Assembly (NCBI GenBank): GCA_044357345.1
Contig: JBIKPR010000005.1
Coordinates: forward strand, 2,933-66,932
Reading direction: 5' to 3'
Length of the DNA stretch: 64,000 bases
Origin: Bacteroidia bacterium
GTDB lineage: Bacteria; Bacteroidota; Bacteroidia; NS11-12g; UBA955
The translations under genes and the position numbers were made by a program. This document shows, piece by piece, positions 1 to 64,000 of this stretch (position 1 is the stretch's first letter; every line of letters begins with the position of its first letter). The notes under the pieces are model-generated. The model had not been told where the DNA came from. It saw nothing but the letters and a program-made list of their open reading frames with translations, and made no database searches.

Positions 1-214
1 AATAGCTAATGAATTTAAACCAATTGTTTTTCATCAAAGTGATATTCAATGGGCAGAGTCGTTTATCCCAAATTTAAATTCCAAATGCAAATTATACTTG
101 CAAACTGAATGGTCTAAATCGGATTTGAATTTGCCGTTAATTATCAATTTCGTCAAAGCCAATCCTCAGTGGAAAATTTCTTTGCAAACCCACAAATACT
201 TAAATATACCCTAG
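1..214 (+). CDS. queE: 7-carboxy-7-deazaguanine synthase (QueE), C-terminal fragment cut by the window start
   Basis: The frame beginning at nt 2 is open from the window edge to TAG at 212-214. My hand translation ends ...FVKANPQWKISLQTHKYLNIP, which matches the QTHKYLxIP-type C-terminus I recall for radical-SAM QueE. It is absent from the ORF track because it has no start codon in the window. Confidence 0.55.
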   Translation, partial: IANEFKPIVFHQSDIQWAESFIPNLNSKCKLYLQTEWSKSDLNLPLIINFVKANPQWKISLQTHKYLNIP

Positions 215-317
215 TATTAATTTGATCGTATTAAAACGAAAGATGCAAGAACTTGAATTTCGAAAAATCTTGTCGTTGTAATTTCAGTTTTATTTCAGCA
301 AATTTGCATTTTACAAA

Positions 318-917
318 ATGAAAAATAGTCCTTCAGGAAATACTTGGTTGAAAACAATTCTCTTAGCAGCAATTGTGTTGGCAGTTTATCTTTTCCTTTC
401 AATGGTATTTACCGGTTGGTACACCAGACATGGTCAAAGCATAAAAGTGCCAAAAGTATCAGGAATGCCTATTGAAAATGCAACTGAACTGCTCGATGAC
501 AATGATTTGGAATTGGTGATTATTGATTCAGTGTACAACGAAGATATGAAACCAAATACCATCGTTGAACAAGATCCTTTGCCTGATTTAAATGTGAAGC
601 CAGGCCGTAAAATTTATGTAACAGTTAACACAGGAATTGTTCCCAAAGTTAAAATGCCCAAACTAATTAATGGATCTTCCAATTTAGCAAAAGTATTGTT
701 ACAGAATTCAGGATTGAAACTCGGCAGAGTAGATTCGGTTAAAAGCACCTTTGGCCCAGGATTGGTTATAAGACAAAAATATAAAGGACGCGATATTACA
801 CCAAATACACAACTTGATAAAGGTGCCATTATTGATATTGTAGTGTCTAAAAAAATGTCTTTAGCCGACACCAGCATAATTGAAGCGCCTAGCCCCGATA
901 ATATTGAAGGATTGTAA
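318..917 (+). CDS. membrane-anchored PASTA domain-containing protein
   Basis: N-terminal TM helix (WLKTILLAAIVLAVYLFLSMVF) followed by ~65-aa repeats (VPKVSGMPIENATELL..., KMPKLINGSSNLAKVLL...) typical of PASTA domains. No kinase or PBP domain is attached. Confidence 0.7.
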   Translation: MKNSPSGNTWLKTILLAAIVLAVYLFLSMVFTGWYTRHGQSIKVPKVSGMPIENATELLDDNDLELVIIDSVYNEDMKPNTIVEQDPLPDLNVKPGRKIYVTVNTGIVPKVKMPKLINGSSNLAKVLLQNSGLKLGRVDSVKSTFGPGLVIRQKYKGRDITPNTQLDKGAIIDIVVSKKMSLADTSIIEAPSPDNIEGL

Positions 918-940
918 TTTTTATATCAAATAAACAATAA

Positions 941-2902
941 ATGCATAAATATAAAGTTACAATGACATCTATGAGGATTTTTATTTTTGCTTTTTTTGTT
1001 TTTTTTTCTCTGCAACTTTTTTCACAAGGTCCTGTTTTGTCTAATTTAAATAGAAATATTTATTTGAATAAACCAAATAGTCAAAACAGTTCAAAGAGAA
1101 GCATAACTGATACCATTCAACTTCCTTTTTTCGAAGATTTTACCAGCAGCACTGTTTATCCAAATATGAAATATTGGAGAGATAGTTTGGTTTATATTAA
1201 TAATCAATTTTCCGTTTCACCCCCTAGCTACGGAGTTGCGACCTTCGATAATTTAGATAAAAAGGGAAAACCATATCAATCTCTAAATGGTTTAACCCAC
1301 AACCACAGTGACTCTCTTACCTCTAATTTTATTAATTTAAAGAATTATAAAAACGGATTAAACACCATAAGCTATTCAGTTGCCGATTCTATCTATTTAA
1401 GTTTCTTTTACCAAACCCAAGGTATTGGTGATCCTTTGGATAAGTCAGATTCATTGGTCTTGAAATTTAAAGACCTCAATGGGTTTTGGAAAACTGTTTG
1501 GAAAACAACAGGTGGTTCAGTTAAACCTTTTAAACAGGTATTGGTAGGCGTTTTAAGTCCCAATTATTTGAACTCTAATTTTCAATTTAGATTTGTCAAT
1601 TATGGAAAAACGACCGGAAACATGAACCAATGGCATATCGATTATATCCGAATGAAAAGTTCTAGAAATAGATACGACACATTGGTAAATGATGTGGCAA
1701 TAAATGCGGAGCCTATAGGTCCATTGCAAATATACGAAAGTATGCCTTACGACCATTTTAAAGCAAACGCCCCATTCAATCAGTCTGCTTTTCACACAGT
1801 TAAATTAAGAAATAACAACAACACATCTGTTAACGTTCAATACAAATGTGAAGTGAGAAATGTTTACAATAAAATAATTGTCTCATACCCTTTGAGCTCA
1901 TCTGCAAGAAATGTCAATCGATTCAGCGATAGCAGCGAAAATTTCACTTCGTTTAGATTTGATACTTTGTCAGGAAAATCTCCTCTGTTGAAATTAAAAT
2001 ATACCATTGCGCCTTTGGCAAATGATTTTACGCCTGATAACTACAACAGCATAGGCAACAACAACGAATACACCAAAACAGTTAAATTCAACAATTATTT
2101 TGCCTACGATGATGGTTCTGCAGAAGGTGGTTATGGATTAGATTATGGTTCTTTACCTGCAGGGCCTGGATATGCTGCAATAAAATTCTCTTCCTTCAAA
2201 CCTGATACACTTAGAGGTATTTCAGTCTTTTTTAACCGCTCCATTGCCGATGTTCAATTCAAATCTTTTAATTTAATTGTTTGGAAAACAATCAGCGAAC
2301 CTCCCGCTAACAACACCAATTCAGACATCATTTTAAAGCGCGTAAGCATTCCTAGTACTGTTTATACCGATTCAATCAACGGATTTACAAACTTTATTTT
2401 TGATACCGCTGTCTTGTTGCCACAAGGTTCATTTTTTATAGGCTGGCAACAAAACACCAATTTTATTTTAAATGTTGGTTATGACAACAACTATAAATAT
2501 GCAAAATCTGGGGGAACAAATCCAAATTTATTCTACAACCTAAACGGTTATTGGGAAAAAGTTAGCACTAACATTACTGGCGCTGTAATGATGAGACCAC
2601 TTGTTGGACGTGAAATAAAAGTTAATAACCCCTCAAATATTCTTGGAGATATAAAAGCCCCTAATATTACTATTTACCCAAATCCATCGTCCAACAACGA
2701 TGTGGTTTTTGTGAAAGCCTCAAGCCAAATTCGATCCATTAAAATTTACGATTGCCAAGGTAAACTTCAACTTGAAGTGCAAGATGAAAACATTGAAAAA
2801 CTAAATATAAGCAATCTAAACAATGGTATTTATTTCTTTGAAATAATAGATGAATTTAACCAAACCAGTTTTCAAAAATGGATCAAACAATCTTATGAAT
2901 GA
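941..2902 (+). CDS. secreted protein with T9SS type A C-terminal sorting domain
   Basis: Signal peptide (IFIFAFFVFFSLQLFSQ). The C-terminal ~80 aa (ITIYPNPSSNNDVVFVK...IKIYDCQGKLQ...LNNGIYFFEI) fit the Por/T9SS CTD pattern. The start could also be an internal Met at residue 8 or 11. Confidence 0.7.
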   Translation: MHKYKVTMTSMRIFIFAFFVFFSLQLFSQGPVLSNLNRNIYLNKPNSQNSSKRSITDTIQLPFFEDFTSSTVYPNMKYWRDSLVYINNQFSVSPPSYGVATFDNLDKKGKPYQSLNGLTHNHSDSLTSNFINLKNYKNGLNTISYSVADSIYLSFFYQTQGIGDPLDKSDSLVLKFKDLNGFWKTVWKTTGGSVKPFKQVLVGVLSPNYLNSNFQFRFVNYGKTTGNMNQWHIDYIRMKSSRNRYDTLVNDVAINAEPIGPLQIYESMPYDHFKANAPFNQSAFHTVKLRNNNNTSVNVQYKCEVRNVYNKIIVSYPLSSSARNVNRFSDSSENFTSFRFDTLSGKSPLLKLKYTIAPLANDFTPDNYNSIGNNNEYTKTVKFNNYFAYDDGSAEGGYGLDYGSLPAGPGYAAIKFSSFKPDTLRGISVFFNRSIADVQFKSFNLIVWKTISEPPANNTNSDIILKRVSIPSTVYTDSINGFTNFIFDTAVLLPQGSFFIGWQQNTNFILNVGYDNNYKYAKSGGTNPNLFYNLNGYWEKVSTNITGAVMMRPLVGREIKVNNPSNILGDIKAPNITIYPNPSSNNDVVFVKASSQIRSIKIYDCQGKLQLEVQDENIEKLNISNLNNGIYFFEIIDEFNQTSFQKWIKQSYE

Positions 2903-3194
2903 TATAACAGCAATAGAATTAAAACAAAGATTAAACCAAGGTGAAATTTTACATATTATCGATGTGAGAGAACCCTATGAATACGAAGAATATAATATTG
3001 GTGCGCAACTAATTCCTTTGGGCGATTTGCAAGAAAAGTTAGATGATCTTGAACATTGGAAAAGTAATGAAGTTATTGTACACTGCAGAAGCGGAGCAAG
3101 AAGTGCTGCTGCAAAAGCATTTATGGTGCAACATGGATTTGCTAATGTGCGAAGCCTTACAGGTGGTATGGTTGCTTTTCAAGCTTTGAATTAA
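2895..3194 (+). CDS. single-domain rhodanese (sulfurtransferase)
   Basis: Active-site loop HCRSGARS (CxxGxR[ST]) and rhodanese-like fold sequence. I prefer the ATG at 2895 (MNDITAIELKQRL) to the track start at 2850, which overlaps the upstream gene by 53 nt. Confidence 0.8.
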   Translation: MNDITAIELKQRLNQGEILHIIDVREPYEYEEYNIGAQLIPLGDLQEKLDDLEHWKSNEVIVHCRSGARSAAAKAFMVQHGFANVRSLTGGMVAFQALN

Positions 3195-3202
3195 TTTGCG
3201 CT

Positions 3203-5086
3203 TTGCCGAAAAAATTAAGCGCCATATTATTAGGTTTAATTTTTATTGTTTCATTTAGTCTTTGCCGCCAAACAAAGAATCTAAGTGAAGTTTCTCCTTA
3301 CCTTAACCACAACGATTCTGTTAAATATGTAGGAATTGAAACCTGCAAATCTTGTCATTTAGATAAGTATGAAACCTTTGTCAAAACGGGCATGGGCATG
3401 AGCTTCGACTCTGCATCTATACATAAATCATCTGCAAATTTCATCAATCCAAAGCCAGTTTACGATTCGTTTCTAAACCTCTATTACCTTCCGTTTTTGA
3501 AAAACAATGTATTCTATTTAAAGGAATATAGAATGGAAAATAAAGACACTGTTTATTCTAGAACTGAGAAAATAAATTATATTGTGGGTTCTGGACACCA
3601 CACCAACTCACACATGATTGAAGAAAATGGGTATGTTTTTCAAGCGCCTATTACCTTTTATACTCAAAAGGGGAAATGGGACTTGCCTCCTGGATTTGAA
3701 AATGGAAATAATACCCGCTTCAACCGTAAAATTGGTTTAGAATGCATGAGTTGTCACAATGCAATGCCTCAATTAGTTGAAGCTTCGGAAAACCAATACA
3801 ATGAGCTACCACATGGCATCAATTGTGAACGTTGCCATGGTCCTGGACAAATTCACGTTCAGGAAATGAAAAAAGGGAATGTTGTAGATGTCAACAAAAC
3901 GGTTGATTACACCATTGTTAATCCTGGGAAATTGTCTTGGCAAAGGCAAATTGATGTTTGTCAACGTTGCCATTTACAAGGCAATGCTGTTTTAAAACCA
4001 AATAAATCGTTTGCCAGTTTTAAACCAGGGATGGTCTTAAGTGAGACATTTGACCAATTTTCTCCCGAATACGAAGACGGTGAAGACTTTGTTATGGCCG
4101 CACATGCTGAGAGGTTTCAGAAAAGTAAATGCTTTATAGCTAGCAATAAAAATAAATTAAATATTGAAAATGTGAAATTATCGTTTACTTGTATTTCATG
4201 CCATAATCCCCATGTTTCTGTTAGAAAAACCAATACGCTTCAATTTAACAATACCTGCAATTCTTGCCACAATGAAAAAAAATGCACCGAAACTGTAGAG
4301 AATAGAAATAAACAAAATGACAATTGTGTATCATGCCATATGCCTATATCTGGAACCGCTGATATTCCCCATGTTTCTGTACACGATCATTATATCCGCA
4401 AGCCTAGCAAATTACCAGCAATTAAGCCAACTAAATTAAAGGGCCTAAGATGCATTACATCAAATTCGCCGGATATTAATACTGTGACCGAGGCTTATGT
4501 GTCTTATTTTGAAAAATTCGAATCCAATCCTTTTTATTTAAATAAAGCCAAAGAGTTAAGTAAAAAATTAGATACTAAGAATCAATCTCATGTGCAAACT
4601 CTAATACATCTTTATTATCTGTCTGAGGATTACAAGGCAATTTTAAATATTGCAAACAAATACTCTGCAGAGCTTGATGCATGGACCAATTATAGAATAG
4701 CTAAAGCATTTGAAAAATTAAATAATCTTAATAAGGCCGAATCTTTTTTAGCCAAAGCGGTAGAACAAAATAGTAAATCGCTAGACTTTATTTTACAATA
4801 TGCAGTGCTCGAAATCAAGCTAAATAAATGGAAACAGGCTGAATCTCTTTTGAATAACTATATAAAATTATACAGTAAATCTGCCGAATCATGGGCTTAC
4901 ATCGGTCTTGTTAAATTAAAGGAGAATAAACTTTCAGAAGCTAAAAGTAATTTTATTCGCTCTTTGAATTTAGATCCTGATCAAGCCATTGCTTTGCAAA
5001 ACCTGTATCAAATTTATTTGCTTTCAAATCCTCTTGAAGCCAAAAAAATCGCGAAAAGAATTGCAGCGTTGAAAGGCAAAAAATAG
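3203..5086 (+). CDS. multiheme (7x CXXCH) c-type cytochrome fused to C-terminal TPR repeats; probable lipoprotein
   Basis: Seven CXXCH motifs: CKSCH, CMSCH, CERCH(GPG), CQRCH, CISCH, CNSCH, CVSCH. The C-terminal ~200 aa are TPR-like helical repeats. The TTG start is supported by the signal/lipobox sequence LLGLIFIVSFSLC directly after it; the next in-frame ATG lies beyond the first heme motif. Confidence 0.75.
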   Translation: MPKKLSAILLGLIFIVSFSLCRQTKNLSEVSPYLNHNDSVKYVGIETCKSCHLDKYETFVKTGMGMSFDSASIHKSSANFINPKPVYDSFLNLYYLPFLKNNVFYLKEYRMENKDTVYSRTEKINYIVGSGHHTNSHMIEENGYVFQAPITFYTQKGKWDLPPGFENGNNTRFNRKIGLECMSCHNAMPQLVEASENQYNELPHGINCERCHGPGQIHVQEMKKGNVVDVNKTVDYTIVNPGKLSWQRQIDVCQRCHLQGNAVLKPNKSFASFKPGMVLSETFDQFSPEYEDGEDFVMAAHAERFQKSKCFIASNKNKLNIENVKLSFTCISCHNPHVSVRKTNTLQFNNTCNSCHNEKKCTETVENRNKQNDNCVSCHMPISGTADIPHVSVHDHYIRKPSKLPAIKPTKLKGLRCITSNSPDINTVTEAYVSYFEKFESNPFYLNKAKELSKKLDTKNQSHVQTLIHLYYLSEDYKAILNIANKYSAELDAWTNYRIAKAFEKLNNLNKAESFLAKAVEQNSKSLDFILQYAVLEIKLNKWKQAESLLNNYIKLYSKSAESWAYIGLVKLKENKLSEAKSNFIRSLNLDPDQAIALQNLYQIYLLSNPLEAKKIAKRIAALKGKK

Positions 5087-5118
5087 TCCAAGCAATAAGC
5101 CTGCAATTTCATCTTATC

Positions 5119-6075
5119 ATGTGTCGTTTAAAAACCAAGTATTTTTTTACTCCGAAATATTTAGCCTTAATTGGTTTTCTTTTTGCTTGTGAAATGCTAA
5201 TGGCTCATGAAGCACGTAAAATATATCAACCGAGACGGGCCATTCCGAAATATACTTTTTCCGAACCGAAAGAAGTATTTGATTCTTCTTGGTATCAAGC
5301 TGAACGCTATAGTGTTTACCAATATCTTTATTCTTTTTTTGAGAAAAATCCCATCAATTTCAAAAGTCTTAATCAAGGGCATTTAAGTTTACATTTTAGT
5401 TATGATGGCAATGGAATGTATAAATTTGATTCAATACTAAACCCTAGCACAGCACAAACCACGAAAGTATTTAAGTTGTTTGGTAAGAAATTTTCTTCTC
5501 CAATAATCACTGACAGCAACACTTTGACGATTGAAATATTTATCCGGAAATCAAAGAAAATATCTAAGTCCCTAGATACATTTGATTTGTTATCGACAAA
5601 GAATTCCTTTGTAAATAAAACCTTGTTCAATGTATACGAAAAAGGCATCTACACCAACAGCTCCAATGTTTTAAAGTCCATTATTGAGCCACATCAAATT
5701 AAAACTTATAAAAGTGTTTATGGTGAAGAACTTGTATTTGTAAAGGTGTTTGAACGTGCAAGTTTTATAAGTGGTATGCATGGTTTTTTTGATTTTTTAG
5801 ACAATCATATTGTAATTCCACAACAATTAAAAGAAGAGGAATTTTCTTGTCGTATGAAGATCTATTTTGAAGTTAATATTGACGGCAAAATTGAAAATGT
5901 GACAGTTGAAAGAAAGTTACCATCCGATACGTATTCAGAAAATTTGTATAAACAGATGGAAAATGAGTTGATTAGAATATTCAAAAGGCAAGTAAAATGG
6001 CGCCCTAAAAAGATCAACGGAATACCATACAAATCTATGCTTAGCCTAAATTTTAGGTTAGATTTCGAGTCTTAA
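5119..6075 (+). CDS. hypothetical secreted protein with TonB-C-like C-terminal domain
   Basis: Long ORF with an N-terminal hydrophobic segment. The C-terminal ~90 aa (KIYFEVNIDGKIENVTVERKLP...WRPKKINGIPYKSMLSLNFRLDF) resemble the TonB C-terminal fold pattern. Function unknown. Confidence 0.5.
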   Translation: MCRLKTKYFFTPKYLALIGFLFACEMLMAHEARKIYQPRRAIPKYTFSEPKEVFDSSWYQAERYSVYQYLYSFFEKNPINFKSLNQGHLSLHFSYDGNGMYKFDSILNPSTAQTTKVFKLFGKKFSSPIITDSNTLTIEIFIRKSKKISKSLDTFDLLSTKNSFVNKTLFNVYEKGIYTNSSNVLKSIIEPHQIKTYKSVYGEELVFVKVFERASFISGMHGFFDFLDNHIVIPQQLKEEEFSCRMKIYFEVNIDGKIENVTVERKLPSDTYSENLYKQMENELIRIFKRQVKWRPKKINGIPYKSMLSLNFRLDFES

Positions 6076-6127
6076 TTTAATTCAAATTTCGCATTCAAAT
6101 AAATAGTGTAATTTTGATGTTTATTTA

Positions 6128-7657
6128 ATGAAAGCATTAAAATTATTTTCAAACGAGCAAGTTCGCAACTGGGACCAATATACCATTCAAGCCAATGCTG
6201 AATCTTCTTTAGATTTAATGGAAAGAGTTGCAGTTGCTGCAACAGAATTTATCGTTAATAAATTCCCTAATCAAAATGAATTTGTGGTTTTTTGCGGCTG
6301 TGGGAACAATGGGGGAGATGGTTTGGCCATTTCTAGACTTTTAGCAGAGCAAGGCAAAAAAGTTACAACGTTCACCGTAATGCATACGGATAAGCAGAGC
6401 AATGACTTTATTGAAAATGAAAAACGACTTCAATCTAGAAATGCTGTAAAATTATTTGAGATATTCAATGCCAATGATTTTCCAAAATTAATTGGAAATG
6501 AATTTATTATTGACGCACTTTTTGGAACAGGTTTAAGCAAACAAATATGTGGAATTGCTGCCGAGGCAATTAACTTTATGAATGCTTCTGAGCAAACTGT
6601 AATTTCAATAGATCTTCCATCGGGTTTAAAGTCAGATGAAAGTTCTCTTGAAAACGCACATATTGTTAAAGCCAACTATACTGTCAGTTTTCAAGTTCCA
6701 AAATTGGCTTTTCTATTTCCTGAAAATAGTCAATTCACAGGCAAATGGTTTTTAGTTGATATCGGTTTATCCAATGCTTATTATGAAGAAACTGAGACCT
6801 TGAATTATATTCTAGACCCCTATTTTATTCAATCTTTAATAAAAAAAAGAGATAAATTTGCTCACAAAGGCAATTTTGGTCATGCTCTGCTGGTTGCAGG
6901 TAGTATGGGTAAAATAGGCGCAGCAGTGCTTTCAGCATCAGCAGCAGTGAGAAGTGGTGTTGGCTTAATCAGTATTCAAACACCTTCATGTGGAAGAGAA
7001 ATAATTCAGTCGTGCATTCCAGAGGCAATGCACATAGCTGATGAAAACACAAACACCATTAGCAATATTGAAAATATAGAACAGTTTGATGTTCTTGGAA
7101 TAGGACCAGGCATAGGAACCGAAGCAAGCTCAATCAAGGCTTTAGAAAGCTTATTAAACCGAAGTAATTGTCCTATGGTTATAGATGCCGATGCATTAAA
7201 TGGATTGTCCATCAACAAATCTTTGTTGCCGTTGTTACAAGAAAACGCAATTCTTACGCCACATGTAAAAGAATTTGAACGCTTAGTAGGTCAATCGAAA
7301 AATGATTTTGAACGCCATCAAATGCAACTTAATTTTTCAATTAAACACAAGGTGATTATTGTCTTAAAAGGCGCAAATACATGCATTACTTCTCCCGATG
7401 GCCTTTCATATTTTAACAACAATGGGAACCCAGGTATGGCAAAAGGAGGGAGTGGTGACGTATTAACTGGATTAATGACTGGGATTTTAGCTCAAGGCTA
7501 TCATCCATTAAATGCGGCCTTGTTGGCGGTATATATTCATGGAAGGGCTGGTGATTATGCAGCAAACAAATATAGCCAATCAGCAATGATAGCCTCTGAT
7601 ATTGTCAATTGTTTCTCAGATGTATTCAAAGAATTGGAAAATGAAACTACCAGGTAA
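6128..7657 (+). CDS. nnr: bifunctional NAD(P)H-hydrate repair enzyme (epimerase / ADP-dependent dehydratase)
   Basis: YjeF_N motif GCGNNGGDGL and C-terminal carbohydrate-kinase motif KGGSGDVLTG. The 509-aa length is typical. Confidence 0.9.
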   Translation: MKALKLFSNEQVRNWDQYTIQANAESSLDLMERVAVAATEFIVNKFPNQNEFVVFCGCGNNGGDGLAISRLLAEQGKKVTTFTVMHTDKQSNDFIENEKRLQSRNAVKLFEIFNANDFPKLIGNEFIIDALFGTGLSKQICGIAAEAINFMNASEQTVISIDLPSGLKSDESSLENAHIVKANYTVSFQVPKLAFLFPENSQFTGKWFLVDIGLSNAYYEETETLNYILDPYFIQSLIKKRDKFAHKGNFGHALLVAGSMGKIGAAVLSASAAVRSGVGLISIQTPSCGREIIQSCIPEAMHIADENTNTISNIENIEQFDVLGIGPGIGTEASSIKALESLLNRSNCPMVIDADALNGLSINKSLLPLLQENAILTPHVKEFERLVGQSKNDFERHQMQLNFSIKHKVIIVLKGANTCITSPDGLSYFNNNGNPGMAKGGSGDVLTGLMTGILAQGYHPLNAALLAVYIHGRAGDYAANKYSQSAMIASDIVNCFSDVFKELENETTR

Positions 7658-8285
7658 TGGTATGCATGTTTAATGCATTTGGAATGATATTTTCTAAGGT
7701 GTCTCCGTAAACAGCATCAATTGAATCTCTATTCACGCCATATGTAGTCAATTGAACAGTATGGTTGTCTATTTTTCTAAACTGGTAATTGTTGTTGTTG
7801 TTTTCTGAGCACTGGTAAGTTAAACCATTATATTTTTCAACCCATTTATCAACCCAAGAATACAACCTTATTTCATCCCAACAACTTTCCTCCGATTGAA
7901 TAAAAAGCATGATTTCATGAAATCCGTCACCATTCAAATCGTTCATGTCTTTCAGTTGTAATTCTGAAATGTTTTCCAAGCCAATAAAGTCTTTATAACA
8001 AGTGAATTTTATTTTGTATTTGCTGTTAAGTTGATTGTATTCAATTGTTGCTGTATCTGATATTCCGTCAGCATTTATATCGCTTAGATAGACAATTCTT
8101 GAGACAATAGAATCAGATTTACTGTTTGAATTGTGTCTTTTTTGTTTGAAATAATCATCGGAACTCATCAAATCAGCCAAATCCAAATCAATGGAATCGC
8201 CGGCATTTACTAAGGGATTCGTCTTGTTGCAAGAAAAAATCATTAATAAAAATAAAGATTGAATTACTCTTTTCATTATGTTCAT
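7647..8285 (-). CDS. hypothetical lipoprotein with FG-GAP/calcium-binding-like DxDxDG motifs
   Basis: Signal peptide plus Cys (LFLLMIFSC). Motifs DINADGISD and DLNGDGFHE. The 3' end overlaps nnr convergently by 11 nt. Confidence 0.5.
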   Translation of the reverse strand: MNIMKRVIQSLFLLMIFSCNKTNPLVNAGDSIDLDLADLMSSDDYFKQKRHNSNSKSDSIVSRIVYLSDINADGISDTATIEYNQLNSKYKIKFTCYKDFIGLENISELQLKDMNDLNGDGFHEIMLFIQSEESCWDEIRLYSWVDKWVEKYNGLTYQCSENNNNNYQFRKIDNHTVQLTTYGVNRDSIDAVYGDTLENIIPNALNMHTITW

Positions 8286-8454
8286 CGCAAAATTAAAATC
8301 AAATATTGGTTTTGCAATGAATAATTTTAAGTTTTTTGAACATTTTTTTAAAGTGTATAATTTTATCTACCATTACCGTTTTCAAGCATCGACATGTTTA
8401 AACGAATCAATTAATAGATGTTATTATTTGAAGATAATTGAATAATTTCGCGCT

Positions 8455-10035
8455 GTGAATTTAACGGACGAGATATATAAACGAAAAACCTTTGCAATCA
8501 TTAGTCACCCCGATGCGGGTAAAACAACTTTAACTGAGAAATTCTTGCTTTTTGGTGGCGCAATTCAAACTGCTGGTGCTGTTAAATCTAATAAAATCAA
8601 GAAAGCTGCAACAAGCGATTTCATGGAAATTGAAAAGCAGAGAGGTATCTCCGTTGCAACTTCCGTTATGACTTTTGAATACGATGGAAAATTGGTTAAT
8701 ATCCTAGACACACCCGGTCACAAAGATTTTGCAGAAGATACCTACAGAACACTAACGGCCGTAGATAGCGTAATTTTGGTTATTGATTGTGTTAAAGGGG
8801 TTGAGGAACAAACTGAAAAACTTATGGAAGTGTGCAGGATGCGCCGTACACCCGTAATTGTTTTTATTAATAAAGTTGACCGAGATGGTCGAGATCCATT
8901 CGATTTGTTAGATGAACTCGAGCAAAAGCTTAGCATCAAGGTTTGTCCTATGAGTTGGCCTATCAACAGCGGTCGTGATTTTAAAGGCGTTTATAAACTG
9001 TATGATAAAAGCATCAATTTCTTTGAAGCCAATAAAACTAAAATTAGCAAAGACATCATAAGAATAGACGATTTGAACAGTCCATTGTTAGATGAATTAA
9101 TTGATAAAGATGCCATTAGGTTGCGCCAAGATGTTGAGTTGATTGATGGTGTTTACGGTGATTTTGATGTAAACGATTATCTAAGTGGGGAAGTAGCACC
9201 AGTGTTTTTTGGCAGTGCCCTAAATAATTTTGGTATCAAAGAACTACTAGAGAAATTTTTAGAAATTGCTCCTTTTCCTCAAGCACGCCAAAGTGATGAA
9301 AGAAAAGTAATGCCTGAAGAAGGTAAATTTACCGGTTTCGTTTTTAAAATACACGCAAATCTTGATCCCAGGCACCGCGACCGTATTGCATTCTTAAGGG
9401 TTTGCTCCGGTAAATTTGAACGCAACAAATTCTTCCACCATGTGCGCCTGAACAAAAATATGAAATTTGCCAGTCCTTTTACTTTTATGGCAGACAGTAA
9501 AGCATTGCTTGAAGATGCCTATGCTGGCGATGTTGTAGGGCTATATGATACTGGTAATTTCAAAATTGGCGATACCCTAACCGAAGGCGAAGACATTATG
9601 TACAAAGGTATTCCTTCGTTTTCTCCTGAAATTTTCAAAGAATTGATTAACCTAGATCCGATGAAATCAAAGCAGCTTGAGAAGGGTATTGAGCAACTTA
9701 CGGATGAGGGTGTAGCCCAATTGTTCAGACAAGACCAAGGCAATCGTAAGTTTATCGGTACCGTTGGTGAATTGCAGTTTGAAGTTATTCAGTACCGCTT
9801 GGAACATGAATATAATGCCAAATGTAGATTTGACCCAAGAGCCTTTTTTAAAGCTTGTTGGATGACCGGTGATAAAAATGCCATTGAAGAGTTTTGCCGA
9901 TTTAGACAAAAAAATATTGTTAAAGATAAGGATGAGAATTTAGTCTTCCTTGCTGAAACATCTTGGATATTGAACACCGCTATTCAACAAAATCCTAAAA
10001 TAGTATTTCATACCACTTCGGAATTCAAAATTTAA
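8455..10035 (+). CDS. prfC: peptide chain release factor 3
   Basis: GTPase motifs [17 protein letters not shown] and NKVDR, with RF3-like overall sequence. The GTG start places the G1 motif at the usual distance from the N-terminus. Confidence 0.9.
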
Positions 10036-10061
10036 ACATTGTCAAAATAAAAAATAGTCGT

Positions 10062-10994
10062 ATGTTTGAACTAAATATGGATTGTTTGAGACAAAGTATA
10101 TTGGGCGCTTGTTTGTTTGCTTATTCAGCTATCTATGCTCAAGATCAAACCACAGTTGATTTTACCCCAAATTTCAAAAAAGGGGAACGTCTGGTTTACC
10201 AGTTGGTTGAAACAAAATTCAAACAAAACCTTAACGGTCATTACATCTATATCATGTACGATACCAGTTACATGGTGTTCAACGTGATGGAAAAGAACGA
10301 CTCTCAAACCTTGATTGATTTTAATTTTGCAGATGCAATTATCAATGGAAAACCATACTCAGAGCCTACGCCGTATCCAAATAATTTAAAAACTGATACC
10401 TATAAATTGGTGTTAAGTTCGAACGGTGAGTTCATTGAGTTAAGCAATTGGGAATATTTTGCAGGAGCACTTATCCAAAACATCAAAACTTCTTACAAAA
10501 TTAATAAGTTAGATTCCAATGCATTAAAATATTACTACCTGTATTACCACAATCAAGAGAATGTTGAAAATGCCGTGTTGCCGCGAGTTCACGAACTTTT
10601 TGATGTTTTGGGTGAGACCTATAACCTTGAAACAAATTACAGCCTTGCCCGTGAAATGGTCAATCCATTTGGTGGAAACAATTTGCAAAAATCTTGTCTG
10701 TTTAAAACCCAAAAAGATGCCAAATACCCGAATTCTATTTTCTTTTCAGGTAAATTAAAAAGCAATTCCGACGACAACGATTGTCTTCAAGAAGATTACT
10801 ACGCTTTTCAAAATCTAAAGAAACCAGACGCGGATTCTGAAGAAACACCACCATACATTTATATGGAGGACACCTATACTTACCAATGGGGGCAAATTAA
10901 CAAACTGTTTTTATCCCTTACAACCACACACACAGTTTACTTTGGATCCGATAAACAAGGTCTTGATAGAGTTTATACTTTCTACGCATATTAA
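10062..10994 (+). CDS. hypothetical secreted protein
   Basis: Signal peptide (ACLFAYSAIYAQ). No recognisable motif. Its stop overlaps the start of the next gene, suggesting translational coupling. Confidence 0.5.
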   Translation: MFELNMDCLRQSILGACLFAYSAIYAQDQTTVDFTPNFKKGERLVYQLVETKFKQNLNGHYIYIMYDTSYMVFNVMEKNDSQTLIDFNFADAIINGKPYSEPTPYPNNLKTDTYKLVLSSNGEFIELSNWEYFAGALIQNIKTSYKINKLDSNALKYYYLYYHNQENVENAVLPRVHELFDVLGETYNLETNYSLAREMVNPFGGNNLQKSCLFKTQKDAKYPNSIFFSGKLKSNSDDNDCLQEDYYAFQNLKKPDADSEETPPYIYMEDTYTYQWGQINKLFLSLTTTHTVYFGSDKQGLDRVYTFYAY

Positions 10995-12445
10995 TGCTTA
11001 ATCGTGACTATACAATTATATATTCGGCTTTTGTAACCGTCCTGGTATTATTGTTTTTCGTGTTTCTTCAAAGCCAAGGAGTTGAAGGTGGGCTCGATTC
11101 TTGGAACCATTTTCTTATTTCTAAATGTGCTTTTCTTCATCCTGATTTATTGCTTGACCAATGGAACAAACCTTTGTTTACGCTCATAACCGTCTTGATT
11201 TGTCAGCTTGGATTTAATGCTTTAATCATTTTTAATATTTTTTGTGTCGCTACAAGTGGATTGTTTTTGTCTTTAGGATTGAAAAATTTAGGATATAAAA
11301 ACACATGGTCCCTCATCCCTTTAAGTGCTTTTACTCCAATTTTATTTCAAAATACAATTTCAGGGTTAACAGAACCGCTTAATGTTTTATTCCTTTCTTT
11401 GGTTTTTTATTTTTGGTGTAAAGACCAATTGAAATATGCCGTCATTGTTGCGTCTTTTCTTCCATTTGTAAGAACTGAAGGTTTTGTCATTTGCGGTGCT
11501 GTGTTTTTGATGCTTATTATTAGAAAGGATTATAAACTAATTCTTTGGCTGATTTCAGGCAGTGTGGTTATGAATTTAGTTGGTTTTGCAATAACAGGTA
11601 AACCTTTCTGGATTATTACTGAAAATCCATACTGGAAACACGAAACTGAAGGTACTTTTGAAGCAGGTAGCGGCAGCTTTTTCCATTATATAGTTCAAGG
11701 CAGAGCCATTTTCGGTCTTCCCCTAGAAATTGCTTTCGTTTTATCAAATCTGTTCATACTGTATTGTTTTGTTGCAAAAAAGAAAATTCAAAATGTGGTT
11801 TTATTATCGGTTTTAGTTTTTTGGTTTTACTTCCTTGCCCACACCACAATTTATTATTTAGGAATTCTTGGTTCGCATGGACTTACACGTGTAATGGCAG
11901 TAATAGCACCTCCCTTAGCAATTCTAAGCTTTTATGTATTGAATGAGTTACAAGGTCTTTTTAAGATAAATCCTAAATTTCATTTTATTCCAGTAGGTCT
12001 TTTTGCCTTAACTGTCGTATGGACGGGATACCACGAATCTGATTATGCAAAACCACACCGCTTTTCTGAAGCCACTGTGAAAGCAGATAAAACCCAAAAG
12101 AATTTTATAAAAGCAGGAGAGTGGCTTATTGAAAATAAATTGATGAATAGACCTATCATACATCAATCGCCATATTTCGATGTAAGATTCAACAAAGATC
12201 CATACAATATTCAATCGTCCTACCGCGTGTGGTCTATCGATCAAAAAAACGACTGGGCAGCAAAGGGTGTTGTAGTAATCTGGGATGGGTTTTCAGCAGT
12301 GCGCGAAGGGAATACGAAACTGGATTGGTTAATCAACAATCCAAACTATACACTTTTACATACCATTGATGGATTTGAAAAACCAGAATACGATTCTACA
12401 ATGTATAAGATTTGTATTTTTGAAAAGATTAATAGCCCGCAGTAA
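10994..12445 (+). CDS. polytopic membrane protein, possibly GT39/ArnT-like glycosyltransferase
   Basis: About 10 predicted TM helices followed by a soluble C-terminal domain. The architecture resembles the second ~480-aa membrane protein at 33533-34981. Function not established. Confidence 0.5.
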   Translation: MLNRDYTIIYSAFVTVLVLLFFVFLQSQGVEGGLDSWNHFLISKCAFLHPDLLLDQWNKPLFTLITVLICQLGFNALIIFNIFCVATSGLFLSLGLKNLGYKNTWSLIPLSAFTPILFQNTISGLTEPLNVLFLSLVFYFWCKDQLKYAVIVASFLPFVRTEGFVICGAVFLMLIIRKDYKLILWLISGSVVMNLVGFAITGKPFWIITENPYWKHETEGTFEAGSGSFFHYIVQGRAIFGLPLEIAFVLSNLFILYCFVAKKKIQNVVLLSVLVFWFYFLAHTTIYYLGILGSHGLTRVMAVIAPPLAILSFYVLNELQGLFKINPKFHFIPVGLFALTVVWTGYHESDYAKPHRFSEATVKADKTQKNFIKAGEWLIENKLMNRPIIHQSPYFDVRFNKDPYNIQSSYRVWSIDQKNDWAAKGVVVIWDGFSAVREGNTKLDWLINNPNYTLLHTIDGFEKPEYDSTMYKICIFEKINSPQ

Positions 12446-12453
12446 TTAAGCAA

Positions 12454-13278
12454 TTAAATGCCAAACAAATCGGCATGGATTTTATAGGTTTGACTAAACC
12501 CATAATTCTTGTCTTTATAACTTTCAACCCATGCAATGCCTCTAGTTGCATTGGAAATAAAAATCTCTTCGGCCATAATTAAATCATCTTCTGTTACAAC
12601 TGTTTCACGAATATGGTAGCCCAAATTCCTTAATTTGTCTAAAATATACTGACGCATAACGCCATCTAAACAATATTCGCTTAAAGACGGTGTTAATACC
12701 TCATCTCCACTAATTATAAAAATATTGGCGTTAAAGACTTCTGCAACATTGCCTTGTTCATTGAATAATAAGACTGTATCGAATTGGTTTTCTGTTGCAT
12801 AGATGCCTGCCAATACGTAATGCATAGCAGATAATGGTTTAAAAAAACTCAAAAAATTAGATGGTTTTAAAATCAAACCATAAGCACCAAGCTTTAGCCC
12901 CACATCATTGATGGGGTAATTGGCTTTAGCTTCTGTCATCTCAATTAAAAAACAACATTTATTTCTTTGTGGAGCATAAAAGCCTTCGCATTCTCTATAG
13001 AAAACAATGCGGCATCTGGCATTAACCCATCCGTTTTTTAAACACAACAATTCAATTTGGTCTTCAAAGTATTGTTGAGTCCACCTTTCGTTCATAGGTA
13101 AATGAAAAAAAGTGGATGCCCGCAATATCCTTTGATAATGTAAATCAAATAATTGTGCACGTTTATTAACCACCTTGATGCTCTCAAAGAATCCATCTCC
13201 ATATTTGTAAATACGGCTGTGTGAATTAAAGATCTTATCATCGGCGTCGGTTAATACACCTTGAAAACTGATCAACAT
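12454..13278 (-). CDS. aminotransferase class IV (aminodeoxychorismate lyase / D-amino-acid aminotransferase family)
   Basis: Family-typical N-terminus (YKYGDGFFESIKV) and later blocks (NIFIISGDEVLTP...CLDGVMRQ). Confidence 0.7.
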   Translation of the reverse strand: MLISFQGVLTDADDKIFNSHSRIYKYGDGFFESIKVVNKRAQLFDLHYQRILRASTFFHLPMNERWTQQYFEDQIELLCLKNGWVNARCRIVFYRECEGFYAPQRNKCCFLIEMTEAKANYPINDVGLKLGAYGLILKPSNFLSFFKPLSAMHYVLAGIYATENQFDTVLLFNEQGNVAEVFNANIFIISGDEVLTPSLSEYCLDGVMRQYILDKLRNLGYHIRETVVTEDDLIMAEEIFISNATRGIAWVESYKDKNYGFSQTYKIHADLFGI

Positions 13279-13338
13279 GGTTGCAATATACTAAGTTTTT
13301 TGAAATCCGAACTAATAATTTATATTTGTATACATTCT

Positions 13339-16300
13339 ATGCTCAAAAAAGTACCTGCATTTGTTTTTATATTCTTTTCTCTTCATTATTCTATAGCTCA
13401 AAGCACTCAAGACACCATCAACAATCCCTATTGGATTGACATGATGCAAAATCAATCACTTAGTGTCTACCAAACACAAAGGGCCTTCAATCTTTACTGG
13501 AGCAATAAAACAATCGATAAAGGCAGCGGTTGGAAAGCCTTTAAACGATGGGAGTATTTATCTCTAAAATTGGTCGACAGTTTAGGCTTCTTTCCTAATC
13601 AAGGTTTTCAATACCAAGATTTTTTAAATAAAATTGATGCAGACAACAAACTCTGGGATGTCGTTGTTCCTGGACTTGGACCTGGTTCTGCACCTTGCAA
13701 AAATCAAGGCAATTGGAAATCAATAGGGCCTAACTCTTTGCCTATAAATAATACAGGACAAATGAATGGAATGGGACGCGTTAATGCAATTGCTTTGCAC
13801 CCAACAGACACCAATACGATGTTTATTGGTTCTGCTGCTGGAGGGATTTGGAAGTCCAACGATGGTGGTATTTCATGGAGTGTTAACTCAGATTCATTGC
13901 CAACTTTAGGCGTTTCAGCAATTGCCATTAATCCTTTAAATCCTAGTGTTATGTATTTTGGTTCTGGTGACCGTGATGCAGGTGATGCCGCTGGATTTGG
14001 TGTATTTAAAAGTTCCAACGCAGGTTCTTCTTGGTCAATTTCTAACAACGGAATGGGAAATAGAAAAGTAGCAAAATTGATTATTGACCCCAACAATGTT
14101 AATGTTTTAATTGCGGCTACTGACAATGGCATATATAGATCAACAAACGCAGGTGCTAATTGGACCCAAACATTTAATGGGGGTTTCTTTAAAGACCTCA
14201 TTTTTAAACCTAATAATTCAAAAGTTGTTTACGCGACCAAAGATGCCTTGTTTTACCGCTCCATCGACAATGGTGTAAACTGGACCAATCTCAGCAATGG
14301 ATTGCCAACAAACTCAATATCTCGGGGCATTATTGAAGTCAATGCAAGAGACCCTAAGATGGTTTATTTTTGGATTTCTAGTGGAAGCGTTCATAAAGGT
14401 ATTTATTTATCGAGAGATAGTGGTTCAACGTTCAAAACCCAATCAACTACGCCTAATATACACGATTACTCTACAAATGGCAGTGGCACTTCTGGGCAAG
14501 CTTGGTATAACATGGATATGGTCTCTGACCCAAGCAATCAAGCAATCCTTTATTGCGGAGGCGTCAATGTTTTTAAATCTATAGATACAGGAAAAACATG
14601 GACCATTGCTGGGTATTGGGTAAATCAAATTCATGCTGACCAACATGAATTGGTCGCAAGCCCTATTACCAATAGGATTTTTGCAGGCAATGATGGTGGT
14701 TTATATGCTTCAAGAAATAAAGGAAGTTCTTGGATACCAATTGGTAGTGGAATCGGAATTGCACAAATTTATAAAATGGGTGCAGCAAGAAATGTGAAAA
14801 ATATCCTTATCAACGGCTACCAAGATAATGGAACTGCAAACTACAATAAAAATTGGTATACCACTTATGGTGGCGATGGTATGGATTGTGAAATTGACCA
14901 AACAGATTCAAGGTATAGTTACGGTGAACTGTATTATGGTAGTATATTTAGGGTTTTTAATGTCAACGCTCAAGCCACCATCGCTAACAATGGATACAAG
15001 GCCGCTGGAAGTGATACCATCAACGAATCTGGTGCTTGGGTAACCCCTTTTACGCTTAGAGAAGGTTATGGAAATACAATGTATGTGGGTTACAAAAATA
15101 TTTGGAGAAGCAATACTATAAAAAATTCTACCGTTACCTGGAAAAAAATATCCAATAATTTAGGTGGTGTAAATACCAACGACTTTAATGAAATAGAAAG
15201 CAATATCGCAAACTCAGATATCTTATATGCAGCCCGTTCAAATGGTTCTCTTTTCAGAAGTGATAATGTTAATGCGAATACGCCAACTTGGTCGACCATT
15301 ACTTTACCTATCTCAGGACTTGTAAATGCCATTGAAACCGACCCCAGAAATCAAAACAGTGTCTATATTGCTATTGGAAACAAAGTCTTTAAATCGTCTA
15401 ATAAAGGGGTGAATTGGACACAGGTACTCAGTAATTTTTCTTATAATGTATCTTCAATATTATTGGATACTTCTAATAAAAAACGAGGTATTTACGTTGC
15501 CACAATGGGTGGAGGTGTTTGGTATACAGATACCACTCAAAATTCGTGGCGTTATTTTAGCAAAGGACTTCCAAATACCGTTAATGTGACCGACTTAGAA
15601 ATGTATTATGAACCAAATAAATCATGCAATTGCAATATTCTTTACGGATCAACTTACAATAGAGGAAATTACTACACAACGATTTTTAATGATGGCACCC
15701 AAAAACCTGTTGCTCTTTTGGATCCTTATGATACAGTCGTTTGCAAATCCGCAATACTTAGTTTCAACAGTAAATCTTGCAACAATCCAACCCGTTTTAA
15801 ATGGTCTTTCTCTCCCTCAACATATTTGTATTTAAATTCAAATGATTCTACAACAGAAAATCCGTCAATTAAGTTTACCAATCCTGGAATTTATAAATAT
15901 AATTTTATGGCCGAGAATTGCAACGGAATAGATACTGTGGCTGGATTTATTACAGTGGCAGATACATCAAAAAGGGCTTGTATTCCTACAACCAATAACA
16001 ACTTCGGTGGATTGGGGATTTTCAATGTGAGCATAGCAAATATAAACAGATCATCCGGCGATAGAACCCAAGAGGGTCCATATGTTGATGTTTCTTGTTC
16101 CAATTTAATAAAAGTAAAAAGAGGTAAAAAATATGCCTTAAAAGTGATTACTGGTCAATACAACAATGAACAAGTAAAAGCTTTTATTGATTTCAACAAC
16201 AATGGATTGCTAAGCGATGCAGGGGAGTTGGTGTACCAGCCTGTTGCGGGATTAATTAACCACCTAGATACCATCACTATTCCTCAAAATACTATGATAG

Positions 16301-18681
16301 GAACTATTTTAAGAATGAGGATTCGTAGCGATTTTAATAGTATAGGGACCAATCCTTGCAGCAACTTAAATTATGGACAAACCGAAGATTATGGATTGTA
16401 TATCGAACCTGAATTGATTCCCAAATTTATTGCCAATAAACCTAAAGTATGTCCCAAAACAAGTATTGTTTTTAGTGATTCCAGCAATTTACCAGGCATC
16501 AAATACCAATGGACCTTTGGTTCTGGTGCAATACCCTCAACCGCAATTGGGATAGGACCACATACTGTGTATTATAATAGTTCAGGATATAAATCGGTTA
16601 TCTTAACCATTGATGGAAAGCAAACGAAAAAAGACAGCGCTGTATTTATTTACAAAGCACCCAATATGGAAATATCATGGATTAAAGGCGATTCGTCATT
16701 ATGCGTTGGAAAATCATTTGTCTTAAAGGCAAACGATTTAAATACCTCAGGTGCAACCTACCAATGGCAACATAATTCAATAAATAAAAAAGATTCAACT
16801 TTGCTCTATTATAGAATTGCAGCAAGCACTTTTTCTGATAGTGGATCATATTCTATCATTGCAAGCAATCAATGTAAAGATACTGCTTCGGTATATTTAA
16901 AGATTAGACCGAAACCGATCATAGGTCTTTCTGTTAACGATAGTACCCAATGTTTTAATGGACATTCATTTGCGCTGAAAAATCTTACAACAATAAGCAA
17001 TTCAAGTTATAAAAATGTGTGGAAGTACAGTGATAATTCTAAAGATTCAAATATAAATTCCAATCATATATTCAATGGAATAGGGAAGTATGCAGTCAAA
17101 CTCATCTGTTTTACGCCGTTTGCTTGCTCCGATTCAATGACCCAATCATTAGAAGTTTATGAAAGTCCAAAAGCTAAATTTTCTGTTTCTCCAATGGAAC
17201 AGTGTTTTAAAGCCAATTCTTTTGCATTTTCGAATTTAAGTACATCAAATTCAGGAGTATTCGCATCGCATTGGACTATGGGAGACGGAAGCACTTCTAA
17301 TGTGTTTTCTCCTTCAAATAAAACCTTTAAAGTATTTGATTCAATATATATTTTAAAGCTCGTATTAAAAACTGCCAATCTATGCACCGATTCCATTCAG
17401 AATAAGATAAAATTATGGCCACAAACCAATTTGCAAATTGCTTTAAATGATTCAGTACAATGTTATAATCAAAATAAATTCATGATTTCTGACAACAGCA
17501 TTATTTCTGCAGGAAATTATTCAATTCAATGGAATATGGGCGATGGTAATTTGAAGTCCGGAAATTCGATTTCTTACTCATATGCCACGAAAGGCAGCTA
17601 TGTGATTAATCTGAATTCGGTAAGCGATAAATTCTGTAGAGATACACTAAAAAGAAAACTGATTGTTCTTGAATCTCCGAAAGTTGATTTTGATATTAAT
17701 GATACAATTCAATGTTTAACTTATAATGTATTTGAATTGGATGATAAAACGATTTCAAGTTTAAATTATACTAGAAAATGGTACCATCCTAAGCTGTCAA
17801 TCAATCAGGGTATCAAAGAGGTATTTTCAAGTTTAGATACTGGTTTCAATTCTCTGAGCTTGTATGTTTTAAACAATGCCTCTTGCTTTGATTCAATTAG
17901 TAAAAGAGTTTATGTTGCACCAATGCCTGTATTTGAAGTTCTAGGTCCTAGGGAAATTTGCAAATATGATTCTGTTTTGTTAAGTATTAATGGTGCTTCA
18001 ACCAATACATACGATTGGAAAGTGAACAATACCCCAACGAACAAAGGTCTGAATTTTGTATTCCAAGGGCAAAATTCTGGCTTTAGTAATTTTGAAGTAA
18101 TTGCCACAAGTCCCTATAAATGTGTAAGCACTAAAGTTTTGCAAAATTTCATATTTGTGAACGATTTGCCAAGCGTCGACTTCTCAGATTCTGTTAGTTA
18201 CCAAGACCCTTTTTTAATGCTTACATTTAAAGATAAGTCTAAGAATTCAACGGTGACTAGAAATTGGGTTTTTTCAAATGGTTATGTAGGTTCCAATCAA
18301 TCTGAATCTTTTGCAATAAATGATTCAACAGTATTGAATGCGAAGTTGATGATTGTAGATACCAATAATTGCAAAGCTGAAATTTCTAAAAACTTGTTTT
18401 ATAAAGTTCCGCATTATATCCCAAATGCATTTACACCCAATCTTGATGGGAAAAATGATGTTTTTAGAATTTATGGGCTTTATAAATATAAAACCTTTTC
18501 AATGAAGATATACAACCGTTGGGGAGAACTAATGTTTTACAGCAATGATCCAAAGAATGGATGGAATGGTCATTTTATGGGTGAAATAGTGCCAACAGGA
18601 CATTATCTTTACAGCATAGAATTTGAGAATCCAGAAGGTTCGAAAATTATTGAAAACGGAACTATACTTTTAATTAGATAA
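13339..18681 (+). CDS. giant surface protein: BNR/Asp-box propeller region + GEVED-like domain + multiple PKD-like repeats + T9SS type B (gliding-associated, CHU_C) C-terminal domain
   Basis: Repeated SxDxGxxW Asp-boxes (SNDGGISWS, SSNAGSSWS, STNAGANWT, SIDNGVNWT, SIDTGKTWT, SRNKGSSWI, SSNKGVNWT). GEVED-like GQTEDYGLYI. Repeated W.FGDG/W.MGDG PKD blocks. C-terminus IPNAFTPNLDGKNDVFRI...YNRWGELMF...GWNG...GHYLYSIEF. I moved the start to ATG 13339 (MLKKVPAFVFIFFSLHYSIAQ signal peptide), because the track start at 13261 overlaps the divergent gene. Confidence 0.8.
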   Translation: MLKKVPAFVFIFFSLHYSIAQSTQDTINNPYWIDMMQNQSLSVYQTQRAFNLYWSNKTIDKGSGWKAFKRWEYLSLKLVDSLGFFPNQGFQYQDFLNKIDADNKLWDVVVPGLGPGSAPCKNQGNWKSIGPNSLPINNTGQMNGMGRVNAIALHPTDTNTMFIGSAAGGIWKSNDGGISWSVNSDSLPTLGVSAIAINPLNPSVMYFGSGDRDAGDAAGFGVFKSSNAGSSWSISNNGMGNRKVAKLIIDPNNVNVLIAATDNGIYRSTNAGANWTQTFNGGFFKDLIFKPNNSKVVYATKDALFYRSIDNGVNWTNLSNGLPTNSISRGIIEVNARDPKMVYFWISSGSVHKGIYLSRDSGSTFKTQSTTPNIHDYSTNGSGTSGQAWYNMDMVSDPSNQAILYCGGVNVFKSIDTGKTWTIAGYWVNQIHADQHELVASPITNRIFAGNDGGLYASRNKGSSWIPIGSGIGIAQIYKMGAARNVKNILINGYQDNGTANYNKNWYTTYGGDGMDCEIDQTDSRYSYGELYYGSIFRVFNVNAQATIANNGYKAAGSDTINESGAWVTPFTLREGYGNTMYVGYKNIWRSNTIKNSTVTWKKISNNLGGVNTNDFNEIESNIANSDILYAARSNGSLFRSDNVNANTPTWSTITLPISGLVNAIETDPRNQNSVYIAIGNKVFKSSNKGVNWTQVLSNFSYNVSSILLDTSNKKRGIYVATMGGGVWYTDTTQNSWRYFSKGLPNTVNVTDLEMYYEPNKSCNCNILYGSTYNRGNYYTTIFNDGTQKPVALLDPYDTVVCKSAILSFNSKSCNNPTRFKWSFSPSTYLYLNSNDSTTENPSIKFTNPGIYKYNFMAENCNGIDTVAGFITVADTSKRACIPTTNNNFGGLGIFNVSIANINRSSGDRTQEGPYVDVSCSNLIKVKRGKKYALKVITGQYNNEQVKAFIDFNNNGLLSDAGELVYQPVAGLINHLDTITIPQNTMIGTILRMRIRSDFNSIGTNPCSNLNYGQTEDYGLYIEPELIPKFIANKPKVCPKTSIVFSDSSNLPGIKYQWTFGSGAIPSTAIGIGPHTVYYNSSGYKSVILTIDGKQTKKDSAVFIYKAPNMEISWIKGDSSLCVGKSFVLKANDLNTSGATYQWQHNSINKKDSTLLYYRIAASTFSDSGSYSIIASNQCKDTASVYLKIRPKPIIGLSVNDSTQCFNGHSFALKNLTTISNSSYKNVWKYSDNSKDSNINSNHIFNGIGKYAVKLICFTPFACSDSMTQSLEVYESPKAKFSVSPMEQCFKANSFAFSNLSTSNSGVFASHWTMGDGSTSNVFSPSNKTFKVFDSIYILKLVLKTANLCTDSIQNKIKLWPQTNLQIALNDSVQCYNQNKFMISDNSIISAGNYSIQWNMGDGNLKSGNSISYSYATKGSYVINLNSVSDKFCRDTLKRKLIVLESPKVDFDINDTIQCLTYNVFELDDKTISSLNYTRKWYHPKLSINQGIKEVFSSLDTGFNSLSLYVLNNASCFDSISKRVYVAPMPVFEVLGPREICKYDSVLLSINGASTNTYDWKVNNTPTNKGLNFVFQGQNSGFSNFEVIATSPYKCVSTKVLQNFIFVNDLPSVDFSDSVSYQDPFLMLTFKDKSKNSTVTRNWVFSNGYVGSNQSESFAINDSTVLNAKLMIVDTNNCKAEISKNLFYKVPHYIPNAFTPNLDGKNDVFRIYGLYKYKTFSMKIYNRWGELMFYSNDPKNGWNGHFMGEIVPTGHYLYSIEFENPEGSKIIENGTILLIR

Positions 18682-18685
18682 ATAA

Positions 18686-18907
18686 ATGCAAGGACCTGAT
18701 CCCAATATTTTGCTTAAGTTAATGGAAATGAAAATGCCTTTTGGCAAATACAAAGGAACCATTATTTGTGATTTACCAGTATCTTATTTAGAATGGTTTA
18801 GCAGTAAGGGTTTTCCTGAAGGCCAATTAGGAATGTTGTTGAGAACCATTCACGAAATAAAAGTCAATGGACTTGAATACCTTCTAAAGCCCTTGAGAAA
18901 TAGATGA
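18686..18907 (+). CDS. DUF3820-like small protein (ExoX C-terminal-like motif)
   Basis: MPFGKYKGTIICDLPVSYLEWFSSKGFPEGQLG matches my recollection of the DUF3820 family signature. Confidence 0.6.
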   Translation: MQGPDPNILLKLMEMKMPFGKYKGTIICDLPVSYLEWFSSKGFPEGQLGMLLRTIHEIKVNGLEYLLKPLRNR

Positions 18908-18908
18908 T

Positions 18909-19280
18909 TTATTGCGCTGTGCGTAACAAGAAGTACACAGAATCCTCATGCATTTTTAATTCGTATTTGGATAAAATATCCATTTTGAAATGCCGAACTG
19001 TGTCTGGAGATGAATAATATAAATGTAAAGTGTGTTCTGAATAGGTCCACTTTCCTTTCATTTGTTTTTTCACAGATTCAATATTGTATTCAAAAGTGCT
19101 ATCTGATTTTACATTTAAATGGTCATTATCCATTACTTCAATAATGTCTTTGCCATTTTTTTGAATATGAATGTACTTCCAGTTACCAATTAAAAAATCT
19201 GTCTCAGTCTTTTGATGACAAGATACAATAGCAATTGTGAATATTGCTAATAAGACTTTATTTACGCTGATCGATTTCAT
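18909..19280 (-). CDS. hypothetical lipoprotein (lipocalin-like size)
   Basis: Signal peptide plus Cys (LLAIFTIAIVSC), 123 aa, overlapping the upstream gene end by 23 nt. Confidence 0.5.
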   Translation of the reverse strand: MKSISVNKVLLAIFTIAIVSCHQKTETDFLIGNWKYIHIQKNGKDIIEVMDNDHLNVKSDSTFEYNIESVKKQMKGKWTYSEHTLHLYYSSPDTVRHFKMDILSKYELKMHEDSVYFLLRTAQ

Positions 19281-19851
19281 CGCGAATTTGTGCAGCTTTC
19301 ATATAATCTTCATTTCTTAAAGCTTCGTCTAAAAGGGCTTCCAGTTCTTCAAGTGATTTACCTTTAAAGGCATCATGAACAGATTTTTCACCAATGTGTG
19401 TGATATCATCACCATCATCGCGACCTGGTTTTTGAATTTCATTTTCTTCAATGTCAATTCCAGCTTCTTCTAAAATGGCTTCAGTTGTGAAAATTGGACA
19501 ATTAAATCTTACAGCAATTGCAATTGCATCGCTGGTTCTGCAATCAATATTTATTTTTTCATCTGTGTTTTCAACAATAAGGGACGCATAAAAAACACCC
19601 TCTTTTAATTGGTGAATAAAAACCTCACTTATTGTAAAACCTAGTTTTTTCGCAAAGACTAAAAATAAATCATGCGTCAAGGGACGGTCTGTATTGATTC
19701 CTTCTAACGGTATTGCAATGGCTTGAGCCTCGAATTGTCCGACTATTATCGGCAATTTACGGTCACCATCAATCTCCGCTAATATAAGGCTATACGAGCC
19801 TTTTATTTGCGAAGGTGCAATGCCATAGATATCCAATTCGATTTTTTTCAA
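19258..19851 (-). CDS. bifunctional nuclease family protein (DUF151) with C-terminal UVR motif
   Basis: N-terminal block (SYSLILAEIDGDRKLPIIVGQFEAQAIA...RPLTHDL) typical of BFN/DUF151. C-terminal LEELEALLDEALRNEDYMKAAQIRDEI is a UvrB/UvrC-type UVR motif. Confidence 0.75.
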   Translation of the reverse strand: MKKIELDIYGIAPSQIKGSYSLILAEIDGDRKLPIIVGQFEAQAIAIPLEGINTDRPLTHDLFLVFAKKLGFTISEVFIHQLKEGVFYASLIVENTDEKINIDCRTSDAIAIAVRFNCPIFTTEAILEEAGIDIEENEIQKPGRDDGDDITHIGEKSVHDAFKGKSLEELEALLDEALRNEDYMKAAQIRDEIDQRK

Positions 19852-19868
19852 AGTATGAAAAAATAAAT

Positions 19869-20807
19869 TTAGTTGTTTTTAACTGCTTGTATTAATTGTG
19901 GTAATATTTCAAATGCATCACCAACAATGCCATAGTCTGCCGCTTTAAAAAATGGTGCTTCTGGGTCTTTGTTAATTGCAACAATAACTTTACTGCTACT
20001 TACACCTGCTAGATGCTGAATAGCTCCTGAAATACCAATCGCAATATATAAATTCGGTTTAATGGTTATACCTGTTTGACCAACGTGCTCACCGTGTGGT
20101 CTCCAACCCATATCACTCACTGGTTTTGAACAAGCTGTAGCTGCTCCTAATAAATCTGCCAGCTCCTCAACCATTCCCCAATTCTCAGGTCCTTTCATTC
20201 CTCTTCCTGCTGAAACTACAACCTCTGCTTCGGTCAATGGAATTTTTCCTGCTGCTTTGGAAGTTGAGAGAATTTGTGTGGCAGCAATTACTTGCTCAGC
20301 ACTCGTGTTTTCAATTGAAATGCTTTGATTGTTTTCAATCAATTCAGTGCTATTGGGTGTTATTGCAACAATCTTATTCGTCTTTTCTAACTTAACATAG
20401 GCAAACCCTTTTCCTGAAAAAACACCACGTTTCACTGTAAATCCATTTGACATTTCTGGATAAGCAATTACATTTGTTGCAAGAGATGCATTCATTCCAA
20501 CTGCAATTCTTGGCGCAATTGATTTTGCCTCATAGGTATTTGCTATTACCAATGTTTCTATTCCTGCTTGTAAAATTGCTTTTGCTAATGCATTTGAGTA
20601 TGCTTGAGAATCAAATGAATTTAATCCTTCAATTACAATTAATTTATTTACACCGTATTTGGCCAATTTATCAGCTTCTCCATCGTTTGGTTTGCCAACA
20701 CAAATTGCGGTTACAGGGCCATTTTGGATTTTCGAAGCATATGATGCAGCTTCTAAAACTGATTTTTTAAAGATTCCTTCTGAATTTTCTGCGTATATTC
20801 CAGTCAT
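19869..20807 (-). CDS. etfA: electron transfer flavoprotein subunit alpha
   Basis: C-terminal FAD-binding signature (PNLYIAIGISGAIQHLAG). Lies directly downstream of etfB. Confidence 0.9.
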   Translation of the reverse strand: MTGIYAENSEGIFKKSVLEAASYASKIQNGPVTAICVGKPNDGEADKLAKYGVNKLIVIEGLNSFDSQAYSNALAKAILQAGIETLVIANTYEAKSIAPRIAVGMNASLATNVIAYPEMSNGFTVKRGVFSGKGFAYVKLEKTNKIVAITPNSTELIENNQSISIENTSAEQVIAATQILSTSKAAGKIPLTEAEVVVSAGRGMKGPENWGMVEELADLLGAATACSKPVSDMGWRPHGEHVGQTGITIKPNLYIAIGISGAIQHLAGVSSSKVIVAINKDPEAPFFKAADYGIVGDAFEILPQLIQAVKNN

Positions 20808-20808
20808 A

Positions 20809-21549
20809 TTATGCGATTATTTTAGCTTCGTTTCTTAAAATGTCTATCAATTGGCCTGCTTGACTAGCGTCAATCAAACGAACTGCTTGCTTTGCTTGTG
20901 GACTTTCAAAAAGGCTGTAGGTGCTAGCATTTTCTGCTGATACAGCCTCAATCACTTGCAATGGTTTGGTTCGAGCGGCCATAATACCTTTCATATTTGG
21001 TATTCTTGGTTCACATAAATCTTTTTGCGCACTTGCAACAACAGGCAAACTTGAACTAATATTTTGTCTACCACCATCTATGTCCCTTTCGAATATTGCT
21101 TTGCCATCTTGCACATCCATTTGTGTGCAAACATTTACAGAAGGCCATGATAACAATGCGCCAAGTAAACTACACACTTGTCCACCATTGTAATCAATGC
21201 TTTCACGTCCAGTTAAGACCATGTCATATCCATTTGCTTTTACAATTTCCGCAATTTGTTCAGCAACAAACTGACCATCTTTAGGTTCTGCATTAATTCT
21301 AATGGCATCATTTGCTCCTATAGCCAATGCCTTGCGTATTACAGCATCTGCATCTCCTAAGCCAACTGTTACAACTGTAACAGTACCACCGTTTTTTTCT
21401 GTAAGCTCCAATGCCTTGGTTAATGACAACTCATCATATGGATTGATAATAAACTGAACACCTTGTGTATTAAATTGGGTGTTGTTATCTGTAAAAGTGA
21501 TTTTTGTTGTGGTATCTGGAACCACGCTCATGCACACTAAAATTTTCAT
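20809..21549 (-). CDS. etfB: electron transfer flavoprotein subunit beta
   Basis: Typical EtfB N-terminus (MKILVCMSVVPDTTTKI), 246 aa, with a 1-nt gap to etfA. Confidence 0.9.
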   Translation of the reverse strand: MKILVCMSVVPDTTTKITFTDNNTQFNTQGVQFIINPYDELSLTKALELTEKNGGTVTVVTVGLGDADAVIRKALAIGANDAIRINAEPKDGQFVAEQIAEIVKANGYDMVLTGRESIDYNGGQVCSLLGALLSWPSVNVCTQMDVQDGKAIFERDIDGGRQNISSSLPVVASAQKDLCEPRIPNMKGIMAARTKPLQVIEAVSAENASTYSLFESPQAKQAVRLIDASQAGQLIDILRNEAKIIA

Positions 21550-21589
21550 GAAAGATTAAAAAAATATTTTGCAAAATTAAGTATAAAAA

Positions 21590-21949
21590 ATGCTAAGAAA
21601 AAATGAGTTTTGCAAAGTAATTAACAATATCCAATCAATGGACAGAATAGACACCATCAAACAATTGCTTTCGCAAAACCCTAATGATATTTTTCTCAAC
21701 TATGCTCTTGCTATGGAGTTTATGTCCATTAATGATTGGTCATCTGCGGCAAATCAACTAGAAGGCATAAAGAAAATGCAAGAGGATTATTTACCTTTGT
21801 ATTATCAACTTGCACATATATACGAAGAGCTTAATGATGCGGATAAAGCCATCGTGGTTTATAATGAAGGAATCAATCTTGCAATTAAGCAATTGGATAA
21901 AAAAACTGAATTAGAACTAAAAAGCGCTTTAGAAGAATTAACTTTTTAA
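21590..21949 (+). CDS. small TPR-like protein
   Basis: Helical repeat sequence (LNYALAMEFMSINDWSSAANQLEG...YYQLAHIYEELNDADKAI). The start may instead be the Met at 21638. Confidence 0.5.
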   Translation: MLRKNEFCKVINNIQSMDRIDTIKQLLSQNPNDIFLNYALAMEFMSINDWSSAANQLEGIKKMQEDYLPLYYQLAHIYEELNDADKAIVVYNEGINLAIKQLDKKTELELKSALEELTF

Positions 21950-21958
21950 TAAAAACAC

Positions 21959-22405
21959 ATGGAATATATTAGCAAAAATCCCCATTTTAGAAGAGACATG
22001 CTTATAAAAATGCAGTCTAACCACTTCATGCAACACCTAGGTTTTATGGTTACATCCATTGAACCTGGTTATCTAGAGGGTGAACTTATTTTGCAAAAAA
22101 TCCATTTACAACAAAATGGATTTGTACACGGAGGGATTACGTCTACCTTGGCTGATATAGTGATGGGTTTTTCTGCTTTCACCCTTGTTGCAGAAGGAGA
22201 GGGCACTGTAACATCTGACTTGAAAATTGCCTATTTAAGACCAGGTGTTGGCGATAAAATTATCGCCAAAGGCAAGGTCATTAAACCAGGGAATTTATTG
22301 CACTATTGTGAGTCTGATATTTATTGTGTGCACCCTGAAAAAGGCGAAATCCTTATTGCTAGAGGTTATTCTACAATGTGCGTTGTGAAACACCCTGTTA
22401 TTTAG
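21959..22405 (+). CDS. PaaI-family hotdog thioesterase
   Basis: GFVHGGITSTLADIVMG block typical of PaaI/YbgC-type thioesterases, 148 aa. Confidence 0.75.
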   Translation: MEYISKNPHFRRDMLIKMQSNHFMQHLGFMVTSIEPGYLEGELILQKIHLQQNGFVHGGITSTLADIVMGFSAFTLVAEGEGTVTSDLKIAYLRPGVGDKIIAKGKVIKPGNLLHYCESDIYCVHPEKGEILIARGYSTMCVVKHPVI

Positions 22406-24028
22406 TTACCATTTGCTTACCAAAGGTATCTGTCTTCCTCGACCAAAAGCCTTTGATCCTACACGGATGATAGGAGGTGCCTGAAAACGCTTGTATTCAT
22501 TGCGGTTTACCAATCCAATGATTCGCTCAACCAAAGGACGCTCAAACCCTTTTTCTACGATTGTTTCAATCCCTTTTTGATGCTCTATATATAATTCAAG
22601 TATGGCGTCAAGTATTGAATATTCTGGCAAGCTATCACTGTCTTTTTGGTTTGGTCGCAACTCAGCACTTGGTGCTTTATTGATTATCGAATTTGGTATT
22701 ATTTCATTGTCCTTATTGATATAAGAGGCAAGCTTGTATACATCTGTTTTGTAAACATCCCCCATAACACTTAGGCTTCCACACATATCTCCGTACAACG
22801 TTGTATAACCTACCGACATTTCGCTTTTATTGCTGGTGTTCAATAAAATGTGTCCAAATTTATTGCTAATTGCCATCAGCAAGACGGCACGACTCCTGGC
22901 TTGAATATTCTCTTCGGCCAAGCCAAAATCCAATCCTTCAAACATTGGTTTTAATGTTTCGCCAAAGGAATCAAACACATTGGAAATCGACAATATTTCA
23001 AAACTATTTCCCAAGTTTTCTGATAAGTGTTTTGCGTCCAATACACTGCCTTCACTGCTAAAATCGGAAGGCATTAAAATGGCTTTGACATTTTCAGCGC
23101 CTAAAGCTCTTGTGGCCAGGGCTTGAACTACAGCAGAATCAATTCCTCCAGACGACCCTAAAATAGCTTTCGAAAATCCCATTTTTTGAAAGAAATTCTG
23201 TATGCCATAAATCAAAGCATCATGAACCAATTCAATGTTTTCTCTTTCTTTGAAAACTAACTTATGATAGGTTTTCTCTGTATCAAATATCTTAAAGTCC
23301 TCTTTAAAACTCTCTAGTTCTAATATCAATCGCCCATTAGAATCTAATACCATGGAATTGCCGTCAAATACAATATCAGTGTGAACACCGGTTTGATTGA
23401 CATATATAAGAGGCAAGCCAATGTCTTTACTTGCCTTCTGCAGGACTTTAAATCGCTCCGTTTTCTTGTTAATGTTAAAAGGTGAGGCCGAAATGTTGAT
23501 TACAAGGTCTGGATTTAATTTATTCAGCTTTGCCAAAGGATTCTCCAAATATTTAAACCGCTCCATCTCATACCATAAATCTTCACAAATAGTGATTGCA
23601 ATTTTCTTTCCATTTACTTCAATGGTTTTAAAAACACTATTTTCCTCGAAATACCTAGACTCATTAAATATATCGTATGTTGGCAATAAAGTTTTATGCA
23701 CCGTTTCTTTAATGATGCCATCCTGCAAAATACACGCAGAATTGAACAATCTACGGCCATGTTCATTTTCATTCAAAGTTGGAGCGCCCAACACAATTGT
23801 AATTCCGTGGGCATGCTTTGCAATATTATGCACCGCATCAATACATTCTTTTACAAAATGCTTGTAATCCAATAAGTCATCCGGTGAATAGCCGCAAATT
23901 GAAAGTTCACTAAAAACAACCAATTCAACACCTGATTCTTTAGCTTTTTGAGCAGCAACTATAATCTTTTCACTGTTCCCAACGATATCTGCAATTGTAT
24001 AGTTGAGTTGTGCTAAAGCTATTTTCAT
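22406..24028 (-). CDS. nadE: glutamine-dependent NAD+ synthetase
   Basis: N-terminal CN-hydrolase domain (FSELSICGY, ICEDLW) plus a C-terminal PP-loop SGGIDS (GSSGGIDSAV), 540 aa. Confidence 0.9.
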   Translation of the reverse strand: MKIALAQLNYTIADIVGNSEKIIVAAQKAKESGVELVVFSELSICGYSPDDLLDYKHFVKECIDAVHNIAKHAHGITIVLGAPTLNENEHGRRLFNSACILQDGIIKETVHKTLLPTYDIFNESRYFEENSVFKTIEVNGKKIAITICEDLWYEMERFKYLENPLAKLNKLNPDLVINISASPFNINKKTERFKVLQKASKDIGLPLIYVNQTGVHTDIVFDGNSMVLDSNGRLILELESFKEDFKIFDTEKTYHKLVFKERENIELVHDALIYGIQNFFQKMGFSKAILGSSGGIDSAVVQALATRALGAENVKAILMPSDFSSEGSVLDAKHLSENLGNSFEILSISNVFDSFGETLKPMFEGLDFGLAEENIQARSRAVLLMAISNKFGHILLNTSNKSEMSVGYTTLYGDMCGSLSVMGDVYKTDVYKLASYINKDNEIIPNSIINKAPSAELRPNQKDSDSLPEYSILDAILELYIEHQKGIETIVEKGFERPLVERIIGLVNRNEYKRFQAPPIIRVGSKAFGRGRQIPLVSKW

Positions 24029-24052
24029 TTAAATAAACTACTAATCTATTTA

Positions 24053-24799
24053 TTAAAAGAAGAAACCCAATTCCAATCCCATGACATTGTTTATCACCTT
24101 AGATTTTTTATCATCCAGTATATCAGTAAATCCATTGTTAAAACGAATTCCAGCATAGAAACTGGTATTGCCACTTAAGTTATACTCTATACCAGCGCCC
24201 AATATCATTGATGCTCTTAAAAAGTTAATGTCATCAATATGTCTAGTGAAATCTAGATAATTGTTATTTGCATCGTTGGGAATAAACTTTTCTTCAGTTG
24301 GGTAATTCTTTGTTCCTGTATTTGCTGGAGAGGCTAAAACCGTAACATTATTACCAATTAAAAATCCTGGCGCTACGCCAAATTGTCCCCAATAACGCAT
24401 ACCATTGCTTTCTTTGGTTCTGAATTTAAATGTCAAAGGTATCTCTATGTATTTTAAATTGTATTTGTAGCTGATTTTATTGTAATCCTGGGAACTCCCT
24501 GTGTTAGGTAGGGTATATATTGAATCAGATTTTAATTTCATAGAATTACTCATCGTAGTGATATTCAATTCTGGTGAAAAGAAATAGTTTTCAGCCAATC
24601 GAATGTCTGACATTAAACCAAAAGAAAAGCCAATGCCTGTTCCATCTTTTTGAACATCATTGCTAATTGCCTTTGTCCAGTTAAACCCTGGTATAATTTT
24701 AAAGCCAATTCTGAAGTCTCTGTCATCTTGTGCATGTGAACTTATAGAGAAAATTGTAAGTCCAATCAATAAAAAAGTATACTTTAACGTTGTTTTCAT
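24053..24799 (-). CDS. outer-membrane beta-barrel (porin-family/OprF-N-like) protein
   Basis: Signal peptide (FLLIGLTIFSISSHAQ), alternating beta-strand pattern and a terminal aromatic residue (LELGFFF). I moved the start to ATG 24799 (MKTTLKYTF...). Confidence 0.65.
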   Translation of the reverse strand: MKTTLKYTFLLIGLTIFSISSHAQDDRDFRIGFKIIPGFNWTKAISNDVQKDGTGIGFSFGLMSDIRLAENYFFSPELNITTMSNSMKLKSDSIYTLPNTGSSQDYNKISYKYNLKYIEIPLTFKFRTKESNGMRYWGQFGVAPGFLIGNNVTVLASPANTGTKNYPTEEKFIPNDANNNYLDFTRHIDDINFLRASMILGAGIEYNLSGNTSFYAGIRFNNGFTDILDDKKSKVINNVMGLELGFFF

Positions 24800-24826
24800 G
24801 CTGATAATGATTTTATTTGCACAAAA

Positions 24827-25840
24827 ATGAACAAAATATTTCAATTTTCAATTACTACAAGTGTAGTATTTATCATGTTATTCTTAACATCATGTCATTC
24901 TAACAAATTAGATATCAATACAGATGACATTGAAGTGAAATTAGATATCAGACATTTTGAAAATGATTTGTTTGAAAATAAATTAAACGACTTTCAAAGT
25001 TTTTCTAATAAATATCCGTTTTTCTTAACCGATTACAATAAAGGCATCATCGGTTTTCCCGGAAATGAACAAGAGGCTTTCCAGCAATTAATGTTGTTTA
25101 AAACAGATATAAATGCTAAAAAAGTGTATGGTTTTGTGAAAGAAAAATTTGGCAATTTTAAACCCTATGAAACCGAATTAACTGAAGCTTATAAACGTTT
25201 TAAATACTTTTTTCCTGATCTTAAAATACCAAGCATTATTACCTACACAAGTAACTTCAGCTTTTATGTGAATCCAGTTGGGCAAGATTACATTGGAATT
25301 GCATTAGATATGCATTTAGGGCAAGATTTTAAACCATATGAATACACGAATATTGAATTGTATTGGAGGAAAATTTTAATTCCTCAAACGTTGGTGACCA
25401 ATCATATGCTAGCACATGCAAACGATCTATTCCTAAAAACAAACAAAGCCAAAAATTTTACAGATGAAATGATTTATTATGGTAAATTACTTTATTTTCT
25501 TGATGCAGTTACCCCAAATGTCCCTGACCATATAAAAATTGGAATGACACAGGCAGAGTTTGATTGGTGTAAAAAAGAAGAGCACAATATTTGGGCATTT
25601 ATAGTAAAAGAAAAGTATCTATTTGATACCGATAAAAGACGATTTGAACGCCTTTTAAAAGAAGGTCCAAAAACCATAGCCAGCGGCATTCCTCCAGAAG
25701 CTCCGGCAATGATTGGGCGCTACGTTGGTTGGATGGCCGTTAGGATGTATATGAATGAAAACAATTCAGTTGATTTGAAGACTTTAATGAACAACAACAA
25801 TGCTGAATTGATTTTACAAGAAAGCGCTTACAAACCTTAA
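24827..25840 (+). CDS. gldB: gliding motility lipoprotein GldB-like
   Basis: Lipoprotein signal (LFLTSC). Blocks I recall from Flavobacterium GldB include IRHFENDLF, FGNF.P...L.EA.K...YFFP, IGRYVGWMAVRMYM and a C-terminal SAYKP. It is adjacent to nadE, as I recall for F. johnsoniae. Called from memory, with no alignment run. Confidence 0.6.
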   Translation: MNKIFQFSITTSVVFIMLFLTSCHSNKLDINTDDIEVKLDIRHFENDLFENKLNDFQSFSNKYPFFLTDYNKGIIGFPGNEQEAFQQLMLFKTDINAKKVYGFVKEKFGNFKPYETELTEAYKRFKYFFPDLKIPSIITYTSNFSFYVNPVGQDYIGIALDMHLGQDFKPYEYTNIELYWRKILIPQTLVTNHMLAHANDLFLKTNKAKNFTDEMIYYGKLLYFLDAVTPNVPDHIKIGMTQAEFDWCKKEEHNIWAFIVKEKYLFDTDKRRFERLLKEGPKTIASGIPPEAPAMIGRYVGWMAVRMYMNENNSVDLKTLMNNNNAELILQESAYKP

Positions 25841-27640
25841 TTACCCAATGTTCAAATGCGTAGTAGCGTATTTGAAATCTGCATTAATTGCTTTTTCACT
25901 CAGCGAATAAGCCAAAGTGACAATACCCACTCGACCTACAAACATTGCAATAGTCAACGTAACTTTGCTTGCATCTGATAATCCAGAAGTTATACCTGTA
26001 CTAAGTCCAACAGTTGCAAATGCTGAAACTGCCTCATAAGCCAAACGCACCAATTCTATGCCTTTGTCGGTAAATGACAAAACTGTTATGACCAGCAAAA
26101 CAAATAAGCCCGAAAAAATCACAACTGCAAAAGCCTTGTAAATCAAATCTTGTGCAATGCTTCTGTTGCCTAAGGTCATTTCTCTTTTACCTCTTATGGT
26201 TCCAATTACTGCAACCATCATTACAACAAATGTACTTGTTTTTATACCACCACCCGTTGAAGCTGAAGAGGCTCCAATGAACATTAGAAATATTGAAAGT
26301 AAAAGCAAGGTATTGGGTAAATGTTCTAAACTTATGCTGTTAAATCCACTGGTCCTTAAATTCACCGATTGAAAAAAACAGATTGCGATTTGTGCTATCG
26401 GTGTTTGGGTTCCAAACCGAGGATCGTCAATTAAAAAATAAAAAGAAAGCATCCCGACTAGAATTAGGATTATACTCATGTATATCGATACTTTAGAACT
26501 CAATTTCCATTCTCTCCAAGGTTCTTTTAAGCGTATTCTTAACATAAGAGGCGAAAACACATCCCTAATTACCGGAAAGCCCAAACTGCCAAAAAATATG
26601 ATTACACCGACAAAAATATGCAACATGTAAAGCTCAGAAATTAGCGGCGTTTCAAAATTGTACTCAAAAGTGCTAAATCCTGCATTACAAAAGGCCGAAA
26701 CACTATGGAATATAGAGGCGTATATTTTTTCACCTGGACTTGAAAACTGGTAATCACCCCATAAGACATAAATTCCCAAGGCGCCCAAACCTTCAATTAA
26801 AAAAGTCATGATTAAAATTCTTTTAATTAAATAATAACTTCCGCTCATATTTTCTGCATCCAACAATTCATTCATCGCAATTTGATGCTTTACCCCAATT
26901 CCTTTTTTTATAAACGAGGCGAAAAATGATGCAAAGGTCAATATGCCTATACCACCCAATTGAATTAAAAGTAAAATGATAATTTGACCTTTAATATTGA
27001 AAAAAGTAGCCGTATTAACAACTGTTAATCCGGTCACACAACTGGCACTGCCTGCCGTGAAAACAGCATCTACAAAATTTAAATAATTTCCAGTATGATT
27101 AAAACCCGGTAAGGTTAAGAGCGAGCCTCCACCTAAAATTAGTATTACAAATGATATAATAAAAAGGGTAGTGGGCTTTAACTTTGTTGTGTAGATTGAG
27201 TTAATCGATTTAACCAATTCGATTGCTGCAAAAATCAACAAGAAAAATTGAATGAAAAAGTGATAAATCGATCTGTAATTTTTAATATTTAATCGAATTA
27301 GAAACTTCTCAAGAATTGGGTGTCCAAATAGAAAATAACTTATTCCATCGTAAACAACCAGTAGAATTAAAATACCCTCTAAGGCATTTGAACTAAGGAA
27401 ACTTTGCTTGTCTTTTGTTAGCGCTAATCGAATGATAAAACCAATTATAAAAACCAAATAAAAGAACCGGGTACTAAGGATAATTAATTTAATATTTTCT
27501 TCTGTATGGTTAAATCCGTAGCGGTATACCATAACCCCCAATACCAATAAAGAAGATACTAAAGTAAAGACTCTTAATATCCTCGATATTATTTCCTCTT
27601 GCCTAAACAAGAAATAGGATATTCTTTTTTTTAAATTCAA
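25841..27640 (-). CDS. trkH: TrkH/KtrB-family potassium transporter
   Basis: Polytopic membrane protein with selectivity-filter-like motifs (GGGIKTSTF, ATVGLSTG, CNAGFS). At 599 aa it is longer than E. coli TrkH, owing to an N-terminal membrane extension. Confidence 0.75.
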   Translation of the reverse strand: MNLKKRISYFLFRQEEIISRILRVFTLVSSLLVLGVMVYRYGFNHTEENIKLIILSTRFFYLVFIIGFIIRLALTKDKQSFLSSNALEGILILLVVYDGISYFLFGHPILEKFLIRLNIKNYRSIYHFFIQFFLLIFAAIELVKSINSIYTTKLKPTTLFIISFVILILGGGSLLTLPGFNHTGNYLNFVDAVFTAGSASCVTGLTVVNTATFFNIKGQIIILLLIQLGGIGILTFASFFASFIKKGIGVKHQIAMNELLDAENMSGSYYLIKRILIMTFLIEGLGALGIYVLWGDYQFSSPGEKIYASIFHSVSAFCNAGFSTFEYNFETPLISELYMLHIFVGVIIFFGSLGFPVIRDVFSPLMLRIRLKEPWREWKLSSKVSIYMSIILILVGMLSFYFLIDDPRFGTQTPIAQIAICFFQSVNLRTSGFNSISLEHLPNTLLLLSIFLMFIGASSASTGGGIKTSTFVVMMVAVIGTIRGKREMTLGNRSIAQDLIYKAFAVVIFSGLFVLLVITVLSFTDKGIELVRLAYEAVSAFATVGLSTGITSGLSDASKVTLTIAMFVGRVGIVTLAYSLSEKAINADFKYATTHLNIG

Positions 27641-27650
27641 TGAAATTTTA

Positions 27651-28622
27651 TTAGATCAAGTAACTAGATTCTTTTTTCAATTTTTCTATACTTATTGGCA
27701 CCACACCGCTCTCTTCACAAACCAATCCACCCGCCAAATTTGACAACTCTGCCAAAATTCCCATTTCTACTTTACAAGCTAAGCACAAAGAAGCTACACT
27801 TATAACCGTATCGCCTGCACCGCTTACATCTGAGATGTTTCTAATATGCGCAGGGATGAAGTTAAAGTCACTATGGTCTGTAACCATTACACCATCTTCA
27901 CTCAGCGTAACCATCGTATAAGTATTACCCAACTTTTCATTCAATGCTAAAACCAAGTCAACTAAGTTTTCCTTCTTTTTTAAGTTTAAATCACTGTTTA
28001 AGCCCTCTTTAATTTCTTTTAAATTGGGTTTAAACAAAGTTACATTTTTGTAGGCTAAAAAGTTTTTCTTTTTTGGATCTACAGCCACTGGTTTACCAGC
28101 CTTTACAGCTATATCTATTAAAATCGGAATGTTCTTTTCTGTTAAAACCCCTTTGTTATAATCTTCTAATACAACGACATCACATTTTTTTATGTGCGAT
28201 GTATAGGCCTTTATTAATTTAACGTTCTCAGCATCACTAATGTCTGTTAACATTTCCTGATCCATTCTTAACAATTGATGCTTGTTTCCAATAATTCTAG
28301 TTTTGGTGGTGGTCTTTCTGTTTTTTGATTGAACAATTCCTGAAGTTGGCATTTTGCTGTTTTGCATTAACGAAAGCAATGCATCACCATCCTCATCCTT
28401 TCCAACTACTGAACACAAAATAGGGATTGCTTTTAAAGCAATGATATTGATCGCAACATTTGCCGCACCACCCAAACGCATGTCTCTTTCGTCGATGTTT
28501 ACAACTGGCACTGGGGCTTCTGGAGAAATGCGCTCAACTTTACCCATGATGTAAGCGTCAATCATAACGTCGCCAACTATTAAAACACGCTTTCCTTCGA
28601 ATTGATTGATAAGATTTTCCAT
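27651..28622 (-). CDS. D-glycero-beta-D-manno-heptose-7-phosphate kinase (RfaE/HldE domain I, PfkB family)
   Basis: N-terminus (VLIVGDVMIDAYI.G.V.RISPEAPVPV) and PfkB motif DVSGAGDTV. Confidence 0.75.
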   Translation of the reverse strand: MENLINQFEGKRVLIVGDVMIDAYIMGKVERISPEAPVPVVNIDERDMRLGGAANVAINIIALKAIPILCSVVGKDEDGDALLSLMQNSKMPTSGIVQSKNRKTTTKTRIIGNKHQLLRMDQEMLTDISDAENVKLIKAYTSHIKKCDVVVLEDYNKGVLTEKNIPILIDIAVKAGKPVAVDPKKKNFLAYKNVTLFKPNLKEIKEGLNSDLNLKKKENLVDLVLALNEKLGNTYTMVTLSEDGVMVTDHSDFNFIPAHIRNISDVSGAGDTVISVASLCLACKVEMGILAELSNLAGGLVCEESGVVPISIEKLKKESSYLI

Positions 28623-28627
28623 CTTTA

Positions 28628-29839
28628 TTATTTTAAGGCCAATAATGCTTGTTTGATTCTTTCCATTGCTTTCAACAAATTCTCTTCGCTTGTCGCATAG
28701 GACATTCTAATGCAATTGTCATTTCCAAATGCAGATCCTGCAACCGTTACCACATATACTTCGTTTAAAAGATACATGCATATGTCTTGAGAATTGTTAA
28801 CCGTATGCCCATTGTATGACTTTCCATAAAATGAACTAACATCTGGAAACAAATAAAATGCCCCAGGAGGTAAACTCAATTTTAATCCTGGAATCTCTTT
28901 CAAAATATTGTAACATAAATCGCGTCTAATTTTAAAAGCATCCCTCATCTTATAAGTAGGAGTTAAATCGCCATTTAAAGCTGCAATAGCAGCCTTTTGA
29001 GCAATAGAGTTTGTACCACTGGTAAATTGACTTTGTAGTTTTTCACATGCATAAGCAATGGCCTTGGGAGCACCAATATAGCCTATACGCCAACCCGTCA
29101 TTGAAAATGCTTTTGAAACGCCATTAACAGTTACTGTTCTGTTTATTAAAGTGCCGTAATTGGCTATGCTGTAATGCTTGCCGCCAAAATTAATGTGTTC
29201 ATATATCTCATCACTAATGATATAAACCTTTGGATGTCTTTCAAATACTTCAGCCAATTCTTTTAATTCGTCCTCCGTATAGATCATACCGCTAGGATTG
29301 TTAGGACTGCTGAACATAAATAATTTGGTTTTATCTGTTATCTTTTCTTCAAGCTGTTTAGGGGTGATTTTATAATTAGATTCAACATCAGTATCTATAA
29401 AAACATTTACACCTTCGGCCAAATTGACCATGTCAGCATAACTTACCCAAAATGGTCGTGGTATTATTACTTCATCGCCCGGATTAACAAGTGACAATAC
29501 AGCATTCATAATCGAATTTTTTGCCCCTGTGCTCACAACAATTTGATCTGTGTTGTAAGCCAAACCATTTTCCCGCAAAAACTTAGCCGATATGGCTTCC
29601 TTTAAATCAGGAATACCTGCAACTGGTGTATAAAAGGTAAAATTATCGTTTAAAGCATCAACCGCTGCTTTTTTGATGTGGTCTGGTGTGTAAAAATCAG
29701 GTTCGCCAAAACTTAAACTAATAATGTCTTTGCCTTCTGCTTTTAATGCGCGACCCAACTTGGCCATGGCAATTGTCTCAGATTCAGATATGCGATTTAA
29801 CCTTTCGGCTATCATCGATTTGTCTTCTTGATTTGTCAA
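28628..29839 (-). CDS. PLP-dependent aminotransferase class I (aspartate aminotransferase-like)
   Basis: GEPDFYTP block and PLP-lysine motif SKAFSMTGWRIGY. The start could also be the Met 8 codons downstream. Confidence 0.85.
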   Translation of the reverse strand: MTNQEDKSMIAERLNRISESETIAMAKLGRALKAEGKDIISLSFGEPDFYTPDHIKKAAVDALNDNFTFYTPVAGIPDLKEAISAKFLRENGLAYNTDQIVVSTGAKNSIMNAVLSLVNPGDEVIIPRPFWVSYADMVNLAEGVNVFIDTDVESNYKITPKQLEEKITDKTKLFMFSSPNNPSGMIYTEDELKELAEVFERHPKVYIISDEIYEHINFGGKHYSIANYGTLINRTVTVNGVSKAFSMTGWRIGYIGAPKAIAYACEKLQSQFTSGTNSIAQKAAIAALNGDLTPTYKMRDAFKIRRDLCYNILKEIPGLKLSLPPGAFYLFPDVSSFYGKSYNGHTVNNSQDICMYLLNEVYVVTVAGSAFGNDNCIRMSYATSEENLLKAMERIKQALLALK

Positions 29840-29928
29840 AATTTCAACTTATAAAATGCAAACCTAACTCAATTATTGTAATTCTTGAAACTTAACTTGT
29901 TAAACAATATGGTGCAGTGCATTATTTT

Positions 29929-29962
29929 CTATACATATTTATAATAATTGAAATATGTATAG
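29929..29962. repeat. perfect 12-bp inverted repeat (CTATACATATTT-N10-AAATATGTATAG), possibly a gldAFG terminator hairpin or an operator
   Basis: Read directly from the sequence. It lies 15 nt past the gldG stop (29977) in the intergenic region that also holds the aminotransferase promoter. The stem is AT-rich and has no clear U-tract. Confidence 0.45.
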
Positions 29963-29976
29963 TTGAAAACCCAAAT

Positions 29977-31797
29977 CTAATTTCGGGTGTATTTTCTTTT
30001 TCTATACCACATATTAAATAAGCCAAACAACAACACCAATAGCACAGGGAAGGCTGTATTTAATAACTGCCACTTTGTTTTCTCACTAAAGGTTTCTCCC
30101 TCAGCTTTAGGTGCTGTCAGACGCGGTTTATCCAATAACCTCAATGCTATTTCCTTGGTTCTAATATCAATCAAACCGCTCTCATCAAACATATAATCAA
30201 AGCAGTTTAATAGGAACTTCTTATTCGCAAATTGGCGTCCTGTCTCTCTGTCAAATCCTAGAGGGTAGATTTCGCCACTGCTGCGTTTAACATAATTTAA
30301 GCCTAAATCGCCGTCCGCCAATACAATCATGCTGTTTGTTACTGATTCTTTAACTGGAAATTCATAAATTTTATCTGGACGTTTAAAATTTGATTTAAAT
30401 TCGCCTTCCAACAAAACACCGGATACTTGTAACCCAGATTTAAATGATTGCAAATATTTTCTGTCGTTATTATTTGCCACAATACCCAAATCAACAAAGG
30501 CTGGTGCATCTTGTAATTTAGTCCTATCACTGCTCAATAATAGGTTGGTTATTTTAAGGTTTTTTCTTGAAATTGGCTTTAAGGTTCCTGAATATCGTCC
30601 CCAAACAACCTCGAGGTTTTTAACAATTGGATGTTCATTCCCCTTAAATGCAAACAAAGGATAATAAACCCAAGGAAATGGAACCATTTGGCCTGGTCTC
30701 GATGGGTCATTTAATACAATATTGTTGCATTGTAAATCCATTAATAAATTGGAGTTTAATCGAACACCATAATTGAACAACATGGTACGTAGATTCTCAT
30801 TGTCATAATCCGGGAAAAATGCTTTTGTTTGCCTTCTTAAACTGTCATGCTCAGCCTGTAAAGGGTCTACCATCCAAATGGTTTTTCCACCATTCATAAT
30901 GTATTGATCTAATATATACGCTTCATCTTTTTGAAGGGGCTCTGTTGGTTTTATGATTACAATACCATCGTATTGATTAAGCATCTCCAGAGACTTTAAA
31001 ACGATACGCTTTCCCAATGTGTCGTAATTTTGGGTTTCTTCTGTGAGATAAACAAACTGCTTTAAATAATTTTCATTGCCTAAATTAAAAAACACCCTAT
31101 CAATGCTGTAGTTTTCACTTAAAGATGAAAGCAATTCATCGGTGTGGGCTTCATCCGGTTCTCCGTGACCGAAAAGGAAAGCTATTTTTTTAGGTGTTTT
31201 GTTTACACATTTTCTGATGGCATTTGCAAATTCATATTCTAGTCCCTCTATCGATTTGTTAATTGCACTTTCTTCAGCGCGCCCCATTTCGGTATTTAAA
31301 AGATTGACTACATATTCTTTGTTTGAACCATAACTGACTTCTGCAGATGGTAAAATTAAATTCCTTTTTTGTTGGTCAGCACCCAATTCAAGATCATTGT
31401 AGTACATCACACCTTTTTCGTTCAGTTGCTTTATAATCTCTGCCTTTTCTTTATCAGTTTTGTCTTTAAAGACATTGATGAATTCAAAATCAATTTTGTT
31501 GCCACTCACATCTCTAAACTCACTAAGAATGTCCATGGTTGCAGTCCTCAATCTTTTAAATCGAGAGGAAAGGTTATCACCCTCCAAATACACCTTAAAA
31601 TACATCCTGTCATTGACCTTACGGGCAAGATTCTTTGATGTTTCTGATAAAGTAAAACGTTTCTCTTTCGTCAAATCAAACTTTTTATAGTACTGGGTAG
31701 CTAAAACATTTACAACACCAATAACTACGAACAACAACAACAATTCAATGATGGATTGTTGTTTTATACTTCTTTTTTGCTTCTGCACTTTTACCAT
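29977..31797 (-). CDS. gldG: gliding motility-associated ABC transporter substrate-binding/accessory protein GldG
   Basis: N- and C-terminal TM anchors flank a large extracytoplasmic domain, 606 aa. Overlaps the gldF-like permease by 7 nt, and the gene order is gldA-gldF-gldG. Confidence 0.7.
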   Translation of the reverse strand: MVKVQKQKRSIKQQSIIELLLLFVVIGVVNVLATQYYKKFDLTKEKRFTLSETSKNLARKVNDRMYFKVYLEGDNLSSRFKRLRTATMDILSEFRDVSGNKIDFEFINVFKDKTDKEKAEIIKQLNEKGVMYYNDLELGADQQKRNLILPSAEVSYGSNKEYVVNLLNTEMGRAEESAINKSIEGLEYEFANAIRKCVNKTPKKIAFLFGHGEPDEAHTDELLSSLSENYSIDRVFFNLGNENYLKQFVYLTEETQNYDTLGKRIVLKSLEMLNQYDGIVIIKPTEPLQKDEAYILDQYIMNGGKTIWMVDPLQAEHDSLRRQTKAFFPDYDNENLRTMLFNYGVRLNSNLLMDLQCNNIVLNDPSRPGQMVPFPWVYYPLFAFKGNEHPIVKNLEVVWGRYSGTLKPISRKNLKITNLLLSSDRTKLQDAPAFVDLGIVANNNDRKYLQSFKSGLQVSGVLLEGEFKSNFKRPDKIYEFPVKESVTNSMIVLADGDLGLNYVKRSSGEIYPLGFDRETGRQFANKKFLLNCFDYMFDESGLIDIRTKEIALRLLDKPRLTAPKAEGETFSEKTKWQLLNTAFPVLLVLLFGLFNMWYRKRKYTRN

Positions 31798-32519
31798 TTT
31801 CTGCTGTTAAAAATAATTTTTGTCAACCAAATAAACAAAACAATCAAACTCAAAAAATACACAACATCTCTTGTATCTACTACACCTCTGCTAATATTTC
31901 TGTAATGAAAATTTATCCCAAACCATTCAATAAAAAAATCAGTTTTCTTGAAGATTTCAAATGAACTCAAATAATCAAAACTGGAATAAAAAAAGAAACA
32001 CAAGAACATACTAACAATAAAAGAAACAATTTGATTGTCTGTAATAACACTTGAAAACAATCCTATTGAAACATATCCAGCGCTCAAAAAGATTAATCCT
32101 AAATAGCTTCCCCAAATCGCTCCTGAGTCAACATTCCCAATTGGAATAGATAGTTTGTGAATGGTATAATAATAAATGAATGTAGGCAATATGGAAAATA
32201 AAACAATAAGCAATCCTGCAAAATATTTACCTAATATGATGGATAAATCTGTAATTGGTTTTGTACTTAAAGTTTCAAAAGTTCCCGTTTTTTTCTCTTC
32301 ACTAAATGAACGCATGGTGATGGCCGAAATTAAGAAAATGAAAATAATAGGAGCCATTTCAAAAAATGGATCTATGTTGGCATAACCTGCATCTAATATG
32401 TTCGTTTCATTAAAAATCCATATAAATAAACCATTCGCTACTAAAAAAACAATGATTACAATGATCGCAATTAATGAGCTTAAAAAACTCCGAATCTCTT
32501 TGGCTAATATACTAAACAT
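31791..32519 (-). CDS. gldF: gliding motility-associated ABC transporter permease GldF (ABC-2 type)
   Basis: Six-TM ABC-2 permease pattern, 242 aa, sandwiched between the ATPase and the GldG-like gene. Confidence 0.7.
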   Translation of the reverse strand: MFSILAKEIRSFLSSLIAIIVIIVFLVANGLFIWIFNETNILDAGYANIDPFFEMAPIIFIFLISAITMRSFSEEKKTGTFETLSTKPITDLSIILGKYFAGLLIVLFSILPTFIYYYTIHKLSIPIGNVDSGAIWGSYLGLIFLSAGYVSIGLFSSVITDNQIVSFIVSMFLCFFFYSSFDYLSSFEIFKKTDFFIEWFGINFHYRNISRGVVDTRDVVYFLSLIVLFIWLTKIIFNSRKW

Positions 32520-32520
32520 C

Positions 32521-33429
32521 TTATTTTGTTACATTTTTAAATACGTCTTCCAAACTGCTCTCTATTAATTTCATTTCGGTTAAAATGAGGTCTTGCTTTA
32601 CGGCAAAATTAAAAATCTCTGATTTTATGATGTCTTCTCCCTTTTTAGATTTAACAATGTAGGTGCTGTCCGCCAATAAATTGGCTTCTGACAAGGCATT
32701 TAATTCAGATAACTGCTTGGCGTTTAATGTCCGGTTAAACGAAACCTGTACCATGTTATCAGGACTAAATGAGTGTTTTAACTCTTCGGTCTTTCCATTT
32801 GCAACAATTTTACCTTTGTTTACAATCATCACTCGGTTGCACATAGCCTCCACTTCTTGCATAATATGAGTAGACAACAAAACTGTTTTCTCCTTGCCAA
32901 TATTTATAATCAGATTGCGTATTTCAACAATTTGATTCGGATCTAATCCACTTGTGGGTTCATCCAATATTAACACTTTAGGATTGTGTATGATTGCTTG
33001 GGCCAAACCAACTCTTTGCCTGTATCCTTTGGACAACTGACCAATTTTCTTGTTCTGTTCAACTTGCAAACCCGTTAATTCAATCATCTCCTTTACCCTT
33101 TGGGTTTTGTTGCTTAATTGGTAAACAGATGCCGCAAACATCAAATACTCCTTCACATACATGTCCATGTAAAGCGGATTGTGCTCAGGCAAATACCCAA
33201 TTTGTTTCCTAACTTCTATTGAGTCGGTTTCTACATTTAATCCGTTAACCCATGCGCTGCCAGAGGTAGGAGGGATGTAACAAGTTAATATTTTCATGGT
33301 CGTGGTCTTACCAGCTCCATTTGGACCCAAAAAGCCTACAATCTCTCCACTTTTAATTTCAAAATTAATGTGGTCAATTGCATGCTGACTTTTATAAGTT
33401 TTCGTTAAATTTTCTACGCGTATTGACAC
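32521..33429 (-). CDS. gldA: gliding motility-associated ABC transporter ATP-binding protein GldA
   Basis: Walker A GPNGAGKTT, signature LSKGYRQR, Walker B LILDEPTSGLD. GTG start. First gene of the three-gene unit. Confidence 0.8.
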   Translation of the reverse strand: MSIRVENLTKTYKSQHAIDHINFEIKSGEIVGFLGPNGAGKTTTMKILTCYIPPTSGSAWVNGLNVETDSIEVRKQIGYLPEHNPLYMDMYVKEYLMFAASVYQLSNKTQRVKEMIELTGLQVEQNKKIGQLSKGYRQRVGLAQAIIHNPKVLILDEPTSGLDPNQIVEIRNLIINIGKEKTVLLSTHIMQEVEAMCNRVMIVNKGKIVANGKTEELKHSFSPDNMVQVSFNRTLNAKQLSELNALSEANLLADSTYIVKSKKGEDIIKSEIFNFAVKQDLILTEMKLIESSLEDVFKNVTK

Positions 33430-33532
33430 TTGGCAATAATTATTTGGTTGGCGAATTTAACAACAATTTTAATATTTATATAGCAAACATATACACCAAA
33501 ATATGGGCCCACAAAGTTAATTGACTATAGAA

Positions 33533-34981
33533 TTATTCAATTGTTTTGATAGGGGGCAATGACCAAACTTCAAAATCTCCAACCCGGACAATTAATCGTT
33601 TGTCCTGTATTAAGTCCATTTTTGTATCAATTGACACGGTCCTTTCGATTAAAATTCGATCCATTCCATTCAAACGCATTTCGTTAAATTGAGTTCCTTG
33701 TTCTCTGTTTTCAAATATTTCATCGAAATTATCAAATGAATATCCTTTTGCGTTAATAAAATAGAAAAATATGCAACCTGAAACATCGGGCCCAACCAAA
33801 CTGATTTTGGATGATTTCATGGCATTAGTTAATGCTTTTCTTTGCTCTGGATTTTTGAATTCTTCAGGTATTCCTTTTCCGCCATCAGCCCATCTAGAAG
33901 GTATGATTCTAGCGAATGCCCAGATAAAATTAAGACCACAAAACAATACCAGTAAATTAAATCTTAATTTGGATTTAGAAAATAAATTCAAGACCATCAT
34001 AACCAAAAAGGGCAGTAAAGCCATAAAATAATAGCTGTGGTGCTGCATTCTTTCAATGGCCATGAAATAAAACAGTGCAAAACCGATGAAGCCAATAAGA
34101 ACCTGAACGCCAATTTTGTTGATTGGTCTCAATTTTCTTAACAAGAACAACATCAAAAGCAAGATTGGCCAACCCAATAAAAGTTCAGGCAAATCTGAAA
34201 TTAAATTCCCCTGAACGGTCTTTAATACATCCTTTAAAGAAATAGGCTTGATCCATAATCCAAATTCTTTTAAATTGTTTGTATTGGTTAATTCAACGGC
34301 GTATAAATACCATGTTATAACCAATAAAGAAACCGCAGCGGTTCCTAATATTGTCTTACTTATGTTATTTCGATTGTATTTTAAATAAACGATGGAAGAA
34401 AATGGAATAATTAGAAATTGGAATTTAATCAATCCACTCAATGCGCTTAGAACAATACCAATAATAAAGAGCCGGGTCTTTCCGCTTTTATAATGCTTGG
34501 TAAGGAAATACAATGATAATAATGCGAAAGTTAATGCCATTATATCTGGCATTGCATTCATACTATCGTAGTAATTCTGTGGAATAGACAACAATATCAA
34601 AGGACCAATAATGGAATACTTTTCATCAAATTCAACTTGTTTTAAAAACATATAGAATGCAAACATGCCAAAGGAAAATATTAGTAAACTATATATTCTA
34701 GCCAATAAATCTGAAAATCCGAAGGCTTTTGAGATCAAGGCAAGGGTCCACTCATAAGCAGGGAAATGAGCCCCAGTAATGCCATTGCTGTTGTTTCGTC
34801 TATCGATTCTAGGGTGCAGAATATCCATGCTCTCGGTTGCGAAATTCCGACTCATCCCTAATGTGTTGCATTGACGCCAAACATGGCTGCCACAAGGAGG
34901 TAGGTTTATGAAATAGACATGGACTAAAACATTAATAAACGTAAAGAATAAAAATACTTTAAGACCTTGAAAACGCATCAT
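33533..34981 (-). CDS. polytopic membrane protein, GT39/ArnT-like glycosyltransferase candidate
   Basis: About 11 TM helices plus a soluble C-terminal domain, with an N-terminal region resembling ArnT/PMT_2-type proteins. The start ATG abuts the stop of the upstream tau-like ORF. Confidence 0.5.
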   Translation of the reverse strand: MMRFQGLKVFLFFTFINVLVHVYFINLPPCGSHVWRQCNTLGMSRNFATESMDILHPRIDRRNNSNGITGAHFPAYEWTLALISKAFGFSDLLARIYSLLIFSFGMFAFYMFLKQVEFDEKYSIIGPLILLSIPQNYYDSMNAMPDIMALTFALLSLYFLTKHYKSGKTRLFIIGIVLSALSGLIKFQFLIIPFSSIVYLKYNRNNISKTILGTAAVSLLVITWYLYAVELTNTNNLKEFGLWIKPISLKDVLKTVQGNLISDLPELLLGWPILLLMLFLLRKLRPINKIGVQVLIGFIGFALFYFMAIERMQHHSYYFMALLPFLVMMVLNLFSKSKLRFNLLVLFCGLNFIWAFARIIPSRWADGGKGIPEEFKNPEQRKALTNAMKSSKISLVGPDVSGCIFFYFINAKGYSFDNFDEIFENREQGTQFNEMRLNGMDRILIERTVSIDTKMDLIQDKRLIVRVGDFEVWSLPPIKTIE

Positions 34982-35605
34982 CTATTGTTTCAATTTCAAT
35001 TTGAACTTATTGACCATTGACCTAAATATCTCACTTTCATTTAGTGTTTCTTCATATTGTTCAGATGCTGTATAGGCTTTCCTTGTTGTATTTGCAGTCT
35101 CATCAATTGCAAACTGCAAGCTTATTTCAGGGTCATTGAAATACTTTTTCAAAAACGCTTGCCAATCTATTTTAACTTCACCTATGAATTCTTCCTGTTG
35201 AACTGTCATTGTAACAACAACTTGCTTTTCTTTAATTGCTGGAATTAAAAGTTTTATTAATGACACAATGGAAACCTTTTGTTTTGCTGCAAAAAGTGCA
35301 AATGCTTTTACAGTATTTTCTTGGTTTAACTCAGGAGCAATCACAAGATCTTCAGAAATTTCTTCAACAAGCTTTTCAATTTGAGCCTCAATTTCTGTAA
35401 CTGGAATGTCTTCTTCTTTTTCAAGTATCTCAGCACTGCTGATCTGAATCGGAATGCCAGTGTTTTTCTTTGGGATTTTTGGAAAGGATAGAGCTTTGTC
35501 CGCAAGTTCCGGCGGTTTAATTGCATGAACTGGAAGCACCAATTCCTTCTTTTGAACAAGACTTTCTTTCCTGCTTAAGTACTCATCACTTTTTTTTTTA
35601 TTTCT
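34982..35605 (-). CDS. dnaX: DNA polymerase III tau C-terminal region, in the -1 frame relative to dnaX and with no convincing independent start
   Basis: By hand translation, the frame is open from 35605 (just after TGA at 35608-35606) through the A10 tract and past the dnaX stop into the track ORF 35542-34982 (...KKKSDEYLSRKESLVQKKELVLPVHAIKPPEL...). The C-terminal end (RKAYTASEQYEETLNESEIFRSMVNKFKLKLK) resembles the C-terminus of full-length Bacteroidota DnaX as I recall it. The track ORF begins with TTG only. Confidence 0.6.
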   Translation of the reverse strand, partial: RNKKKSDEYLSRKESLVQKKELVLPVHAIKPPELADKALSFPKIPKKNTGIPIQISSAEILEKEEDIPVTEIEAQIEKLVEEISEDLVIAPELNQENTVKAFALFAAKQKVSIVSLIKLLIPAIKEKQVVVTMTVQQEEFIGEVKIDWQAFLKKYFNDPEISLQFAIDETANTTRKAYTASEQYEETLNESEIFRSMVNKFKLKLKQ

Positions 35606-36684
35606 TCAAGAGTGATTGCATTATTAATTTGACTCCGAATATGGCAAAGCTTCATCAAGGCCAATTCTATGTGCAATCTTGGGTTCTTGCTGTTCTTATA
35701 TTCAACATCAAACTGATTGTTAATATTCAAGCCATTTAACAAGAAACTTAAATCCGTTAGTTTACTTTGGGTTTCGTATTTTGATTTGTGCGATTCTCCA
35801 ACATCCAATAGGTGGGTGGTGGCTTTGTCTTTGCAAACCATTAAATTCCTAAAATGTTCGCTAAGTCCATTTAAGAACAATTGTCCCTCAAAACCCTTGT
35901 TCAATATTTCGTCATAGTAATTCAAAACCTCAGATATACTTTGTTCTAAGATTGATGTGGTTATCTTAAAGTAATAGTCTCTGTCTAGAATGTTTAAATT
36001 CTCAACGGCCTTCTCGTAATTGATATCACCATTGCAGTAACTTACCATTTGATCGAAGAGAGATAAACAATCCCTAAGTCCACCATCGGCTTTTTCAGCA
36101 ATCAAGTGCAAAGATTCATTGTCTACCTTAACATTTTCCTTCAAGGCAATCTTTTTCAAATGTTCAACCATATCCTTTATTTGAATACGTTTGAAATTGA
36201 ATATTTGACATCTAGATAAAATCGTCGGCAATATTTTGTGCTTCTCTGTTGTTGCTAAAATGAAAATAGCATATTTCGGAGGCTCTTCCAATGTTTTTAA
36301 AAATGCATTAAAAGCTGCCTGAGAGAGCATGTGAACCTCATCTATGATATAGACTTTGTAATTTCCAACTTGAGGTGGTATTCTAACTTGTTCATTTAAA
36401 TTTCGAATGTCATCAACTGAGTTGTTACTCGCTGCGTCCATTTCGAAAATATTAAAAGCATAATCTTGGTCTGGATTATCATTTTCCTTTTGGTTAATTA
36501 CTTTTGCTAAAATCCTAGCACAAGTTGTTTTACCAACACCTCTTGGTCCTGTAAATAAAAAAGATTGAGCCAAATGGTTGTTGTTTATTTCATTCAACAG
36601 GGTTTCTGTAATATGTGACTGCCCAACCACCTCGTCAAAAACGGAAGGTCTGTATTTACGGGCAGAAACAATGAAATTTTCCAA
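35575..36684 (-). CDS. dnaX: DNA polymerase III subunit gamma/tau, frame-0 product (domains I-III, gamma-like, 369 aa)
   Basis: Walker A GPRGVGKTT, Walker B IIDEVHML, sensor SRCQ, and the typical N-terminus (ARKYRPSVFDEVVGQ). Confidence 0.9.
   Translation of the reverse strand: MENFIVSARKYRPSVFDEVVGQSHITETLLNEINNNHLAQSFLFTGPRGVGKTTCARILAKVINQKENDNPDQDYAFNIFEMDAASNNSVDDIRNLNEQVRIPPQVGNYKVYIIDEVHMLSQAAFNAFLKTLEEPPKYAIFILATTEKHKILPTILSRCQIFNFKRIQIKDMVEHLKKIALKENVKVDNESLHLIAEKADGGLRDCLSLFDQMVSYCNGDINYEKAVENLNILDRDYYFKITTSILEQSISEVLNYYDEILNKGFEGQLFLNGLSEHFRNLMVCKDKATTHLLDVGESHKSKYETQSKLTDLSFLLNGLNINNQFDVEYKNSKNPRLHIELALMKLCHIRSQINNAITLEEIKKKVMST
35590..35599 (-). other. A10 homopolymer at the dnaX frame junction (candidate ribosomal or transcriptional slippage site, or an indel error)
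   Basis: T10 on the + strand. In dnaX frame 0 it reads AUA AAA AAA AAA GUG, an X XXY YYZ-compatible run. The frame-0 stop follows 7 codons later. Confidence 0.6.
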
Positions 36685-36971
36685 TTTGTTTTTTAATTTA
36701 CTGATCGCAAAAGTAATTTATTTTTTTTCCCAAAAAACAGATGTTGATAATTTAATCAAAGCTTTAAACCGTATCGTTTTAGCTTTTTTAAAATATGAGA
36801 AAAACACAAATTTTATCCATGTTTTCCAATTTTAATGGTCAAATAACTAGATATGTTTTTCCGTAAACTCAATTATAAATATACAATAAAACTAATTATA
36901 ACAATAAAATATTAGGTATAAGCCGTGCTTAAACTTCTTTGATTTTGTTTTGATTTTTAAAATATTTGTAT

Positions 36972-36979
36972 TACTTTTG
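36972..36979 (+). promoter_or_regulatory. candidate Bacteroidota -7 promoter box (TACTTTTG = TAnnTTTG) for rpsP
   Basis: Matches the TAnnTTTG consensus 43 nt upstream of the rpsP ATG. No experimental support. Confidence 0.3.
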
Positions 36980-36984
36980 CACCC

Positions 36985-37011
36985 CGCAAGAACAGGAGAA
37001 CTTGCGTTTTT
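36985..37011 (+). promoter_or_regulatory. leader hairpin CGCAAG-N10-CTTGCG followed by TTTTT, 11 nt upstream of the rpsP start
   Basis: Read directly: cgcaag aacaggagaa cttgcg ttttt. It has the shape of an intrinsic terminator but lies between the candidate promoter and the start codon. Confidence 0.4.
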
Positions 37012-37021
37012 ATATAATTTT

Positions 37022-37702
37022 ATGGCAACTAAATTAAGATTACAGCGTCATGGACGCAAAAAACAAGCCTACTACTACATTGTGGCGGCAGATTCACGTG
37101 CTCCGAGAGATGGTAGATTTATTGAAAGGATTGGTGATTACAACCCTAATTCCAACCCAGCAACAATCAACTTAGATCTGAAGAAAGCAGTGAAATGGTT
37201 AGACACAGGCGCTGTCCCTACGGACACCGTTCGTGCCATTCTATCTTACAAAGGTGCAATGATGTTGCACCACTTACATGGAGGTGTCAACAAAGGCTCC
37301 TTTACACTAGAAGAAGCAGATGCTAAATTTGCTAAATGGACTGAAGAAAAAGATGCTAAAGTTCAAAGCAAACGCGATGGCCTAGCTAGCGCTAAAGCTC
37401 AAACAGCCTCTGAAAAGTTAAAAGCTGAAGCTAAAATTAAAGAAGCAAGAGCGATTGCTATCGCTGCGAAAAACGCAGTTGTAGAAGAAGTTCCTGCTGA
37501 GGAAATTGCTGCTGAAGAAACTGCAGTGGTTGAAGCGGCTGTTGAAACTGCAGTTGTTGAAGCTGCTGTTGAAACTACAGTAATTGAAGCGGCTGTTGAA
37601 ACTGCAGTTGTTGAAGCTGCTGTTGAAACACCAACAGTTGAGTCAACTGAAGAAACAACTTCAGAAGCTCCAGAAGCTGCTGCTGAAAATACTGAAGCTT
37701 AA
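37022..37702 (+). CDS. rpsP: 30S ribosomal protein S16 with long Ala/Glu/Val-rich repetitive C-terminal extension
   Basis: [42 protein letters not shown] is a canonical bS16 N-terminus. I moved the start to ATG 37022, since the track start at 36950 adds a non-conserved leader. Confidence 0.9.
37515..37639 (+). repeat. in-frame 27-nt tandem repeat (about 4.6 units; 54-nt higher-order unit) encoding (E-A-A-V-E-T-A-V-V)n in the S16 tail
   Basis: Units are 37532-37558, 37559-37585, 37586-37612 and 37613-37639. Units 1 and 3 are identical (gaagcggctgttgaaactgcagttgtt), and units 2 and 4 share gaagctgctgttgaaac. Confidence 0.85.
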
Positions 37703-37714
37703 TACGCTTTTAGT

Positions 37715-38215
37715 ATGACAAGCAAAGTCAACAATATTCATTCAAAACCCACCAAAAAGGTGGGTTTTGTTTTGAAATCTCATGGTTTCAATGGACACAT
37801 TCGTATCCACTTAGAGGATGATTTTATCCCAAAAGATTTTCTGTTTATGGAAATTAACCAAAAATTTGTTCCTTTTGCCATCCAATCTTTCAACAAAGAG
37901 GCATTAATAGTCAAATTGAAGGAATTTGATACCATTGATCAAATCAGTGATTTAATCTCTTTGCCAATAATTGAAATAATTGATGCCCAGCCTGATGAAA
38001 TCGAAACCATAATTGGTTATACTCTCATAGACAACGAAACTGGGATAGAATACACAATTACGGATATTATTGAGTATCCTGGTAATGTACTGCTTGAATT
38101 CAGAAATGGATTCAAAGATTCTCTTATTCCTTTACACGACGATTTTATAACTCAGATAAATCATAGTGAAAGAAAGATTTTTGCTAGCTTTCCTGATGGT
38201 ATATTAGATTTGTAG
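37715..38215 (+). CDS. rimM: ribosome maturation factor RimM
   Basis: Conserved position between rpsP and trmD, with RimM-like size and N-terminal block ([17 protein letters not shown]). Confidence 0.75.
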
Positions 38216-38217
38216 TT

Positions 38218-38889
38218 ATGCGCATAGATATTATTACGGTTCAACCTGCTTTAATTGAAGGCACAATTAACCACTCTATTATCAAGAGGGCTAAAGACAA
38301 AGGCCTAGCTGAAATAAATTTAATAAATTTAAGGGATTACGCCCTCAACCGTTACGGGCAAGTTGACGATTACCAATTTGGCGGTGGTGCTGGCATGGTT
38401 CTAATGTGTGAACCAATTTCAAATGCAATCGAGGACTTGTGCAAAGAACGTAAGTATGATGATATTATCTACACTTGCCCGGATGGAGAAGTCTGGAATC
38501 AGCCTCTAGCAAACGCATATTCTCTTAAAGAAAATCTGATCATTCTTTGCGGACATTATAAAGGAATCGATGAGCGTATACGCGAATTATACGTAACAAA
38601 AGAAATTTCAATTGGTGATTTTGTTTTAACCGGCGGCGAATTAGCTGCTGCAATCATCAGTGACAGTATTATTAGACTACTCCCAGGTGTGCTGGGCAAC
38701 GAAGAATCAGCACTTACTGATAGCTTTCAAGATGGTTTATTGGCTCCACCTGTTTATACAAGACCAGCTGAATTTAAAGGTCTAAATGTACCCAATGTTT
38801 TGCTATCCGGAAACTTTAAACTTATTGATGAATGGAGGATGGATCAAGCTGAATTAAGAACAAAAGAAAGAAGACCTGATTTATTATAA
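38218..38889 (+). CDS. trmD: tRNA (guanine37-N1)-methyltransferase
   Basis: MRIDIITV.P start, [11 protein letters not shown] and [10 protein letters not shown] blocks, 223 aa. Confidence 0.9.
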
Positions 38890-38896
38890 ATATACA

Positions 38897-39664
38897 ATGA
38901 AACTAATTTTAACAAAACCTCTAGTAGTTTTCGATCTTGAAACAACTGGAATCAATACCTCTAAAGATCGCATCGTTGAATTGTGTATGATTCGTATTCA
39001 AATTGATGGCTCAAGGCAGGAATTAAATTTCAGGTTCAACCCAGGAATCCCAATTCCACCTGAAATTACTTTAATTCATGGTATTTCTGACCAAGATGTA
39101 GCTAATGAACCTTCCTTTAAAGACAAGGCGCATGAACTAAATTCTTTTTTGGAAAACTGCGATTTTGCGGGTTTTAACAGCAATAAATTCGATTTTCCTA
39201 TGTTGGTAGAAGAGTTCTACCGCGCGGGAGTTGAATTTGATACCTCTAAAAGAAAATTCATCGACGCCCAGAAAATTTTCCATACAATGGAACCGAGAAA
39301 TTTAAGTGCTGCTTATAAGTTCTATTGCCAAAAAGATTTAAATAATGCCCATAGTGCCAAAGCAGATACCGAGGCTACTTGGGAAATTATTCAATCTCAA
39401 TTAGAAAAATATGAAAATTTAGAACCAAATATTGATTTCTTGCACAAATTTAGCGGTCAAAGCAATCTGGTAGATCTAGCAGGAAGGTTGATTTTCAATG
39501 ATAAACAGGAAGCTGTTTTTAATTTTGGTAAACATAAAGGGAAAAAAGTTACAGATGTATTCAAATCTGATTATGGTTATTATGATTGGATGATGCAAGG
39601 TGATTTTCCTTTACAAACGAAAAAAGTTCTAACCCAACTTAAATTAAATACGCTCAACAACTAA
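38897..39664 (+). CDS. DEDDh 3'-5' exonuclease (DnaQ/ExoX-like) with ExoX-C/DUF3820-like C-terminal motif
   Basis: Exo I VVFDLETTG, Exo II region HGISD, Exo III HSAKADTEAT. The C-terminal FNFGKHKGKKVTDV...YYDWMM resembles the FGKYKG motif of the 18686-18907 protein. Confidence 0.8.
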   Translation: MKLILTKPLVVFDLETTGINTSKDRIVELCMIRIQIDGSRQELNFRFNPGIPIPPEITLIHGISDQDVANEPSFKDKAHELNSFLENCDFAGFNSNKFDFPMLVEEFYRAGVEFDTSKRKFIDAQKIFHTMEPRNLSAAYKFYCQKDLNNAHSAKADTEATWEIIQSQLEKYENLEPNIDFLHKFSGQSNLVDLAGRLIFNDKQEAVFNFGKHKGKKVTDVFKSDYGYYDWMMQGDFPLQTKKVLTQLKLNTLNN

Positions 39665-39665
39665 G

Positions 39666-40391
39666 ATGGCTGCTATTCGTTTTAAAGACCTAATCGTTTA
39701 TGAAGACGATGACATTATTGCAATAAATAAACCCGCAAATCTTTCTTCTTTGCATGAGCGATTTGATAGCCAATTTCTATCTGTTGTTCAAATGTGTAAA
39801 GACATTAATGAAAATTATAGCCTTTGCCACCGATTAGACCGAGAAACCTCTGGTGTTATGCTAATTTCAAAAAACACTGAAGCCTATAAGTTTGTTGCAG
39901 CTCAATTTGAAAAAAGAACCATACATAAAATTTACCATGCTGTGGTTAATGCATCGGTAAACTTAAATGAATTAAGTGTTGAACTCTCTTTGTACACCGA
40001 TAGCAAAAGAAGAGTGCTCATTTCAAGAAAAGAAGGCAAACCCTCATTAACTGTTTTTAATACACTTAAGCAATATAAACACTTTTCTTTGCTTTCTTGT
40101 AGTCCTCATACTGGCAGATTACATCAAATCAGAGTACACGCAGCTTCTCAAAATCTAGCCTTGATGAGCGATACCCTTTATGCTGGTAAATTTGCATATC
40201 TATCTCAAATTAAAAAGAATGTCAAATTTTCAGGAGAAGAAGAAAAACCACTAATTAACAGAGTTGCTCTGCATGCTTATAGCATAGAATTTGAAAGCCC
40301 ATCAAAAGGTAAAATAAAAATCAATGCCCCATATCCAAAAGATTTTGAAGTCCTAATCAAATTATTGGACAAATACGATGAAAACAAGTAG
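39666..40391 (+). CDS. RluA-family pseudouridine synthase
   Basis: Catalytic motif HRLDRETSGV and the downstream HQIRVH block. Confidence 0.85.
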   Translation: MAAIRFKDLIVYEDDDIIAINKPANLSSLHERFDSQFLSVVQMCKDINENYSLCHRLDRETSGVMLISKNTEAYKFVAAQFEKRTIHKIYHAVVNASVNLNELSVELSLYTDSKRRVLISRKEGKPSLTVFNTLKQYKHFSLLSCSPHTGRLHQIRVHAASQNLALMSDTLYAGKFAYLSQIKKNVKFSGEEEKPLINRVALHAYSIEFESPSKGKIKINAPYPKDFEVLIKLLDKYDENK

Positions 40392-40416
40392 AAGAATAAT
40401 TCTACAATGATTCAAT

Positions 40417-40449
40417 AAAAAAACCCGAAAAGAAATTTTCAGGTTTTTA
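40417..40449. terminator. probable bidirectional intrinsic terminator between convergent genes
   Basis: aaaaaaaCCCGAAAA-gaaa-TTTTCAGGttttt. The stem has one mismatch and is flanked by A-run and T-run sequences. Confidence 0.5.
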
Positions 40450-40468
40450 TTTATTAGATAAAATCTAA

Positions 40469-41569
40469 TTAGATTTTTGATTGCAATACCATGGTATCGT
40501 GTACACGTTTTTCAGCCAATTTAATTGCTGCAAGTTGGGTATTGATATTGTCTTCTTCAGATTTGCTGTAAATATTCAAAACAGTGTTGTAAATATTCTC
40601 AGTTTGTGCAAATGCTATTTCTCTAACATAACCATTCCACTCACTGTATACATTGATAAGTCCACCTGCATTAATCAAGAAATCTGGAGCATAGAAAATG
40701 CCTTTATTCTTAATCATATCACCATGGATGGTTTCGTCTTCCAATTGATTGTTTGCAGCACCTGCAACAATTTGACACTTTAAACTATTGATATTCGCTT
40801 CATTCAATATGGCACCTAATGCACAAGGAGCAAAAATATCAACGTCTTGTGAGAAAATTTCTGTAGGAGCTACTATGCTCGCACCAAATTTATCAGATGC
40901 CACTTTTAAACCAGACTCATAAATATCACTTGCAATGATATGGGCGCCTTCTTTGTGCAACAATTCAATTAAATGCAAACCGACTTTGCCTGTTCCTTGA
41001 ACAGCAATCTTTTTACCACTTAAATTATCACTGCCGTAGGCTTTCTTAGCACTTGCTTTAATACCCATGTATACGCCATATGCAGTTACAGGACTTGGAT
41101 CACCTCCACCACCCATAATCTCAGGCAAACCTACAACGTGATTGGTTTCCATTTTCACGTATTCCATATCTTTGGTTGTCGTTCCAACATCTTCTGCTGT
41201 TACATATTTTCCGCCCAAATTTTCTACAAATCTTCCAAACTTACGCATCAAATGCTCTGATTTGTCTTTGCTTGGGTCTCCAATTATAACTGCTTTTGCA
41301 CCACCTAAATTCAAGCCACTAATCGCAGCCTTATAGGTCATTCCTCTAGAAAGTCTTAAAGCATCGTTTATAGCTTCTGCTTCACTAGCATATTTCCACA
41401 TCCTTGTTCCACCTAATCCTGGACCTAAAACAGTGTTGTGAATTGCGATAATCGCTTTTAACCCTGTGTGGTTGTCCTGACAGATTAAAACTTGTTCATG
41501 GTCATAACGGGCAACTTTAGCGAACACGTCAAATTGTGTATCGTTTGTACTGGCTTTTGCTTGAGTCAT
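40469..41569 (-). CDS. Leu/Val/Phe dehydrogenase (Glu/Leu/Phe/Val dehydrogenase family)
   Basis: LGGTRMW, catalytic-Lys region GLNLGGAKAVIIGDP and Rossmann motif VQGTGKVG, 366 aa. Confidence 0.85.
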   Translation of the reverse strand: MTQAKASTNDTQFDVFAKVARYDHEQVLICQDNHTGLKAIIAIHNTVLGPGLGGTRMWKYASEAEAINDALRLSRGMTYKAAISGLNLGGAKAVIIGDPSKDKSEHLMRKFGRFVENLGGKYVTAEDVGTTTKDMEYVKMETNHVVGLPEIMGGGGDPSPVTAYGVYMGIKASAKKAYGSDNLSGKKIAVQGTGKVGLHLIELLHKEGAHIIASDIYESGLKVASDKFGASIVAPTEIFSQDVDIFAPCALGAILNEANINSLKCQIVAGAANNQLEDETIHGDMIKNKGIFYAPDFLINAGGLINVYSEWNGYVREIAFAQTENIYNTVLNIYSKSEEDNINTQLAAIKLAEKRVHDTMVLQSKI

Positions 41570-41712
41570 TTTTTGTGAATTAATTTAGTGTTTTAAAAAT
41601 CAAAGGTGCAAAGGTAACAAATTATTATCTATAATTTGTGTGTTCAAAGTTTTATTTTGAACTTCAGTTTTTCTGAGATTTGTTGTATGTAATTGCTTGA
41701 GCGCTAAGTTTA

Positions 41713-42681
41713 TTATTTAAAATTTTCAAACTCTGCGGCGGCTCGTTTTATCCGATCATTTATAGCTTTACCAAGGCCAATTTCAGGGACATTTTGAACC
41801 AAAATGCAATCAAAACCAATATTGTCCAACAAACGCATAAAGTGAAACAAATTTTGAGCTGCCTCATTCAAGTTAGAGCTTAAACTTAAATTCAAAGTAT
41901 ATACATGCTCTGGAATCTTAATGTCACCAAATCCCAAATAGGCAATTTTCTTATTTTTGAGCTTAATTAAGGTGTTTTCTACATCTTCAATCAAAACAAA
42001 AGGAGTCTTTGGGGCGTAATGTTTATCCAATTGACCTGGCGCACTTGGATTACTGCCAGAAGAAATCTCAATTTTTACAGGCTTTCCAAGGCATTCCTCA
42101 ATCTCTGATACCGACAGACCACCTAATCTTTTAATGGTCAAAATTTCTTCGCTACAATCAACAATTGTGCTTTCTAAACCTATAGAACAATCACCTCCAT
42201 TTAAAATATACGGCACCAATTGGCCTAATTGATTTTCTACATGTTCAGCCTTGGTAGGACTTATATATCCAAAAGGATTTGCACTTGGTGCTGCTAGCGG
42301 AAAATCCAATTTACCTAGCAATGATAAGGTGAGGGGGTGATTAGGTATTCTAACAGCCACCAAATCACTCCCAGAGGTCACTATATCCGGAACCAAATTG
42401 TTCTTTTTTAAAAGAATTGTTAGCGGTCCTGGCCAAAATGCTTCCGCCAACTTAAGTGCTTGTGAATTGAAATCAATCACATATTTTCGAATGGATTCAA
42501 TATCCGAAAAATGTAGAATCAGTGGATCGAAAAAAGGCCTATTCTTAATTTCGAATATTGAAACAACAGATTTTTCATTAAGCGCATTGGCTGCTAAACC
42601 ATATACAGTTTCTGTTGGAATTCCTATAACTTGACCTTCTTTTAAGAGTTTTACAGCCAAATCTAGCTCACCGCCTATCAT
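41713..42681 (-). CDS. tsaC: L-threonylcarbamoyladenylate synthase (Sua5/YwlC type, TsaC domain + Sua5 C-terminal domain)
   Basis: IGIPTETVYGLAANA motif. The 322-aa length fits the two-domain Sua5 form. Confidence 0.85.
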   Translation of the reverse strand: MIGGELDLAVKLLKEGQVIGIPTETVYGLAANALNEKSVVSIFEIKNRPFFDPLILHFSDIESIRKYVIDFNSQALKLAEAFWPGPLTILLKKNNLVPDIVTSGSDLVAVRIPNHPLTLSLLGKLDFPLAAPSANPFGYISPTKAEHVENQLGQLVPYILNGGDCSIGLESTIVDCSEEILTIKRLGGLSVSEIEECLGKPVKIEISSGSNPSAPGQLDKHYAPKTPFVLIEDVENTLIKLKNKKIAYLGFGDIKIPEHVYTLNLSLSSNLNEAAQNLFHFMRLLDNIGFDCILVQNVPEIGLGKAINDRIKRAAAEFENFK

Positions 42682-42684
42682 CGA

Positions 42685-44058
42685 TTAATTGCGTTTAAGA
42701 CTGTATTTATCTATCTTATTGTAAAGATGACTTCTTTGAATATCTATTTCAACCGCCGTTTTGGCAACATTCCAATTGTTCTTCTTCAACTTGGCTTCCA
42801 AAAATATAGTTTCCGCATAATCTTTAAAGTCTTGGAATTTATCAAATTTGTCAATCATTACATTTTGAGTCTTTGAAACGGGAGTCGATGGATTGCTATA
42901 AGCAATTACATCTTCTATAGTGATTTTTGCATCTGATAGAATCACCAAACGTTCAATTACATTTCTTAATTCCCTGATGTTACCAGTCCAATCTACATTC
43001 TTTAATTCATCTAAAGCACCATGGGCAAATGTTTTCTTCACGCCGTTGTCTTCACATATTTCTTTTAAAAACTTTTCTGCAATAACCGGTATATCCGAAA
43101 CGCGTTCGTTCAATGTAGGTACATGGATCATTATTACACTTAGGCGGTGGTATAAATCCATCCTAAATTGACTTTTTTCTATTTCTTCAATTAGATTTTT
43201 GTTTGTAGCCGCCAATACACGCACATCTACATGTATTGCTTTGTCTCCACCAACTCTTTGCAAAACACCTTCTTGAATTACTCTAAGCACTTTTGCTTGT
43301 GCCGATAAACTCATATCCCCAATCTCATCTAAAAACAAAGTACCACCATGGGCTTGCTCAAACTTTCCAATTCTTTGCTTTATAGCGGTTGTAAAGGCCC
43401 CTTTTTCATGACCAAAAAGTTCACTTTCAATCAATTCACTTGGAATTGCAGCGCAATTAACCTCAATTAAAGGCATATTCGCACGGTTGCTTTTCTCATG
43501 AATCCACCTAGCAACAAGCTCTTTTCCTGTGCCGTTTTCACCCGTAATTAAAACACGGGCATCTGTTGGAGCAACTTTCTCAATGGTATCTTTAATCTTT
43601 TGAATAGAAGGCGTTTCACCTATGATATCCCTGGTTTTTGAAACTTTTCTGCGCAAAACTTTGGTTTCTATAACCAAATTGTTTTTTTCAACAGCATTGC
43701 GAATGGTAATTAATAATCTGTTTAAATCTGGTGGTTTGGAGATAAAATCATAAGCACCTTTGCGCACAGCTTCTACTGCAATTTCAATGGTTCCGTGCCC
43801 GGAAATTAGAATGAATGGCACCTCTGGGGCAATTTCTGTTGCTTTGGTCATAACCTCGAGACCGTCCATCCCGGGCATTTTTATATCACATAAAACAACA
43901 TCATAGTCGTTTTCGTTTAGCATTTCCAAACCCTTTTTGCCGTTTTCTACAATATCTACTTGATATTGCTCTGCGGTTAAAATATTCTGTAAGGCATCTC
44001 TTATTGGTTTTTCGTCGTCAATTACTAGTATTTTTGGCATATTAAATAGTGTATTCAA
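42685..44058 (-). CDS. sigma-54-dependent response regulator (NtrC family: receiver + AAA+ + Fis-type HTH)
   Basis: Receiver motif DVVLCDIKMPGMDG, Walker A GENGTGKE, sigma-54 contact loop present as GAFTTA (variant of GAFTGA), C-terminal HTH (VAKTAVEIDIQRSHLYNKI). Confidence 0.85.
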   Translation of the reverse strand: MNTLFNMPKILVIDDEKPIRDALQNILTAEQYQVDIVENGKKGLEMLNENDYDVVLCDIKMPGMDGLEVMTKATEIAPEVPFILISGHGTIEIAVEAVRKGAYDFISKPPDLNRLLITIRNAVEKNNLVIETKVLRRKVSKTRDIIGETPSIQKIKDTIEKVAPTDARVLITGENGTGKELVARWIHEKSNRANMPLIEVNCAAIPSELIESELFGHEKGAFTTAIKQRIGKFEQAHGGTLFLDEIGDMSLSAQAKVLRVIQEGVLQRVGGDKAIHVDVRVLAATNKNLIEEIEKSQFRMDLYHRLSVIMIHVPTLNERVSDIPVIAEKFLKEICEDNGVKKTFAHGALDELKNVDWTGNIRELRNVIERLVILSDAKITIEDVIAYSNPSTPVSKTQNVMIDKFDKFQDFKDYAETIFLEAKLKKNNWNVAKTAVEIDIQRSHLYNKIDKYSLKRN

Positions 44059-44105
44059 AATTATACAATATTATGCTATGTGAAATAAACAAGTTTTAGA
44101 CAGAA

Positions 44106-46259
44106 CTACCGAATCAATTCGACCACACCATTATATGATCTAAGTAAATTGGTTTTTGAATTCGTGAATTCAAACAGATAGTAGTATGTGCCTGAGGGAC
44201 ATGGGTTTGTGATTTCGTTGTTAAAACCACCATTCCAATAGGCATCAGTAGGGTAATTAAAAGAATAAACTAAAACACCCCAACGGTTATATATCTTACC
44301 AATTAACTGATCAAACCCGGTGAATTTAGTCTCAAACAAATCGTTGATGTTGTCGTTTGCCGTCGAGTTAATATTGCTTGGCGTAAAAACATTTGGAATT
44401 ATAATTGAATTCGTATCGCAATTAATAAACCTCACATCCATTGTATCGGAGTATGAACATTGGTTGGAATCCGTTAACCTTAGCCATACTTTTTGGGCAT
44501 TGTTTACCACCACGATGTTTAAATTGCTTCCATTGCTCCATAAAAACCTGGTTTTAGGTTCAACAACTGGTGAAACTCGAAAAAAGTCACCGAAACACAA
44601 TACAGTGTCATTGCCTAATTTAAAATAAGGACGTTTCTGAACAATTATTGATTTGCTAAAAGTATCATTCAAACAACCTACATTATTGGGGTATTGAACA
44701 CTTAATTTGAGCTGATATACACCGGTTTTAGGATATTGTTTGTTTACAGAATCTCCCACTTGAAATGTACCATCTCCAAAACTCCATTTGAATTGCGCAA
44801 ATGAATCTGATTTAGCTCTAAACTTAAATACATTAAATGAATCGCAGGTTACGCTTTGTTTGGCATCAATTAAAAGCTGGGTTTGAGTGTTTTCAAAACT
44901 AGACCCTATTTCACTGGCGTAGCTTTCATCCATTCCAAACGCATACATATAGGCTATAAAACCAATTTCGGAACTTATTCTGTATTTAAGTGTTGGATTA
45001 AGTTTCACACTTCCTACAGCATTTTGACAAGAATTTTTAAATCTACTCGTGTCGATTGGATTTCCATTGATGCGCAGTTTGTATAAACTTCCAATAGGTG
45101 CGGTTATGCCTACATAAAAATCTGCGGGAAAACTTGGGTTTTGCGAAATTTTGGATGTGACTGGAAAACTAAATCCAGTGCTGGTAGTGGTTTGATTGTT
45201 TGGAATTACATTCATCAAACTTGGATTTCCTAATCTGTCAACTTGTCCATTACATTCGCCACTTTTCATCAACTCTACCACTGAAACCAATTTATCCGAT
45301 TCTATACAAACCGCAATGTTCGTTTTTTGGTTGTATTGATATACTTCACCTCTGTTGAGATTTATTGTGAATACACCATCTATTTTAATATTGGTGTTAT
45401 TTTCTGTGGCAACAACTTGATAAACATAGCCGCCATCAATGGTTTCGTAGGGAAGGGTGGTGAAAGATTTTCCTAAAAACTGAACGGGTCTTGTTTGGTT
45501 GTATAAGTGGTCGCAACCCCTGCAATTTGGAGTTGAATAGTCTACATATGAGCATTTTGCGCCTTCAAAAACAGCAAAACGCTTACAAGCATTGCTGTTC
45601 CAAATATGTGTGCCAGCAAAAGATTGACTATCTAGGGCTTGCTCATAATAAACTTGTCCTTTTCTAAGCCAAATACCGAAAGGTGTGTTTTTTACCAAAT
45701 TGTATTTTGAATCTGCACTTGGCATGACATTGATGTAACAGCTGTCATCAATTGCTACAACTGAAAACAAACTATTGTTCTCTTTTCCCAATGATTCATC
45801 ACCCCTATAGGTATTCACATAATAATCAGGATTGCCAGGAATTTTTTCTGATGGCGTAATTGCTGAAATGTCACTGCTGTTTTGAACATTGTTCATTGCA
45901 TACAAAGCAAAAGGGTTGTTTTGTTTTGTTCGAATTAAAATGCTTTTGTTGGGACCAAATAGGAATGCATTTGGGGAACTAAATTTGGTATAACTAATTA
46001 TGGTATCATAGTTTTTATAAATAGCAATTTCAAAAATTGAATTGGCCACTGAAATTCTTACAGTGTCAGGCAGTTTCGTTAATGAAACTACAAACGATAC
46101 CTTATCTAAACTCCCATAATTTTCTAAGAAAGTAAAACGAAACTCTTTTCCGTAATTGTTATTTTGGTTTTGAGCTTCTGTTCTATTTGTGCTTGTGAAA
46201 AATAAAAAAGTTAGGAATAGGAGGGAAATTGATGGCAAAAAGCGCATGTATTTGTGCAA
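44106..46259 (-). CDS. surface protein with PKD-like domain and T9SS type B (gliding-associated CHU_C) C-terminal domain
   Basis: Signal peptide. PKD block FKWSFGDGTF...GVYQLKLSV. C-terminus IIPNVFTPSN...NDLFE...IYNRWGVLVY...WNGG...GTYYYLFEF. Confidence 0.75.
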   Translation of the reverse strand: MHKYMRFLPSISLLFLTFLFFTSTNRTEAQNQNNNYGKEFRFTFLENYGSLDKVSFVVSLTKLPDTVRISVANSIFEIAIYKNYDTIISYTKFSSPNAFLFGPNKSILIRTKQNNPFALYAMNNVQNSSDISAITPSEKIPGNPDYYVNTYRGDESLGKENNSLFSVVAIDDSCYINVMPSADSKYNLVKNTPFGIWLRKGQVYYEQALDSQSFAGTHIWNSNACKRFAVFEGAKCSYVDYSTPNCRGCDHLYNQTRPVQFLGKSFTTLPYETIDGGYVYQVVATENNTNIKIDGVFTINLNRGEVYQYNQKTNIAVCIESDKLVSVVELMKSGECNGQVDRLGNPSLMNVIPNNQTTTSTGFSFPVTSKISQNPSFPADFYVGITAPIGSLYKLRINGNPIDTSRFKNSCQNAVGSVKLNPTLKYRISSEIGFIAYMYAFGMDESYASEIGSSFENTQTQLLIDAKQSVTCDSFNVFKFRAKSDSFAQFKWSFGDGTFQVGDSVNKQYPKTGVYQLKLSVQYPNNVGCLNDTFSKSIIVQKRPYFKLGNDTVLCFGDFFRVSPVVEPKTRFLWSNGSNLNIVVVNNAQKVWLRLTDSNQCSYSDTMDVRFINCDTNSIIIPNVFTPSNINSTANDNINDLFETKFTGFDQLIGKIYNRWGVLVYSFNYPTDAYWNGGFNNEITNPCPSGTYYYLFEFTNSKTNLLRSYNGVVELIR

Positions 46260-46333
46260 ATATATTTTTTTCTTTTATCAAGTAAATCTCTACTTTTGAC
46301 GACATTTCTGTGGATAAGGTTGCCCCTGTCCAC

Positions 46334-46341
46334 TATTTTTG
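46334..46341 (+). promoter_or_regulatory. candidate -7 promoter box (TATTTTTG) for the M16 peptidase gene
   Basis: TAnnTTTG match 28 nt upstream of ATG 46369. Confidence 0.3.
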
Positions 46342-46368
46342 TACAATAATTATTCCAAAATTTATAAA

Positions 46369-49221
46369 ATGAAAAAATTGTATTATTTTTCGATTGCTTT
46401 AGCCCTGTTATTATCCCGGGATCTAAGTGCACAAACCGCTACCTTAATCAAAAAGGTAGAAGCCCAATCAGGCAAATTAATGATTCCTTATGAGAAGTAC
46501 CGTTTGCCTAATGGTTTAACCGTTATTATCAATGAAGATCATAGTGATCCAATTGTGCATGTTGAAGTAACTTACCACGTTGGTTCAAACCGTGAAACAA
46601 TGAAAAGAACGGGTTTTGCACACTTTTTTGAGCATATGATGTTCCAAGGTTCTCAAAACGTAGCAGATGAAGAACATTTTAAAATAGTACAAGGCTCAGG
46701 TGGCGAAATGAATGGAACAACCAACAGAGATAGAACCAATTATTTCGAAACTGTTCCTAGCAATATGCTTGAAACTGCCTTGTGGTTAGAAGCTGATAGA
46801 ATGGGTTTCTTGCTTCCAGCTTTTACCAATAAGAAATTTGAAAACCAAAGAAAAACGGTTAAAAACGAAAAAGACCAAAGATATGCGGATGGTTATGGTA
46901 TGATGCCAGAAGTAAAAGACCAAATGTTATACCCTTATGGTCATCCATACAGCTGGCAAACCATCGGTTATGTTGACGACTTGAATGACGCTGACTCAAC
47001 TGATTTGAAAAGCTTCTTCCTAAAATGGTATGGTCCTAACAATGCCATATTAGTTATTTCGGGCGATGTAAACACAAAAGAAGCATTGGCTTTGGTAGAA
47101 AAGTACTTTGGTGCGATCAATAGAGGTCCAGAAGTTTCTCCTCTAATGAAGACTCCAATCGTTTTAGAAGAACAAAAAATCAAATCTATTACAAGTAAGG
47201 TTTTTGCGCCTTTAGCAACCATTAATTACCCGAGCGTTCCAACTTTCCACAAAGATGAACCAGCTTTAGATATGTTGGCTCAACTATTAGGAAACGGTAA
47301 AAATTCAGTTTTGTATAAAAACTTTATCGACAATGATATGGCACTGCAAGCTAATTGCTTTAACAGTTCTTTTGAAGTAGCTGGTGAATTTAGTTTTATC
47401 CTTGTTACATATCCTGAGAAATTCGGTGGTCTTAACGAGAAAGACATGAGAGATTATCTTGCCAAAGCTTTATTGGAATTCGAAACCAATGGATTTACAG
47501 ATGCTGAATTAAACAGAATTAAGCAAGAAATGGTTGCTGGTTATTATGGTGTAAGTGAAACTGTTGCTTCGAAAGCATCTGTTTTAACTCAGTATGAAAT
47601 GTTAACCAATGGCAATATGACCTTGGATAAAGACTTGGATAGATACAGAAATGTGACCAAGGAAGACATCATGAGAGTATACAACACCTATATTAAAGGT
47701 AAAAACTATGCTTGCTTGCACATCGTTCCAGATCCTCGCGCTGAAGCTGATCCTAATTTCAGAGTTGACGCTTACACAAGTGAGAATCCTTACAAAAATG
47801 AAACACCTGACAAATCAGCCTATTCCAATTTAGTATACAAAGCAAATGTTGATGTTGCTGGCTTTGATAGAAACAAAAAACCTACTGTAGCTGCGGCAAA
47901 ACCTGCAATAGTTCCTGAATTCTTTAAAGCAAGTTTTGATAATGGAATTAAAATCATTGGAACTAAAAACAACGAATCTCCAATTGTTTATTTGAGTATG
48001 AACATCAGAGGTGCTCACTTATTTGAAACTGGTAAAATTAAGAACGGTACAGCTGCAATGCTTGCAAGTTTAATGAATGAAGGGACTACGACCAAAACTG
48101 CTTTAGAAGTTGAGAATAAACTTAAAGCTTTGGGAAGCAACATTTCATTTGGTGCAAGCGGTCAAAGTTTCACCTGCATGGTTTCTTGTTTTAAAGACTC
48201 AATGAAACAAACCATGGCTCTTTTAGAAGACATGTTCTACAACCCTGCTTACGCAGAAAAGGAATTTAAAACCAACAAAAAAGCAATTTTAGGTTCTATA
48301 GCTAACGATAACTTTACACCGTCAAGTTTCGGTTCTAAGAATTTCAGACATTTATTGTTTGGTATCGAAAATCCAATCGGAACTACTTCATTGAGTGAAT
48401 ATTCGGTGGCTAATAAAATCACCATTGAAGATTTGAAAAACTTCAAAGAAAATTTCCTTTCGCCTAATTTAACCAGTATTTCTTTTGTGGGTGACTTAGA
48501 CGAAGCTGTTGTATTGGAAAACCTTGCTTTCTTGAAAAAATGGCAAAGCAAAAACTTAAGCTTACCAACTTTCAACAATTTCCCAGCAAGCACCAAAACT
48601 CAAATATATATGGTGAATCAAGACAATGCACCGCAAACAACTATTATGATTGGTTACAGAACCATTCCTTATGATATTGATGGTGATTTTTATAAAGCCA
48701 ACATCATGAACTTTGCATTGGGTGGCGCATTTAATTCACGTTTAAACCTTAACTTAAGAGAAGATAAAGGTTGGACCTATGGAATTCGCTCTGGCTTCGG
48801 TTCATCAGGTTATGGATACCCTGGCACATTCACTATTAGTGCTGGTATTAATGCTAGTGCAACTGATAGTGCTATAAATGAGATATTTTTAGAATTGAAA
48901 AAATATGTTACTTCTGGAATTAGTGATGAAGAGCTTGATTTTACTAAAAAATCATTGTTAGGCGGAGAAGCATTGGATTATGAAAGTGCGTTTGCTAAAC
49001 TTGGTTTCTTAACCCAAATCATCCAATTGGATTTAGACCGTAACTTCAATGCAAAACGTTCTGAAATTATCAAGAATTTAACAAAAGATGATGTTAATGC
49101 TATCGCCAAGAAATACATACAACTAGATAATTTAGTTATCTTGTGCGTAGGAGATGATGTAAAAATTAAAGAAAAATTAGAGTCACTTGGCTTAGGCAAA
49201 GTGAAGGTAATTAAGATGTAA
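46369..49221 (+). CDS. M16-family (pitrilysin/insulinase-like) zinc peptidase, double-unit
   Basis: Inverted zinc motif HFFEHMMFQG (HxxEH) and two M16 halves. I moved the start to ATG 46369 (MKKLYYFSIALALLLSRDLSAQ signal peptide); the track start is a TTG 30 nt upstream. Confidence 0.85.
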   Translation: MKKLYYFSIALALLLSRDLSAQTATLIKKVEAQSGKLMIPYEKYRLPNGLTVIINEDHSDPIVHVEVTYHVGSNRETMKRTGFAHFFEHMMFQGSQNVADEEHFKIVQGSGGEMNGTTNRDRTNYFETVPSNMLETALWLEADRMGFLLPAFTNKKFENQRKTVKNEKDQRYADGYGMMPEVKDQMLYPYGHPYSWQTIGYVDDLNDADSTDLKSFFLKWYGPNNAILVISGDVNTKEALALVEKYFGAINRGPEVSPLMKTPIVLEEQKIKSITSKVFAPLATINYPSVPTFHKDEPALDMLAQLLGNGKNSVLYKNFIDNDMALQANCFNSSFEVAGEFSFILVTYPEKFGGLNEKDMRDYLAKALLEFETNGFTDAELNRIKQEMVAGYYGVSETVASKASVLTQYEMLTNGNMTLDKDLDRYRNVTKEDIMRVYNTYIKGKNYACLHIVPDPRAEADPNFRVDAYTSENPYKNETPDKSAYSNLVYKANVDVAGFDRNKKPTVAAAKPAIVPEFFKASFDNGIKIIGTKNNESPIVYLSMNIRGAHLFETGKIKNGTAAMLASLMNEGTTTKTALEVENKLKALGSNISFGASGQSFTCMVSCFKDSMKQTMALLEDMFYNPAYAEKEFKTNKKAILGSIANDNFTPSSFGSKNFRHLLFGIENPIGTTSLSEYSVANKITIEDLKNFKENFLSPNLTSISFVGDLDEAVVLENLAFLKKWQSKNLSLPTFNNFPASTKTQIYMVNQDNAPQTTIMIGYRTIPYDIDGDFYKANIMNFALGGAFNSRLNLNLREDKGWTYGIRSGFGSSGYGYPGTFTISAGINASATDSAINEIFLELKKYVTSGISDEELDFTKKSLLGGEALDYESAFAKLGFLTQIIQLDLDRNFNAKRSEIIKNLTKDDVNAIAKKYIQLDNLVILCVGDDVKIKEKLESLGLGKVKVIKM

Positions 49222-49242
49222 TTTTTTATAAACTTTATTTAT

Positions 49243-49271
49243 AAAAGCCTCAGAAGTTCTGAGGCTTTTTT
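49243..49271 (+). terminator. rho-independent terminator after the M16 peptidase gene
   Basis: aaaaGCCTCAGA-agt-TCTGAGGCtttttt: a perfect 8-bp GC-containing stem plus T6. Confidence 0.75.
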
Positions 49272-49350
49272 GTTGGTATATTGTGGAATGTAATTTAAAA
49301 ATTACCCCAAAAAAAAGTTATCTTGCACTGTTTTTAGAAATCAAACATTT

Positions 49351-51966
49351 ATGGATCAAAACCCTGACGAAAACAATTTCGATCGAATTATACCGATTAA
49401 TATCGAGGATGAAATGAAAACCGCATACATCGATTATTCGATGTCGGTTATTGTGAGCAGAGCACTGCCGGATGTAAGAGACGGTTTAAAACCCGTACAC
49501 CGAAGAGTTTTATTTGGAATGACAGAATTGGGTTTAGCGCCCAATCGTCCATACAAAAAATCAGCGCGTATTGTAGGGGAGGTTTTAGGAAAGTACCATC
49601 CACACGGTGATACTTCCGTATATGACACCATGGTGCGTATGGCACAAGATTGGAGTTTGCGTTATTCCATGGTTGACGGACAAGGTAACTTTGGATCTAT
49701 AGATGGTGACTCTCCAGCTGCAATGCGTTACACTGAGGCAAGATTGAAAAAGATTGCTGAAGAAATGCTCAATGATCTTGAAAAAGATACCGTTGACTTT
49801 AGACCAAACTTTGATGACTCGTTAAAAGAGCCTACGGTATTGCCTTCTAAAATACCTAACTTATTAATAAATGGGGCATCTGGAATTGCAGTAGGTATGG
49901 CTACCAATATGGCGCCGCATAACCTAAGTGAATCTATAGATGCTATTGCTGCATTCATTGACAACAGAGACATTACCATCTCTGAATTGATGCAATATAT
50001 TAAAGGCCCAGATTTTCCAACCGGAGCTATAATACATGGCACCGACGGCATTCGCTCAGCGTTTGAAACTGGAAGAGGTAGAATTTTAATGCGCGGTAAA
50101 ACCGAGATTGAAACCATGAGCAATGGCAAAGAAATGATTATCGTTACCGAGGTACCTTATCAAGTAATGCCAAGTCAGATTATAACCCGAGCTGTAGAAT
50201 TGGTTCAAGAGAAAGTAATTGATGGTATTGTAGCGGTTAGAGATGAGTCTGGAAGACAAGGAATGCGTTTGGTTTTTGAATTGCGTAAAGATGCAATTGC
50301 AAATGTCATTTTGAATCAATTGTATAAATACACTTCACTTCAATCTTCATTCTCTGTAAACAATATTGCTTTGGTTCATGGCAGACCTGAAATGTTGAAT
50401 CTGAAAGACATGATTCACCATTTTGTTGAACACAGACATGAAATCATTGTTCGTAGAACAAAATACGATTTATCTGAAGCAAAAAAACGTGCACACATTT
50501 TAGAAGGTTTATTAATCGCTTTAGACAATTTAGATGCTGTTATCAATTTGATTAGAAGCTCCAAGAATCCAGATGAAGCCAAAGATGGTTTGATGAGTAA
50601 ATTTGGATTAACTGAAATTCAATCAAAAGCTATTTTAGATCTACGTTTGCAGCGTTTAACCGGACTAGAACGTCAAAAGATCAAAGAAGAATACGACGAA
50701 TTGATGAAATTAATTGCATATTTAGAATCAATATTGAATGATGAAGCATTAAGATACACCATTATCAAAGCTGAATTGCAAGAGATGAAGGAAAAATATG
50801 GCGATGAGAGAAAAACTTTAATTGAGCATAGCGCAGGTGAAATCGATATAGAAGATTTAATTCCAAATGAAAAAGTTGTAATTACAATTTCTCATATGGG
50901 TTACATCAAACGCACAATCTTGAGTGAGTACAAGGAGCAAAATAGAGGAGGAAGAGGCAATAGAGGAGTATCTCATAGAGATGAAGATTTTGTCGAACAT
51001 TTATTTGTTGCCAACACACACAATTATATGTTGTTCTTTACAGAGCAGGGTAGATGTTTCTGGATGAAAGTTTATGAATTCCCAGAAGGTGGCAAAACAA
51101 CCAAAGGCAGAGCGATTCAAAATTTGATTGCAATTCCACCAGATGATAAAATCAGAGCTTACCTGAATATTGAGAATTTAAAAGACAAAGAATATTTAGA
51201 CACCCATAATATCATTCTTTGTACTAAAAAAGGTATTATCAAAAAAACCACACTTGAGGCTTATTCTAGACCAAGATCTAATGGTATTAATGCCATCACT
51301 ATAAGAGAAGGTGATGAATTGTTGTCAGCAAAATTAACCAATGGCAATTGCGAAGTTATCATGGCTAAGAAATCAGGTAAAGCTATTCGTTTTAATGAGA
51401 AACTAGTTCGTCCAATGGGCAGAAACGCCAGCGGTGTTAAAGGTATTACCTTAGAATCTGAACAGGATGAAGTAATTGGAATGTTGACCATTGATGTTGA
51501 AAAACTAAAAGAAGCAACCGTTCTAGTTGTATCTGAAAAAGGCTATGGCAAGCGTTCGTTCTTAGTAGATCCTGAAACAGGAGAGGATGAATACCGTGTA
51601 ACAGGTAGAGGAGGTAAAGGTGTTAAAACATTAAACATCACCGACAAAACAGGTGATTTAATATCAATTAGCAGTGTAACCGATGAAGATGGATTAATGA
51701 TTATTAACAAGTCTGGCTTAACGATTAGAATGCGTGTAGATAGCATGAGAACAATGGGAAGAGCTACACAAGGTGTTAAATTAATCAACATTAAAAACAA
51801 TGATGCAATTGCATCTGTTGCGGTGGTGCCTGTTGAAGAAGAGGAAGAAGAATTGTCTGAAAACATTGATGCATTAGACAATAATATTTCTACTGATGAC
51901 GCAACTTTATCGAATGATGACACCATCAGCAATGAGGGCGATGATAATGGCACAACAATTGAATAA
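49351..51966 (+). CDS. gyrA: DNA gyrase subunit A
   Basis: Canonical N-terminus ([27 protein letters not shown]), active-site [10 protein letters not shown]-terminal beta-pinwheel repeats and an acidic tail (EEEEEELSE...DDNGTTIE). Confidence 0.95.
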
Positions 51967-51989
51967 TAAAATTTAAAGCGAATCCAAAT

Positions 51990-53315
51990 ATGTCAATGAA
52001 AAAACAGTTTTTAGCACCTATTTTATTTTTGAGTATGGTATCTTCAATTACTCAATTAAATGCCCAAGTAAAGCTCCTTAAAGGAATCCGTGATAATATG
52101 ATGGATGATCAAAACAAGGACGTTGCCTTAGCAAAATATGAAATAGACAAAGTGATGTTGCATCCTGAAACCAAAGATATGTGTGCTGCATGGGCATGGA
52201 AGGGTTTGGTTTATTCCGATATTGCTATGTCTGGAGATTCATCTATTTATAAATTAGATGAAAACCATAATGCCGCTGAATTATCGGCAGAAGCTTTCTT
52301 GAAATTCTATTCATGTTCAGAAGAGGAACAAGAGAAAATTGATGCCAAAACAGCAGCCGATGCATATTTAGTAAATTCAATTTCAGCTTGTTGGAACAAA
52401 GCTGTCTATGTAAGCCGTGAACCTGGTAAATATTATGAAGTTAAGAAATTAATGGGGTATGTTGAGCGTTTGCTTGTTTACGATAAAGAGGAAAAAGCAA
52501 AAACCAACAACGTTACCAGAGAGCAAGCCATTTACGCGGTTTGGAGAGCAGCCTATATCGATACATTGGTAGATGAAGAAATTGTATCACTTGAGAAATT
52601 AATTGCTGTTCCGAATTACATGAATTATGTTGTGTTTATAAGAATGGCTGAAATTTACAGTGCTAAAAAACAATATGAAAAAGCTTTAGAGTACCTTGAA
52701 AAAGGGAAAGCTAAAATACCTCAAAAATCAAGTGATTTTCTTGACATGCAGATTAATATTGAGATCGAAAGGGAGAATATGGTTGCTCTATTGACAAAAT
52801 TCAATGAAGCTATAGAATCTAATCCTGAGAATCCTGTGTATTATTTTTCTAGAGGTGTGGCTTACCACAAATTGAAAACGGATGAAATTAAGAATCAGGA
52901 TTTAGCTTACAAAAACAAAACGAATATTCCTGTCTCAAAATATTCATTTGCTCAAGGATTAAACGATTACCGCAAAGCATTAGAATTTGACAACGGATTT
53001 GTTAATGCCTCAAAAAACGAAGCGATTCTATTCTTTGATTCAGCAAACTATATCTATAGAATGCGTGCAAGAGTATCTGCTAATGAATATGAGAAATACA
53101 ATACTTTGTCAAGCAGCTTGTATAATCAAGCTCTACAGATGTTTGAAAGATTGAGAGAATCAGGCGCTTTAAAAGATCAGGATTTAATCGATGCATTAAA
53201 AGACATGATCATGATTTGTAATAAAATCAGCGATAAAGAGCACATGGATTTAAAAATCAAATACGAAGGTTTCTTAAAGTCAGAGAAGAGAAAGCAAGAG
53301 GCTACTAGTAAATAA
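51990..53315 (+). CDS. hypothetical secreted helical-repeat (TPR-like) protein
   Basis: Signal peptide (LFLSMVSSITQLNAQ) and helical repeat character (YSAKKQYEKALEYLEKG...). Function unknown. Confidence 0.5.
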   Translation: MSMKKQFLAPILFLSMVSSITQLNAQVKLLKGIRDNMMDDQNKDVALAKYEIDKVMLHPETKDMCAAWAWKGLVYSDIAMSGDSSIYKLDENHNAAELSAEAFLKFYSCSEEEQEKIDAKTAADAYLVNSISACWNKAVYVSREPGKYYEVKKLMGYVERLLVYDKEEKAKTNNVTREQAIYAVWRAAYIDTLVDEEIVSLEKLIAVPNYMNYVVFIRMAEIYSAKKQYEKALEYLEKGKAKIPQKSSDFLDMQINIEIERENMVALLTKFNEAIESNPENPVYYFSRGVAYHKLKTDEIKNQDLAYKNKTNIPVSKYSFAQGLNDYRKALEFDNGFVNASKNEAILFFDSANYIYRMRARVSANEYEKYNTLSSSLYNQALQMFERLRESGALKDQDLIDALKDMIMICNKISDKEHMDLKIKYEGFLKSEKRKQEATSK

Positions 53316-53321
53316 TCAAAT

Positions 53322-53347
53322 AAAGCCAAGGGAAACACCTTGGCTTT
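53322..53347. terminator. probable bidirectional terminator between convergent genes
   Basis: aaaGCCAAGG-gaaaca-CCTTGGCttt: a 7-bp GC-rich stem extended by A/T pairs. Confidence 0.6.
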
Positions 53348-53452
53348 ATTTACAATAATATTAGTTAACATAATATTAATTATAAGACAAAAGTGAATCA
53401 TAAAAAACTAATAATCAATTTCTTATAAATTACTTAAGTCTTGCATATCGAA

Positions 53453-53908
53453 TTAGATAAATTTCAAAACAGTATATTGTTTTGAATTGAGGGTAAATGA
53501 AAAGCCCTTTTTAGATTTCAATAATTCTTTTCCAATAGGCGATTGCAAAGAAATTGGAATGTAGACACATTGATCTAATGTTATGGGTTTAGAAAAAATC
53601 GAAAGAAAAAAAATGCCGTTATTGGTGTAAACCAAAGAACCTAAACCAATTGATTCTTGCTCCATGTTTAGTGATACAGTTAACAAAACTTTCTTTTGAT
53701 TTAAGATATCAATCAACTGACCGCTCATTTTTTCCTGCTCCATTTGCATCATACTCTTAGACGTATCATGCTTATCTCCTGCAGTACTTTTCGTCTCGTT
53801 TGCAGCTGAATCTTTATAAACGTTAAACTCAGATTGTAATATGTCGATTTTATCGTCAATTTGCTTCAAGCATAAATCTAATAGATTTTTTTTAAGTTCT
53901 ATAGACAT
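53453..53908 (-). CDS. GreA/GreB-like small protein (coiled-coil N-terminus + GreA-C-like domain)
   Basis: N-terminal coiled coil. C-terminal SLQSPIGKELLKSKKGFSF resembles the SP.G.AL.GK..GD block of the GreA C-domain. Confidence 0.5.
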   Translation of the reverse strand: MSIELKKNLLDLCLKQIDDKIDILQSEFNVYKDSAANETKSTAGDKHDTSKSMMQMEQEKMSGQLIDILNQKKVLLTVSLNMEQESIGLGSLVYTNNGIFFLSIFSKPITLDQCVYIPISLQSPIGKELLKSKKGFSFTLNSKQYTVLKFI

Positions 53909-53911
53909 TGC

Positions 53912-56776
53912 TTACATTTTTACCAATTTAAATACTTCAACTTTGTCGCCAGTTTTAATTGACAATGTATAAATTCCATCTGATAAACCAGCCATTGTCA
54001 AATCAAGATGACCATTGTTGAAGGTGGCTGTCTTGTTGTAAACAATGGTTCCTTGGGAATTAGTAATCGTTAACACTGTTGATTTTAGACCATTGACTCC
54101 ATTGTAGTTCACAGTGAAGATATCGCTAATTGGATTGGGATATACTTCCCATTCAGCTTTTAAAATGGTATTGCCACAAGTTCCTATATCAATCAATTCA
54201 TTCACACCATTTTTTCCCATAATTCTAATTTCACTAAATGTGAGATTCTCCTCAATTACGTAAAAATAAGCTCTGTTTGTTGAAGCAGGAATGCTAACAA
54301 TATTCTTCCATTCTTTGCCATTATAACCTTCAATAGAATAAGCCAAATACTGCTCGTTATCATATACAATAAAGCTAATTTCTTTTCCCTTAATCGTATT
54401 AAAACAATTTATGTCAGCGGCTTTTATTGGCAATCCTATGCAATTAATATTTACTGTTTGTGAGTCAATGTTTTGACAATTGCTTATCGGATTTACCACC
54501 CTTAAAGTTCCTAAAATATTGCCAGAACTTGAATAAAGAATATTTCCTGGGGAATTTAAGCCAAGTCCTGCAGTGTCTAAAGGATTTCCACTTACAAAAT
54601 GCCAATTGTATACAAATGAAATTCCGTTATTCAGGGTGCTTGACCAAGTTGCGGTATCCATGCAATATGGATTTAAAGCTGTAATTGTTTCTGAAACTGG
54701 TAAATTTAATGCTGTTAAATTTACGGTATCTCTTTTAATACAAGTGCTTAATGTATCTGTTGCTGTTAATATCCAAGCATTACTTGCTGCTACTTTAATA
54801 CTCAATGTGTCTCGTGTAATTCCAGAAAGATTCCAGCGGTAATTTGTATTAATGGAATTTTTCTTTAATCCTATTTTTGCAATTGAATTTTTACAAACCG
54901 TTGTATCCCTGCCTGCATTAAGCAACGGAACCCTTAATTCACTTGTTGAAATGGTGTCAAAAATACCTTGGGCCAAGTTATAATAAGTCCCGCTCCCACT
55001 TAATTGCAGTTTAATAGCTCTAAGCATATATACATTGTTTCCAGTTAAGGGAGAATTGTCTTTCCAAAACAAATTTGATGTTGTTCCAATTTGTGTAAAG
55101 GAACTATCAATATGTTTTGCTCTGAAAATGTAATACGAATGAACAGCGGTATCGACAGAAGCTTGCCATGTCAATTTGAAAGACATATTACAACTGTCTT
55201 GACGAACCAATAAATTATGGGCTGGATCTAGAGGTTGCATTCTTACTGTAGGGTCGCCCATAAGAGATGAATGCACTTGGAAAGAATTGTATTTAAAGTA
55301 AGTTACGGGATACAAAGGAATGGTCCACCCAACAATTGGCGTCCAAAAAGAATCGTAATTATTTTGTGAACGCATTGCTGAAAAACCAATGGTTTCTCCC
55401 ATTGCCATATGGTGAAAATACCAATGCGGTCGTCCAATCCAAAATGAATTTAAAACATTTCCTTTCGCCGCAAGCGGAGCTCGTAAAAAGTTATTCGCTG
55501 TATCCCAATCGCCAAAAAAAGACCCGATGAAACCAGTGAAAACACTTTTGATAGACTGGCTTGTTGATGCCATGTCTGCTGTAGTACCAATCCCCGTACA
55601 ACTCAAGTATGTACCAGCTCCAAAACCAAAGCTCCACAAATAGTCTTGGGTATTTAAGGTTGTCAAGTAATTTAGATTTTTAACCACACTATCAGCAATT
55701 AATGGTGCCATGTTTCGGTAAGAACTTGTTCCAAAATGCTCATAATTACCACCTGCATTTACTAAACCAAAATTATCATCCAACAAGCAACGTTCTTTAA
55801 TGGTAAGCAATTTGTGCTTAAATGAATGGTTTTTAATGAAATATCTTTTCAATAATTCTCTTTCTATATGACTGGTATCTGGAACATCATTTTTAAACAA
55901 TGTCATATTTGACAAATCAATTCTACCAACTTGTAATTGGAGCAAATTGGGCAATTCAGTTACATCAAATTTACCATCATTAGGAACATTTCTATTTGCT
56001 GGTCTAACACCCAAATTATTGGTCACCAATGAATCCGTCCAAACAGTTGGGCTCATACTGCCATAATATAAATCAGTTGGCCAAGCGCCTTCATGACTTG
56101 GTCCCAATCCTGACCAGGATACATGCTCATCAGGCGGTGGAATACCGCTAGAACCGTTGTAGTAATAGTTACCGGAATAAGGTACTGCAATATCACCTAT
56201 TAAAACAACACTTTTAACATCGCTTGGATCTAAATTATATTGAGAGACAATATACGATTTAATTTGTGGAACAGTCGTATTCGGAGAAACCCACTTGAGT
56301 ATTGTCTTCCATCCATCGCCTATTAAATCATTGCGATAAGTTCGGATTTCATTTTCTAAAAACGTTTTATTGGTGCTATCTACAATTAATAAAATTTTTC
56401 CTCTTTGGCTTGTTTCAGCTAGTTTATTTGCAGCATAAACAAAACCATAAATTGGAACACCATCAGGACCATAATCTTTCTCAAACATATATTCATATGC
56501 TTTTCCTGTAATAATGGTATCATTAAAACTGCTATCTCTGTTTCCTAGTATACGGTATGGATTTTCCCAATCGTATCGCTCCTTATTTTTTCGGTAAACG
56601 TATTGACTCGAAGCAGTTGGACTGCGATAATGCCATTTAAATTCTAAAATACTTTGGGTAGAATTATATACCCTTGCTTTACAATTTACTTCCAAAGAAT
56701 AGTTTCTAATTACTTGGGCATTTGAAACAGAACAGGCTTGTAATACAAACAATAAAAAAGATATTTTTTTAAACAA
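53912..56776 (-). CDS. large secreted protein with T9SS type A C-terminal sorting domain, possibly with a C25 (gingipain)-like peptidase-fold domain
   Basis: Signal peptide. C-terminus WEVYPNPISDIFTVNY...GIYTLSIKTGDKVEVFKLVKM fits the Por CTD. The N-terminal region (KILLIVDSTNK...VVLIGDIAVPY) loosely recalls C25-like domains. Catalytic residues were not verified. Confidence 0.6.
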   Translation of the reverse strand: MFKKISFLLFVLQACSVSNAQVIRNYSLEVNCKARVYNSTQSILEFKWHYRSPTASSQYVYRKNKERYDWENPYRILGNRDSSFNDTIITGKAYEYMFEKDYGPDGVPIYGFVYAANKLAETSQRGKILLIVDSTNKTFLENEIRTYRNDLIGDGWKTILKWVSPNTTVPQIKSYIVSQYNLDPSDVKSVVLIGDIAVPYSGNYYYNGSSGIPPPDEHVSWSGLGPSHEGAWPTDLYYGSMSPTVWTDSLVTNNLGVRPANRNVPNDGKFDVTELPNLLQLQVGRIDLSNMTLFKNDVPDTSHIERELLKRYFIKNHSFKHKLLTIKERCLLDDNFGLVNAGGNYEHFGTSSYRNMAPLIADSVVKNLNYLTTLNTQDYLWSFGFGAGTYLSCTGIGTTADMASTSQSIKSVFTGFIGSFFGDWDTANNFLRAPLAAKGNVLNSFWIGRPHWYFHHMAMGETIGFSAMRSQNNYDSFWTPIVGWTIPLYPVTYFKYNSFQVHSSLMGDPTVRMQPLDPAHNLLVRQDSCNMSFKLTWQASVDTAVHSYYIFRAKHIDSSFTQIGTTSNLFWKDNSPLTGNNVYMLRAIKLQLSGSGTYYNLAQGIFDTISTSELRVPLLNAGRDTTVCKNSIAKIGLKKNSINTNYRWNLSGITRDTLSIKVAASNAWILTATDTLSTCIKRDTVNLTALNLPVSETITALNPYCMDTATWSSTLNNGISFVYNWHFVSGNPLDTAGLGLNSPGNILYSSSGNILGTLRVVNPISNCQNIDSQTVNINCIGLPIKAADINCFNTIKGKEISFIVYDNEQYLAYSIEGYNGKEWKNIVSIPASTNRAYFYVIEENLTFSEIRIMGKNGVNELIDIGTCGNTILKAEWEVYPNPISDIFTVNYNGVNGLKSTVLTITNSQGTIVYNKTATFNNGHLDLTMAGLSDGIYTLSIKTGDKVEVFKLVKM

Positions 56777-57179
56777 TATGTATTTTTGGAATTATTACCA
56801 CAAATATAAGTAATAATTCAAGTCAATTTGTCGGTTTTTCAGGGACATTATAATCTAGTAAAAATATGTGTTTTTATCTGTTGATATCAAACATAAAATA
56901 CTCATTATTAAATATTTATTATTTTTCAAAAAAAATATAAAACACTTTATCTTTGGTGTTTAATACTTAAAAATTAAATACGTATTTTCTCGAAACTATT
57001 CTTAAAAATCACTAATTGTGTTGGTAAGCTGTCCATTTAAAAAAAATTACTATAAGTTGAAAATCTTTTTCGACAATTTAGTCATCAACCAAGGAATCAA
57101 ATCATTACTTACCTTAAGATAGATGAAAAAATGTATATAATATTTGCAATTAGTGGGAAATATGATTTTTTTTTAATTG

Positions 57180-57187
57180 TATATTTG
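57180..57187 (+). promoter_or_regulatory. candidate -7 promoter box (TATATTTG) for the DUF3127 gene
   Basis: TAnnTTTG match 20 nt upstream of ATG 57207, at the end of a 430-bp AT-rich divergent intergenic region. Confidence 0.35.
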
Positions 57188-57206
57188 TAGTTCAATCTTT
57201 ATTAAC

Positions 57207-57587
57207 ATGGAAATTACAGGAAGAATTATTCAGAAACTCGGATTACAAGAAGGAACCAGTGCAAAAGGCGGTTGGAAAAAACAAGATTTCATAGTTGAAA
57301 CTAGCGAAAAATTTCCAAAAAAAGTTTGTGTATCTGCATGGACTGAAAAAGTTGATGATTTAAATAGATTTAATATTAACGATGATGTTAAGTTATCTGT
57401 GAATCTAGAAAGCCGTGAATACAATGGCAAATGGTATACAGATGTGAGATTTTGGAAAATCGAAGCTGCAAGTGCTGCAGCTAATGGAAATCCTCCTGAA
57501 GCCAATAGAACAACCAGTCAAGCGCCTCCAGTTTTTGAAGACATGGGTTCTTCAAACAATGACAGCAATGACGATCTTCCATTCTAG
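57207..57587 (+). CDS. DUF3127-like protein with SSB-like disordered linker and acidic DDLPF C-terminal tip
   Basis: MEITGRIIQKLGLQEGTSAKGGWKKQDFIVET...REYNGKWYTDVRFWKIE matches my recollection of DUF3127. The tail is AASAAANGNPPEANRTTSQAPPVFEDMGSSNNDSNDDLPF. I moved the start to ATG 57207. Confidence 0.65.
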   Translation: MEITGRIIQKLGLQEGTSAKGGWKKQDFIVETSEKFPKKVCVSAWTEKVDDLNRFNINDDVKLSVNLESREYNGKWYTDVRFWKIEAASAAANGNPPEANRTTSQAPPVFEDMGSSNNDSNDDLPF

Positions 57588-57597
57588 TTAGACGTAT

Positions 57598-58668
57598 ATG
57601 GACAAAAAAAGTAATCTTTTTTTATACAATTACCTTAACAACACCTCTCCTACAGGATTTGAAACTTCTGGTCAAAAGATATGGCTTGAGTATTTAAAGC
57701 CTTATATAGATGAATACATAACAGACGCTTATGGTTCAGTTGCAGGAATTATTAATCCTGGTAAAAAATACAAGGTGGTTATTGAAGCACATGCCGACGA
57801 AATTTCTTGGTTTGTAAAGTTCATTAGTGAAGATGGGTATATTTATGTTACAAGAAATGGTGGATCAGATCATATGATTGCGCCATCTATGCGCGTAAAT
57901 ATTCTAACTGAAAAAGGTCCAGTAAAAGGCATTTTTGGATGGCCTGCAATCCATGTTAGATCTGCGGAAAAGGAAATTACACCAAGTATGGACAACATTT
58001 TTATCGATGTAGGCTGTTCAAAAAAATCTGAAGTTGAAAAATTAGGTATTCATGTGGGTTCTGTTGCCGTATTTGAAGATGAGCTGATGGAATTAAACGA
58101 AAACTATCTTTGCGGCAGAGCTTTAGACAACCGAATTGGTGGTTATATGATTGCTGAAGTTGCAAGAAAAATAAAAGAGAAAAAGAAATCACTTCCTTTT
58201 AGTTTATACATCGTCAATGCCGTGCAAGAAGAAATTGGACTAAGAGGTGCTGAAATGATCTCTAGAAAAATCAAACCTGATGTTGCAATTATTACAGATG
58301 TTTGCCACGATACCCATTCGCCTTTATACGATAAAAAGAAACAGGGAGACCAAAAATGTGGCAATGGACCTGTATTAACTTATGGCCCAGCGGTGCAAAA
58401 TAATCTTTTGAAAATGATTATTGAAGTGGCAGATAAAAAGAAGATACACTTTCAGAGAGCTGCTGTGAGTAGAAGTACTGGAACAGATACTGATAGTTTT
58501 GCATACAGTGGAGAAGGTGTTCCATCTGCTTTGATTTCACTTCCCCTTAAATACATGCACACAACAGTTGAAACGGTTCACAAGGGTGATTTAGAAAAAG
58601 TAATAGATTTAATGTATGAATTCATCATTCAACTAAAATCTGGTCACGATTTTAGATACATCAAATAA
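57598..58668 (+). CDS. M42-family metallo-aminopeptidase (FrvX/YsdC/CelM-like)
   Basis: Family blocks (IEAHADEISW, GRALDNRIGG, VQEEIGLRGA), 356 aa. Confidence 0.85.
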   Translation: MDKKSNLFLYNYLNNTSPTGFETSGQKIWLEYLKPYIDEYITDAYGSVAGIINPGKKYKVVIEAHADEISWFVKFISEDGYIYVTRNGGSDHMIAPSMRVNILTEKGPVKGIFGWPAIHVRSAEKEITPSMDNIFIDVGCSKKSEVEKLGIHVGSVAVFEDELMELNENYLCGRALDNRIGGYMIAEVARKIKEKKKSLPFSLYIVNAVQEEIGLRGAEMISRKIKPDVAIITDVCHDTHSPLYDKKKQGDQKCGNGPVLTYGPAVQNNLLKMIIEVADKKKIHFQRAAVSRSTGTDTDSFAYSGEGVPSALISLPLKYMHTTVETVHKGDLEKVIDLMYEFIIQLKSGHDFRYIK

Positions 58669-58814
58669 TAAATTTGGTAAATGAAAATCTCAAAATATCA
58701 AGGAGATATAGGTTTTCACAAAAGCGACTAAATGAATAAACTCAATTTATTCAAAATTTTATCCAATAAATACAATTAAACAAATTTTACAAATGGGAGT
58801 GAAATATTAAGCGC

Positions 58815-59693
58815 ATGAAAATTGTAAATAAATTGCTTAATAAACTAAGCATTCAACTTTTATTAATACTTTCAAGACTCCCATTGCCTCTTTTGTATGT
58901 CATATCTGATATACTTTATATCATATTCTACAAGTTAATCAAATATAGAGTAAAGGTAGTTAAAAGCAATTTACTCCATTCATTTCCAAAAAAATCTGCC
59001 GTTGAAAGATTGGAAATAGAAAAGAAATACTACCAGTATCTATGCGATCTAATTGTTGAGTCGGTTAAAGGATTTACAATTGGAGAAAATGAATTAAAGC
59101 AAAGAATGGTCTATAACAATATGGACTTAATTGAACAATTGTATAAAGATAAAAAAAGTGCAATTATTATTATGGGACATTGTGGCAATTGGGAATGGGT
59201 TTGTCGTTCAGGTCCATTATTTATGAAAAATAGACTCGTTGGGGTATACAAACCATTGACAAACAAGTATTTTGATCGTTTAATGAACAAAACTAGAACC
59301 GCGTTTGGTGTTGAACAAATACCTATGGCACAAATTGCAAGGTACATCATGGTTCAAAAGAGCCCATTTCTATTAATTTTAATCGCCGATCAATCGCCTT
59401 CAGATATTGACTCGTCATACTGGACAGAATTTTTAAATCAAGATACAGCAGTTCTGCCAGGGGCTGAAAAGCTAGCAATAAAGTTCAATTTGCCTGTATA
59501 TTTTACAAATGTAAAGTCTTATAAAAGAGGATATTATACTTGCGATACTAAATTAATAGTTGAGACTCCTAGTAATTTCCAAGAAAGTGAGATTACCAAA
59601 CTACACACCCAAGTATTAGAGGATATAATTATGGAAAATCCTCATAATTGGTTGTGGAGCCATAAAAGGTGGAAGCTAAAAAGAAGCAATTAA
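58815..59693 (+). CDS. lipid A biosynthesis (LpxL/HtrB-type) lysophospholipid acyltransferase family protein
   Basis: N-terminal membrane anchor and the HCGNWEW motif (the H.GNWE block of the HtrB/MsbB family). Confidence 0.75.
   Translation: MKIVNKLLNKLSIQLLLILSRLPLPLLYVISDILYIIFYKLIKYRVKVVKSNLLHSFPKKSAVERLEIEKKYYQYLCDLIVESVKGFTIGENELKQRMVYNNMDLIEQLYKDKKSAIIIMGHCGNWEWVCRSGPLFMKNRLVGVYKPLTNKYFDRLMNKTRTAFGVEQIPMAQIARYIMVQKSPFLLILIADQSPSDIDSSYWTEFLNQDTAVLPGAEKLAIKFNLPVYFTNVKSYKRGYYTCDTKLIVETPSNFQESEITKLHTQVLEDIIMENPHNWLWSHKRWKLKRSN
59502..59515. promoter_or_regulatory. isolated perfect copy of the 14-bp palindrome TTTACAAATGTAAA inside the acyltransferase CDS
   Basis: Identical to operator copies 2 and 3 of the 60507-60586 array. 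It encodes ..FTNVK.. in frame. A half-site TTTACAAATG also occurs at 58786-58795, 20 nt upstream of the acyltransferase ATG. Confidence 0.4.
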
Positions 59694-59801
59694 TTAGTAT
59701 TCAACGGATTTATTCATTGAAGTACATATTTATATGCTTTTATTTTATTTTTTCAATTAAAGAAGTTGCAGAGTGCAAAAACATTTTTATATTTGCAAGG
59801 T

Positions 59802-60140
59802 ATGGCAATGAGTAAAAAATCACTGTTTGATGAGTCTGAAATTGAACTTAGTACAGTATGTAAAGCAATGGGGCATCCGGCAAGGATTAAAATCATTAAA
59901 ATTCTATTGGCTAAGAACGATCAAACATGCCAGGAGATAGTTGATAAACTTCCATTAAGTCAATCTACTGTATCTCAGCACCTAAGCGAGCTTAGAAATG
60001 CACAGCTAATAAAAGGCAAAAACCATAAGACCAGTGTCATATACAGTGTAGACAAAGATTATTTAGCTAAATCTCAAAAGATGTTGAGCGAGCTGTTCTA
60101 TGCCCACATTTTTAATGTCAAGCAGACTACCCTTTTCTAA
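59802..60140 (+). CDS. ArsR/SmtB-family HTH transcriptional regulator
   Basis: ALGHPARIKII-type block (AMGHPARIKIIKILL) and recognition-helix region LPLSQSTVSQHLSELRNAQLI. I prefer ATG 59802 to the TTG at 59766. A TATATTTG box at 59788-59795 sits only 7 nt before this ATG, so either the mRNA is leaderless or the start lies elsewhere. Confidence 0.8.
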   Translation: MAMSKKSLFDESEIELSTVCKAMGHPARIKIIKILLAKNDQTCQEIVDKLPLSQSTVSQHLSELRNAQLIKGKNHKTSVIYSVDKDYLAKSQKMLSELFYAHIFNVKQTTLF

Positions 60141-60141
60141 A

Positions 60142-60483
60142 TTATTTAACTGCTTCTAAATACTCTTGAAAGTCTGTAATTAAGCTTCCAAGTTCCTTTT
60201 GCACTTCCTTAATCTTATTTAAACGATCTAATGCATCGTTTTTTATTATCTCTATAAATTGCCCTTTTTGAGATCTTAACATCTCCCCATGGCCGAATAG
60301 CAGCCAATCTGGACTTATATCTTCAAAATTCTTAAGTATTGTAATAATTAAATCAGTACTGGCTTTGTTTCTCCCAGAATTGATATGGGACATAACAGCA
60401 TTTGATATACCAACTTTGTTGGCAAACTCAATTCGACTTAGGTCTGAGTAGTTAAAAACCTCTATTATCCTGGATTCAAGCAT
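60142..60483 (-). CDS. XRE-family HTH transcriptional regulator with C-terminal coiled coil
   Basis: HTH_3 pattern (LSRIEFANKVGISNAVMSHINSGRNKAS), then DWLLFGHGEML, then a ~45-aa helical tail. Convergent with the ArsR gene, with 1 nt between the stop codons. Confidence 0.8.
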   Translation of the reverse strand: MLESRIIEVFNYSDLSRIEFANKVGISNAVMSHINSGRNKASTDLIITILKNFEDISPDWLLFGHGEMLRSQKGQFIEIIKNDALDRLNKIKEVQKELGSLITDFQEYLEAVK

Positions 60484-60506
60484 CTTATATATATTGTTTA
60501 AGTGTA

Positions 60507-60586
60507 TTTACAGGTGTAAATTAACCCCTTTACAAATGTAAAACAATTGCTTTACAAATGTAAACAGGTCTTTTTACATTTGTAAA
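60507..60586. promoter_or_regulatory. array of four 14-bp palindromic operators TTTACAnnTGTAAA with exact 22-bp phasing, overlapping candidate divergent promoter boxes
   Basis: Sites at 60507-60520 (nn=GG), 60529-60542 (AA), 60551-60564 (AA) and 60573-60586 (TT), each separated by an 8-bp spacer. Sites 2 and 3 read TACATTTG (TAnnTTTG -7 box) on the minus strand, toward the XRE gene. Site 4 reads it on the plus strand. The array begins 23 nt upstream of the XRE start codon. Confidence 0.6.
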
Positions 60587-60798
60587 CATTTTATATACCA
60601 GAACTAAATACACTTATACTATTGAATATTAGGCATTTGTGGATTTTACGCTTGTTAATGAGTTGTAGAAACTTATATAATTTACTTAGAAAATAGGTTG
60701 ATTCTTAAATCTACTGTTGAAAACAAACAATTCCAATTGTAGAAATGGACATAAATATATGCTTTTTATAATATCTATAATTAAATGATATTTAAATA

Positions 60799-60868
60799 CT
60801 TATATATATTGTTTTATGAAATATTAATAAGATTTACAGGCGTTCTGCCCCCTATTTACAAATGAAAT
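60799..60868. repeat. degenerate duplicate of the XRE leader/operator segment
   Basis: The motif order CTTATATATATTGTTT - ATTTACAGG - CCCC - TTTACAAATG seen at 60484-60538 recurs at 60799-60864 with different spacing. The second 14-mer is degenerate (TTTACAAATGAAAT). Confidence 0.5.
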
Positions 60869-61126
60869 TGGATAAGATTCTTGTATAAAGGGACTTTTTG
60901 TTGGTTAAAATCTATTTGCACCAACCTACTCAACTAAAATTAAAATTCAGATTAGTCTCTGGGATTTTAATTTGTATTCTAGTTAATGGCCAAGGAGATT
61001 TAATATTTGAATTATGTTAATATTGTTATAATTATTCAATAGAATAATTATGTTTATACATTGATTGGTTTTGATCGAAATTTTTGACAACTTCCATTTT
61101 AGCTTTAGAAACTAAAAAGGAATGCT

Positions 61127-62305
61127 TTATCTCGAATATTTATGTTTAGAATAAAACGGAATGATTAAACCAAGAGGCAATGCGGCTAGAACTGAAGAAA
61201 GAAGAAAGGCGTTGAAAAAATTGTCTGCAATGTTATTGTATATTAGACCAGCGCATGCTGAACCTAAAATGATCCCTAACTCTAAAAATATAAACAAGGT
61301 TCCAAATGCTTTACCTTTTAAGTTTGGCAATGCTAGATCTGCCGCCCAAGCAAACAGTGATGGAGATATGAGTCCAAATCCAATTCCAAAAAACACAGAA
61401 GAAATAATATAGGCCTCGAATTTAAATGAAAGTGCTAAAGTAAGCATGCTGATGCTAAGAAATACAGAACCAATAATTGAAATGATTCGTCGACCAAAAC
61501 GGTCGCTCCACCTCCCTGCCATAAACCTTATAAAGACAGAAGATATAATGTAAATGGCCATATAGGTGCCTTTATTTTCAACCCCTATAAAATTTGAATA
61601 ATCTGCGATTAGTGCCAAAACTGCTCCAGATGAAAATGCAGTTAACAACAGAACAATTGATGGAATAAGAACACGTGGTTCTAATAATTCTGATCGTTTA
61701 ATTTTGAAAATTTTCCAGGAGATTTTTGTTGGATTTTTAATGGTCTCTTCTAAGGTTAAAAATATAAGCAATGAGGTTAAACCTAGGATTGAAGCAACTA
61801 TGAACATGGTATCCAAACCAAATTCAGCAGTACATTTGCTACCAATAACCCACCCGATTGCATTTCCAATATTATTGCATATACCAACAATTCCCATTGC
61901 TTCACCCCTTTTTTCAAAAGGTACAATGTCGTCTGCATAGGCCGTAAAGCCAGTTGGTGTAAATCCTGCACAAATACCATGAAATGCTCTATTGGCAAAA
62001 AACAATAAAGCTATGGGTATAAACAAATAAAAGAAACAAGCTAAAGTAGTTATAATGGCACCGATGCACATAACAAAGACGCGGCCCACTGAATCAGAAA
62101 ATTTGCCACTAAATGGGCGAGAAATTAACGCAATTAATGCAAATGAAGGAATAATCAACCATTTGTAATTATTGCCACCAATTTGATCTAATAAAATTGG
62201 CAAATCTGGAAGAACCATTGTAAAGCTGCTAAAGAAAAACAAGCAAGCGGTACAAAGTTTCCAAAACTTTAATGGGTAGACAGCTCTATGCGACAAAAAA
62301 ATCAA
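61127..62305 (-). CDS. MFS transporter
   Basis: 12-TM pattern and MFS motif A ([13 protein letters not shown]). The TTG start overlaps the lepA stop (TTGA). The first in-frame ATG would delete TM1, so a non-ATG start is likely. Confidence 0.8.
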
Positions 62306-64000
62306 TCATCAAGTTTCAAAACCGCCATGAATGCAGATTGAGGAATTTCAACGTTACCCACTTGCCTCATGCGTTTTTTACCTTCCTTCTGCTTTTCTAA
62401 TAATTTTCTTTTTCTGCTGATATCACCACCGTAACATTTGGCTGTTACATCTTTTCTCAATGCACTCAACGATTCTCTTGCAATAATTTTCGCTCCAATA
62501 GAAGCTTGTATTGCTATTTCAAATTGCTGTCTTGGAATAAGTTCTCTTAGTTTTTTACAAATTTTCTTTCCTAAATCGTATGCTCTGTCGCGGTGAATTA
62601 TAGATGAAAGTGCATCAATTATATCTTTATTCAGCATAATATCCATTTTAACCAAATGGGATAATTTGTATTCAGTAGGGTGATAATCGAAAGAAGCATA
62701 TCCTCTACTAATTGATTTTAATTTATCGTAAAAATCAAATACAACTTCTGCTAAAGGCATTTCAAAACTTAGTTCTACCCTGTTGGTTGTCAAATAAACT
62801 TGATTTTTAATAAGGCCTCTTTTATCCATACACAAGGCAATTACCGGTCCGACAAAATCGGTTGATGTGATAATTGATGCGTGTATGTATGGTTCCTCAA
62901 CATATTCAATAAAATTAGGGTCAGGTAAATCACTTGGATTGTTTACTTCCACCATCTCCCCTTTTTTTGTATAGGCTTTATAAGAAACGTTCGGAACAGT
63001 GGTGATAACGGTCATGCCAAATTCACGCTCCAAACGTTCTTGAATAATTTCCATATGGAGCATTCCGAGGAAACCACAACGGAAACCAAAACCTAAGGCC
63101 GCTGAACTTTCTGGCTCAAAAACTAAGGAGGCATCGTTTAGCTGAAGTTTGAACATACTCTCTCTTAGCTCCTCATAATCTTCAGTATCAACAGGATAAA
63201 TCCCTGCGAAAACCATAGGTTTCACATCTTCAAATCCTTTAATGGCTTCTTTTGTAGGATTTAATTTACTTGTTATTGTGTCACCTACCTTTACCTCTTT
63301 TGCTTGTTTGATGCCAGTAATAATATATCCAACATCACCTGCTAATACCTGTTGGCGAGGTTCTGGCACCAATTTCAAAGCTCCAACTTCATCGGCGTTG
63401 TATTCATTTTCAGTATTCATGAATTTAACCATTTCACCTTTGCTTATTGAACCATCAATTACCTTGTAATAGGCAATAATTCCCCTAAATGAATTAAATA
63501 CAGAATCAAAAATCAAAGCTTTTAAAGGCGCATTTATATTACCTTTAGGAAAAGGCACTCGTGAAACTATTGCTTTAAGAATATCGTGAACACCCATTCC
63601 AGTTTTACCACTGGCGGCAATTATACTTTCTCGATCGCATCCTATTAAATCTACAATTTGGTCTTTTACCTCTTCTGGCATAGCGCCTGGCAAATCCATT
63701 TTATTCAAAATTGGAATAATTTCAAGATCATGCTCAATGGCAAGATATAGGTTACTGATTGTTTGGGCTTGAATACCTTGAGAGGCATCAACAATTAATA
63801 ATGCACCCTCACATGCGGCTATACTTCTACTTACTTCATAACTAAAATCTACGTGGCCAGGTGTATCGATTAAATTTAACACATAGTTTTTGCCATCCAA
63901 TGTGTAATTCATTTGGATTGCATGGCTTTTAATGGTAATTCCCCTTTCACGTTCAAGGTCCATGTTATCTAAAACTTGAGCCATCATTTCTCTTTTAGAG
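62302..64000 (-). CDS. lepA: translation elongation factor 4 (LepA), N-terminus cut by the window end
   Basis: [12 protein letters not shown], the LepA-specific C-terminal domain (...[26 protein letters not shown]). The frame stays open to the window edge and the G1 motif is missing. Confidence 0.95.

Follow-up and report, generated by a model that had tools for sequence, protein, structure and literature searches.

In E. coli, the dnaX gene gives two products through a -1 ribosomal frameshift at the heptamer A_AAA_AAG (PMC5009743); an SD-like element precedes this heptamer and a hairpin follows it. Slippage on a run of nine A residues (A9) in the dnaX of Thermus thermophilus was established experimentally by Larsen et al. 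(2000, PNAS); according to the summary of that work in PMC1088944, the templated frame encodes tau and the slipped one gamma. Antonov et al. (2013, NAR 41:6514, PMC3711429) described the reversed layout of dnaX in Bacteroidetes/Chlorobi as the GeneTack cluster COF_239165634, reporting 17 genes, with examples in Flavobacterium johnsoniae, F. psychrophilum, Cytophaga hutchinsonii and several Chlorobi, and proposed programmed transcriptional realignment as the mechanism. Sharma et al. (2014, PMC4066793) and Atkins et al. (2016, PMC5009743) repeated this description, and an earlier note on the DNA studied here was wrong to suppose that such an arrangement had not been described. In the literature searched, including later work, we found no experimental test of the reversed dnaX in any Bacteroidota. 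Longer products made by slippage are also documented for Shigella mxiE (on a U run), for Citrobacter rodentium tssM, and for the poly(A) rescue of genes in Blochmannia and Buchnera, including the Blochmannia dnaX (PMC1088944, PMC4256274, PMC3017870).

The dnaX locus described here was found in a stretch of 64,000 nucleotides, called the window below, from an uncultured freshwater Bacteroidia bacterium. It adds this lineage, which lies outside the set of Antonov et al., to the arrangement already published. As in that set, the gene consists of two neighbouring ORFs, offset by a -1 shift at the DNA level, an A10 run marks the junction (A10 in most members of the set), the stop of the short product comes directly past the shift site, here after four codons, and the site and its frame layout are kept in homologues, here in about 50 protein clusters and 7/7 DNA loci. 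The run of the window is in codon phase 2 with the flanks ..GAAGAAAT-A10-GTGATGAG.., whereas the Flavobacterium type is in phase 1.

Compared with T. thermophilus, as far as the summary cited above describes it, the A run is at the same domain boundary, stops are found nearby in the non-tau frames, and tau and gamma come from one gene. The run, however, is A10 instead of A9, and the templated frame of the window gives gamma, while the slipped frame (+1 or -2 nt) would give tau. The locus shares with the E. coli dnaX the position at the domain III/IV boundary, a slippery sequence of lysine codons and two products per gene, but the polarity is reversed, and the run is longer than the heptamer and is conserved whatever its codon phase. 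A non-templated nucleotide is needed for the full-length protein and the genomic frame gives a truncated product here as in the mxiE, tssM and Blochmannia cases; those are lineage-specific or degenerative, whereas the site of the window is at the gamma/tau boundary and is conserved across the phylum. The Blochmannia dnaX was considered as the closest precedent and was rejected, because its frameshift falls within the tau-only region, past the gamma site.

Frame layout and identity of the two protein parts

The zero-frame ORF of dnaX (35575..36684, minus strand, as are all features given here) has a TTG start and encodes a gamma-like product of 369 aa, consisting of an AAA+ module, a lid and domain III and ending in ...LEEIKKKVMST*. 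The A10 tract, the putative recoding site, is located at 35590..35599 (T10 on the plus strand) and is decoded in the zero frame as AUA AAA AAA AAA GUG. Four sense codons (V M S T) separate it from the TAA at 35575..35577, with which the gamma-like product ends. Three-frame translation indicated that a TGA at 35606..35608 closes the -1 frame just 5' of the tract, and that this frame is then open from 35605 to its stop at 34982; the -1 frame can therefore be entered only between 35605 and the zero-frame stop. Counted from the tract, the -1-frame part (34982..35590) has 202 open codons and would form the C-terminal part of tau. An ORF of 186 aa (35542..34982), which a gene caller would list separately, is part of this open stretch. 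The third frame (+2 or -1 nt) is ended by a TGA at 35586..35588. The tract is the sole homopolymer of at least ten bases in the window, where two T9 runs come next, and no other gene there is broken at a homopolymer.

The computed fusion of both parts is 567 aa long with a tract of A11 and 566 aa long with A8. The fused protein, of about 64 kDa, is predicted to have the junction ...EEIKKK(K)SDEYLSR, and the predicted junction peptides of tau are ...EEIKKKSDEYLSR and ...EEIKKKKSDEYLSR; the end of gamma would be ...KKKVMST. The mRNAs with two more or one fewer A would encode a second gamma-like variant that ends in ...KKK(K)*.

The 369-aa protein matched the dnaX-specific N-terminal profile TIGR02397 (dnaX_nterm, NCBIfam) with 389.5 bits against a cutoff of 250, and the Pfam families DNA_pol3_delta2, DNAX_ATPase_lid and DNA_pol3_gamma3 were found in it. 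Residue 354 is the last in the Pfam match to domain III and the tract covers codons 362-365, which places the tract at the domain III/IV boundary. The fused DnaX matched the gamma/tau equivalog model NF004046 end to end (positions 9-552) with 414 bits, above the cutoff of 400. The C-terminal part alone had no meaningful match in NCBIfam or in the Pfam set searched, which was without PF28557. A hhalign comparison of eight translations of this part with the tau C-termini of six single-ORF Bacteroidota DnaX proteins gave a probability of 98.8% and an E value of 4e-17, with an alignment that reached the very C-terminus, and BLASTP against the C-terminus of one single-ORF DnaX (P0052) gave an E value of 2e-6. 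Judging from these alignments, the -1-frame C-terminal domain is homologous to the tau C-terminus of single-ORF Bacteroidota DnaX.

These results agree with most of what the earlier note had read from the letters. Its positions for dnaX, the A10 tract, the upstream TGA, the -1 frame and the 186-aa ORF all hold, the fused length of about 566 aa was reproduced, and its placement of the tract at the domain III/IV boundary and its view that the end of the downstream ORF resembles the C-terminus of a full-length DnaX were borne out. The seven codons that it counted after the tract need correction, as four sense codons follow the tract and the number seven includes three Lys codons within it.

Conservation of the tract and of the downstream frame

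The best 51 protein clusters (68-98% identity; from ENA, JGI, NCBI and Logan) were all 351-400 aa long and ended in ...KKK plus 3-5 residues. The loci of close relatives were taken via contigs encoding homologous proteins. At the DNA level, the tract was exactly A10 in codon phase 2 in 7/7 relatives with 68-90% identity, and in all seven the zero frame stopped 4-5 codons past the tract and the +1 nt frame was open for 184-210 codons. In these seven, as in the window itself, the +2 nt frame was closed after 1-2 codons. The comparison of tract and frames in close relatives that the earlier note had recommended thus returned one layout throughout. Synonymous sites are saturated between these loci, and the A10 is kept nonetheless. 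In a scan of species-representative genomes, the best among the matches listed was 67% identical, and the window's own clade was not among them.

The -1 frame is conserved as protein from the first codon past the tract, ahead of every usable start codon. Among the relatives, SDEY[LI] right behind the tract is a conserved peptide, as is the motif LPVHAIK..LAD..F.LPK.P further on in the -1-frame part. Where it could be computed, the dN/dS of this frame was about 0.13-0.3; with dS saturated or undefined across all the relatives available, these are rough figures. The patterns of substitution indicate that the C-terminal domain is under purifying selection. The separately called downstream genes of the relatives vary in length from 88 to 186 aa.

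A wider survey of 80 Bacteroidota species found an A run of at least 7 at the domain III/IV boundary in 76 and exactly A10 in 61. Tau is in frame 0 in 52 species, requires +1 nt in 20 and requires +2 or -1 nt in 4, and the genomic frame gives the short product, the reversed layout, in 24/80. All three codon phases (0, 1 and 2) occur at the tract. In 88.5% of the genes with tau in frame 0, the two alternative frames each reach a stop within 7 codons, compared with 20% at control positions; this double closure is, as read from the frames, a Thermus-type signature. Runs of at least 9 A/T are rare elsewhere, with 76 at the dnaX site versus 25 over the other ~0.5 Mb that the 80 loci comprise. This sample suggests that the recoding site is near-universal in Bacteroidota, in either polarity.

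Explanations of the split gene

The mundane alternative raised by the earlier note was a homopolymer miscall or assembly error, with a true tract of A11 or A8 and dnaX as one ordinary ORF. Five independent lake metagenome runs (X1, X3, X4, X5 and X8) yielded contigs with a gap-free A10, and two SNP-distinct strain variants among the metagenome contigs both had A10. Homopolymers are prone to error, contigs of two runs (X2 and X5) break at the tract edges, and closely related Flavobacterium carry alleles of A8 (L089), A9 (L020) and A11 (L088), all of which would suit a miscall. A miscall does not agree with the common end point of some 50 independent clusters of proteins drawn from four data sources, with the exact A10 and identical frame layout of seven diverged relatives, with the finished isolate genomes that show the same layout, or with a window in which this is the only gene broken at a homopolymer. 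The independent contigs, the protein clusters and the relatives' loci effectively refute the miscall, to which we assign practically no chance, and the split of dnaX at A10 is genuine and reproducible. We also consider it very improbable that the gene has undergone a true fission, in which the C-terminal part, initiated at the TTG at 35542 or further on, is made independently and works in trans with the gamma-like DnaX, or is a decaying remnant. All relatives keep the -1 frame open right from the tract, at a genome GC of 34%, SDEY[LI] is kept where no separate start precedes it, and the domain appears to be held by purifying selection. A separate downstream ORF is called in every relative and some of these ORFs are annotated as DUF8439 only, as fission would have it, but the relatives do not share the first start codon available, the called products differ in length as given above, and the strict retention of A10 with adjacent stops in two other frames would be left unexplained.

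Programmed recoding of some kind at the tract very probably yields tau, as the comparative data indicate, and the shift could take place at translation or at transcription. Ribosomes have been reported to slide on poly(A) runs of lysine codons. The zero frame AUA AAA AAA AAA G contains the heptamer A_AAA_AAA, of the X_XXY_YYZ type, so that a -1 ribosomal slip on it, or sliding on the three AAA codons, could contribute and even dominate, with the mRNA staying A10. The E. coli frameshift at the same domain boundary is a model for this, and the few RNA contigs seen were all A10, although these are assembled and drop minority variants. Of the elements of the E. coli site, the heptamer is present, but the conserved stimulators (stem-loop or pseudoknot, SD-like element) are not. 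A conserved stem-loop was not found in the 60 nt upstream and 70 nt downstream of the tract in eight sequences; most fold z-scores did not go beyond about +/-1 to 2, and the relatives differed in their predicted structures. The window sequence has no GGAG- or SD-like element 5' of the tract. Ten A's are retained in every codon phase though the heptamer would be enough, in 4/24 reversed lineages tau depends on a shift the other way (+2 or -1 nt) that is beyond -1 frameshifting, and the homologous A9 site in Thermus is, in the summary cited above, one of transcriptional slippage. A purely ribosomal shift is therefore unlikely in our opinion, though well within consideration.

The occurrence of both shift directions, the irrelevance of codon phase and the lack of a conserved flanking hairpin favour transcriptional slippage. 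Phase independence and both directions of shift among homologues are also the comparative signature of programmed slippage of the T. thermophilus dnaX type, which calls for a run of about 9 or more A/T in the template, and the tract has ten. We thus think it fairly likely that in the reversed dnaX gamma is read directly and tau is made via slippage of RNA polymerase on the A10/T10 template; that the shift occurs at transcription, its efficiency, and the existence of the fused protein are what we infer here. The inverted polarity proposed in the earlier note, with the gamma-like form in the genomic frame and tau reached by a -1 shift or an extra A, is supported by the comparative evidence.

By transcriptional slippage, RNA polymerase would produce a mixture of mRNAs with A9, A10, A11, A12 and so on. 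The A10 mRNAs would be translated into the 369-aa gamma-like clamp-loader subunit (domains I-III; ...KKKVMST), whereas A11 (or A8, A14) mRNAs would bring the downstream 202 codons into frame and give tau of about 567 aa. The A9 and A12 mRNAs would give the second short form (...KKK(K)*). Tau would thus come from the share of expression events with a -1 frame move at A10, and the clamp loader would obtain both of its DnaX forms from a single gene, with the genomic frame given to the short product. X25 was the only metatranscriptome with the locus; one contig from it (depth 4) has A10 and runs from the tract through the gamma stop to the start of the downstream ORF. Soil metatranscriptome contigs over the locus of Flavobacterium denitrificans, a cultivable carrier of the same layout, also had A10; the A10 of these contigs is uninformative on run-length heterogeneity, because contigs drop minority variants. 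A scan of the inter-ORF region detected no terminator-like site between the two ORFs. Matches resembling sigma-70 promoters were fewer than in shuffled sequence, with a consensus that is not appropriate for Bacteroidota.

The A run across the phylum and its annotation

In this group of bacteria, tau, an essential replisome subunit, appears to depend on non-standard decoding. Gene callers and MAG pipelines give such a locus as a truncated 'gamma/tau' plus an orphan hypothetical protein (DUF8439-type), or otherwise with a frameshift flag or as a 'LOW QUALITY PROTEIN'. The locus deserves to be annotated as one recoded gene and not as a pseudogene or an assembly error.

The chances are about even, in our estimation, that the A10 run serves Bacteroidota dnaX as a 'frame randomiser' across nearly the whole phylum, with a genomic polarity that is evolutionarily labile. 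If slippage fills every frame with a large share of the transcripts, flips of the polarity would be nearly neutral. The fidelity of transcription would then set the tau:gamma ratio and hence the supply of an essential replisome subunit. This view reaches past the 17 genes of 2013 and extends that work, and it brings in no new principle. Within Flavobacterium, the layout switches among congeners with alleles of A8, A9, A10 and A11, and the genus, which is cultivable, would be a good system for relating the slippage rate to the composition of the clamp loader.

The split dnaX locus and its A10 tract

The dnaX gene on the minus strand begins with a zero-frame ORF (36684..35575, TTG start, 369 aa) ending in ...CHIRSQINNAITLEEIKKKVMST*, and an A10 run at 35599-35590 (T10 on the + strand) is decoded as AUA AAA AAA AAA GUG. 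The -1 frame is shut by a TGA at 35608-35606, upstream of the tract; from 35605 it has no stop through the tract and past the zero-frame TAA (35577-35575) into a 186-aa ORF (35542..34982, minus), and the third frame ends at once at a TGA (35588-35586). The coordinates and the three-frame translation agree with the earlier note, which had described dnaX as split at A10 with a gamma-like product in frame 0, and the split is confirmed. The zero-frame stop does follow soon after the tract, but not after the 7 codons that were claimed: 4 sense codons follow, and 7 includes three lysine codons. The proposed position at the domain III/IV boundary was borne out by Pfam: DnaX domain III covers residues 230-354, and the tract lies in codons 362-365. 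The continuous fused protein, put at about 566 aa, was computed as 567 aa with one A added (A11) and 566 aa with two removed (A8).

This run is the sole homopolymer of at least 10 bases in the 64 kb window (GC 34.5%), and no second long ORF inspected there appears interrupted at a homopolymer. The second-longest homopolymer class is a coding T7-G-T9 stretch at 989-1007 (+), which gives a signal-peptide-like FIFAFFVFFSL segment within the intact ORF 941..2902. The gene adjoining dnaX (36950..37702) encodes ribosomal protein S16 with a long, Ala/Val/Glu/Thr-rich C-terminal extension, in whose coding sequence a 27-nt unit is repeated in tandem about four times (37508-37656, +).

The earlier note offered a homopolymer miscall as the alternative explanation of the split. 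Logan contigs of five independent lake-water metagenome runs (X1, X3, X4, X5 and X8) span A10 without gaps, and SNP-distinct strains are among them. Contigs of X2 and X5 stop at or near the tract edges (35549, 35600 and 35601), where the assembly graph was broken at the homopolymer, which could be due to low depth or to rarer tract lengths within the population. A protein cluster search with the fused DnaX (ENA, JGI, NCBI and Logan assemblies) returned as its best 51 clusters proteins of 351-400 aa, 68-98% identical over the N-terminal 64% of the query, and the inspected sequences all finish ...L[ED]E[IL]KKK plus 3-5 residues; single-ORF proteins (562-586 aa, 100% query coverage) appeared among the matches listed only at about 50% identity. 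The comparison with close relatives that the earlier note suggested was carried out on DNA of seven relatives (68-90% identity): all seven share the codon phase of the tract and its length of exactly A10; the zero frame stops 4-5 codons past it, the +1 nt frame runs on for 184-210 codons without a stop, and the +2 nt frame is shut after 1-2 codons. The lake-water contigs, the shared protein end and the seven relatives together rule out an assembly error. Synonymous sites are saturated among these dnaX genes (dS >2 or undefined), and therefore the ten identical bases have been kept through deep divergence. One protein, P0049 (364 aa, from an ENA contig of 1832 nt), is typical of this clade except for about 100 first residues that resemble a non-Bacteroidota DnaX N-terminus; the contig is probably a chimera.

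The downstream frame as the tau C-terminus

The end of the downstream ORF had been likened to the DnaX C-terminus, and homology searches agreed. The final ~100 residues of the -1-frame product match the extreme C-terminus of the single-ORF DnaX P0052 (BLASTP E 2e-6), a profile of eight -1-frame translations matches six single-ORF tau C-termini fully to the C-terminal end (98.8% probability, E 4e-17), and residues 9-552 of the fused protein align to the gamma/tau equivalog NF004046 with 414 bits (cutoff 400). When translation is begun at the tract's last A, SDEY[LI] comes straight after KKK in 6/8 sequences, and the motifs LPVHAIK..LAD..F.LPK.P come before the earliest possible start codons or close to them. 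Downstream start codons are not conserved, the called genes in relatives ranging from 88 to 186 aa, and dN/dS of this part is about 0.13-0.3 where computable, a rough figure given the saturated dS. On these comparisons, the downstream frame is read as the tau C-terminus from the tract onward, and recoding for tau at A10, as the earlier note proposed, is supported.

The inter-ORF scan found no terminator-like site between the two dnaX ORFs. One metatranscriptome contig (35525-35733) includes the tract together with the gamma stop and the nominal start of the downstream ORF; at a depth of only 4, and with possible DNA carry-over, it is weak evidence. Pfam PF28557 (DUF8439) matches orphan ORFs after split dnaX (L084:3694-4188, L085:3679-4152 and L090:2850-3266, the last in Flavobacterium) as well as the C-terminal end of full-length DnaX in Flavobacterium (P0124, P0157); therefore, DUF8439 seems to correspond to the tau C-terminal domain of Bacteroidota.

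Tract, polarity and precedent in Bacteroidota

Antonov et al. reported reversed dnaX, in which the genomic frame gives gamma, in 17 genes of 12 genera, nine with A10, including Flavobacterium johnsoniae, F. psychrophilum, Cytophaga hutchinsonii, Capnocytophaga ochracea, Coraliomargarita and five Chlorobi in their Figure S3 (2013, PMC3711429). It was covered again by Sharma et al. (2014, PMC4066793) and Atkins et al. (2016, PMC5009743). The belief that the arrangement was undescribed was therefore mistaken, and the window gene, which belongs to an uncultured freshwater lineage of Bacteroidia, is a further case and not a new kind. Our literature search found no experimental test of dnaX recoding in Bacteroidota.

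A scan of species-representative genomes, classed by script, listed 80 Bacteroidota loci (53-67% identity). The tract was A10 in 61, A9 in eight, A11 in three, A12 in two, and A13 and A7 in one each; four had none. Thus 76/80 species listed carry a run of at least 7 A at the domain III/IV boundary (e.g., L001:4089-4098, L025:4061-4070), irrespective of tau frame and codon phase, its start falling at codon position 1, 2 or 3 by lineage. A/T runs of at least 9 numbered 76 at this boundary versus 25 across the other ~0.5 Mb of the loci listed. Tau was in frame 0 with a tract in 52 loci, required +1 nt, as in the window, in 20 (including L067 on a truncated contig), required +2 or -1 nt in four (L007, L020, L058, L073), and was a single long ORF without a tract in four. 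Reversed loci are found among Flavobacteriales, Cytophagales, Bacteroidales and unclassified Bacteroidia, and in isolate genomes of Flavobacterium psychrotolerans, F. denitrificans, F. quisquiliarum, Chryseobacterium ginsenosidimutans and C. lathyri. Among the 52 genes with tau in frame 0, the +1 nt frame is shut within 4 codons in 98% (36% at control positions) and both other frames within 7 codons in 88.5% (20%), which is the Thermus-type arrangement for producing gamma. The closest single-ORF match listed (L001, CAZYBT010000031.1, 67% identity, A10) is of Bacteroidota type under the title 'uncultured Rhizobium sp.'; this MAG is probably mislabelled or contaminated.

Flavobacterium DnaX proteins whose N-terminal parts share more than 90% identity exist as 361-aa and 570-606-aa forms. 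Between otherwise near-identical flanks, the tract is A8 (L089:1661-1668) or A11 (L088:1661-1671) in single ORFs, A10 in split genes (L024, L025, L028, L035 and L090, the last at 2561-2570) and A9 in L020 (1514-1522), so that one-ORF and two-ORF dnaX are toggled. These differences possibly represent real replication-slippage polymorphism, or homopolymer error for single contigs such as L088. One such protein, P0129, carries the NCBI label 'LOW QUALITY PROTEIN'. The 2013 finding stands unchanged and is extended by the spread of A10 across the phylum in either polarity, the reversed fraction (24/80 loci listed) and the range of tract-length alleles in Flavobacterium.

Probable slippage at the tract

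The conserved element is a fixed-length nucleotide run, not a codon-phased heptamer, and shifts in both directions are needed among homologues. Neither side of the run (60 nt upstream, 70 nt downstream) showed a stable or conserved fold, with z-scores mostly unremarkable and folds differing by relative, and inspection revealed no SD-like element ahead of it in the window. In T. thermophilus dnaX, the homologous site, A9, undergoes transcriptional slippage, the short form being about half of the product (PMC1088944), and Antonov et al. proposed programmed transcriptional realignment for the reversed layout by the same criteria (PMC3711429). Together, these features favour RNA polymerase slippage at A10 as the source of tau. 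A translational contribution could come from -1 frameshifting on A_AAA_AAA or from sliding on AAA lysine codons. Under polymerase slippage, mRNAs with A11, A8 or A14 would yield tau, those with A10 gamma (...KKKVMST), and those with A9 or A12 a product ending ...KKK(K)*.
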